Source of the DNA: Octopus vulgaris
Lineage: Eukaryota
Assembly: GCA_951406725.2 (NCBI GenBank)
Contig: OX597827.1
Coordinates: 1,426,001-1,490,000 of the forward strand
Length of the DNA stretch: 64,000 bases
Direction: 5' to 3'
Below are positions 1 to 64,000 of this stretch, in pieces. The notes under the pieces were generated by a model. The model made no database searches and had not been told where the DNA came from. It saw nothing but the letters and a program-made list of their open reading frames with translations. Position 1 is the first letter of the stretch; each line of letters opens with the position of its first letter. The position numbers and the translations under genes are program-made.

Positions 1-867
1 TTCCAGTTGGTTCTGTACGGCACTACTTCCTCTTTTAATCGCCATATATATTTGGTTAACACTGTAACATCACGTCGAGAGGACGACAGCTGATGAACGG
101 TGCGATGTGCATTGATTACCAATTCGAAATCGGATAACTTCATATTTTAGGGAGAACGGAGTGAAGAAGTGAGAAAGAAATTGTAAAAGAATCTACCTCT
201 CTGTGTTAACAAGTAGAGAGTGTGAAAGTTGTGTAGTTACGCGATGACAATCCATAAGTGAAAGAAGAAAAAGAGGTGCTCTTCCGCTAGGCGTCCAGCG
301 ACCAAAAAGGTAAAAACAATATTGGGTTCTGTATTTATATTTTTACTCACTAAATTAGGTCAGGCTAGACAAAGGATTTTCCATCACTTATCTATCCTGA
401 CACAAGTTTGACTCAGTATAGCCACGTAAGCAATAGAACTGATCTAAACATGATCGCTGACACTCATAGATTTTTAATTGTAAAAGCAGAGAACACAGGA
501 AAGAAACTGGTAGTAAAATGTAGATTTGTTTTCAAATCGTGGCTGAGAAACTATGAAGCTGTTCGTTACAAATATATTGTACATTGACAAATCTGAAGTA
601 CCAGGCAGTGTCTGCGCTGATAAAACGGTATCACGAGCGGGGCTTATTTACTTTTCCGATGTCTGTGTATATGAGACCACTTCAAATAAGTTTATTCTTC
701 TCAATCACTCTGCACATCAACCCACAGATACACACACACATACACATATATATAATTATAATAATAATATTATTAGGGAGTATAACTCCAAACTTACAGG
801 GAAAAATTCAATTTAGTATTAGATCAAATTTCACAGTATAAACATATAGAATATAAAATATGAATTC

Positions 868-869
<2 letters not shown>

Positions 870-920
<51 letters not shown>

Positions 921-951
921 ATATAAATATATATATATATATATATGTATG

Positions 952-998
<47 letters not shown>

Positions 999-1032
999 TA
1001 TGTATATATATACATACATACATATATATATG

Positions 1033-1063
<31 letters not shown>

Positions 1064-1170
1064 GTATGCATGCATGCATGCATGCATGCATGTATGTATG
1101 TATGCATGCTGTATGTATGTATGTATGTATGCATGTATGAATGTATGTATGTACGTAGGCATGCATGTAT
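870..1170. repeat. Compound microsatellite (TA)n/(TATG)n/(CATG)n
   Basis: Directly visible; explains the YI/VCMY-repeat ORFs at 831-1195. Confidence 0.97.
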
Positions 1171-1252
1171 AAATGTACATTCTTATGTTTTATAAAAAAT
1201 AAAACAAGTCTAATCTTGCCAAATGTTCTTTTTTTCTCTTTTTATTCTCCAG

Positions 1253-1581
1253 GTCAATTCTCAATTTGCAGATGTTACATTAAAGACGTTCCAACTCTAC
1301 GATGCAATATATATTTTTGGCAACGGTTTGCATTGTCTAATGTACCCTTCGTTTTTTTCCTGAAGATAATGAGGGTGTATTACAGAGATTTGGCTGCTAT
1401 TTCTTGCATGAATGGCGATATCGAGGTCTCCTCTTCTTCCTACACCAGTTGTTGCCGCTGCTGCTGCTGGTGATGATGATGCTTAAGTGGCCTCGGGTTT
1501 TACAATTTATTGATGCCGTCTTCAAACAGGATTTATATTTAAGGACCGTCATATGACTTCACCTAAAGTAGCAAAGTAAAG
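1253..1581 (+). other. Putative internal exon, probably non-coding/UTR
   Basis: Branch-like CTAAT at ~1210, long polypyrimidine tract and ccag|G acceptor at 1252; consensus donor AAG|gtgagt at 1581; all three frames closed just before the donor. Confidence 0.45.
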
Positions 1582-2189
1582 GTGAGTATATCTATATTTT
1601 AAAACGCATTTACTTGGGACTTTCGCTTTGTTTCCTGTTGACAAAGCAAACTGGAAATCACAAATGGCAATTGGATGTTAAAAAAAGTATTGATAAAAAT
1701 AAAAAAAAAACAGAAAAAGATATTGCCGAGATGTATTTAGTTCTGAAAGAAATTGAAGGTTGCTATTTATTCTTCTTTCGTTCTTTTCTTTTTTCTTTCT
1801 TTTTTTTAAACCGAGGGAATAACATCACCAATAAAATGAACGAGCAAATTATCAAGAGGATATTATCAAAGAGAATTTAGTGTATTATATACATTGGCAG
1901 ATTGGATATATTTGAGGAAAGAGAAAGGAAGTCAGCCACAAATATATTGAGTATCAAAGATGAACAAACAAGCAATAAAACGATGTTTTATTGTCGCAGT
2001 TAAAACAGTGCAGCAAAAAACAGAAGAGAGGAAAATAAATAAGAAATAAAGCAGAAAAGGATATTTGGTGCGCTTCGCTTCGTATATCAGCAAATGGCTA
2101 GATTCCGTGAGGAGAACAAAGTTCTTCTCTGGCAACATTAAATGTTTTCCTGATATAAAATTCAAAGTTCGGAATTAGTCAGTTTTTCC

Positions 2190-2845
2190 TGGAGGAATCG
2201 TTTGCGCGTCGGACAGAAATGCTTAGAGTCATTTCATCTGGATCTTTACGTTCTGAGCTCAAATACCACTGAGATCAACTTCATCTTTTGCGTTCATTTT
2301 TTTTTTTTTACTTTTTGGAGGTCGTTAAAATAAGTACCATTTGAACACTAGATTCGATGTAATCGATTTAACTCTCACCTTCAAATTGCTGGCCTTGTGC
2401 CAAACTTTGAAGCCTTTATCATACTTTTATTATTAATATTGTTGAAGGCGGCCAGCAGGCAGAATCGTTAGCACGCCGGGCGAAATGCTTTGCGGTATTT
2501 CGTCCGCTGCTACGTTCTGAGTTCAAATTCCGCCGAGGTCGACTTTGCCTTTCATCCTTTCGGGGTCGATTAAATAAGTACCAGTTACGCTTGGGGTCGA
2601 TATAATCGATGTAATCCTTGTGTCTGTCCTTGTTTGTCCTCTCTTTGTTTTGCCCCTTGTGGGTAGTAAAGAAATAGGTATTTCGTTCGTCTTTACGTTC
2701 TTAGCTCATATTCCGCTGCTGTCGATTTTGCCTTTCATTCTTTCGGGATCAATAAAATAAAGATCAGTTGAGCACTGAGGTCGATGTAATCTACTAGATC
2801 CTTCCCCCAAAATTTCAGGCCTTGCACCTATAATAGAAAGGATTA
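2190..2845 (+). mobile_element. SINE family B cluster (tRNA-like head plus central GCCTTTCATCCTTTCGGGGTCGAT domain, Meta/MESC-like)
   Basis: Head GGCGGC..GGCAGAATCGTTAGCACGCCGGGCGAAATG at 2447, B-box-like GAGTTCAAATTCC, repeated core; homologous to 8594, 22795 and 62620. Confidence 0.85.
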
Positions 2846-2909
2846 CCAGTATTGTTGTTGGTGGTGGTGGCGGTTTATTTCCAAGTGCTGCTTGTACTTG
2901 CGGCAGTAT

Positions 2910-3175
2910 TCACCCGGGGAAGTTCAACCGGCTTCGATCAACGAATAGGTCATGTTCAGAGTTTCTGTGGGAATACAAATTCACATGTGGTCCTCGTTCA
3001 CATCTATGTAGACTTTGGGATAGTGTGACCCGTATCAGCATATTTTGCCGTTGATTGTCGACTGTCGCAGAGGATTCGCTAACCAAATCATCGCCTGGGT
3101 TTAGTTTCAGGTCGGCCGTGACAGAATACATCTATGGCTAAATGTGTTACGGTTAGAGCAAACCACCATGTCTGC
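2910..3175 (+). pseudogene. Very degenerate RTE-like reverse transcriptase fragment
   Basis: Frameshifted remnants resembling Q.GF..RST, WEY and YVDF...DSV.R motifs. Confidence 0.35.
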
Positions 3176-3183
3176 TCACACTA

Positions 3184-3426
3184 CAGTTGTAACCAAAAAG
3201 TTCGGAACACAGGTCTGAAAATTAGAATCTTTATATTAGATGCCCAAACTTATATTTAATTTGCAATATATTATTACTTGGCTAAAAGTTTGGAACACAG
3301 GTCTGAAAATTAGAATCTTTATATTAAGTTCCCAAATATATTTATTGCATATATTTGAATCGAATTGTAGTTGGGCGTTACAATTTTAAATTTTAAAAAA
3401 ATGTTTCAAACTTTTGGCCACAACTG
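3184..3426. mobile_element. Tc1-like MITE with internal duplication of its left end
   Basis: TA|CAGTTGTAACCAAAAAGTTCGGAACA ... TGTTTCAAACTTTTGGCCACAACTG|TA; ~75 bp (3194-3270) repeated at 3283-3352. Confidence 0.8.
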
Positions 3427-3448
3427 TATATAAAAAGAATAAGCATAT

Positions 3449-3885
3449 AGGCGTAGGAGTGGCTGTGTGGTAAGAAGCTTTCTTACGAATCACATGGTTC
3501 CGGGTTCAGTCCCACTGCGTAGCACCTTGGACAAGTGTCTTATATTCAGTATTTCGGGGTTATGACCCCATTTTCAAGAAATTGACGATTGCCGAATTGC
3601 GTGTGTGGAATGAGTGGATAATGAAATTCATCCTGAATTCTTGTTGTTGTTGTTGGTGGTGGTGATCATGGTAGATGTGGTGGTCATGGTGGAGGTGGTG
3701 GTGCTAGTGGTTTAGCTTCCGGTCAGCCGTAATAGAGAATACCTATAGAGTAAGTACTAGGCTTACAAAGAATAAGACATAAGTCCTGGGATCGATTTCT
3801 TCGACTAAAAACCCTTAAAGGTTGTGCTTCAGCATGGCCGCAGTCAAATGATTGAAACAAGTAAACGAATAAAAGAATAAAAAGG
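3449..3885 (+). mobile_element. SINE family A, split head (3449-3545) and tail (3740-3885)
   Basis: Head GGCGTAGGAGTGGCTGTGTGGTAAG..GGGTTCAGTCCC; tail AAGTACTAGGCTTACAAAGAATAAG..CAGCATGGCCGCAGTCAAATGA. Confidence 0.8.
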
Positions 3886-4271
3886 ATTCCAACATAACCA
3901 GAATCGACATTACCTGAAGCGTATTTGTAAAAAAATTTCATTAGAAGGATCTACCTTCGCTGTCCACGAACTGCAGACAACTGATAAACAAGAGAGACAA
4001 AGATGCCTCTGAGTTGTAATAAAAAGTACCGGTTGTGGAAGATATCAATCACATCATCAGCAGCCGCCGCCCCGAACTGTGTACAGGATACGAACAACCT
4101 TTGAGATATGATATCCTTGCTAAACTATTTTCAATGCTTTGTTAAAGCCTTACCATTATCGAAGACATAAGGGGTAGATTAGTGTGTGGCCTGCTGTTTT
4201 ATGCTCGGAATAAATAATATTTTGCAATAATAATTCTCTAAACGAGGTATATACAGTAACTGCTCCATAAC

Positions 4272-4525
4272 ATAAGGGACGTTAGCCATCCGAATATGGC
4301 TAGGGACAGGGCAGGGCGGTGGGGGTGTTACTGATGCATTTAGCCCCAGGCGATCATCAACGTCACCAGAAGGGCTGACGCCATCACGGCGTCCTCTCGC
4401 CTGCAAAGGGAGATCATTCCCCGAAGAAGCGGATGCCACATACGGACCCAGGTTTCAAGGTGTTTGCCTCTCGTCAACGTATGGTAGGCACCGCCCCTCG
4501 ACGAACGACTCTCTGTGCAGGCTAT
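4272..4525 (-). mobile_element. GC-rich self-complementary retrozyme-like element carrying a hammerhead
   Basis: ~250-nt GC-rich island in AT-rich DNA; hairpins 4283-4302 and 4377-4393, long-range pairs 4347-4353/4397-4403 and 4314-4321/4489-4496; contains a type I hammerhead. Confidence 0.6.
4429..4494 (-). ncRNA. Type I hammerhead ribozyme (C3U variant)
   Basis: Minus strand: GCGGTGCC-TAC-CATACG-TTGACGA-GAGG-CAAACA-CCTT-GAAA-CCTGGG-TC^CGTATG-T-GGCATCCGC. Perfect 6-bp helix I plus distal helix, helix II with a CAAACA loop, near-palindromic helix III, GUC cleavage triplet. Confidence 0.88.
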
Positions 4526-5199
4526 CTATATAAAGATTTTCACAATTTTGTTTCATTGAAATATAAGTATAGATTCAAGAAATATTAAGCAAAAGAGGGC
4601 GAAACAATACTGAAATAAGAGAGACGAATGAATATAGGTTTTTAGCTGTTTTTATTTGTATTTACAAAATTATATACAGCAGATGGCGGACAGGAAATTT
4701 TGACAATTAAACAATGTCTGTGTATACTAAATTTTTTGTGAGTTTAACATTTTCGTAATTGAGATGCCTTTGAGATCTTCGTGGACACGTTCTTCATTAT
4801 GACAAACTGTCCAATAATGAAATTAACCTTAAAGGGGCTGTAAGGAAACAATCATTCAACTACTTTGTGATATGACCGAATAGAGGAAACTGAAGGTGAC
4901 CGAGTCTATGAGAGTCGTTTAGCTTAGTTGAATATTGTGTGAAAGGTCGAAGCAAAAAACTGTAATAGATAGATGCGTGTCATTTCTTAATGTCTTAACA
5001 ACCGTGCCTTTCATGACTCACAGAAATACACACACATAAATGTGTGCGTGTCTATAAATTTACACAAAAACCTAGAACTACTCATGAGTTGGGCGGTGTA
5101 TTGGATTAAAACTCAAGGTAAAAGCAGTATTAGAACGCTATCACTGCATTGCTGTTTATCTTCGTGAAATTACACGTTCTTCGGAAGAGACCGAAGTAA

Positions 5200-5781
5200 A
5201 CAGTGCCAAGGAGTCGTCCAGTTTATGTGGTAGCTGACCCCTCGTTATCGAGTATGGCCATTGCACGAAGCTTAATCAATGTTGTTAACGTGAAATGCCT
5301 GAGCAAGAAGATATTTTTTAAAGTGAGGAAAGGCTGTGCGCTGAGTCGATCCCACTCACTCAGCAACAGCAGCCATAATCCGAAAAGAAGAACAAGTCAA
5401 CATCATCGGTAACCACTGAGCCGCAGGTTTTATGTCGAAGTTATCCCAGTTCCTCGAGTTACCTTCTCCTAGAAGGATGCCCTAACAAAGGCTAGGAGTC
5501 CTTCACTTCCAATGGTTTAACCGCGCGATCGGGTATTCAGTCCGATTATTTCTATGTCTCCGCGCACGATACAGCCTTAAGACATTTATTGGATGGCCGT
5601 TGACTCTCAAGAGTTCCTCTGCCCTTTGACGGGTTTTGTTTTTCATCTTGCAGGGTGTCCAATAAACACTCTCCTCACCAAGCAAGCTTGGTGGGGTTGC
5701 CGGCTTAGTCGCCGACGACCCGACCATGCAACAGGTTGTACTGGGTTACATGTTACCAGTAGCACTCGAAAGTGACCTGAC
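5200..5781 (-). mobile_element. RTE-type LINE 5' UTR fragment
   Basis: Minus strand carries an RTE-5'UTR-like GGACTCCTAGCCTTTGTTAGGGCATCC..AGGAGAAGG motif; the first ~190 nt are homologous to 19240-19432; starts next to a (TATG)n tract. Confidence 0.6.
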
Positions 5782-6355
5782 ATACATACATACATACATA
5801 CATACATACATACATACATACGTATATACATACATACGTATATACATACATGCAAAAATACCCTGTTGATGTTGTTGAAATTCCAATGAAGGAACCTTGG
5901 ATCTAGGTTAGAAACCGGCTCTTTCTCTGTTGCTAAGAAATCTTGAAATAAAACTGAATAAAGACATACATACGTATGTATGTATATGTGTGTTTATGTG
6001 TCTCAGTATATAACAGGAGAGATTTCCAGCAGGATTTCTGTTTGCCAAATTCCCTAATAAGGCGAAGGCATTGGTCGGACCGGGGCTCTAGTTGAAGACA
6101 CTCAATGTACTGCTTCCTGGGAACCACATGCCTGTAAAGTGAGCTCCTTAATCACTCAGCTACACCTGCACCGGTGTATACTTATATAAAACGATATAGG
6201 CACATATAGAAATAGACAGTCAGGTAAATGTATGGATATATATATATAGACATGATCGCATTGATATACGGACAGATAAAGAGACAGATAGAAAGAGCAG
6301 CAGATAAAGAGGGAGAAAGACTTCCGGCTCGAAGACAGTTGCAGGCAGATACACT

Positions 6356-6740
6356 CTGAGCTGAATTAACCATTAAACAAAATAAACACGTGCTGAAGGC
6401 ATCAAGGAAAGTGGGGTGTGGGGAGCACCGCAGAAATGGTAAGTGGTTTACGGTACAAAAGGGGTCAATTTAAAGTTGCAAAAATAATATGCGGACTGCC
6501 TTATCTCAACTAAGTATAGGGGTCTGATCAAAGACTTTGGAATTAAAAAAGTAGGAGAAACCTTTTTAAATATGAATAAAGGGAAAGTGTATAAAAATAA
6601 ACATCTTTCTGTTACTTTTGTTTCATTTTGAAACTAAAAATTTATTTTACGATTTATTATTGTTTATATTTCGAATTACATTGAGGAACACCGACATCTT
6701 TTAAGTGTTTAAGGCCTTTATGGGTCTTAATCTGGCCCGA
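6356..6740. mobile_element. hAT-like MITE, copy 1
   Basis: Degenerate CAGGGCCGGATTAA-type TIRs; 8-bp TSD gatacact/gatacatt; homologous to 16494-17247. Confidence 0.75.
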
Positions 6741-6799
6741 GATACATTTATAGAGAAGTAGATGGACCTATATATCTGTAGATGAGTGTATGGGCTCTA

Positions 6800-7305
<506 letters not shown>

Positions 7306-7824
7306 TACCATTTGCACTCTTTGAAAATCCAGCTTCTAAATACTTACTTTGAAATTTCCTTCTATCTCTTCCCTTCTAACAAACAATATTCTTTTGACAA
7401 ACGTGCTTTTCCCCTGCATCCATCCAAATGTCTCCTTAAACAGTTCATATTAAGATGTTTACTTATTTTGTTTCGCTAACGATTTTACAGTTCTAAAGAT
7501 TTTACACAATATTATTCAAAAATATTGTTTTAGCTATTTCTCCTAAACTGCTTGGCTAAAACTACTCCCCTTCATTTTACATTCAACTTACTTTATCTAA
7601 TGGCACGGAGGACGCACATTGTTTTCCCAAAATAAAGGAAGCAGTCTCGAAAATTCACCCCGGGTCCTGTGAGTAAAGTTGCTTTAAATAATACATTCTT
7701 TTAATGCACTAAAAAGACTTTTTCCTTCGATATACGCTACTAAAATTGAGTGCGTCTAATATGTTTGTACATCTTTTATGCTATCAAATACAGTACACAT
7801 TTATCTAAACATAAGTTAAAAGGA

Positions 7825-8100
7825 TGCTGGTGAGAGATGGAAGGACTAACACACGTGGACATGCCTACAAAGTCAGAAAACAACACAGCTCCCATGACTT
7901 TCGCAAACATTTTTTCACGCTCAGAGTTGCTGAAGCATGGAATAAACTGCCTGCGTCAGTTGTTGACTGCCATGACACTGCATCCTTTAAGGCCCTCATG
8001 CTTTCCGAAATCCGCCGAAACTACACCTGATTATATATACACTTTAGATGAGTTGTAGTGCACCTGAGCACTGTACACAATTATTATTATTATTATTATA
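7825..8100 (+). mobile_element. CR1-clade LINE 3' end
   Basis: TRGHAYKVRKQHSSHDFRKHFFTLRVAEAWNKLP matches the CR1 ORF2 C-terminal TRGH...FF..RV...WN.LP motif; (TTA)n tail. Confidence 0.85.
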
Positions 8101-8112
8101 AGAAGTGAAATA

Positions 8113-8330
8113 TACGACGGGGTGATGAAAAGTTCCTGGTTTCTGGGTAAAAGAAAATTCAGGAGGATCAGTTAATTTTGATTTTATATGATATATTCCC
8201 CTCTCAGATTCACACCCTTATAAGTCCTTCAATGTTTCTAAGCCCTGTAAAAGAACTGGGAAGGTTGGGTCTTCAGTCAGGTCTTTCGTGAAACCCTTAA
8301 AACCAGGAATCTTACAGCGCCTTCTCGTAT
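8113..8330. mobile_element. Mariner-derived MITE, copy 1
   Basis: TACGACGGGGTGATGAAAAGTTCCTGG ... CCAGGAATCTTACAGCGCCTTCTCGTA TIRs in TA context; homologous to 43753-43965. Confidence 0.75.
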
Positions 8331-8593
8331 ATATCTTCTCATAAATTCCTTTTGCCTTTCACCAACATTCTTTCAACCTTTATTCTTTATTTTTCCTATC
8401 AACAAGGATTTTTCACGAACTAATGAATGTTTTATATTATTTCATCATTTTCCGCTAAAATAAAGGTAGTTTCACCGACTCTCATTCTCTCTTTGTCTCT
8501 TCTTCTTTCTCTTCTCTCGATTCTCTTCTCTTCTCTACCAAACAATCTTCTGGCCTCGTTCTTCCTTCCATTAACATCAATTTATGCATTAAA

Positions 8594-9205
8594 GGCGGCG
8601 AGGAGCTGGCAGAAACGTTAGCACGCCGGGCGAAATGCGAAGCCGTACTTCGTCTGCCGTTACGTTGTGAGTTCAAATTCCGCCGAGGTCGACTTTGCCA
8701 TTCATCCTTTCGGGGTCAATTAAATAAGTACCAGTCACGCACTGGGGTCGATATAATCGACTTAATCCGTTTATCTGTCCTTGTCCGTCCTCTCTGTGTT
8801 TAGCCCCTTGTGGGTAGTAAAGAAATAGGTATTTCGTCTGCTGCTATGTTCTGAGTTCAAATTCCGCCAAGGTCGACTTTGCCTTCCATCCTTTCAGGGT
8901 CGATAAATTAAGTACCAGTTACGCACTGGGGTCGATATTATCGACTTAATCCGTTTGTCTATCCTTGTTCGTCTCCTCTGTGTTTAGCCCCTTGTGGGCA
9001 ATAAATAAATAAGAATCGTTAGCATACCATGCAAAATGTTTCACGGCATCTCGTCCGTCTCTACGTTCTGAGTTCAAATTCCGCCGAGGTCGACTTTGCC
9101 TTCAGGATCGATAAAGTAAGAACCAGTTGAGCACTGGGTTTCGAGGTGATCGACTTCGACCTCACCCAAAATTGCTGGCCTTGTGCCAAAATTTGAAACC
9201 AATAT
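8594..9205 (+). mobile_element. SINE family B, multimeric copy
   Basis: Head at 8594 followed by three tandem units containing GAGTTCAAATTCCGCC..GTCGACTTTGCC. Confidence 0.88.
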
Positions 9206-9234
9206 TATTTTGTGTATAAAGGCCACGTCCTTTA

Positions 9235-9442
9235 ACTTTTATCTTTTTACTTGCTTCAGGTATTAGACTGTGGCCATGCTGGAGCACCGCCTTGAAAACT
9301 TTTAATTTAACGAATCGACCCCAATACTCATTATTAGTATAATATATTGTAGTGAATGATACTTATTCTATTGGTCTCTTTTGCCAGACCGCAAAGTTAC
9401 GGGACATAAACACACCAACACTGGTTGTCAAGCAGAGAGGGA

Positions 9443-9445
<3 letters not shown>
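9235..9445 (-). mobile_element. SINE family A 3' half
   Basis: Reverse complement of the family A tail (GACTGTGGCCATGCTGGAGCACCGCC). Confidence 0.8.
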
Positions 9446-9488
<43 letters not shown>

Positions 9489-9593
9489 TCAACGTGCTTT
9501 TATAGATGTGTGAATGTATGTTTGCATGTATGCATATATGTGCGTGTGTGTGTATGTATGTTATTTGAATGTGTATATACATGTGTTGGTGTG

Positions 9594-9633
<40 letters not shown>

Positions 9634-9721
9634 CGCGCGCGCGCGTGTGTGTGTGTAAACGTATATGTATATATAGGTATCTCTCTCTCTCTCTCGCTCT
9701 CTCTCTCTATATATATATATA

Positions 9722-9884
9722 GGCGTGGGGAGGAGTGACTCTGTGGTAAGTAGCTTGCTTACGAACCACATGGTTCCAGGTTCAGTCCCACTGCATGGCA
9801 CCATGGACAAGTGTCTTCTACTATAGCCTCGGGGCGACCAAAGCCTTGTGAGTGGATTCGGTAGACGGAAACTGAAAGAAGCCC

Positions 9885-9926
<42 letters not shown>

Positions 9927-10335
9927 TTGGCGCTGGAGTGGCTATGTGGTAAGTAGCTTGCTTACCAACCACATGGTTCCGGGTTCGGTCCCACTGCGTG
10001 GCATCTTGGGCAAGTATCTTCTGCTATAGCGTCGGGCCGACCAATGCCTTGTGAGTGGATTTGGTAGACGGAAACTGAAAGAAGCCTGTCGGATATATGT
10101 ATATATATATGTATGTGTGTGTATGTTTGTGTGTCTGTGTTTGTCCCCCCAACATCGCTTGACAACCGATGCTGGTGTGTTTATGTCCCCGTCACTTAGC
10201 GGTTCGGCAAAAAGAGACCGATAGAATAAGTACTGGGCTTACAAAGAATAAGTCCCAAGGTCGAATTGCTCGATTAAAGGTGGTGCTCCAGCATGGCCGC
10301 AGTGAAATGACTGAAACAAGTAAAAGAGTAAAGAG
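9722..10335 (+). mobile_element. SINE family A: head-only copy (9722-9886) plus full copy (9929-10335)
   Basis: tRNA-like A/B boxes, CORE-like CCTTGGGCAAGT motif, internal microsatellite, (AAAGAGT)-type tail. Confidence 0.9.
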
Positions 10336-10366
10336 AGATACACACACGCACTTACATATATATGTA

Positions 10367-10406
<40 letters not shown>

Positions 10407-10447
10407 CACATACACACATATGCATATGTGCGTGCGCGTGTGTATAC

Positions 10448-10514
<67 letters not shown>

Positions 10515-10772
10515 CATGTGTACATATGTGAGTGTCTTTATAAAGTGCACGTTAAGGTGTTCGACAGGCAACCAATATATTAGACCGCCATTAGTTTCTT
10601 TCTAATGTAAAGGTTCCTGTTAAGAGAATTCCTGCTGTTTTCTATTTTAGTGAAATTTCTTGTTCAAGTCCACCTTTGTTGCAAAGATCACACAAGAGTA
10701 TATATAAGTGTGTAACAAAAATAAAATCTGGAGTGTATATAATGAAATTAGATATTTATTTATAGTAGGAAC

Positions 10773-10855
<83 letters not shown>

Positions 10856-11148
10856 ACACACACGCACACAGACAACACTCACAAAACACACTTTTAGCAC
10901 ATACACACATGTACGCACACCCATGCACGCATACACACACGTACACAGGACATATATATATATATACACGCACAACAACACATGCGTTATACACTCACAA
11001 ATTCGCTGCAGACAACGCAGACATACAACTCACACACACATACGCACAGACTAACCCCCCTCCCACTCAAAACACACTACATTCACACGCATATAACACA
11101 CACATACACACACATACAAAGCACATACACCATATTCAAACTTACAGA

Positions 11149-11187
<39 letters not shown>

Positions 11188-11628
11188 GAACGCACACGCA
11201 CGCACGAGCACACACACGCACACACACACACGCACACACATACACACGCTCGCACACATGCACACACATATACACGCTCGCACACACGCACACACATACA
11301 CACGCTCGCACACACGCACACACATCACACACGCACACACACACACACACACACACACGCGCACGCTCGCACACACACATATATAACTATTTCTATATCG
11401 TATAGAAAGGAAGAATTTACACATAGCTACAACATACACACAAACACAATATACGCATACACACACACACGCGCGCATACAACTCCTCATAAATTCGCAC
11501 TTGTATATATATATATACATATATATATATACATATATTGTATATATATATATGTTGTATATATATATAGATACCGTCTTTAGAACGGCAGTAAATACAC
11601 AGACACACAGACACACACATTCACACAA

Positions 11629-11668
<40 letters not shown>

Positions 11669-11800
11669 CACAGGCACACAGGCACATACGCATACACACA
11701 CACACAGAGGCACACACACACATACAACAAGCACACACACACGCAGAGATTCACAGGCACACAGAATAGTCAGAGAGTGTGTGTGTGTGTGTGTGTGTGA
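10773..11800. repeat. Long degenerate (CA)n/(TA)n/(CT)n array
   Basis: Directly visible; source of the HT/VC-repeat ORFs. Confidence 0.95.
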
Positions 11801-12400
11801 ACGGACCAAACATACGAACACAAATGTTATGATGACGTGATGGAGAGCTGAATGTTTCACTCACCCAGATTGCCTGGTTACCTTCCTAAAGTTGTTTGGA
11901 CGGATGGATCGATACTAATAGACTCCTCCAGTCGATCACTTCACGCCTTGTACTCATTCATTTCACACTACCCCCCCTCCCCATAGAATTCACTTCTGTC
12001 TGTGACTTCGATGTCTCCATGTCTGCAGATAATCCTCGTACCTCCAGCATTTTTTTTTTGTCCCCTACAACAAGTTCATCAACTCCCACTTTTATATCAG
12101 TTGTTACTATTCCAACTCAAGACCGGAGTAAGACGATCGGGCGCGGCTCTTTGGGCGCTGGCGATTTGGAGCGGCTGACTGAATACTCGACCTGTTTTAG
12201 CTACAGCACATTCTGGCACACGCACACGCTCAAACACGTACGTGTGTACACACACATAAACACACACATATTCACATTCGTTCGCAGAAATATACACACA
12301 CATACAGAGTGAAATTGAGAATGAGAGAGAGAGAGAGAGATTACTTATACATGAAAACATGACTAGATACTCAGACATAAGCTGAGAGAGAGAGGGGGAG

Positions 12401-13095
12401 CATCATCATCATCATGGCAATCCCTCAAGGTCGAGGATGATGGTCTTCGCGCAAATTTACTGGTGAGTCCGTAGGTGACCGATAAGACCAATTCTTGCTT
12501 GAAAAGATCGGTCGCAGTGCGGACATCTAGTGCCGGAAGGGAGAGTCGCGCGTGGTTGTTGTTGGCGCTCCTTCCGTCGTCGTCTTTTCTCCTCCAGCTC
12601 TCCAGACCTTTTCGACTCGAGAGTCGCTGTTCCCTCATGGATGGTGGTTTTCCAGAGTGGTCTGTCTTTTGCCGTTTCCTCCCAGTTAGTGAAGTCGATG
12701 TCACACCTTTTGAGGTTCGTTTCCAGAGAGTCCTTGTAGCGTTTCTTCTGGCCTCCTTTTGTACGCTTGCCGTCTTTGAGTTGGGAGTAGAAGATCTGTT
12801 TGGGAAGTCGTTCATCAGTCATTCTAACCACGTGGCCGCTCCATTTTAGTTGGCCTTTGATGACATAGGCTTCGATGCTGGTCATTTTTGCTTCTTGTAG
12901 CACGCTGACGTTAGTTCTTCTGTCTTCCCAGCTGATGTTGAGGATCTTCCGAAGACAGCATTGGTGAAATTTCTTGAGCGTTTTCAGGTGGTGACTATAC
13001 GGGGTCCAGGTTTCGGATGCGTAAAGGAGGGTTGGAATAATGACCCTGTACACCATGAGTTTGGTTTCAGTTCGGATGTCCTGATCAGCAAAAAC
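12401..13095 (-). mobile_element. RTE-clade LINE 3' end (post-RT region plus C2H2 finger), frame nearly intact
   Basis: VFADQDIRTETKLMVYRVIIPTLLYASETW...LKWSGHVVRM...RLPKQIFYSQL...CPHCDRSFQARIGLIGHLRTH*; short 3' UTR hairpin and (ATG)n tail at 12401-12416. Confidence 0.92.
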
Positions 13096-13096
13096 T

Positions 13097-13215
13097 ATTG
13101 TGAGATCCCGAGACCAGCAAGATGTGTTGCTCACCAGAGCCGCCACTGGAGCAGATGAGTGCTGGACAGATCATCGCCTCATCACCTCCACCATGAAAAT
13201 CAAACTCCGACCAAA
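13097..13215 (+). mobile_element. Inverted RTE AP-endonuclease C-terminal fragment
   Basis: IVRSRDQQDVLLTRAATGADECWTDHRLITSTMKIKLRPK, containing the APE (S/T)DH motif, abuts the RTE 3' part in opposite orientation. Confidence 0.85.
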
Positions 13216-13659
13216 AGAGAGAGGGAGACAGGGAGAGAGGAAGATAGAGAGAGAGAGAGAAGGGAGAGAGAGAGAAAGAGAGGAAAGAGATAGGGGAGAG
13301 ACAATGGGAATAGAACAAGTGAAACGCGAAGACGTTTGATGTCAAATAAGTCAGCATCGAATTAGCGATACCAAATATTTGAGGCCAAAAGGGCGGCGGC
13401 AAAGCAACTGTGGCAAAACGTCTCATACCTCTCGTCAGCTCATTCTCTCATCTCCTGCCGCTTCACCGGTTATGCAGGACCCGATTTGGAACTTCGACTC
13501 CAAATCTGAAGAAATGCAATATTTCATTTTCATTTAAGAGGTTCCTGGATTTGTTAAGGAGTTTTCCGCTTTCTTACGGGCCTTAACACCCTGACATCCA
13601 CCACCGTGTAAAGCAAGACATTGAGGCCGTGACATACATAAATCATTATATATATATTA

Positions 13660-14058
13660 TTTTATTCTTTAATTCTTTTACTTGTTTCAGACATTTGACT
13701 GCGGTCATGCTGGAGCACCGCATTTAGTCAAGCAAATCACCCCCCAGGACTTATTCTTTGTAAGCCTAGTACGTATTCTATCGGTCTCTTTTGCCGAACC
13801 GCTAAGTTACGGGGATGTAAACACACCAGCATCAGTTGTCAAGAGATGTCGAGGTGGGAACAAACACACATACACAAACATACCCACACACATGCATATA
13901 TAGGACGGGTTTCTTTCAGTTTCCGTCTACCAAATCCACTCAGAAGGCTTTGGTCGGCCCGAGGCTATAGTAGAAGACACTTGCCCAAGATGCCATGCAG
14001 TGGCACTGAACCATGTAGTTGGTAAGCAAGCTACTTACCACTCATCCACTCCTACGCC
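13660..14058 (-). mobile_element. SINE family A, full copy
   Basis: Reverse complement of 9929-10335 over its full length. Confidence 0.9.
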
Positions 14059-14258
14059 TTGTATATATATAGCATTAGGGTCCTTGTGCTTGTCCTACGT
14101 GTACGTTTTGTAGCATTTAATGCATTTTTCATTAATAGAATAACTGAACGCCACGCATCCTGACTTTTATCGGGATCGATAAAATAAATATCATTTGAGT
14201 ACAGGGATCGATGTCATCGATTAACTCCCTCACCCCGAAATTGCTGGCCTTGAAACTC

Positions 14259-14294
<36 letters not shown>

Positions 14295-16493
14295 TTGTCT
14301 GAAACCACTGTAGCGTAAAGGACTGCAAATAATAAAAGAAGGGGGTCTTACAAATTCAAAAGATGGTTATTGACCGAAACTTAAAGAGAAAAACAATGCA
14401 ATGCTAGTGAGTTTTAGAAAGAAGCAGTTTGAGGAAAGAAGCTATTAGAATTAAAGTAAGACTCAAAGCTAATAGGAAGCCCAACAGAGAAACGATGAAC
14501 CTAAGAAGAGAAGATGGTGACATTTGTAAAGGTCTTGACATAGGGTACTAGACTAGAAAGTTCATCAGAGCAATGACCATGGAAATACTTAGGGAAAAAA
14601 CACGATGAAGATACATTTCAACAATGATCCAAAGACAACCTTGTAGAAAAAAGAGGATGTTAATAACTCGGTTCTGCATTCGATCGAGCAAGTTGTGACA
14701 CAGAGACAGCATAAACCTAAAGTTGACAGTAATATCTAATGCAAAGTTAAATAGTTGCCTTACAGACATACAATACACTCTCAGGCGTAAAAATTTGCGA
14801 ACACAGAAGAGATTCCACTTTCCTAGCGGCCAACATGGCACTAGACTAAACATTTGTTCCAAGAGACATCCTTGGTCAAAATTAGACCATGAAGTCGGAT
14901 ACCGTATATCTTTGGATTAGCATTGGCCACCCACTCCTAGACCCGTGGCGCCCGCGAGTACCCTTCCAGTGTGCCAAATGCCAATACGCCACTACGCTTC
15001 TAACCTCTACACGCACAGTTCCAAGCAGTTTTCTCACAGGGACATCAACACATGTTCGATGACGGCTTTATGATAAACAGTTACTCCACCATCTCATGGA
15101 CCTAAGAATCATTTCTCTTAATTCTTATTTGCACGTGTCGTCAATGTACGAAAGTGACGATCTATAATGTACCACCACTGTTGAATTAGTGGTTGGTAGA
15201 AGTAGTATTATTGTTGCGATATAACAGGAGACGTAATTAATCATAGATCTCATTATCGGTAAAATTCAACTTCCTCATCAACTCCTGAAACCTACTCGAA
15301 TTCTCGAGTCATAGAATTCATTGGGTCGGTTTTCCGGTTTCCTTGGCGTATAAATGATCGAGATCACAACATCTTGCTCCCGAATGGGACGTCATTCCGT
15401 CCTAAGGTTACTCATTCACAGCTGGAGCAATGGACGGGAGCTACTTGAAATAAATTGTTCTACTCAAGTACACAACACATCACTCGGTTTGGGAATCGTT
15501 CCTTGATTATTTCGTCGATGTTAAGCACGAAAGATATGTGCTGGCGACATTATATCCACCGTCGTTAGATGACGGACTGCAAAGTTCTCAAAATGTCCGA
15601 TTTGAAGCTGATTTTAGTTATTGCAGCAATTTTCTTTCGTTCTTTTTTTTTTGTGTATGCATTGAGGTGGAAGCAGTGAATAGGCGCAAGCATGACTATA
15701 GTATTTTAAAGATAAATTAAAGTGGTTTTGTAAGAAAATGTATGATTCTGTGTAAGTAAATGCAATATTAAAATATTATACTGGAATAAAATCCATAGAC
15801 ACACTTTATGGTAGTGCCGTTTTCCAACTCTATCTTCTTTCATATCAATTTTACAGTTGTTTATATTTTAGTTAAGAGAAGTGCTATACAGATTCTAAAA
15901 CTCGTATTTCCGGCTATGTTTTTTTTGTCTAAATACGATCGTTCACCAGGGTGGTGCGCCACCGCTATGATTTTGTTGTTATCCACTCATTGCAAATAAC
16001 TGACTGGATGGTGAATGTTTAACATTTCTTTAATCTATGAGAATTTTTCAACTAGACAATTGTAAACTGTTTTTAAAAGGTAACATCGTCAGTAAATCAT
16101 GTAAGACACGTAGCAAGTGTGAGACGGCTATGCTGCGGAAAGAGGTATAATGAAATTCTCTCACCTCTCCACCTTACTGCCGACCTACTATAAACAAGAT
16201 TTGCATGTTTGTGCTCACAGACTGATAATTTGGCTTGTTTGTAATATATTATTATTAGAAACAGTTACCATGCCATGCTACTAGGCATTTTTCCTGTCTT
16301 TACGTTCTGATTTCAATTTCTACCGAGGTCACATTGCATCTCATTGATAAAATAAGTACCAGCTGAGCACTGGGGGTTGATGAAATTTCTGACCGTGTGT
16401 CAAAGTTTGAAGTCATTATTAGTAACAATGATCGTCCCCGACTGATTTATCCTCATTCGTCTCCCTAACCTACGACATCCTATCTCTTATCCG

Positions 16494-17247
16494 CAGGGAT
16501 GGATTAGTCAATAAACAGAATAAACACGTGCTTAGAGTATCAAAGGAAGGAGGGGAGCACCACAGAAATGGTAATTGGTTTACGGCACAAAAAGAAATCA
16601 CTTTACAGTTGTTAAAACAATATTCGAAATAGTTCATATGATCGGAAGAAATACAATATAATTTGGAAGCGTTCGCGGTGCCATAGTGAAGATCGGATCA
16701 AAGACTTTGCAGTTCAAGAAAATATGACAAAACTTTTCGAATATAAATAAAGTAGAAGTATACAAAAACAAACAATATTTTCCATCTTACCATTTGTTTT
16801 GTTTAATTTTGAAAATAGAATTTATTTAATGGTTTAGTATTGTTTATATTTTGAATTGTGGAGGCGCAATGGCCCAGTGGTTAGGGCAGCGGACTCGCGG
16901 TCGGAGGATCGCGGTTTCGATTCCCGGACCGGACGTTGTGTATGTTTATTGAGCGAAAACACCTAAAAGCTCCACGAGGCTCCGGCAGGGGGTAGTTGCG
17001 ACTCTTTCGCCCCAACTTTCTCTCACTCTCTCTTCCTGTTTCTTGAGTAATCCTGCGATGGACTGGCGTCCCGTCCAGCTGGGTGGGGAACACATACGAC
17101 ACAGAAACCGGGAAACAGGGCCCATGAGCCTGACTAGGCTTGCAAAGGGCGCATAAATGAATAAATGAATATTTTGAATTACATATATATGGGAGCACGA
17201 AAATCTTCTAAGTGCTTAGGGCCTCTAAGGGTCTTGATCTGGCTCTG
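16494..17247. mobile_element. hAT-like MITE copy 2, interrupted by SINE C
   Basis: CAGGGATGGATTAG ... TTGATCTGGCTCTG; TSD cttatccg/ccaatccg; body homologous to 6356-6740. Confidence 0.75.
16858..17168 (+). mobile_element. SINE family C (tRNA-derived head), full copy with TSD
   Basis: GGAGGCGCAATGGCCCAGTGGTTAGGG..GGTTTCGATTCCC; 12-bp TSD ATATTTTGAATT (16846-16857 and 17169-17180); empty site visible in MITE copy 1 at ~6666. Confidence 0.9.
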
Positions 17248-17368
17248 CCAATCCGTAATACAGCCGCGTTAGACGCAGAACAATATTTGGATACGTTTAA
17301 AAACGAAAGAACGCATCTTTAGATGCCAGCAAATACGGTGGTGGTTATTTCAGAAAATAAAACCGTAT

Positions 17369-17682
17369 GTTAGTTAGTTAGTTAATTTTTTGGCTCAAAA
17401 AGCAAGGCCATGTACGAGGACATGGAGCTATGTACAGGGTGGTGTTCATGTAAAGAGTTCAGGCCACTTGTGGTCAAGGGAGACTTTGAACCGAGCGGTC
17501 GTCGGCATCTTCACCATTTCGTCTGGCAGCTTATTCCACGGATCCGCAACCCGGACGGAGAAAGCCCCTCTTCTTCGATTGAGATGAAATCGTCGTAGAT
17601 AGAGCTTTTCGGAATGACCCCACAGCCGACGCTCTGGAGCAGAAGTGAAGAACAGCTCTTTCGACAGGTTACACTTTCCGCT
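17369..17682 (-). mobile_element. CR1-clade LINE 3' end
   Basis: Minus translation ELFFTSAPERRLWGHSEKL...SVRVADPWNKLPDEMV...FKVSLD; (TAAC)n tail. Confidence 0.8.
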
Positions 17683-18012
17683 TATAGTAGTACACGCGCG
17701 CGCATAGACGAGAAATGCTGGAGGTTATTTTCAATCGCTACAACATACACACACGCAGACAGTGCATTGGCTGCAACTGCACACGAACACACGAACACAC
17801 GAACACTCGAACGCACGTCCACAGACAACAAAACGTGCCGATATCGTCGGCTAGTAATAAGTGTTCGCTGTAATATCGACAGGTTTGACACACAGACACA
17901 ACGCTGACATGGAAAGCTTTGAACAGTGACTTGTCATTAAAGATGGTAATTAAGTAATACTCATTTATGAATCCCAGAGGTCACAGATCGGGTCAGAACA
18001 TAAAGTTATGCC

Positions 18013-18043
<31 letters not shown>

Positions 18044-18141
18044 TATACACACATAATACATACTAATATATATATATGTATGTATGTATGTATATATATA
18101 TGTGTAGTATTTATCGTGTATATATAAATATATGCATATAC

Positions 18142-18172
<31 letters not shown>

Positions 18173-18759
18173 CAATGAGAGAGAGGGAGAGAAGAAAAGA
18201 GAGGAGAGAGAGAGGGAGAGAGAAAGAGCGAGAGAGAAAGGAGAGTGAGCTATTGACGCCTTTCTCCCTATCTTCACGTGATGCAACGATAAGATATTTC
18301 GAGTAACGAACCTCTTTACAAAGATGAGAAGCCATTAGATGATCCTGGGTGTTTTTCAATTTCATAAGGGTTTCTTAAGATTCTTTATCCATTAAGGGGT
18401 TTTAAAAGATCTTTATGAACTAAATCCTTTTCAAAATTAGTCTTTGAAGTAAGGATTAAGGCTTAGTGATAGAGTAGAAATCCACAAATCCGCCTTATGC
18501 TAATATATTATGGCTGTCAACTCGTAAACAAATATGACCACCACTGACAAATTACACCGTGTAACAAAATTATAATTTTTAAATATCTTCGGTCAGTAAG
18601 TGTTGTTTCCTATTTGCTTCAATCTAGAAATCAAAGGAAATGACTTCTATTCCCTTCAAACTTTGCTTTTCTGACCTATTTTCCATTTCATTTCAAACAG
18701 ATCCAGCGCTGAGTTGTTGAAGCAAAAAATATTTTTATAGCAAATATTCTACCTCAATA

Positions 18760-19432
18760 CCACAAGTTTGCTTGTCATTTGCTTGACCTTAAACACTTGA
18801 GCATTTCCTTTAGTCATTGACATGTGCATCTCTGACCATGAGCAGGAACAGAGGGGGAGCATCATAACAATGCGTCGAGAGGGTTTCTTTGTGGGTTTGA
18901 ATAAATGTAACAACAGCAGTTTGAAGGAAATATTTTTCATACTTCCTAGGGGTCGGCAAAAAGGAAATAGCAGTTGCTACCCAAGGACAAGAATCGTGTT
19001 ACAGACTGTTATCTTATCCTAGATATTAATGACAGTTGACGGCCAGCAATGCCCGTGCTGAAATTTTAAGTCAAAAACAATTTGTATCGCACCACTAAGT
19101 CTCTCACCAACGAAGCCAAGTCGTTCAGGAACAAACAAGCGTAATATCTCCGGCTTCGCAATGAGACGGGTGTCATTTCGGAATTCTTTTCTTCTTGAGA
19201 GATGTCTAAACTAAAGACTACAGGGCTCTCACTTCCAGCTGTTGGATGACCGTTGATTCCACTGAGTTCATCCGTCCTATGACAGGTTTTGCTTTTCATC
19301 CTGCAGAGTGTCTGACGTAAACTCCACCTCTTGGTTGGGTTGGGTTGACAGTTTATACGCCGACAGCCTGACCTACCACACGACAGGCAGTACTGGGTTT
19401 CATGTTACCAGTGGCAGTTAGAATAACCTGAC
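18760..19432 (-). mobile_element. RTE-type LINE 5' fragment (structured head plus decayed downstream sequence)
   Basis: 19240-19432 aligns with 5590-5781; the downstream part is highly decayed. Confidence 0.5.
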
Positions 19433-19435
19433 AGG

Positions 19436-19844
19436 ACATACATACATACATACATACATGCATAGATGCATACATACATGCACACATACATATATACGTG
19501 CATACATACATGCATACATAATACACGCATGCATGCATACGTACAAAAATACATGCATGCATAAATACACATACATACATGTATTCATACATGCATTCAT
19601 GCATGCATACATACAGACATACTTGCATAATGCATTCATACTTACATACTTGCATAATACATACATGCATGCATAATAATACATGCATACGTGCATACAT
19701 ACATACATACATAAATACATACATACATACATACATAAATACATACATACATACATACATAAATACATACATACATACATACATAAATACATACATACAT
19801 ACATACATACATACATGCATACATACATACATGCATACATACAT

Positions 19845-19876
<32 letters not shown>

Positions 19877-20060
19877 CATAAATACATACATACATACATA
19901 CATACATAAATACATACATACATACATACATACATACATACATACATACATACATGCATACATACATACATACATACATACATACATGCATACATGCGTA
20001 CATGCATACACACATACATACATCATACATACATCATACATACATACATACATGCACATA
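19436..20060. repeat. (TACA)n/(CATG)n compound microsatellite
   Basis: Directly visible. Confidence 0.97.
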
Positions 20061-20694
20061 TAAGTTTTCCGAAGAAAGTAGCAAAAGAAACTGACGTGGA
20101 TTTTCTAAATCCGAACTATTAGTGGCGCAATGAAGATCTGTAAGACATTCCAAAGATTCGTCGTCTGAGATTCTTTACACACACTTGGCTGTATGCATCG
20201 ACAGCTCAACCAAACTCACCAACTCAACCACATATATACAAACACCAGGAACCCAACTGCACGTGTGTGTGTATGTGTGTGTGTGGATGTGTGTGTGTGT
20301 GTGTGTGTGTGGATGTGTGTGTGTGTGTGTGTGTGGATGTGGGTGTGTGGGGTGCGTGCCTTTATTTCCATGTTTGTAGCTCACCGCTTAACAACTGGTG
20401 TTTGTTTACGTCTCCGTAACATTAGCTGTTTGACAGGTAACACCTCTATGGGGGCAGCACCTCTGGGGTCTTGTTTTTTAAGCCTGTAGAGGCTATATTG
20501 AAAGGAAAACAGCTTTAACTTCTGGACACTACACTACTCATAGTTTTAGATTTCGAGTAACATTAACTATGGCATATGCTACGGATGTGCTATGGATAAA
20601 TGCGTACGGTAAGATCAGTGGAGAATCGAGAAACAAAAAAGACTGCCTCATCGGGGCGGGAAACTCAAGTCATGCCCTGGGCTGCAGGTGAATT

Positions 20695-21210
20695 TTTTCC
20701 CATAAGAGTTCCGGACCCCAGTAATGAACCCATTTGCATACAGCCAATCAGAGCTCACTTTGACCTTGTTGTCAAGTTAACAAACACATTCTACCAAGTA
20801 AACGCAAGATGAAGAACGGTGTTGTAAGTCAAGTTATTCCTGATTTTAGAAGGAGACAAGTATTTAAATTGATTTGCATCTATACCTATTATCGGATTTT
20901 GTTAGGGCCCCATGTGGTAAAGATGTAGATGGGAAAATGTGAGTAGAGGGTGATGTGCTAGCAACTCTCTCCCCTTACTGTTTTAGAAAGTAAAAAACAA
21001 CACAACTACGCAGAGGCAACCATGGTTGAAACAAGAACAAGAACAACAAGCATTCTGAAAAGAGAAAAGAAGCATGGTCATTCCTTACCCAAGTGACCTT
21101 ATCTTATCACCCATCACTTGTTATGCGCTCATAAATTAGTTTAATAGTTGTGCTCTGATTGGCTCTTTGCAAACGAGTTCATAACTGGGTTCCGGAACTC
21201 TCGTGGAAAA
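20695..21210. mobile_element. Non-autonomous DNA element with >=60-bp TIRs
   Basis: TTTTCCCATAAGAGTTCCGGACCCCAGTAATGAACCCATTTGCATACAGCCAATCAGAGC and its near reverse complement at 21152-21210. Confidence 0.7.
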
Positions 21211-21894
21211 GAAAATTCGCGGGCGCTACACACCCTACCTACACGTGTTTCTTTGAAAAACATTCGTCATTGAAGGAACGGAATCAGCCTGTGAATAACT
21301 AAACAGAAACACCAATAGTTAAGCTATTACATAAACCAACCATGGGCCAACTGCGGCCCGTGGGACTTTCTGAATGCTACGCCTAACGGGAAAATTCCCC
21401 TTGAACTGTTTTAATTGTGCGGCTCTCCTAATAACGATCCAGGTCCCGTGCGGCCCGCTTCTCAATAAAGCTTTTCCATGCCTTGAAAGAATGGTTAATA
21501 CTTTATACTATTTTTTCGTAGGAGAATCTACGTGGATGGTCGACCTGCAAGATGAAACAACCAATTCTCCTTCAAACCGCAATGTCCTTATATTTATTTA
21601 AGTCTGTCATGACTCTTAAGACTCCTAAGGCCGAGGTTTAACCCGAATTCCATTGCATATACATGTCTGAGATTACAACACTTCTCTCACCTCCTGGATA
21701 AGACGCTTGTCCATCTCAGGATTAACTTCCCAGCTATTTCTGAAATTCACTTTACAATTGAGTGTACTGGAGCAGCATGAAATAATATGTTTTCCTCAAG
21801 GTTACAACGCACTATCTGGCCTGGAATCGAAACCACGACCCTAAGTTCCTAAGTGCAACACCCAAACCACTAGGCCATGCACCTTGACACCGTA

Positions 21895-22270
21895 CTTTTT
21901 AAACTTTTAACTTTTACTTGTTTCAGTCGTTAAATAGCGGCCATGCTGGGGCATCGCTTTGAAGGGTCTTGTCTTCGTCGACCAAATCGACCACAGTACT
22001 TATTGTTTAAAGCCTAGTACTTATTCTATCGGTATCTTTTTTATCGAACCGCTAAGTTACTAGGACGTAAACAAGCCAATGCCGGTTGCCAAGCCGCAGT
22101 TGGGGGATAAGCAAATAAGTATCCCTCACACACGAAGGGCTCCTTTCAGTTTCCGTCCACCAAATTCACTCACAAGGCTTTGGTCGGCCCGGCACCAGTG
22201 CCATGCAGTGGAACTGAACTCGGAAGCATATGGTTGAGAAGAGCAAACATCTTACTACGCAACCATGTCT
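21895..22270 (-). mobile_element. SINE family A, diverged copy
   Basis: Homology to the reverse complement of family A. Confidence 0.8.
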
Positions 22271-22794
22271 AATAAACAAAGCAAAAAAAGCCCCTTCATC
22301 GGATGATGTTGTTAAGTGATATCACACAAGAACATCGCAAAATCGATTCAGGATTAACAAAGAACGATAAGCAAGTCTGGAGTTGCCTCCCTTGATTGCC
22401 CTCCAAAACCCATTTGACTGAAACTTAAGCAAAACATGTCCAGAACTTTCTTCGTATTTCTAGAAAATAAATCTTTATTTTTCTATAATGACATGTCAAT
22501 TTAAAAAGATTTTCTTGATTTTTTTTTTGTAATTGTTTCCCCTTTTTAAGTGTAGCTGCTCTTAATTGAAATTTGTTAATTATGATAAATATTCTAAAGG
22601 CTGAGATAATCTTAATAAATCGGAAATTTATGTTATTGATACTTGATTATCAATGTTGGGTTAACAATTCAGGAATATATATATTTCATCTATTTCAAAT
22701 TTACAGAAAATAAAAGACAAAGACAGGTGAGGGAACAACAAGCAGGTGTACCAGTTCGACGCTCGGAAAGAATGGAAAAGCACACACACAGAGA

Positions 22795-22990
22795 AAGGTT
22801 AGCATACCGGGCGAAACGCTTTGCGGTATTTCGTCTCTCACTACGTTCTGAGTTCAAATTCCACTGAGGTCGCTTTTGTCTTTCATCCTTTCGGGGTCGA
22901 TAAATTAAGTACCAGTTGCGTACTGAGGTCGATCTAATCGACTGCTCCCCTTCCACTAAATTTCAGACCTTGTGTCTAGAGTAGAAAAGA
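22795..22990 (+). mobile_element. SINE family B copy
   Basis: GTTAGCATACCGGGCGAAACGCT..GAGTTCAAATTCC..TTTCATCCTTTCGGGGTCGATAAATTAAGTACCAG. Confidence 0.85.
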
Positions 22991-23439
22991 AAAAATTTGT
23001 TTTGGTGTTTTGTACTTATTATTCCAGTCATATTCGACTGCGCCTTGTAGAGTCGAGTAGAGTCGTACAAATTGACTCCAGGACTTATCTTCTCAAATCT
23101 CGTACGTATCTTATGGATCACTTTTACCGAACCGCTAGGCCACGGGAACGTAAACAAACCAACACTGGTCGTTAAGTGGTAGCGGAAATCAAAGACAAAT
23201 TCAGTACAGACACAGACGACCGACAGACAGACAGACAGAAAGACACACTCATGCAGACGACCGATACACACACGAACGACCGACATACCCCCCACACACA
23301 TCCAGACATATACACACGCACAGACGACCGACAGACAAACACCACACACGCACTCTCTCTCCCTCTCTCTTTCTCTCCCTCTCTCTCTCTCTCACACACA
23401 CTTGCACACACGCACGCAACACTATTCGGTTACAGTTGA

Positions 23440-23810
23440 CATCGATCCATGGGAGACAACTCTTCTTTCCTCGGACAATGCTATTATTTTACCCAACTTT
23501 TTCATTGCTTTTCTCTTTACTGTCACCGGGTCAATATTGCCAAGTGCGCGGCTGTTCTAAAGTGTGCAATATCAGTTTTGACAGCATCGGCTGGCAACAG
23601 GCTAAACGACCGATCTCCGTTCCGCATTGGACCTTGCTCTGCCAACCTATCTTTCCTTGGTCTCTTCTAACGGCTGCCTTCATCGGTGAGGTACTTAGGT
23701 ACTTTCTAGGTTGACTGAACCCGATATTGCCCAGGAATTGGAACCAGATGCCGCTGATTGAACCGCCGAAGGCCTTGCCATCCCACAGAATGCCTGTCTC
23801 CAACGTAACT
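23440..23810 (+). pseudogene. CRE-like (RLE-type) non-LTR retrotransposon, post-RT fragment
   Basis: KVCNISFDSIGWQQAKRPI resembles the CRE-clade N..L.D..W.QA.LP motif; same strand as the RLE fragment at 26056-26560. Confidence 0.55.
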
Positions 23811-24137
23811 GGGACATCAGTTACGTTGAGTTGAGTTGATAGAATGTAGCGATAAGAGATTAATTTGAAGAACGATATGTGTTTTATATACAAACCTAAA
23901 TTCATTTAAACACTTTAAATTGGTTACGAAATGTATTTATATACATTAAAACATCATTGCAGTTCTTTTTTTTCTTTTTAGCGTGGAACTTGGATATCTT
24001 GATTTTCGTTTTGTCTTTTACTTGCTGGTGATTGCTCAATATACCGAGTGAGGTTGGTAGCATTTACTTTCTTTTCTAGTAATTTATTGTTATTTGAAAG
24101 CCGATAGGTATTTTTGCCACAAACTTCTGCAACAACG

Positions 24138-24541
24138 GGATCTTTTCGGTTTGAACGGCAGTTTTTCTAGCGGTGTCATATGAAATTGTCACCCAAAATT
24201 ATGACCCTAGTATCGATCTATTGCATTTCAATCTGTTTTAGGGTTAGGGTTAGTTAGGGGTGGGGGGAAGGGTATCTTTTTTTCTTCAGAAATGTAAATA
24301 AACCCGAGGGACATATTCATACGGCACAGAATGTTTTTTTACCTCAATAGACGTCAGTGGTTGGTTGAAATTGCAGAAATTGAAGAAAAAAACAACAAAT
24401 ATCTTATAAACTGTAGGATTTTCTCGAGAAAGCCAAGAGAAAAAGATGTTTTATAAACACATTCTACCAATATACGAAGTTTAACATTTTTTAGTTACCT
24501 AGAAATTATGTTAAAAACTGCCGTTCAAACCGAAAAGATCC
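24138..24541. mobile_element. Merlin-like MITE, copy 1
   Basis: TIR GGATCTTTTCGGTTTGAACGGCAGTTTTT; 8-bp TSD caacaacg/caacagcg; excising it restores the integrase frame. Confidence 0.85.
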
Positions 24542-24917
24542 CAACAGCGTAACGACCCGTGTGACGTTCCCTATAGTGTCCTCCCTTTCTGTCCCCTCGA
24601 ATTATGTTTTTGAGCGGAACTTTATTTCCAATACTGAAAATGCCTCTGCTCCTGTTTTGCTACAGTATTGTTCTTTTTCAACGGACTGAGCTATTCTAAT
24701 ATTGAAGGCAACTCGAAAAAGCTGTCCCGAATAGCTGTCATAACATCAATTTTTCTGGATATAGATTGAGTATTTACAAAACTGTCCCGATCTTTAGCAG
24801 TTGGCTTGTGTTGTAGTTCAAATGGAAGTGTAGCTTGCCTGTTGTATAAAATTTCAAACGGGGTAAAATGAGTTTGGCTGTTCGATACGCAAACAAAACT
24901 GCTGGTAAGCATTCAAG

Positions 24918-25028
24918 CCAGCTGCCTCGAGGATTTGATAAAAGCAACTTTTATAGTGAGATTCTGTCGCTCCAGTTGCCTCAAGGATTTGATAAAAGCA
25001 ACTTTTATCGTGAGATTCTGTCGCTCCA
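24918..25028. repeat. ~54-bp tandem duplication inside the integrase
   Basis: CCAG(C/T)TGCCTC(G/A)AGGATTTGATAAAAGCAACTTTTAT(A/C)GTGAGATTCTGTCGCT occurs twice. Confidence 0.9.
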
Positions 25029-26055
25029 CAAGGCTATTTGTCTGAGGGCGTTAAGCACTTGCTATGTGCTGCTGTGTTCCTGTCAGTTTATGTAGCTCTG
25101 CAGACACTCTGTTTACGAATTCTCATCTTTGGTCTTTCATCTGAAGTTTTATACAGTCTTGCCGACAAATAACATCCTCAAAGAGAACTTCCCCACACTT
25201 TTCCGCTGTGTGATCTTTCTAAGGTCGAGCCTCAAACCATTTGGAAAAGTTATCCATTGCAACAACAGTAACCATAATCTGTTTTCGGCAAACTGATGCT
25301 ATCGACACCAGTTTGGACCATCACTTCGTTTGGCACCGGAACAGGATGAAACGCACCAGCATTAATTTTGTGAACAGGGTTCGCTTTATGACACCGATCA
25401 CAAGAGAAAACGAACTCTTTCGTGTCTTTGGCCACATTTTTCCGATAAAACATCTCAAAAATTTCAACCCTTGTTCTATCGACACCAAGATGACTTCCTA
25501 AGCAGTGGGCAGGGTCACAATCTCCACAAACCATGTGAATATTTGAAATAATACTCTTCTGTTCATCCGGACTCCCAATGAACAAGACTTCTCGGTATTC
25601 ATTTTCAGAATTTCTTACTCTCTCTGCTCTGTGGCGACCACTCCGAGCAACATAATGCTTAGAAAGCCTACGTAGGTTTGCCTTTTTCGTTTTTGAACAT
25701 AGGACGTCCATATTTGTTGTTAACAACTTAATCAAGTATCAAATCAATGTTGTTAGCTTTGTCTTCTGTTCTGAAAGTAGCCATTCTGGATATGCTTCTT
25801 TCAAATTTCTTCTGCTTTTAGTAACTAAGCGAAAACTCCAACTAAATGAAAGTTCCGACTTTCTCTTTGATTTGCAAATGTACATTACGCACACACGCAC
25901 ACATAATAAACATCAACACACATTTAATGGGTTCACCCATTATCTCCCTATTTGCTATTACGGTGACGAACATTTGAGGAAGGATTTGGGGTGGGGGCAA
26001 TCTGAAATCGTAGAGGGTAATCTGAATGGGAGGTAATCTGAAATCGATATACCCG

Positions 26056-26560
26056 ATAGTCAATAAATTCGGCCTGCACCCATTATCCTGCAGCCTTAGC
26101 GCGGGCTGGTTCCCTCGACTCACCGCTCTGAATGACAATTAGAAGAGGTTTCTCGACGCGCGTGGCTCTCCGTCTCAGCCGCAGCCAGTTGGTCTTGACT
26201 GCGGAAGGGGTAAGTGCCCGGATTAAATAACCCTCTTCCCACACGAAAGAAGAGGGATATTTATGCTGCGACACATTCTCCGGCTCCAACCTTGCTGTAT
26301 CAGCTGCAAACCCGGGTATCACCGCCCTAAACACAGAGGAAGGAAATAGAGAGAGTTACAAAGGTCTGACCAGCCGCTATCAGTTTGAAATCGTTGCCGT
26401 TGTGACCTCGGGTGTCTTCGAACCCCGCACTAAAATTTTCCTCCGCAAAACGGTGGTCCGTCTGGGAAATGAACCACACGAAGTGGAATGGCTGCTGTAG
26501 CGAGTGTCGCTGGCCATTCTTTCCGGCAACGCTTTTGAAATCATGACCGCGGGGCGCTGC
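26056..26560 (+). pseudogene. CRE-like retrotransposon C-terminus (zinc-knuckle end plus restriction-like endonuclease)
   Basis: GLHPLSC.LSAGWFPR..ALND; CPD.ITLFP; CDTFSGSNL; YQFEIVAVVTSGV; EPHEVEWLL*RVSLAI..GNA, with frameshifts. Confidence 0.8.
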
Positions 26561-27862
26561 TAAATACGCCATTCATCTGAGACGTGCGGCCAGTTGCTCC
26601 CCACTTCATCTTCTGCTGTTTCATCTTGCATTATTTTTCTCTTCCCTGTTTCTTTGTTTCCTTCTAATTAAAGTGGCTGTGTGGTAAGAAGTCTGCTTCC
26701 CAACCACATGGTTCTGCGTTCAGTTTCACTGCGTGGCACCTTGGGCCTGTGTTTTCTGCTGTAGCCGCAAGATGACCAAAGCCTTGCGAGTTGATTTGGT
26801 TAAGGGAAACTGAAAGAAGCCCGTGGTATAACTATACCATAATGGAGAAAGCTGTTTATTAATTAGATATGTAACAATTACTAAAAGCACTAAAAGAAAG
26901 TGATTATTAAAGGGTTGACCGTCGCGAAATATTTTTATAAATTCATGTTCTACGAAATTTCCTATAATTTCGATTTCTCAAGTTTACTGAAATTTTTTAA
27001 CTCCATTTTCTCGCAAATTTAAATATTCATTGCATTCACTGCAGAGTATTCCATTTTCATTTCCTAAGTCTCACTTTCTCATTTAAGTTTTTATTCGCTA
27101 TTTGGAAAACATACAGTTTATTCAATTACTGTATACATAATGTAAAAGCATTATTTATTGATTGAAAATTTAAAAAATACCCGTAAAATTTTGAACGCGG
27201 GATAGAAAGTTAGGTAATTACTTTTAGAAGACGAGGAGAAAAAAAGTTACCGACAAGTACTCGAGACTTGCATCTTATTCACAGTTTCCAAACACTCTGT
27301 ACCACAAAGCTAATATATGCACAAACAAGTTGCACGAGTGACTTCAACAGTGACACACACACACACACAGTAATACATACTTGCGCACACACATAGATAC
27401 ACATACAAATGAAAGGCAATGAATGTGTGTGTATGTGTTTGTGTATTGTTCACTGACAAAACTTTGTGCAGCATCACTTTTGTGAAGTTTTGTCAGTGAA
27501 CAGGTCGCGGTTTCAAAGCGACGAAAATAATTTTGACACAAATGAAATTTTAATGTTGAAGTGAAACTGGTACTTCTTAAATACATTTCTAGGTTGCTTT
27601 GAAGGGAAAGTAAAACTTGACAAACTGCTTCTCCCTCTGTTGTTGGACTACCGTGATGTTTGTTTTAAAAAGAGAGACTATGACTGTGATAAAATAATGA
27701 AAGCAATATTTACTAAGCAAGTGAGCACAATTATACAAAGAAATAAAATATTAAAATTATTAAAATATTAAAATTATTAGAATCGGAAATTAATTGTGAA
27801 AATATCATCAAGAGGCTAAGAGAAAACCGCCCGGAAGGCTGTCTTTCTGCTAGTATATATAT

Positions 27863-29274
27863 TCTTTATTCTTTTATTATTTTACTTTTTTCAACAGTCA
27901 TTTGAACAACTCGAGCCCAGGACGTATTCTTTGTAAGCCTGGTACTTATTCTATCGGTCTCTTTTGCCGAACTGCTAAGTTACGGGGACATAAATACACC
28001 AGCATCGGTTGTCAAGCGATGGCGGGGCGACAAACACAGACACACAACTACACACACACACACACAGATATGCAGGAAGTAAATAGATACCTTTAATTTT
28101 CAAAATCTTTTATTTAATACGCAAAGCGAACAATTGAAATGTTATCGATAGGTAGGACTCCATACTTTAGTATTTAGTTGACATTCCTTTTGCAGTTTTT
28201 GATTCAGAAACTCTTTTTTGGCATTGAACTGATGAGCTTTATGATTGTCTATTATGAAATATCTGCCCACTTTTCACGCAACAATCAAAACAACTCATTT
28301 TTAGATATAGGTTTCTGTCCAGTTTTTCGTATAGTCTATCTAGTATGCTCCAAAGATTTTCAATTAGGTTCTTGTCAGGAGATTGGCTCGGCCAAGGAAG
28401 CTTTTTGTTTCCACTTCAGTCAGCCATTGTTGATTCATTTTCTCTGTGCGGCATGGAGCCCTATCTTCCACGAATAAAAATTCATTTTTCGTTATGTTAT
28501 CGTGTGAATACATCGGAAGTAATCTTTGCTCAAGTATTTCGATGTATTTTTCAGAGTTTATGGTTCCAACACATTCCATCAGCTCAGAACAACCATTGCT
28601 GGTGACAGCTCCCTATACCGTTACAGAGATACTGCCATGTTTCACAAGCGGTTGGAGTTGTTTCAAGTCAAATTCTTGACTGGGAAGCCTTCAGACCCAA
28701 ACACGTCAAATGTCTGAAAATAATGCAAATCTGGATTCATCTGAGGAAATCACTCTATCCCAAAATGAACTGGATTTTTCTGACATCTCCTTAGCCCATT
28801 TCTTTCTTTTCATGATATTAATTGGTTGAAGGAGAGGCTTTCTTCCAGCTACTCGTCCATAAGACCCAAGCTTTTGCAGGTATGTAACACACATTCTTGG
28901 ACTAACTTCTAGCTGTTTTGCAATATCAGAAGCCTTCAAACGGGGTTCGTTTTCCACAATTCTCTTCAAACAGCGAAGCTTCCTTTCCGTGGGTCCAGGT
29001 CGGCCGGAACGAGAATCTGTTGATTCTTTTCCTTGACTTTTGAATTGCACTATAATTCTATTAACAGTAGCAAGAGGAATTTGAAGATTTTCGGCAAATT
29101 TTAGTTGCCTAAATTTTACACCTCTGAAAACATATTAAGACGCTTAGATAAGAAATTTTGAAAATTAAAGGTGTCTATTTACTTCCTGCATGTGTGTAAG
29201 TGTGTGTATGTATGTATGTATGTATGTATGTATGTATGTATGTATGTATGTATGTATGTATGTATGTATGCATG

Positions 29275-29315
<41 letters not shown>

Positions 29316-29499
29316 GACAGGCTTCTTTCAGTTTCCGTCTACCAAGTGTCTTCTGCTATATGTCATATTTTCCGTTTGTTGTCTTCTTTTATTTAATCCT
29401 TCTGTAGTAGAAGACTCTTGGCTAAGGTGCTCCGCAGTGGAATTGAACCCGGAATCATGTGTTTGGGAAGCTTCTTACCATACAGCCACTCCTGCGCCT
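27863..29499 (-). mobile_element. SINE family A split by Tc1 (tail 27863-28060, head 29313-29499)
   Basis: The two halves of one SINE flank the Tc1 element at the SINE's internal microsatellite. Confidence 0.8.
28070..29191 (-). mobile_element. Tc1-family transposon with decayed transposase
   Basis: ~37-bp TIRs ATGCAGGAAGTAAATAGA(T/C)ACCTTTAATTTTCAAAAT; [44 protein letters not shown] motifs; frameshifted. Confidence 0.92.
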
Positions 29500-29539
29500 A
29501 TAGGAAAGTTTTCTGGAGAAGTTAGTTGATTGGTGAGCG

Positions 29540-29894
29540 CTGTGTCTGTGTGTTCGAGGCTTGGCTGGAGATGTTGCGAGGCGTGCGGGTGTGTACCTGT
29601 GTTTGTCTGTGTACGTGAGCGTATGCATGCATATGTATCTGTGCTTGTGACTGCATGTGTGTGTGCGCGTGCATGTGTTTATGTGTATGCTTGTGTGTGA
29701 TTGGGATGTGTGCGCTCGTGTGAGTGTGTACTTGTGTCTGCGTTTGTGCATGTGTGTGTGCTTGCGTGAGATTGTTTGCGTATGAGTGTGTGCTTGTGTA
29801 TGCGTGTGTATGTGTATAAGTGTGCATGTGTGTGTGAGAGAGAGAGGGAAAGAGGGAGAGAGAGATAGAGAGAGTGTATGTGTATAAGTGTGCA

Positions 29895-29947
<53 letters not shown>

Positions 29948-30010
29948 TAGAGATAGAGAGAGTGTATGTGTGTGTGTGCATTTTGAAACCGCAATGTGTC
30001 TGTGTGTCCG
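29540..30010. repeat. Degenerate (TG)n/(GA)n array
   Basis: Directly visible. Confidence 0.9.
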
Positions 30011-30109
30011 AACTGCGATGTCGATGCAAAGACGTTGCTCTCTCAGCGCGCGACGGTGTGTGGTGGACGCGTGTGTCATCGCGAGCACGTGGACGCGCGT
30101 TTTGTGTTT

Positions 30110-31475
30110 CACTTATTTCAAGCCATTAGACTGCGGCCATGCTGGGGCACCGCCTTGACGGGTTCAAGCGAACAAATCAATCTCAGTACTTACATCTCTA
30201 AATTCTGGTACTTACTTTATGGGACTCCTTTTGCCGGCCGAACCGCCAGAAAACGGGGACGTAAACAAACCAGCATCGATTGTCATACGGTAGGGATTAG
30301 ACTACAAAGACACACACACACACACATGCACACTCACACACAAATACACACTCGCACACACCTACCCACGCGCACACACATATATGAATCGATATTTTTA
30401 TTCTTTTATGTATATCTGCCCAAAGGTTGTGGCCTCGCTGGAGCACCGACAGTGTCATCACCACGTCGGAGATCTTGGCCGCAGATCAAGGTGCTTCTTG
30501 AAAACATCTACCCTCCATGTAGATCTCTCAGATTTTTGGCGAAGGCGCAGGCGTGGCTGAGTGGTAAGAAGCTTGCTTCCTAACCGCATAGTTCCGAGTT
30601 CAATCCGACTGCGTGGCACCTTGGGCAAGTGACTTCTACTATAGCCTCGGGCCGACCGAAGCCTTGTGAGTAGATCTGGTAGATAGGAACTGAAAGAAGA
30701 CCGTCGTATATATGTGTACGTGTGTGTGTGTGTGTTATGTTGTGTGTGAGTGTGTGTGTTTTCTCCCCTCCCCCACAATCGTTTGCTAACCGATGCTGGT
30801 GTGTTTGTGTTCCCGTAGCTTAACAGGTCGGCAAAAGGTAGCCGAATGCTGTGAATGAACGGGCTTTGCACGTATACCCGAATATAAGATTATTACTAAT
30901 GCAGGAGTGGGTGTGTGGTAAGTAGCTTGCTTACCGACCACATGGTTCTGGGTTCAGTCCCACTGCATGGCACCTTGGGCAAGTGTCTTCTACTATAGCC
31001 TCGAGCCAAACAAAGCCTTGCGAGTGGATCTGGTAGACGGAAACTGAAAGAATAAGTACTAGGTTTACAAAGAATAAGTCCTGGGGTCGGGTCAATTAGC
31101 TCGACTAATAGGCGGTGCTCCAGCATGGCCACAGTCAAATGACTGAAACAAGTACAAGAGTAAATACTGACTGCTCGAATTTTACTACCTTCCTACACCT
31201 GTATCCTTGGATCTTACCTTTACATATCATTATGTATATATATATATATATATATATATAATTGAGTCACAAAGCACCTGGTCGGCGCACAGGTATCTCT
31301 TTACTTGTTTTAGTCGTTAGACTGCGACCATGCCTTGAAGAGTTTTAAGTCGAAAGAATCGTACCAAGTGCTACTTTTTAAAAGTCTAATTCTTTTCTGT
31401 CAGCTTCTTATGCCGAACCGCTAAGTTACATGGACAAACGGTGGTGGTAGGGACAAACATACACAAACACAGATA

Positions 31476-31541
<66 letters not shown>

Positions 31542-31700
31542 GGTGGGATTCTTTTAGTTTCCATCTTCGAAAGCTGAAAGGCTTTGGTCAGTCTGAGTTG
31601 CAGTAGAAGACAATCCACCCGGTGTGTTGCGCAGAGGGAGAGGGTTGGGAACCGTAGGAGTGGAGAGCAAACTTCTTAACATGCAGCTACGTCTGCGACC
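30110..31700. mobile_element. Cluster of four family A SINE pieces (30110-30305 -, 30544-30845 +, 30900-31165 +, 31298-31700 -)
   Basis: Homology to family A head and tail in both orientations. Confidence 0.8.
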
Positions 31701-32643
31701 GTAGTTACGCCTGCTCCAAAAGGTATGTATGTATGTGTGTGTGTGCGTGCGTGTGTGTGTGTGTGTGCGTGTGTGTGTGTGTGTGCGTGTGTGTGTGTGT
31801 GTTAACGCTTGTATACACACAGTTATGTTTATGCATGCATATATATATATGTGCTTAGGCATGTCTGTATATATGTGTAACAAGATGAAGGTCTCACTAT
31901 GTATGTGTTCACGCATCTATGTATATGTATGTGTGAAAGATTGTGTATGTGTGTGTATATTTTGAAGGGCCTTAACATTTAATACCTATGTGTATGTGTG
32001 AATTCGTATGTATGCGTGCATGTGTGTATCCGTGTGTGTGTGCATGCATGTGTGTGTGCATGCATGTGCGTGCGTGTCCGTCTATGTATATGTATGTGTG
32101 AATGATTGTGTATGTGTGTATCCGTGTGTGTGCATGCATGTGCGAGCGTGTCCGTCTATGTGTATGTATGTGTATGCATATATCTGTACCTAGTTGTACG
32201 CATCTATAACTATATAAATAGGTTCGCTCCTGCGTATGAGTGTGTGTGCGTGTGTGTGTGTGTGTGTGAGTGCCCAGTCGCATATATGTCGACATCTATG
32301 CATACGGGTGCAATCGCACGTGTGTGTGTGTGTGTGTGTGCTAATGTCTATACCCATGCGAGTGTGTGTGTGTGTGTTTGTGTGCGTGCGTGCGTGCTGC
32401 CCTTGTCACTTCGTATTGTGTTTAGATCAACCGCTTCAACAGTCTTCAACAAAATTACATAATTTTGACTGTTTTTAGCTTTTTTATTATTCATTTTAAA
32501 AAGAAAAAAAAAGGGAGGTGGTTTTCGTCGCCAGAATGCAAAATTTCTTTGGTGTCAGAAGAATTTGAAAAAATAAGAGAAAATCTCGTGAAAATTTGAA
32601 ATATTTCAGATCGGCGGAAGAAATGTTAACAAAGTCCGTAAAT

Positions 32644-33042
32644 GGGTTCAAGAGTGGCTGTATGGTAAAGGAGTTTGTTTACTAACCACATGGTTCCGGG
32701 TTCAGTCGCACTGCGTTGCACATTGGGCAAGTGCTCTCTACTTTAGCCTCGGGACGACCAAAGCCTTGTGAGTGGATTTGGTAGACGGAAACTGAATGAA
32801 GCCCGTCGTATATATATATGTGTGTGTGTGTTTGTTTGTTACTGCACCATCGCTTGACAACCGATGTTGGCGTCTTTACATCCCTGTAACTTTGCAGTTC
32901 GGCAAAGTAAGCAGTTAGCGTAAGTACTAGGCTTACAAAGGATAAGTCCTGGGGGGGGGGTTGATTTGTTCGACTAAAGGCGGTGCTCCAGCAAGGTTGC
33001 AGTCAGATGACTGAAACAAATAAAAGAATAAAAAAAGAAAAG
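32644..33042 (+). mobile_element. SINE family A, full copy
   Basis: Homologous to 9929-10335. Confidence 0.88.
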
Positions 33043-33225
33043 AATATATGCCTGTATGGTTGCTTGTTTCTGTGCCAATTTCCTCGCTTTCTCTGCATTT
33101 GGTGCTTCTACGTGTTTTAGTGTCGGGTTATGTTTCATGGTAAAAGATAACCCTAAGAAGGTGTTTACTAAGACACCTTCACATACACTGTGTCGGGGAC
33201 CATTCCTCCCGCCCGGCTATAATTT

Positions 33226-33490
33226 ATCATCGTCATCATAGTCGCTGTCGTCATCGTCACAGTTGCTCTCGTCGTCATCATCATCATCATAACCACCGCC
33301 TTCTTCTTCTTCTTCTTCTTCTTCTTCTTCTTCTTCTTCTTCTTCTTCTTCTTCTTCTTCTTCTTCTTCTTCTTCTTCAACACACGAAGCTAAACAACAA
33401 CAAGAACAGGCACAACAGCAGCAACAACAATGAAAGCGACAACACTGAGAACAACAACACCAGCAACTACAACAGCAACATAACAACAAG
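33226..33490. repeat. (TCA)n/(TTC)n/(CAA/CAG)n trinucleotide tracts
   Basis: Pure (TTC)n at 33301-33378; explains the poly-E/K/D/C ORFs. Confidence 0.95.
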
Positions 33491-33494
33491 GGTG

Positions 33495-33690
33495 GGGGCG
33501 CAATGGCCCAGTGGTTAGGGTAGCGGACTCGCGGTCGTAAGAACGCGGTTTCGATTCCCAGACTGGGCATTGTGAGTGTTTATTGAGCAAAAACACCTAA
33601 GCTCCACGAAGCTCCGGCGGGGGCTGTGGGTGAACCCCGCTGTACTCTTTCACCACAACTTTCTCTCACTCATTCTTCCTACTTCTCCCA
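33495..33690 (+). mobile_element. SINE family C, 5' part
   Basis: GGCGCAATGGCCCAGTGGTTAGGGTAGCGGACTCGCGGTCG matches the head at 16858. Confidence 0.85.
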
Positions 33691-33899
33691 CAAAGTGTAA
33701 CCCACTATGGTGTGATAAACTTTCAGACCCTAGTCTAGATTGCGAATCCTCTGTACCCCAGGGTATGAGGAAAAGAGAGCGAACGAGAGAGAGGAAGAGA
33801 GAGATGAAACAGAAAAACAGAGGATTATGAGATGAGTAGAAGAATGAATAAGTGTGTCTGCTTGAATGAAGTTAGTGATAAAAGGATGGGGATCGGAAG

Positions 33900-34250
33900 A
33901 AGTTTTTGGACTTCAGAAAGGTCTCTGGATGAAGGGAACTCTTTTGGATCATCCACTTCTCTGCCAAACAAAGCCTACACCTCCGGTTGCTGTTAACATG
34001 TGACTGAAGTTTCTAAGCTTTCTTTAACTGAAGTTGTGTCTTAACGCTTTAATGTTTCGTCTGCTTGGGTCTTAAAGGAGGAGCAATGGTTGTTTAGTTG
34101 GAATTTGGAAGGACCTCCAGTTGTTCCGACAAATCACTGTATTTGCGTCGTTTCAAAAGGGTCTTCAGCACGACTTCCACTCCAAATACGATGGCATCTG
34201 TGTTACATTGTCCATAAAGTAGGCATGCATTATTACCAGTGTTTGGTTTA
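33900..34250 (-). pseudogene. Penelope-like GIY-YIG endonuclease remnant
   Basis: Minus strand: CLLYGQCNTDAIVFGVEV ... NNHCSSFK ... RRCRLCLAEKWMI (C.LC..EK..I motif), frameshifted. Confidence 0.65.
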
Positions 34251-34499
34251 GGACATTAAATTAATATATATAAACACACACACACACACGCGCGCATGCA
34301 GGCACGCACACACTAGCACAAATACATTTGTGTATTTATTTATATCTGAATAGGATTAGCTACTTAGTATGCCTAATCTTAATCTAATCTTTAATTTGTA
34401 TTATTTTCTTTTTTATTTTGTAATTTTGTTTGAAATTTTCTTTTGTTAGTTTATATTTCCATGGAGGCTGTCCGTCGTGCCGTATATGACAGGAGATAT

Positions 34500-34615
34500 T
34501 CACTTTAGCTCTGGGTTCTCCTCCGCTGGTCAATGCATTGGGCGACAACCTTCCTCCACCGAGTTCTGTCGGCTGCTACTCTTGCTAATCCACTCCACAT
34601 AATGTTAATTGTTTT
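34500..34615 (-). mobile_element. RTE LINE extreme 3' fragment
   Basis: WSGLARVAADRTRWRKVVAQC matches the RTE ORF2 terminus (A.DR..WR..V). Confidence 0.65.
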
Positions 34616-35526
34616 CAGGTCGACTCGAAATGTTCGTGTATATAAGTCGAGGTATTTTATATATGGTCGAACTATTTTATACATAAATTTAACTGAAAAT
34701 GCCGAGGTGTGATTTATTGGCGTGGAAAAAGTTGACACAAAATTTAAATATAGAGAAAAAAAAATTGCATCGCGACTTAACCCTATATTAGGGGTGCGAT
34801 TTATACACGGGTTTAAGTTTATAAAATTAAAATGATTTACTATGCTGGTAATGATATGATCATATTGGAAAATGAACGTTTTCGGTATGATCATACTTCT
34901 GAAAAGATTGAGGATGGTTGATAGAGAGAGGGAGAGAGAGAGAGAGGGGGGGATCAGTCAAAGCAACGAAGGGAAGGGAAGAGACAACGAAAGAGAGGTG
35001 AGGTGAGAGAGAAAGAGAGAGGGAGAGAAAAAGAAAGAGGGAGAGAGTAAAAGAGGGGGAGTGAGAAAGGAAGAGAGAGAGAGAGTGAGATGGAAAGAAT
35101 GAGGGAGTGAGAGAGAGAGAGAGAGGGGGTGGAATGGAAAAGAGTTATGCAGAAACAAAGAAACAATCATTGAAAAACAAAGATACTAAAACGTTATTGT
35201 TTAACTCCGGTCAACCATGACCAAGCAGACTAACAATGAAAAGCATTCCGTCCATGACCATCCCGTTTTAATCGACTTTAATTCTGCAAAGGAAAAAGAA
35301 ACCTTTAATATATACATATAATACATACACAAGTGTGCTCATGTATTTAAAAATTACACATTCGGTATATTTTCTCTGAGCATAGAGACGATATTACTAG
35401 CAAAGAAGTGTTGTTAAACTATGCACATCTACAACGCCTTCATCAGCAGGCAAAGAGCAAGTATGGTAGAAGGCTACTCGCTTTATCAATTTAGCACTGT
35501 CATAAAGTAGACCCAGAATCTATCAA

Positions 35527-35562
<36 letters not shown>

Positions 35563-35569
35563 TCATTTA

Positions 35570-36414
35570 TCGTTTTTGGAACAGACAAAAAAGCTTATGT
35601 ACCATCATGGAGATTAACTACCTTACTGATGTGAATATCACTTCAAAGAGCAAGAGAATCTGCAGACAACTGTTTCGAAACCGCCAATTTCTACACCCAA
35701 ATAATATATTCATATTTATTTCAATAATAATTGGTGCACTTGGCTATGTTGGAAAATGTCAAGGTGAAAATCTGGAAAATTTCGGGCTTTCAGAAAAAGC
35801 TATCAACCAGATAACTCATACATTCCAAATACTAGGTTGTTTCACCTGAAATGTCGTATTTGAAAGGTAACAATAAAATGTTTCAGAAGTGTTAGAGAAC
35901 TGATTTATTTAATCAAAGTTCGATCCACGTTCATTTATGACGTTTACCCAACGATTCTCTATGTCATATATTCTATCTATCATTTAATCCATCATGCTGA
36001 ATAACTTATTTTGGCCTACCCCTTGGTTTATTTTCAAGGCTATCATCTCCCGAACGAGAGCTTTGGAACCATCTCTAAACAGTTCTGATGTCAACAATAC
36101 CATTACCAAAGGCCTGCTTGATATTACATAGAGATTCTGCGGCAGAATGACCCCGTTTATACTCATTCGAGAAAACCACTCAACATAGTTTGGTTGTTAT
36201 CATTTTCATAAGGATTGTGGGTACGAATTTTGTATACCAATATTGTTGGGAAAGGAAAGGAGTCAAGATTAAATGCAAGGTATACATAATTGAGTTTTTA
36301 AATGACTGAAATAACAAGTAGTTAAAAATGCGACATTTCATGTGAAACAACCTAATACAAGCTGTATGTGGAACAGTAAAGATCTGTAAGACTTTCTTCA
36401 AATTCAAAGTGTGA
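35570..36414 (+). pseudogene. R4/NeSL-like RLE-domain C-terminus, interrupted by a MITE
   Basis: WNRQKSLCTIMEI...FIFISIIIGALGYV...TFQI | QAVCGTVKICKTFFKF*; the frame rejoins after removing 35832-36355 plus one TA. Confidence 0.7.
35832..36355. mobile_element. Mariner-derived non-autonomous element
   Basis: TA|CTAGGTTGTTTCACCTGAAATGTCGTATTT ... AAATGCGACATTTCATGTGAAACAACCTAA|TA. Confidence 0.85.
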
Positions 36415-37324
36415 ATTTGCTTTTGTTATCTACATTCCAATCATGAAGTTTTGTATCTGTTAGAAATCAATTCCTTCCTTACAGAAATATTACAAATAAT
36501 TAAAAACAAGCGAGAACATGCGTACATGCAAACATACATACATAATACATACATACATACATACATACATACATACATACATACATACATACATACATAC
36601 ATACATACATACATACATACATGCATACATACGTGTGTGTTTCTGTGAGTTATATTTTTCCTCTTAAATATTATTGATTTACATATTTTAAAGTCATTTA
36701 GAGTTTTAAAGGTTATTCTTCGTGTTTCTTTCTTCTTTTAGATTATCATAGAAGTTTTGAGAGAGTGACATTGTTGAACTGAAAACTCGAGCTACTGAAA
36801 ATGTTAGGGAGTGAAAACGAGAAATGACGTAATCTTAAAACAAGGTTGTTACGCAGAGAGTTTCTTTCGTCACATCTACACTGGAAATAAAAATACATTA
36901 TTAATTATACTATCATATGAAGATTACAGTATCTTAAAACTATTATAAGCAAAGAACTCGCCTTTGCTTTCATTGTAGAGAACAGGAACAAAAGATATTA
37001 TTTTATTAACACTGTTATACCACGATAAACTAAACTGTATTTGTTTCATATTCTTTAAAAGTGCGCCTTACAATTTCTCTCTAGATTTCCCTGTCACGCC
37101 AGTCAGCTCTTATCAGTTTTCTTTGGAATAGTCAGGAGACTTTGGCAATAGGAGGTGTCAGTCAAATTCAGCAAAGCGACATCGTGTCTCGTAGTACCTT
37201 AATAAAATTTTGGAGGACAGCTGCTGTGATGCACTTTCAAACAATTCTGCTATTTTCTACCTGGCTATGTCAAAGTCTATGAGCATGCACACATATATAT
37301 ATATGTGCGTATATAAGTATATAT

Positions 37325-37752
37325 GGATCTTTGCAGTTTGAACGGCAGTTTTTTCTAGCGGTGTCATATGAAATTGTCACTCATAATTATGACCTTAGTA
37401 TCGATCTATTGCATTTCAATCTGTTTTAGGGTTAAGGTCAATTAGGGTTAGAGGTGGGGGGAAGGGTATCTTTTTTTCTTCAGAAATGTAAATAAACCCA
37501 ATCTGTTTCTTAAACGAGGGACATTTTCATACGGCACAGAATGTTTTCACCTCAATAGACGGTCATTGATTGGTTGAAATTGCAGAAATTGAAGAAAAAC
37601 AACAACAAATATCTTACAAACTATAGAATTTTCTCAATAAAGCCAAGAGAAAAAGATGTTTTATAAACACATTCTACCACTATACGAAGTTTAAAATTGT
37701 TTAGTTACGTGGAAAATAGTTTAAAAAATTGCCGTTCAAACCGAAAAGATCC
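37325..37752. mobile_element. Merlin-like MITE, copy 2
   Basis: Same TIRs and body as 24138-24541; 8-bp TSD gtatatat/gtatatgt. Confidence 0.85.
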
Positions 37753-38217
37753 GTATATGTGTGTGTGTGTATAAGTTCAGCAAAATTTAGATTCAGATGA
37801 ATATGGTACTCAAGTTAAAGGCACCAGAATTTGGTATGGTATTATCCATATAAATCAAATGGGGGGATTACAATCAAAATAAGTAACAAGGATATCCAAG
37901 GTAGAGTAGTACAATTGTTTCATGCTACTTCATTTTATTAAACACTGTAAGAATTACATCAGTTTTAATATGTCGAGCAATCTTCAGCCACATATGGAAT
38001 TTTCCCAAACGGACAATGCACATTCTTATCCTTATTTCATTTGCCAACATTACAAAGAGGGTAGATAGATAGACAGAGAGGTTAATTTCATCATTAAGAA
38101 CATGGTGGTAGTATGTTCACTCTCCGTCTGTAGATTTTATCATTGAGTTCACTTTGTTACTTAGTTCTATCAGTGGGGAGGGAGTATCCTTGTTGCTTAT
38201 TTTGATTAGATATATAT

Positions 38218-38429
38218 ACTCTTTACTCTTTTACTCTTTTACTTGTTTCAGTCATTTGACTGTGGCCATGTTGGAGTACCGCCTTTGTAAGCCTAGTACT
38301 TATTCTATCGATCCCGTTTGCCGAACCGCTAAGTTACAGGGACGTAAACCCACCAGCATCGGTTGTCAAGTGATGTTGGGGACAAACAGACACACAAACA
38401 TATACACATACATACATACATACACACAC

Positions 38430-38505
<76 letters not shown>

Positions 38506-38668
38506 GCATACGACGGGCTTCTTTCAGTTTCCGTCTACCAAATCCACTCACAAGGCTTTGGTCGGCCCGAGGCTATAGTAGAAGACACTTGCCCAAGGTG
38601 CCACGCAGTGAGACTGAACCCAGAACCATGTAGTTCGTAAGCAAGCTACTTACCACACAGCCACTCCT
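38218..38668 (-). mobile_element. SINE family A, full copy with expanded internal (TA)n
   Basis: Homology to family A. Confidence 0.9.
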
Positions 38669-39129
38669 ATATATTTAAATGAATTTATATATAATTGCAA
38701 ATATACATGATGTATATGTATGTGTGTGTATATTTATATATGTGTATGGGGTAAAAGTCCCTCTTTGGTCACGAATGACCATGGGATAGTACCCAGAAAG
38801 TGTCAAGGAATGTTTTCCATCTCATGTACTTGTTGATTGGTTCAACTTTCTCCCGCCACCTTCTCGGATAATATCTATTCGATGGGGTTAGTATAGGTTC
38901 TTGTAGAATAGTTCATGTGATACTGTTCCATATCACAAGGACTATTACATAAGATTTTATTTATGAATAATAATCTATTACACATCATGGATCTCTAATC
39001 CTCCAGTCTCGTAACTGCTAAAATTGTAAAAGTCTTTTCATTTAGAAATTTGATGTGATGACAGAATAAAAAGAAATTCATAACAGCAGAAACTAATCAT
39101 AAGTTTTGACAGAGATCTTTCCATCATTC

Positions 39130-40030
39130 ACTCTATCATCTCTGGTGTGCCTCTAGGGTCCACTTTCGTCCTTCTGTTCCTTCTTCTCTCTCTCTATCAG
39201 TTGTCTGTTTGTCATTATGCCTAAAAGCACACACTATTACAGAGATAACAGCACTCTTAATTCTTCCTTTACCATCATCAGTAACACACTGGACATCAAT
39301 CTGGACATCAAATGCCAAACCTGCATCATTTCCATGAACAATGATCAGGAAAACATCATGCAACGGAGATGTACCAATCTTGTGCCTTTCAATAGCAAAA
39401 AATAAAAGAGATATAAATGCCCTCTCATATCAAAGAACTGTCATTGCATCACACCAAACTCTTCTTGAACATGAGCAACAAGCAATTAGTCTTCTTATGC
39501 ACACTCCAAATTTTGGGCACCATTATATCGGACATTCTCTTTTGGCGAAAACACATCCTTAACATAGCTGTAATCGCATTCTGCTGACTGGTTATTCTTT
39601 TCAAGGCCAGGAGACACTTCAGCATCATACCTCCACCATGACAATCATTGGTACTCTACAAAGTTCAAATAAAACTCACAAGGGAGAATTGTTCCATCAA
39701 CTGGAACAGTATTACTGAGCACACAGGTCCAAGATCTCATCTAGAAAAAAGAGTCATCACAAACACTGTCTCCTCTCTCTGCTTTCTCTGTCGTTACTAT
39801 AGTAACCTCTGCTCCCTGGAGCTGGCTGATTGGTCATGTAACCTCCATTCAAGCACTCCTGATCCACATGTCTCTTCTCTCCTCTCATGACTTTTGTGGG
39901 CCCTGCACTAATCCTTACACCCTGTTCTTTCTTTGTAGTACATCGTTTCTCTTGAATTTACTCTCTGCTCATGTCTTTCCCAACAGGTGTTGACTTGCTG
40001 AGGCTCAAAAAGAACATCACTGGCGTTAAT
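39130..40030 (-). pseudogene. Highly decayed LINE (possibly L1/Tx1-like) RT remnant
   Basis: Coding-like composition with only vestigial RT-like motifs; weak support. Confidence 0.25.
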
Positions 40031-40142
40031 CTCATTAGTCTCAGACACATTTGAAGACGGTGGATTCTGCCCCCTCTCCAGACCAACAAGAAAAATAAAA
40101 GCACAAGATGGCCACAGGTTTCATTACATTGTGGTTTCACAT

Positions 40143-40431
40143 CCGAACATGGCCGTTGCCAGCGCCGCCCCAGCTGGCCTCCGTGCCGGTGGCACGTAAA
40201 AGGAACCATCTGATCGTGGCCATTGCCAGCCTCGTCTGGCACCTGTGCCGGTGGCACGTAAAAAGCACCCACTATACTCACGGAGTGGTTGGCGTTAGGA
40301 AGGGCATCCAGCTGTAGAAACACTGCCAGATCAGACTGGGCCTGGTGCAGCCTTCTGGCTTCCCAGACCCCAGTTGAACCGTCCAACCCATGCTAGCATG
40401 GAAAGCGGACGTTAAACGATGATGATGATGA
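40143..40431 (+). mobile_element. RTE-derived 3' tail (family D)
   Basis: GTGCCGGTGGCACGTAAAA repeats, then GGAAGGGCATCCAGCTGTAGAAA..CATGCTAGCATGG..GTTAAAC(GAT)n; same tail as the RTE at 57310-58742. Confidence 0.85.
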
Positions 40432-40684
40432 ATACTTATAATGAAGACCCATAGCTGCTGAACCCTGTTGGGCAAGACGAAACAATTGAAAGTAAAGGCA
40501 ACAGCTTTACGACATCTTAGATTGTTAAAATGAGTCTTCGACTACAATAGAACCGGTCAGCTTCTATTGTAGAATTCACACGATTTCAGATATAAAATCA
40601 CTTACCAAATATCTACAATTTTGAAGTATATATATTTACCGATACAGATATATCTTTATATATGTGTCTGTAGGAATTCATATA

Positions 40685-41313
40685 AGCCTAGTACTTTTTC
40701 TATTGGTCTCTTTTGCTGAACTGTTAACTTACAGGGACGTAAACACACCAGCATCAGTTGTCAAGCGATGTTGGGGGAACAAACGCAGACACACACATAT
40801 ATATATATATGTATATACATATATATACGAACCTGGAACCATGTGGCTGATAAGCAAGCTACTTAACGCACAACCACTCCTATGTATATATATATATGTT
40901 TGTATATACTCTTTTTACTCTTTTACTTGTTTCAGTCATTTGACTGTGGCCATGCTGGAGTACCACCTTTAGTTGAGCAAATTGACCCCAGGACTTATTC
41001 TTTGAAAATCTAGTACTTATTCTATCGGTCTCTTTTGCCGAACTGCTAAGTTACAGGGATGTAAACACACCAACATCGGTTGTCAAGCGATGTTAGGGGA
41101 CAAACACAGACACACAAACATATACACACACATACATATATACGTATATACGATGGGCTTCTTTCAGTTTCCGTCTACCAAATCCACTCACAAGGCTTTG
41201 GGTGGCCTGAGGCTATAGTAGGAGACACTTTCCTAAGGTGCCACACAGTGGGAATGAAACCAGAACTATGTGGTTGGTAAGCAAGTTACTTACCACACAG
41301 CCACTCCTGCGCC
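40685..41313 (-). mobile_element. Two tandem family A SINEs (deleted copy 40685-40881; full copy 40908-41313)
   Basis: Homology to family A. Confidence 0.87.
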
Positions 41314-41490
41314 TATAAATATATACATCTACATAACATGTATGTATATGAATAGTGCATAAAAAAAAACGGGATACTACTTAAAATGTGCTAATGTCCT
41401 CTTCTCGTGTCATAGCAACATTTTTCATTTCTCAATTTTATTAAAACTGATTTTTGCTGATGTAGACCAAGAGAAGTTACCAGGAATTCT

Positions 41491-41527
<37 letters not shown>

Positions 41528-41632
41528 CAATCTGTATATACATATGAATATTCAATATTCATGTCTGTGAAACTGATTATGCATTAAAGTATCAATATAT
41601 GTATGCATGTGTGTGTGTATGTGTATACATGC

Positions 41633-41718
<86 letters not shown>

Positions 41719-41813
41719 ATATATATATACATGTACATAGAGATATATTTCTCTCTTTCATTTTATATCTCTCTTCCTCACTCACTCTGTCTATTACACC
41801 CCCACCCATGCAT

Positions 41814-41845
<32 letters not shown>

Positions 41846-41847
<2 letters not shown>

Positions 41848-42869
41848 CTGTCTTTCTGTTGTAAAAAATGGCTTTTCCGTTTTCGTTTCTGTTGAGTTCT
41901 ACGTCCTTTTGTGGTGTCCTGTACTTACGTATATATATTTATATATGCGTATATATATTTATATATACATGTAGATGAAGGTACGTACATATATGTTTGT
42001 ATATATGCATATATTTTATTTATAACACTATTGTCTGACAGCGCTTCGCGTCGGGTTCGTTCGATTCTTCGCTTCGTTCCGTTTCTTATCCTTCCAGTAT
42101 TGTTTTATAATATAATTATGACGCGAAATTCTCTCCCTTTGCTTTACCTTCCCCTCTCTCTTTCCCTCATCTCTCTCTCAGCCGCGTGTCTTCCTCTATC
42201 TCTCTCTCTCACTCCTCCTCACTTTTGTCACTGCTAATCCTTTTGCACGCTGCTTTCAAACCGTAAAGTCATGTTTCCATGCGCTTGCCAGAACCTCTTT
42301 CGTCCCAGCCAGAACAAAGGCCTTTTCGTTTGTTTTCCTCGTTTGTTTTCTTGTTTATTTTGATTTCTCGTATTGTATTTTCTTTTTATTTCTCGTTTTG
42401 TATTTTCTTGTACATGTATTTTTATCTTGTATTTTATTGTGCAGTTTTATTGTTACGTCCTGTTTGTGTTACATTTTTTTCGTGCTTGTTTTACCCCTCT
42501 GTGAGGTTATTTTATTTTAATTCTCTCGCAGGAAGGCCTAGTATTTACGAGTCGTGTCCTGTCTTGCCTTCGAAACACGCTTAAGTCAACTAGCGACAGC
42601 TGATGATTGGGGATTTTCCTTGTGTAGCTTGTCCTGTACCTTGTTTTTCTGTTGTAAATAATGTTTTTCCCGTTTTCGTTCTGTCCTGTTCCACGTCTCT
42701 GTCTTTCTGTTGTAAAAAAATGGCTTTTCCGTTTTCGTTTCTGTTGAGTTCTACGTCTTTTTGTGGTGTCCTGTACTTACGTATATATATTTATATATGC
42801 ATGTATATATACATGTAGATGTAGGTACGTACATATATGTTTGCATGTATGCATATATTTTATTTATTA

Positions 42870-42874
<5 letters not shown>
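41846..42874. repeat. Non-coding element with ~180-bp direct repeats (851-bp period)
   Basis: 41846-42030 and 42697-42874 are close copies; interior is T-rich on +, retains CpG and has no credible ORF. Confidence 0.8.
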
Positions 42875-42900
<26 letters not shown>

Positions 42901-42904
<4 letters not shown>

Positions 42905-43741
42905 GTCATCCCATAAGTTCTGTCCGAATTTTGAATAAAGAAAACAAGTGATCAAATGTTATATTTAATTGAAATTTAATCATCAATGTACTTTCCCTGA
43001 TTATCTATGACTTCCTTCCATCTATTTACAAGCTTTATAATCCTTTCAAAGCGAAGAACTCTGAAATGTCAGTTTCGACCTCCTCCTTGCTCGTGAAAGT
43101 TACGTCCCCCAAATGATTCTATAAACTACGAAACAAACAGTAGTCTGAAGGAGCAGGGTTGGGAGAATAAGGTGCATGAGAAATTTTTTCCCAACGAAGC
43201 CCTTCGATCTTCTGTGATGTGATCTTTGCAGTGTGGGGCTGCACATTGTCCTGATGAAACATCACTCCTTTTTAATTCACTAAAGTGGGTCTTTTTTTCT
43301 TCAAAGCTTGATTCAAACGCTGTAATTGCTGACAGTAGACTTGAGCATTGATTGTTGCATTAGATGGTAATAACTCAAGATGAATTTCTCCTTTGCAATC
43401 CCACCAGATAGAGAGAAGAACCTTTTTCCCATGAAGTTCCCTTCTTGCTTGTGGTTGAGCTTTTTCCCTTTTACCAAGCCACTGTTTACAACGTTTAACA
43501 TTTTGATAGAAGATCCATTTTTCATCACCAGTCACAAGTCTATCCAAAAAGGGTGAAATGAGTTCATGAGAATGGAGAGAAGAGCAGATGTCAACTCAGG
43601 ATTTACGGTTGCTTTCAGTCAGTTCACGAGGCACCCATTTTCCAAGTTTAGGAACATTTCCAAGTTGTTGAAGATGATGAGAAACAGTTGTATGGTTTGA
43701 ACTAAGCTTTATTGCCAATTCTTCAACTGATAATTACCTGA
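42901..43741 (-). mobile_element. Mariner (DD34D) transposon, 5'-deleted pseudogene
   Basis: WVP, LVTGDEKW, KVLLSIWWD, FHQDN, HAPYSPNPAPSDY motifs; TIR TCAGGTCATCCCATAAGTTCTGTCCG in (TA)n; only ACCTGA|TA remains at the other end. Confidence 0.92.
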
Positions 43742-43752
43742 TATACATATAT

Positions 43753-43965
43753 ACAGGGGGGGGGCGATGAAAAGCGCCTGGTTTGGGGTAAAAGAAAATA
43801 CAGTACAACCAGTTAATTATGACATTATTCAATATATTCCCCTCTCACTTATTGCAGGGGTCCTTCAGTTTTTCTAAGCCCTGTAAATGAACTTGGAAGG
43901 GTGGGCCTCCAAGCAGGCCTTCACAACATCATTAAAGCCAGCAATATTTCAGCACCGGACTCGTA
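43753..43965. mobile_element. Mariner-derived MITE, copy 2
   Basis: Homologous to 8113-8330. Confidence 0.7.
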
Positions 43966-44299
43966 TATATATTTATTGACACTAAGCCACAGCATTCTTA
44001 GAGCAAAATTCGGACTGTTGATCTGTGAGACACCTGGGTAACCTCCCGCTGTGACCATGCCTAAAGATGGAATTGATTTGTGTTATATCCTGGCAGTGCG
44101 GCAGAGTCATGGTGAGCCATTTTCTATTTCAATCTGCAATTCGACCAATCACTGCTCTGCTGTTGTCATATTTTCTATTTTGAGAGAGACAGCAGCCAGA
44201 CAAATTGGTACATTTTATTATTTCAAGGTAGAAACCTATGGCATCAAACCACTTTTAGAATTATCTTGTGTCTGTATGTGTCTTTGTGTATTTGTGTGT

Positions 44300-49100
<4,801 letters not shown>

Positions 49101-49315
49101 TTCTTTGGACAGATAGAAATATACCGATATATGCTGTAAAACACAGTCACCACCTCCACTTGTATAAACACACACACCCATGCATGCTCATAGGCACACA
49201 CTCACATATATATATATATAGATATATATACACCAACATTTTATTATTATTAATATTATTTATATCATCATCATCATTATTATTATTATCATTATTTTTA
49301 TTATTATAATTATTA

Positions 49316-49347
<32 letters not shown>

Positions 49348-50108
49348 GTCAAATTTAATATTCATATTTTAAGGTTTCATAAGGATCCTTTTGTTGGTGC
49401 TGCTTTGGGTCTTCGAGGTAACGGTTTAGCATAAGAAGTGAAACTGTTTTTGGTTGGGAGGATCCATGGTGGGGTGGCTAAATTGGGGTTGTTTCTGTCT
49501 GTTATCATTGATTTCAAGTCAATCACATCATTACTACTGCTTGTGTTGTGGCCAGCACTTGGCTGGTAGGAACACATCGTCGTGCTGCTCGTACTGTGGG
49601 GGTTTTTGGGTCTGCTGAAAATCCGAGGGAAGGATATTTTATCTGCGCTCAGAAACTTTTCTGGTTGTTGGCAAGAATAGCGACCTGGAAAAATAAAAAA
49701 AGAAAAAAATTTTATAACTACATGTTGCTCCAGTATGGCTGCAGTCAAATAACTGAAAACAAGTAAAAGAATAACAGAATATATACAAAGAAATGTAAAG
49801 AAATATTTAAAAGGATATTTATTTATGATAACCGAATATGAAAAATGCATTTAAATTATAAATATAATTATATATTCATATTGCCATCCACCCATCCATT
49901 CATCCATCCGTCCGTCTGTCCGCCTGTCTGTCTGTCCGTCCGACCGTCTGTCCGTCCATTTGTCTGACTGACCGTCTGTCTATAATTTTTGATTTTTTGA
50001 TGCCCCACTTTTCCATTATGGCACAGACTGGACACACACACATACACGTGTAATATAATGTCAATCTATGTATCTATAGATATATACACATATACATATG
50101 TGTATATA

Positions 50109-50152
<44 letters not shown>

Positions 50153-51312
50153 CCCATATACATATAAAACATAATTTAAGGATTTCATTATATACTTTGA
50201 TAAACACAAGATTTTAATGTGAGCTTCTTGCTCCAATCGTGGTGAACTTGTATAGCATTCGTACTATCCTGGAGTCTTTAGGGCTCAAAATATATATAAC
50301 TACATTCTAAAAAAAATCAAGAAAGAATGAGAAAAAGAAAGGAAAAAGAGAAGCTAGACGAAAAAATTTGTAAAAAAACAAACAAAATGAGAAAAGGAAA
50401 GCTTGCAGAGAAGGGAGATAACTGGTCCATTAGTACTGAAATTAACAGTGGTTGGAGGGGAAATCTTTTTGCTTGATAAGGGGAGGTCGATATTTTCCAG
50501 TTCATTAATAAAAATTTGCTTTGACACTTGCACTTTGTGAAAGTTTCTGATCCTCAGTGCAATAGTCTGGTGAAGTTTCCTGGATTCTGTGATGTTTACA
50601 TTCCCTCGTTGGATGAGATGCTGATTGTTGCAGGGTTGCTCATTTTTGCAATCAAAGGACTGAAGCAATGTGAAATTAATCGTTTTTGCTCGAGAACACA
50701 AGACATTACCCAGTTCAGGAATGAATTTAGTTTCATGGCCATGAGTGCAATACCCTAACCACTAAATGACACATCTTCACTATATATACATTTACAAACA
50801 TACATACATGTATGCTTAATATATGCATTGCATATATTTAAACATATGTATTGTGTATGTATATATACCTACATTTATATATTATCATAATCATCATTTT
50901 TAACTTCCAATTTTCCATGCTTGCATGGGTTGGATGAAGTATATTGATGATGCAGTTATTCTATGGCTGGGTGCCCTTCTTGTCCCGAACCTTCACCTGT
51001 TTGCAAGCAAGGAGATATTTTACCCTGACCAGTAGACATGATCTCAAAGTATATTGAAAAGGAACGACATTGCTTGTACAACTATTACACAATGTCAAGA
51101 CAAAGAGATACAACCTCATAGACACACACACGTGCACACACACACACACACACACATTACGATGGGCCTCTTTCAGTTTCTCTCTACCAAATCCACTCAC
51201 AAGGCTTTGGTTTATCTGAGTCTATAGTTGCTGACGCTTGCCCATAGTGTCATGCAGTGGGATTGAACATGGGACCAGGTGATTTGGAAGCATACTTCTT
51301 ACCACACATTAA

Positions 51313-51357
<45 letters not shown>

Positions 51358-51491
51358 GTAAGGAAGGGCATCCAGCTGTAGAAACTCTGCCAGATTGAGA
51401 TTGGAGCCTGATGCAGCCATCTGGTTCGCCAGCCCTCAGTCAAATCGTCCAACCCATGCTAGCATGGAAAGCGGACGTTAAACGATGATGA

Positions 51492-51539
<48 letters not shown>

Positions 51540-51540
51540 A
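51358..51540 (+). mobile_element. RTE-derived 3' tail (family D), 5'-truncated
   Basis: GGAAGGGCATCCAGCTGTAGAAAC..(GAT)n. Confidence 0.85.
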
Positions 51541-51848
51541 TAAGTCCCAATATATGGATTCAACTAATCCAGTGGTACTCATAAAAAGACTCCTTAATGT
51601 ATCATTTTACAAAACATATTATAATATATCAAACTATACAAGAGAAAACGAAAAGTAGTGTAAAAAGATTGTTTTGTATTTTGCATTGACGCAGATAAAT
51701 AAGTAATTTCTTTATCATTAAATATAATAATGTAAATTACTTACATGCTTTAGGTTACAAAACAATTTGTGGTGATGTCAGAATTTTCTTATTGTTGAGT
51801 AAAATTGCACCAAACTATTTCCCTCTCATTTATGACTTTATATATATA

Positions 51849-52095
51849 TTCCCAGACCGGGCGTTGTGTGTGTTTATTGAGAAGAAACACCTGAAGCACC
51901 AATGAGGCTCTGGCAGGGGGTGGTGGTGACCCCTGTTGTACTCTTTCGCCCCAACTTTCTTCCTGTTTCTTGAGTAATGCTGCGATGGACTGGCGTCCCG
52001 TCCAGCTGGGTGGGGAACACATACACCACAGAAACCGGGAAACCAGGCCCATGAGCCTGGCTAGGCTTGAAAAGGGCACATGAATAAATAAAATA
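51849..52095 (+). mobile_element. SINE family C, 5'-truncated
   Basis: Aligns to 16921-17165. Confidence 0.85.
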
Positions 52096-52522
52096 AAATG
52101 TATGTATATATGTATCCATGTATGTATGTTTGTGTTTGCATGTGTGTTCCGTTGTCTGTACTTCAAATGATGATTGTAAATGAGTATCATACAAGCGAGG
52201 TTGTTCATCTCCAGTTCTCTGCGAGGATGTGTCTTGGTGGGAAATCTATATTACATTGCTGGGAAAGCTGGTCACTGGGTGACAAGAAGAGCATCTGACC
52301 ACAGGAAACCTGCTGCAAATAATTCGTCTGATTTATGCAAGCAACGAAAAGATGAATGTTAAAGATGCTGCTTCTGATGATGATGATGATGACAATGATG
52401 ATGTTGAGGACAATGATGATGAGGATGGTGCTGCTGATGGTGATAATGATAATAATGTTGATGATGATGATGGTGATGAAAGTGCCGTTTCTGCTGCTGC
52501 TGTTAATGATGATGATAGCATT

Positions 52523-52554
<32 letters not shown>

Positions 52555-53946
52555 GCAAATCCTACCCTTTCCTGTGCCATATCCAACCACCAGATACCAT
52601 TCACAAGATACTGGTTGCCCCCCTGCCACCTCCAAGGCAGAGATTGCAGCAGAAGATGCTTGCCTATGTCTAAGGTTCTGATTGCCCGGCAGTATTGAAG
52701 CTAGAATCACATGGTTTTATGAAACAGTCTTTTCAACTCATGCTGCCATACCAAACTCTACCGAAGAGGGTGCATGGAAGCTAGATGCACTGTCTTTCTG
52801 GTGATGAGGAATTGCTTGCCAGTGCATGGTGCTTGACAGATCGAAGAATAAATAATGGTGATAAGGGAAGGGGAATTAAAATAATGGTAAGATAAACAAT
52901 TGGAAGAAAGGAGGGAAAAAAATGTATATGTAGATGTAAAATGCAGTAATGCATAGCGCTGAACATAAAAAACATGCATGAATACACAAGCGTGCACACA
53001 CACATATGCACACATGCACACACACACACAAACACACACAGACACACACACACACATGCACACACACACACACACACACATGCACACACACACATGCACA
53101 CACACATACACACACACATTTTTCACTCACAAACATATATCAGAACACAACAGTAAAGCCTATACATACATACATATATGCATACACACAAACACACATA
53201 CATGCAAACATGCATAAAATCATACATATACATACATACACACACACACACATATATATACACACATATATATGCACAAACACACAGACACATAAATACA
53301 TACACACACACATGTATATTATATGTTATGTATATCACTTTTTTCTTTTATCTTTTATCTTTTATCTTTGTAGTGAGACTGCGACCATGCTGGGGCACCA
53401 CCTTGAAGCTTTATAGTCAAACAAACTGACACCAGCACATTTTTTGATGTTTTTAAAGTCTGCTACTTGTTCTGTTGGATACTTTTGATGAACTGCTAAG
53501 TTACAGTGACATATACACACCAAAACCAGTTGTCAGGTGGTAGTGGAGGACAAACACACAAAAAAAGCACACACATATATGTATGCACATATATATATAA
53601 ATTAAAGGAAGAAGAAAACAAAATCAAAGCAGGATTTTGATTTTGATTTTGTTTTTCTCTTCTTTTAATTTATACCCACTCACTCGGAATTAGGCTACGG
53701 GTACCCAAATACGGCCGCTGTTATGAGCTCTCCTGCCAAGCAATTTAGAGGGTAGGCAGTAGGACCCAGGTTGGAGCGAGAAAGGCTTTCTGTCATGGCA
53801 CCAACATACCAGACAGACAAGGTGCATTGTACTCTGTAAGTGTTAAGAGTAAGCAGTGAGCTATGATGTGTATTTACTCCCATGTATAGTTATATATGCA
53901 CATCTAAATGTTTGTCTGTCTGTCTGTCTGTCTGTCTATCTGTTTA

Positions 53947-53990
<44 letters not shown>

Positions 53991-53995
53991 GTCTG

Positions 53996-54028
<33 letters not shown>

Positions 54029-54043
54029 ATATCTATCTATCTA

Positions 54044-54500
<457 letters not shown>

Positions 54501-54661
54501 TTTTATATATAGACATGCTGATATATGACCTACGTTGGACTCCTCATTCGCATAATCATCAAACCTGGAGCTTAACTATAGTCTGTCCATAGCACCTACT
54601 CAGCATTACCTGACACCTTTGGGTCTTATTGACACCATTACATCTCATAACCCCCACCTCA

Positions 54662-54727
<66 letters not shown>

Positions 54728-54728
<1 letters not shown>

Positions 54729-54990
54729 AGGCAAAGACTATTTCCCAATATAACATGGCAGTCCCGGATGGGATGAGTGCTGCTGTTGCTCAGCGCAAGG
54801 AAGCGTCGTCTCCAGCTGGATATATGACACAGTATCTGTGTCTTTATATTTTCCAGTACATACAGTAAATATAAGGACACAAATACTGTGTCATATAGCC
54901 AGCTGGAGAAGACTTTTCATGGAGCTGAGCAATAGTGGCATTCATCCCATGCAGGACTGCCACATTATGATGGCAAATAGTCTTTGCTTT
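54728..54990. mobile_element. Fold-back MITE (Kolobok-like ends)
   Basis: ~125-bp arms pair over their whole length around a ~15-nt spacer; ends AAGGCAAAGACTATTT / AAATAGTCTTTGCTTTAA. Confidence 0.8.
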
Positions 54991-55050
54991 AAAGGGTTGT
55001 TGCTGAATGTCTCTCTTTGGGAGATTTGTAAAATAGTAATATATATATAC

Positions 55051-55095
<45 letters not shown>

Positions 55096-55311
55096 TATAT
55101 ATATATATTCATATTCAAACTACACACACACACACATATGGATATATCAATATCAGTATGCCTATGTACATATATATTTATTGATATATCTATATATCTA
55201 TCAATATATCTTATGTATGTATGCATGTATGTATGTATGTATGTATGTATGTATGTATGCAAGTATGTATGTATGTATGTATGTATGTATGTATGTATGT
55301 ATGCAAGTATG

Positions 55312-55345
<34 letters not shown>

Positions 55346-55440
55346 TGTATGTATGTATGTATGTATGTGTGTGTGTGTATGTATGTATGATACAAAATGA
55401 TAAAATCATCATAATTCTTGTGTTTTGTTTCTCCCTACAG

Positions 55441-55722
55441 AATGGCTTGGACAGGTGTCACAATGTCACAGTGTCTCCCATTCACTGTTAACAAACGAAC
55501 TGAGCTGGTCACCTTCGTCAGGACAGAAAATTCTAGATTTCTGAAAAACAAATTTTATGCCTGTTTTTTTTTTTTATGTTTTTGTCGTCGCATAAAACTT
55601 CTTAGAAACACATGACCTCTGCCCAACCAAAACGACCACCGCCACCACCACCACCACCATTACCACCACCAGCACCACCCTCTAAATGTTGTGCAAGTAC
55701 TGGATCAAAGACCGCCTGAAAT
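55441..55722 (+). other. Putative exon
   Basis: Strong acceptor tcttgtgttttgtttctccctacag|; candidate donor AAT|gtaagg; unique sequence; no long open frame. Confidence 0.35.
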
Positions 55723-56337
55723 GTAAGGGTAACAAAAATCGAGGAGCTGGGATGGACGACAAGATCCTTTAGAAACAAGAGTTAAATAGATGAAGTGAGA
55801 TCTATGAGGCATGCAAATGTCTTTGAAGTTTGCCCTACTGGAAAAAGAAAAATGAGTGACCATAGAAAAGAAGAAGTCAATATATTGTAGCAAAAACATC
55901 AGAAGGTTAGCTGAAACTGCAGAACAATTGTATTATAGATCTGGAAGTGAGTCTCTATGAGTCATTGTATGGAATATCAACTTAACTTTTCAATGGTCCA
56001 GTCTTCTGTAAGATATACACTGACTGTGTTTTGTTTATCTTTTTGGCCAATTATGTGTGCCTGACAAGTTTGTAGACAGAGAGAATAATGCATTGTTGGA
56101 GAACTTGGCCGTTGTATTCAGTAACAAGTAGACAACCAATATTTTCTACACATATGAACATGCATACATGCATACATATATACATAAATGCATGCTACAT
56201 AAGCACATACATGTACACACACATATATATATATATATATATTATTGATCTCTCTCTCTCTATCTATCTATTGGTCTGTCTATCTGTCTGTCTATCTGCC
56301 TTCTGTTTCTCTCTCCCTCCCTCTGTATGTGTATATA

Positions 56338-56413
<76 letters not shown>

Positions 56414-56762
56414 TAGACAGACATATACATATATACACACATATATATAGTAGCAGCTGCTTTCTCGTATACGAGCAAAGCCATTGCTAGAAAGAATCAC
56501 TGAAATGAGTCATCAATGATGCAATGTGAGGCCCTTGTATGACTCTTGACCCCCTGGCCTAAGACTTGCACATTCTATTGCAAAATGCACATCTGTGCTG
56601 GCTTGCAGAGAGAGCAGGTGCCACAGTATGAAGTCTTTTGACATGTCTTATATATGTATGTATATCTATCTATCTATCTCATTACATATGTATTTATATA
56701 TACATGAATGTATATATTTATGTATACATATATATGGATGAATATATATGTGTGTGTGTATA

Positions 56763-56801
<39 letters not shown>

Positions 56802-56916
56802 CACACATATATATAAATACATATGTGTATGTATATATTTGTATATATGTATTTATATATATATTTGTGTGTGTGTGAGTATTTATATATATATCTATGC
56901 GGACATTAAAGGATGA

Positions 56917-56970
<54 letters not shown>

Positions 56971-57061
56971 TTAATAAAGTATTATTCCTATTATTAAAAT
57001 AACAATAATAGTAAAGTGGCTAGTAAGTTTAACCTAATTAGGCAAAATATACAAATCCCTT

Positions 57062-57294
57062 AGGGCACCAAAATACTGGCTTGCTAGAAATAGGAGTAAA
57101 CACCCCAAAATCCAAAATTTCTCACTATTAAGAAACACGCACAGTGAATGCAGTGAATATAATAAAAATAAGCCTTACCTTTGCATAAACCACAAAATAT
57201 TCATTTTATTAAACTTTGCATATTTCTTAATAGTGAAAAGTTTGTTGTTTTGGAGTATTGACTTATTTCTAGCAAGCTGGTATTTCAGTACCCT
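57062..57294. mobile_element. Palindromic MITE with ~80-bp diverged arms
   Basis: AGGGCACCAAAATACTGGCTTGCTAGAAATA..TCACTATTAAGAAA versus TTTCTTAATAGTGA..TATTTCTAGCAAGCTGGTATTTCAGTACCCT. Confidence 0.7.
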
Positions 57295-57309
57295 GGAAGC
57301 AAGGTCTAA

Positions 57310-58742
57310 AATTGAAGGGCTTTAGATTAACCTAGCAAATCGCAAGGTCATAGTAAGTAGGAAGGCAGACAAATCACAAGTCCCTCCATGAAGATGGCCC
57401 TGCTCAATCTGTAGAAAAGGTGTAGGTAGTAGCCCTGTAAGATGCACCCAATGTAAGCTTTGGACACATAAATGGTGCAGCAATATCAGAGGAAGGTTAA
57501 CAGGGAAAATAGCTCTTGTGTATGGTAGATGCACAGGTTCAATAAACACCGAAAATATACAGGAAATAGACTCCAGCAACTACTATGGGGGTGAGCTAGA
57601 GGTAGTAGATATCTTCCGTTATCTAGGTATCAAGTTAGTTGTGGAGGTAGATGATCTGAAAGCATAGCTGTCAAAATAAGATTAGGCTAGGCAAAGTTTA
57701 GAGAGCTCTTGCCTTTGCTGGCAACAAAGGGCCTCTCTCTCAGAGTGAAAGGCAGATTGTATGATATCTGTGTGTGAACAGCTATGCTACATGGCAGTGA
57801 AACATAGGCTGTGACAGCCAAGGACATGTGTAAGCTTGAAAGAAATGAAGCTAGTATGCTTCGCTTGATGTGCAATGTCAGTATGCATGTTTGAAAGAGT
57901 GTAAGCATCTCAAGAGAAAAGTTAGGCATAAGAGGCATCAGATGTGGTGTGCAAGAGAGACAAATGCGTTGGTATGGCCATATGATACATATGGATGAGA
58001 ACAGCTGTGTAAAGAAGGACTGATCCCTAACTGTGGAGAGAACCTGTGGTAGAGGTAGACTCAGAAAGACATGGGATGAGGTGTCGAAGCATGATCTCTG
58101 AACTTTGAGCCTCATAGAGGCAATGACTTGTGACCGAGACCTTTGACGACATGCTGTGCTTGAGATGACCCGTCAAGCCAAGTGAAATCGTAGTCATGGC
58201 TGATGCTGGTGTCACATAATTGGCACCCATGCAGGTGGCACATAAAAAGCACCCTTTGAACATTGAGCCTCATGGCGGCAAAGTGGTCGAACTCTTTTCG
58301 AGTGTTAGGCCCCATAAAGACATTGAGCGAGATCTTTGGCATTATGTTGTGCTAAAGATGAAGATCCATCAAGGCAAGAAAAATCACAGTTATGGCAGAT
58401 ACTGGTTGTATGTGAAAGCATCTTTCAAGTGTTGGATCTCACAGAGGCAAGGACTGAGACCATTTGACATTTTGCCATGCTTGAGAAGAAGACCCATCAA
58501 GGCAAGTAAAACCATAGACGTGGCAGATACCAGTGTCATGCAAATGGCACCTATGCTGGCGGCATGTTAAAGCACCCATTACATTCTCTAAGTGGTTGGC
58601 ATTAGGAAGGGCATCCAGCTGTAGAGAACATTTCAAAGCAGACTGGAGCCTGGTGCAGCCTTCCAGCTTGCCAGCCCTGATCAAACTGTCCAACCTATGC
58701 CAGCATGGACAATGGACGTTACATGATGATGATGATGATGAT
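57310..58742 (+). mobile_element. RTE-clade LINE 3' portion (decayed ORF2 with PHD-type finger, 3' UTR, (GAT)n tail)
   Basis: WPCSICRKGVGSSPVRCTQCKLWTHKWCS; LEVVDIFRYLG; KFRELLPLL; MLHGSET; MRWYGH; GRGRLRKTWDEV; multiple stops; family D tail. Confidence 0.9.
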
Positions 58743-58763
58743 CAGCATCATCCTTTTATATAC

Positions 58764-58810
<47 letters not shown>

Positions 58811-58817
58811 ATATATA

Positions 58818-59321
58818 CAGGTTGTTGTCGACTTACAACTACAATTGTTTCCGACTGACTGGTTGTAAATTGATTTGGTCAAAAGTCGATTTGGTTGTAA
58901 GTTGGCCTATAGCTTTGCTTTATATTTTAACATACAAAGCTTTGTTTTGTATTTTTACATTCTTAGGCTACATTATTGGGAAAGAGTCACGCACAGCATT
59001 CTCTATTATACTATTATTCTGGCGTTAGTAAAAGATTTCAGAGTTTCAAGCAGTCATCTTATAAACAAACATGAGGTTGCCTTGATGTCTCTGCCACAGA
59101 ATATTCATCCAACACTTGGGATAACTACAGTGGTGATCAATAACCAAATCAAGGGGGAGCGTTTGTTAGCTGACATCATCCATAGATGGGTTAATTTCTA
59201 AAAAATTAAACCCATTAGATTTCAACTGAACTATTTATTATTACTGCCAGGAGCTGGCATGCCAATCGTCTTAAAGTTGATCAGTTGTATTTTGAATAGG
59301 TCATAAGTCGACGATGACCTG
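58818..59321. mobile_element. Tigger/pogo-like MITE
   Basis: TA|CAGGTTGTTGTCGACTTACAAC ... GTCATAAGTCGACGATGACCTG|TA. Confidence 0.8.
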
Positions 59322-59420
59322 TATATATATATGTGTATATATATGTATATATATATATACATGCATGCATATTTATATATACATGAATATGTTTTATTCT
59401 TAAACAAGAAAGTTGTTGAT

Positions 59421-59461
59421 AGTGACTTCAAAGTTTCAGCTAGCTAACCCATCGTCAGACT
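59421..59461 (-). ncRNA. Minimal Penelope-type type I hammerhead, intact core
   Basis: AGT-CTGACGA-TGGGTTAGCTAGCT-GAAA-CTTTGAAG-TC^ACT. Confidence 0.72.
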
Positions 59462-59625
59462 GTGATGCATTAGAGTTAGTCTTGCCTTATACAGTTTTGA
59501 GTTAAAAATCTTCCTTGGGTGCGTGGGTTTTGAGAGGGGTATAAATAGGTTTGTGTGCTTGGTTATTTTGGAGAAATTTTGATAAAATTTTTTGATTATA
59601 TTATTGCTTAGAATTTATTCCTGTA

Positions 59626-60041
59626 TACTCTTTACTCTCTTTTACTCTTTTACTTGTTTCAGTCATTTGACTGCGACCATGCTGGAGCACCGCCTTTAGT
59701 TGAATCAAATCGACACCAGGACTTATTCTTTGTAAGCCTAGTACTTATTCTATTGGTCTGTTTTGCCGAACTGCTAAGTTACGGGGACATAAACACACCA
59801 GCATTGGTTGTCAAGCGATGATGGTGGGGACAAACACAGACACACAAGATATACACATACATACACATATATATACATATATATGACGGGCATCTTTCAG
59901 TTTCCATCTACCAAATCCACTCACAAGGCTTTGGTCAGCCCAAGGCTGTAATAGAAGACACTTGCCCAAGGTGCCGTGCAGTGGGACTGAACCCGAAACC
60001 ATGTGGTTGGCAAGCAAGCTACTTACCACACAACCACTCCT
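59626..60041 (-). mobile_element. SINE family A, full copy (CpG-decayed)
   Basis: Homology to family A; lies between the inverted hammerhead-bearing repeats. Confidence 0.9.
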
Positions 60042-60144
60042 GAACTTTCTAACCTAATTACCATTCCAATCAAACCTACACACCCAGAGACGATTTCAGT
60101 TCAGCAAAGATTATCTAAAGTCAAGACTAACTCCAGTGCATCAC

Positions 60145-60185
60145 AGTCTGATGATGGGCCAGCTGTCTGAAACTTCGAAGTCAAC
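60145..60185 (+). ncRNA. Second Penelope-type hammerhead copy (helix I 3' strand deleted)
   Basis: AGT-CTGATGA-TGGGCCAGCTGTCT-GAAA-CTTCGAAG-TC; within an inverted repeat of 59392-59490. Confidence 0.65.
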
Positions 60186-60285
60186 AACATTCTTATTTAA
60201 GGATAATAAATTTGTACTCTACAAAATTATAAAGTAACCCATCAAATTAATGTAATATTGTGTTTTATAGTAACTAAACAGATAC

Positions 60286-60325
<40 letters not shown>

Positions 60326-60340
60326 TCTTGATATGTATAC

Positions 60341-60503
60341 AGGTATGGCAATGTGATAAGGAGCTTGCTTCTCAACCACATTGTTCTGCATTCAGTCCCA
60401 CTGCATGGCACCAACACACTTCCTACTATAGCCTCAGGACGACCAAAGCCTTGTGAGTAGATTTGGTAGATGGAAACTGAAAGAAACCTGTTGTATATAT
60501 GTA

Positions 60504-60540
<37 letters not shown>

Positions 60541-60775
60541 GTGTGTGTGTGTGTCTTTGTGTCTGTGTTTGTCCCCCACGACCACTTGAAAACTGGTGTT
60601 GGTATGTTTACATCCCTATAACTTACATCCCTATAACTTAGTGGTTTGGCAAAAATGACCAATCAAATAAGATTTTCAAAAATAAACACTAAGGTTGAAT
60701 TGTTCCACTAAAATTCTTCAAAGCAGAGCTCCAGCATGGTCATGGTCTGATGACAAACAAATAAAATATGAAACA
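60341..60775 (+). mobile_element. SINE family A, diverged copy
   Basis: Homology to family A. Confidence 0.8.
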
Positions 60776-60779
60776 AAAG

Positions 60780-60817
<38 letters not shown>

Positions 60818-60919
60818 TATATATATATATATATATAAGTTTTCCAATAATGGTTCTTTTAACATACCCAACTACTTAGCAAAATTATTAATTATTAATT
60901 AATTAATTAATTATACCCT

Positions 60920-61066
60920 TTGAAGGACATCTAGCTGTAAAAACCCTGCTAAAACAGACAGTGAAGCTTGGTGCAGTCTTTTGCCTAGCCAGCCCCTGTC
61001 AAACCATCCAACCCATGACAGCATGGAAAACGGCTGTTAAATGATGATGATGATGATGATGATGAT
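60920..61066 (+). mobile_element. RTE-derived 3' tail (family D)
   Basis: GAAGGACATCTAGCTGTAAAAA..CCAACCCATGACAGCATGG..(GAT)n. Confidence 0.75.
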
Positions 61067-61699
61067 AAATGCATGTGTCTGTTTTTATATCTAGATGGAA
61101 GTGTGTAGGGGTGTGTAAGTGCCCCCTGCAGCACAGACTTTAGCCACATCGCTGCTGTATTGGATCCAGGTATATAAAGGTAAATGGGTTGTTGTGATGT
61201 TGATGCCTTTGTCAAGACCAGTGATGGTGGTGGTAGTGGTGGTGGTAGGGTGTGGATGGTAGGCCTGAATAAAGTGTAAAAGCTTCAACCTTTTCAACTG
61301 ACCCGAGGTCATGCAGATTTTGTTTGCATGAGGAGATTAACTTTGCGCCACACTCTCCACCACTTCCACCACTTCTACCACCTCTGCCAACACCTATACC
61401 ACAGTGTTTACCATGCTTACCTCAATTTAGAAACATATTAAAAGATCAATTGCAAAGCAATTAAAAGCTAATTAGCACATTTGAAAAATAATTAAATACG
61501 TGAAGGAGGATGAGGTGGTAGGGGGGAGTGGAGGAGAGAGGGGTGAAAGAGGAAAATAAGAAAAAACAAAATAAAATAAAAAACATAACAAAAAGAAAAG
61601 GAAAAAAATATGTTGAGATCAAAGGATATAAGTATAAAATACTATAGAATGTGTTGTAATTGTTGCATGTAGCTAGCATGGAGTGTGGCTTGTATGTGT

Positions 61700-61785
61700 A
61701 TATGGGTGTGTATGTGTATATATGCCTGTATTTGTGTGTCTCAGTGATTCTTTTTATTCCTGTTGTTTTGTGAGTATGTATATGT

Positions 61786-61850
<65 letters not shown>

Positions 61851-62009
61851 GTGTGTGTGTGTGTGTATACATACACATATATATATATACACACACACAC
61901 ATATATATATACACATACACACACACACATATATATATATACACACACAAATATATATACACATACATATATACATCAAGATGCATGTGTGTGTGTATAT
62001 ATATGTCTA

Positions 62010-62048
<39 letters not shown>

Positions 62049-62130
62049 GTCTATATATGTATATATATATATATATAAATATATGCATATGTATATATAT
62101 ACATATATATATATCTAATGTCTGTATGTA
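61700..62130. repeat. (TA)n/(CA)n compound microsatellite
   Basis: Directly visible. Confidence 0.95.
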
Positions 62131-62547
62131 TATACTTCTTCCCAGTAAACAGTTTAAATTGCTATTGATTGCTGAGATTAACACCACCATTGTTTGGCAA
62201 TAGCTTTATTTGTATTGTTTATTGTTGTTTTAAATACATGTTTTCTGTATTCCTCCCCCTACCCCCTTACCCGCTTCTCTCTGCACCCCCCCCACCTCCC
62301 GGCAGCACATTGAGACTTAAAACTCCTTTGTCGTGTGTCTATAACTATGTTGCAGTGTTTTGCTTTGTTTCCCTTAGCATGCTTTGAGCTCCCAGTTTAT
62401 AAGGGGTGGGGTGAGAGCAAGTGGGAAGAGCAAGTGTGAAAGGGAGAGAAAGAGAGAGAGAGACAAAGAGGGAAAATGCCTGTGAAATTCAGAATATATA
62501 TATAGGTTTTTCTTTAAAGAACATCATCATCATCGTCATCGTCATCG

Positions 62548-62587
<40 letters not shown>

Positions 62588-62619
62588 TATAATTATTATT
62601 ATTATTATTATAATTATTA

Positions 62620-62845
62620 AGGCAGCAAGCTGGCAGAGTCATTAGCACACTGGATGAAACGCTTAGTAGTATTTTGTCCATCTTTACGTTCTGAGTTCAA
62701 ATTCCGCCAATGTTGACTTTGCCTTTCATCCTTTCAGGGTTGATTAAATAAGTACCAGTTATGCACTGGGGTTGATGTAATCAACTTAATCCCTCCCTCC
62801 AAATATGAGGCCTTGTGCTTCTAGTAGAAAGGCTTATTATTATTA

Positions 62846-62885
<40 letters not shown>

Positions 62886-63330
62886 CATTATTATGGTGGA
62901 GAGCTGGTAGAATCATTAGCACAGCAGACAAAATGCTTAGTTGCATTTCAGCCAGCCATCTATACATTTTGTGTTCAAATTCCACCAAGGTCAACTTGCC
63001 TTTCATCTTTCAGGGTCAATTAAATAAGTACCTGTTGAACACTGGGGACAGTGTAATCAACTCACCCCTACTCCAAAATTATTGGCCTTGTGCCAAAATT
63101 TGAAACCATTATTATTATTATTTGTATTATTGTCTTTTAGGCTGGTACAATCATTAGCAAGCTGGGAAAAATGCTTAGTGCTATTTTGTCTGTCTTTACA
63201 TTCTGAGTTCAAATTGTCCCAAGTTCAACATTTACCTTCTATCTTTTTGGGGTCAATAAAATAAGTACCAATTGGATCAATGAAATCAACTAGTTCTTTC
63301 CCTGAAAAATTTTAGGCCTTGAGAAATTGA
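62620..63330 (+). mobile_element. Three head-to-tail family B SINEs separated by (ATT)n
   Basis: Units at ~62620, ~62893 and ~63135, each with GTTCAAATT..CCTTTCATC..AATAAGTACC-type motifs. Confidence 0.82.
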
Positions 63331-63344
63331 AATCAAATTCGATG

Positions 63345-63805
63345 ACTGTCATCCGTGTTAGTGGAGTGCTAAGAACACCATCTGAGCATGATTATTGCCA
63401 GAGCAGCTAACTGGCTTCCGTGCCAGTGGCACATAAAAAGCACCATTCGAGTGTGATCATTACCAGCATTGCCTTACTGGCACTTGTGTTGGTGGCACGT
63501 TAAAAAACATTCAAGCAAGGTCATTGCCAGTACTGCTGGACTGGCTCTGTGCTGGTGGCATGTAAAAAAAAACATTTGAGCATGGCCATTGCCAGTACCG
63601 CCTGACTGGCCCCCGTGCCGGTAACATGTAAAAGCACCCACTACACCCTCAGAGTGACTGGTATTAGGAAGGGCATCCAGCTGTAGAAACTCTGCCAGAT
63701 CAAGATTAGAGCCTGGTGCAGCCATCTGGTTTGCCAGTCCTCAGTCAAATCGTCCAACCCATGCTAGCATGGAAAGCAGACGTTAAACGATGATGATGAC
63801 GATGA
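63345..63805 (+). mobile_element. RTE-derived 3' tail (family D) with tandem hairpin units
   Basis: Four GTGCC.GTGGCAC..AAAA-like units followed by the family D terminus and (GAT)n. Confidence 0.85.
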
Positions 63806-64000
63806 GTCCTTAGTAGAAAGAATTATTATTATAATTAGATTAGCACACTGGACAAAATGCTTAGCATTATTTCGTCCATCTTTACGTTCTGCATTCTAAT
63901 TCATATCAATGTTGATGTGACTGGTGTGTTTGATGTGTCTAATGTTGATGGTATGGTTGGAGTGTCAGATGTGTTTGATATGTATTTGATGTAGTTGATG

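Follow-up and report, generated by a model that had tools for sequence, protein, structure and literature searches.

Results

Hammerhead motif in the window

The stretch of DNA analyzed here (the window; 64,000 nt of Octopus vulgaris contig OX597827.1, positions 1,426,001 to 1,490,000) is rich in microsatellites and carries, on its minus strand at 4429-4494, a type I hammerhead motif with an extended helix I and a TAC/T bulge, recognized by direct reading, covariation, and Rfam alignment. On the minus strand, the distal helix pairs GCGGTGCC (4494-4487) with GGCATCCGC (4437-4429), the bulge TAC (4486-4484) faces a single T (4438), and the 6-bp helix I is formed by CATACG (4483-4478) and CGTATG (4444-4439). 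Core positions 3 to 9 read TTGACGA (4471-4477), with U3 (4477) opposite G8 (4472) in a wobble that replaces the Watson-Crick C3-G8 pair; helix II (GAGG/CCTT) and loop 2 (CAAACA) occupy 4457-4470, with a G10.1•U11.1 wobble at the helix base, and GAAA lies at 4456-4453. Helix III (4446-4453) has 2 bp and a 4-nt tetraloop in a monomer, or is a predicted 8-bp intermolecular duplex with a tandem U•G. The C17 of the GUC triplet lies at 4445, which puts the predicted cut, on its 3' side, between 4445 and 4444. U4, G5, A6, A9, G12, A13, A14, A15.1-U16.1, and H17 are all present, and three helices surround the core with helix I open-ended, as a type I hammerhead requires. This confirms a real type I hammerhead motif, and the helices, core, loop, and GUC site described by the first-pass annotation were all recovered on direct rereading. 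Its description of helix III as palindromic and nearly loopless held in part: the element is self-complementary, but it has 2 bp and a 4-nt loop and is an imperfect palindrome, since it pairs with itself only through two U•G wobbles. As the C3-G8 pair is absent, the ribozyme is predicted to cut slowly.

In the alignment to Rfam Hammerhead_1 (RF00163), which had been proposed as a check, 4439-4483 (minus strand) matched over the full model (45 of 45 positions) with 21.8 bits, below the gathering score of 34 bits (E = 0.0022 for a 121-nt stretch chosen afterwards). Rfam scans of the 64 kb and of 1.1 kb (gathering score; E up to 10 on the 1.1 kb) reported no hammerhead; a relative with a canonical core was likewise missed, which makes these null results uninformative. 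A relaxed hammerhead descriptor gave one match in the window and had matches in 6 of 200 dinucleotide shuffles. The 66-nt motif alone shows modest predicted folding (z = -1.61), and the 121 nt at 4400-4520 (minus strand) form a long predicted rod with the hammerhead at its tip (z = -4.55; 1 of 200 shuffles as stable).

For host gene context, a Pfam search of 108 window frames (106 of 210 filtered, plus 2) returned only transposon fragments and a subthreshold PHD match. Elsewhere in the window lie an integrase zinc-binding domain (25253-25738), a piece of a Tc1-like transposase (28709-29134), a frame that by eye, with no Pfam match, resembles the end of a LINE reverse transcriptase protein (12460-13170), and another short repeat of about 184 bp (2500-2769 and 8645-9011, in tandem at the latter).

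A dispersed 358-bp repeat

The motif lies in a solo, 5'-truncated copy of a repeat (4224-4544, minus strand; 321 of 358 bp), delimited by repeat matches and placed at the tip of a young subfamily with a mean divergence of 1.7%. The copy has a single private substitution in its 321 bp, outside the ribozyme. Searches covered 2.8 Gb in 227 contigs and yielded 120 matches to 4224-4544 in 40 scored of 1,630 candidates, bearing out the earlier claim of a repeat family: it is dispersed genome-wide. At other loci, units follow each other head to tail with a 358-bp period and a type I hammerhead in each; the arrays are short and dispersed, with 1 to 7 ribozymes per array in the loci examined. The window copy, a solo monomer with one ribozyme, could not release unit-length RNA by itself. 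The unit has a GC content of 48.6%, and its predicted circle is 68% paired (z = -4.27; 0 of 60 shuffles as extreme). Two scanned frames over the unit gave no Pfam match and no tRNA was found at three loci of the repeat, which is, to judge from its sequence, non-coding. It has about a thousand copies in the genome, and enzymes of Penelope-type retrotransposons likely spread it in RNA form.

The window copy is flanked by a likely target-site duplication of 5 to 6 bp, ATTTT with the next G ambiguous (4219-4223 and 4545-4549, plus strand); the call is weak because the duplication is short and AT-rich. None of seven loci joined the left-flank repeat to the right flank as an empty site would. That left-flank sequence (4034-4138) is an old, diverged interspersed repeat with 40 matches at 65 to 78% besides the self match. 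Four public runs, listed under as many organism codes, also had contigs with the 358-bp repeat, in G8 and A8 forms; these data speak to presence only.

Three further loci showed unusual arrangements. At L004 (1133 to 946), a joint at a depth of about 813 was seen only in run X1, whose RNA status is a guess; it may represent a 188-nt unit without the ribozyme or a dominant diverged subfamily with an unaligned ribozyme part, and signature matching did not identify which. At L113, U•G and U-A subfamilies adjoin in one locus, probably because one inserted at the (TA)n flank of the other. At L227, four units that are 99.6% identical, each a truncated retrozyme with a LINE-like reverse transcriptase fragment, form a tandem array of 1.38 kb.

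Variation of the core 3-8 pair

The closest relatives of the window copy (47 ungapped copies in the 30 closest loci) all have U3, with A8 as its partner in 25 and G8 in 22; 45 have U11.1, and four other copies equal the 66 nt of the window exactly. The helix III sequence CCCGGG occurs in none of the 47, and the CCTAGG-type A occurs in 20. The first-pass annotation had taken C3>T, CCTC>CCTT, and CCCGGG>CCTGGG as decay from a canonical family consensus; these copies contradict all three changes, and the helix III loop came from CCTAGG instead.

A first genome-wide pattern with a fixed loop 2 gave 381 matches, only two of them C-G, a count biased by the loop requirement. The tail of the repeat (see below) led elsewhere: among 40 sampled of 972 tail loci were young, fully canonical subfamilies with other loops. 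A free-loop pattern then gave 951 exact matches, with a 3-8 pair of U-A in 409, U•G in 405, C-G in 106, and other combinations in 31 (at least 25 of them C·A); these counts are lower bounds, and the copies are nonindependent, some being local duplications. The proposition that C-G is absent from the family was dropped on this recount. The textbook C-G pair is nonetheless missing from the window copy and from about 9 in 10 of the copies counted. The young canonical subfamilies (C3-G8/G10.1-C11.1) are about 80% identical to the window copy and are its cousins, not its consensus.

A sister family (family B) is older and collinear, with the same tail and an internal divergence of 12.9%. Its core pair is C-G in 77 of 83 matches, C·A in 4, and U•G in 2. 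Such a pattern, with C3>U in 2 of 83, is what decay gives, which argues that the numbers in the family of the window copy (family A) did not arise by decay; U3 is an inherited trait of the source elements. At the helix II base, family B copies (L120-L149; 2,879 first-look candidates) carry a C·A pair.

History of the core

For the trees, the core and helices II and III were excluded, and rooting was on family B-like copies, a root that rests on an age gradient; for the topology tests, 35 rows were used after 7 of 42 loci without a full segment had been dropped. The tree is ladder-shaped: C-G copies are followed by U-A and U•G grades, then by a U-A group enclosing a C·A plus C-G clade (support 100/99), then by U-A copies with U·U at the base of helix II, and finally by U•G copies with the window copy at the tip. 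A single clade for all C-G copies was rejected (p-AU = 1e-7), and a single origin of the young U•G copies was not (p = 0.09). C3-G8, found at the base of the rooted trees, would be ancestral, as would C11.1. The earlier expectation of a probably canonical consensus fails for the subfamily of the window copy and holds further back, given this basal position and the canonical cousins among the 951 matches. The simplest path suggested by the trees leads from C-G to U•G/U-A, on to C·A, and back to C-G, with each state amplified and ten other core positions fixed.

Conservation and predicted mode of cleavage

Those ten core positions are invariant in nine subfamily groups. Outside the ribozyme, invariance extends to 71 of 174 positions, or to 82 of 174 when family B is set aside; within the six youngest groups alone, the contrast between core and outside is not significant (p about 0.09). 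Where loop 2 would dock on the helix I bulge, both U residues of the bulge are invariant in the nine groups as well, but loop 2 varies widely. The pair at the foot of helix II differs between subfamilies (G•U, U·U, or G-C). In 72 distinct copies, 93% of the hammerhead pair cells hold (helix I 97.5% and helix II 88.5% paired), and 67 two-sided pair changes were counted versus a shuffle mean of 24, most of them in the distal helix and in a number inflated by relatedness. Helix covariation between paralogues, whose absence the first-pass annotation had listed as part of a refutation, was found.

Helix III is self-complementary in five sequences, namely ACTATAGT, ACTGCAGT, ACCGGT, and ACCTAGGT, and ACTCGAGT in family B. 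For the window sequence, which pairs through the tandem U•G, predicted energies are -9.8 kcal/mol for the duplex versus +2.9 kcal/mol for the hairpin, in line with the earlier suggestion of a dimeric helix III. The lowest-energy fold of the monomer lies 5.3 kcal/mol below the active fold and has core bases paired with helix III; the consensus folds in the same way. The recurrent self-complementarity and the predicted misfolding of the monomer favor dimer cleavage, and we consider it probable from these secondary-structure models that the RNA would be cleaved as a dimer, with helix III formed between two units. Published data count against this reading: invertebrate hammerheads with a 2-bp helix III are described as often cleaving as monomers (PMC7229834), and eight of nine Xenopus retrozyme dimers are given as showing no cleavage in vitro, with one active (bioRxiv 2026.07.22.740005). 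A published scan of a type III hammerhead is reported to have found low activity for every single or double change around the 3-8 pair other than the G:C swap (PMC9901934), so that the U•G ribozyme may be nearly dead.

Insertion anatomy

Insertions were compared at 50 nonoverlapping loci of the lineage at least 79% identical to the window copy; seven overlapping loci, three diverged loci, and the 70% lineage were left out. Thirty-five loci are inverted, with two arms pointing outward (head to head), and in 28 of these one arm ends near unit position u322 and the other near u278, which defines a 44-nt tail on one side only. This 3' tail, missing from the inverted arm and common to the whole superfamily, corresponds to 4224-4266 (minus strand) in the window and has 972 exact pattern matches genome-wide. 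Of 77 ends of this kind, 62 adjoin a (TA)n tract. The window copy departs from the pattern: it is not inverted, and its site is not (TA)n. The cleavage site is crossed by 78 of 90 arms; 57 of the 90 exceed one unit in length, and in none does the start fall within 4 nt of the cut. The template was thus RNA left uncut or joined again. Divergence within loci did not separate circular from linear templates (31 loci): it was no greater than that between loci in 12 of 31, with 6 shared and 49 unshared private variants.

These marks, as read from the genomic copies, match the signature published for Penelope-like elements in 10.1101/2021.04.23.441226, where partial tandems with an inverted truncated copy and a one-sided tail of 30 to 40 bp are described, the (TA)n target bias is linked to the Cys linker, and clades without a hammerhead are said to spread well.

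Penelope-like elements in the genome

Intact 781-aa frames with a reverse transcriptase (RT), a CxxxxCxxC linker, plus a GIY-YIG domain at the C terminus, are abundant in this genome; an intact class of autonomous Penelope-like partner is thus present. In 61 Penelope-like loci, a small sample of the genome's families, there was no pseudo-LTR or 3'-end homology to the retrozyme other than two separate or chimeric retrozyme insertions. GIY-YIG loci and a second Penelope family likewise revealed no shared pseudo-LTR, and none was found in seven widely spaced ribozyme pairs or arrays, which are separate insertions or local duplications. In the loci tested, family A copies had no Penelope-like open reading frame attached. 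Since no autonomous element with a homologous pseudo-LTR appeared in the 61 loci, the partner is assumed.

Several other hammerhead-like motifs came to light. Two autonomous Penelope-like families (L071 4088-5172 with L048, L050, L051, L054, L059, and L065; and L167-L181) have U3-A8 motifs with a short palindromic helix III near their 3' ends, and one of the two has intact 781-aa frames and a 385-bp pseudo-LTR. A further U3-A8 motif lies at L059 1-200 in a rod resembling a different small repeat. U3 seems to be common among the hammerheads of this genome. Minimal-type motifs with a canonical core and a long helix II, found at L052, L074, and L077, probably belong to other Penelope-like families. 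At L139 (885-1737), a chimera lies between two (TA)n tracts, in which a 414-bp internal Penelope RT fragment is fused 5' of a family B array; this single case fits a template switch.

Discussion

Our results suggest, with a probability of roughly 0.78, that the repeat is a non-LTR retrozyme that self-cleaves slowly, probably as a dimer, and is copied by a Neptune-type Penelope-like enzyme with RT and GIY-YIG domains. Tandem source loci would be transcribed, and the hammerheads of the transcript would cut, with helix III forming between two units; the monomers would be ligated into circles. With the tail as its starting point, some 220 nt downstream of the cut, target-primed reverse transcription would pass through rejoined or uncut sites, which would account for arms exceeding one unit; second-strand priming 44 nt upstream would leave the inverted, tailless arm. 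We speculate further that retrozyme lineages may tune their own ribozyme down by holding U•G, U-A, or C·A at the 3-8 pair, keeping the 10.1-11.1 pair weak, and confining helix III to dimers, such that multimers are cut and monomer circles stay closed for rolling Penelope reverse transcription, the 3-8 pair having walked a full single-step cycle with every intermediate at the root of an amplified subfamily; this remains a tentative proposal that we hold to be rather less probable than its opposite. If it is true, the family amounts to a mutational scan that nature has run on a catalytic core, with transposition as the selecting force.

Among the alternatives, the one that survives best, although it is unlikely, is a non-autonomous Penelope-like element whose U3 lineages have lost cleavage by the ribozyme. 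Uncut linear multimers would then supply the template, with the motif retained for its fold or for protein binding. The low activity of core mutants in PMC9901934 would be in keeping with this, as would the 78 of 90 arms that cross intact sites with none beginning at the cut, the success of the hammerhead-free clades described in 10.1101/2021.04.23.441226, and the amplification of both U•G and C·A states. A dead ribozyme is harder to reconcile with catalytic and cleavage-site residues that are invariant while 53 to 59% of outside positions change, with a position 3 that is always a pyrimidine and a position 8 that is always a purine (in the 381-match partition), with a young lineage that regained the canonical C3-G8, and with helix III palindromes that have been rewritten several times.

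Still less likely is an origin of the repeat as a pseudo-LTR that became detached from an autonomous Penelope-like element not found here. Xenopus retrozymes are described as homologous to pseudo-LTRs (bioRxiv 2026.07.22.740005), and both autonomous families examined in the octopus genome bear U3-A8 hammerhead-like motifs near their 3' ends; against such an origin, the 61 Penelope-like loci showed no similarity, the family A copies tested had no Penelope-like open reading frame joined to them, the seven widely spaced pairs or arrays resolved into separate insertions or local duplications, and the head-to-tail 358-bp periodicity is kept across a long ladder of subfamilies. The original proposal, that the window holds a decayed copy of a family with a canonical, fast hammerhead consensus, has very little probability left and is refuted for the window subfamily, because, for all the canonical cousins (106 of 951 matches, and 77 of 83 in family B) and the ancestral C3 and C11.1 of the rooted tree, U3 is shared by all 47 nearest copies, four of them identical over 66 nt, the window copy has one private change, and the cousins sit on another branch, a single C-G clade being rejected.

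The family bears on two questions about animal retrozymes, which its natural sequences make testable. The enzymes that move them have been proposed to be Penelope-like from co-occurrence and pseudo-LTR homology, to which insertion anatomy and one RT chimera are added here. The second question, raised in the discussion of PMC7229834, is what keeps circles from cutting themselves when their hammerhead is unblocked; according to that paper, something besides self-pairing must block the ribozyme in a circle. Here, subfamilies that are near-isogenic vary at the 3-8 pair, at the base of helix II, and in the palindrome of helix III, so that cleavage rate can be set against copy number and age. For motif searches, a strict CUGANGA descriptor would overlook nearly half of the motifs (the A8 forms), and one requiring C3 about 9 in 10.

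Comparison with known systems

The metazoan non-LTR retrozymes defined by Cervera and de la Peña (2020; PMC7229834), with circles reported in coral, mussel, and axolotl and mobilization by Penelope-like elements proposed, are the closest counterpart. The octopus repeat shares their features, namely a tandem unit in the 150- to 450-bp range (mussel repeats are given as 350 to 390 bp) with a hammerhead in each, no coding capacity, no tRNA head, a GC content below 50%, and a self-paired predicted circle, and it likewise co-occurs with Penelope-like elements. Unlike the retrozymes as that paper describes them, it has short dispersed arrays, inverted arms, a fixed 44-nt tail, (TA)n targets, and mostly noncanonical 3-8 cores. 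Partial tandems, an inverted 5'-truncated copy, a one-sided tail, microsatellite targeting, and a hammerhead near the 3' end recall Neptune-type Penelope-like elements and their non-autonomous derivatives (PMC8557442; bioRxiv 2026.07.22.740005), from which the repeat differs in having no open reading frame and a tail of 44 nt versus the 30 to 40 described. The Xenopus retrozymes in bioRxiv 2026.07.22.740005 are linked to pseudo-LTRs, and no mollusc appears among the animals sampled in the main text of that preprint; unlike many of these retrozymes, the octopus repeat has no homology to the pseudo-LTRs examined here. Its hammerhead departs from the minimal Penelope form in its canonical helix sizes and loop 1 bulge. 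It resembles RF00163 (S. mansoni and newt satellite type) in its 6-bp helix I, 4-bp helix II, 6-nt loop 2, and very short helix III, and differs from that consensus in U3, the G•U at 10.1-11.1, and one base of loop 2.

Natural U3-A8 cores are on record (PMC3088659; S. mansoni Penelope elements, PMC4209133), as is U10.1·U11.1 (PMC3088659; axolotl HHR_Amex2, PMC7229834), and both occur in the octopus family. A saltern ribozyme is cited with a U3/G8 variant, but it has a 2-nt core insertion (PMC7151607). In the literature consulted on hammerheads, retrozymes, and cephalopod Penelope elements, neither the family nor amplified U•G or C·A cores are described, and the supplements of PMC4209133, PMC7229834, PMC3088659, and bioRxiv 2026.07.22.740005 could list such variants. 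Unlike the known core variants, U3•G8 (405 matches) and C3·A8 (a young clade) occur here in amplified subfamilies, and four Y3/R8 states stand on one tree. The class of element is therefore a known one, and what is new is the variation of its catalytic core and the anatomy of its insertions.
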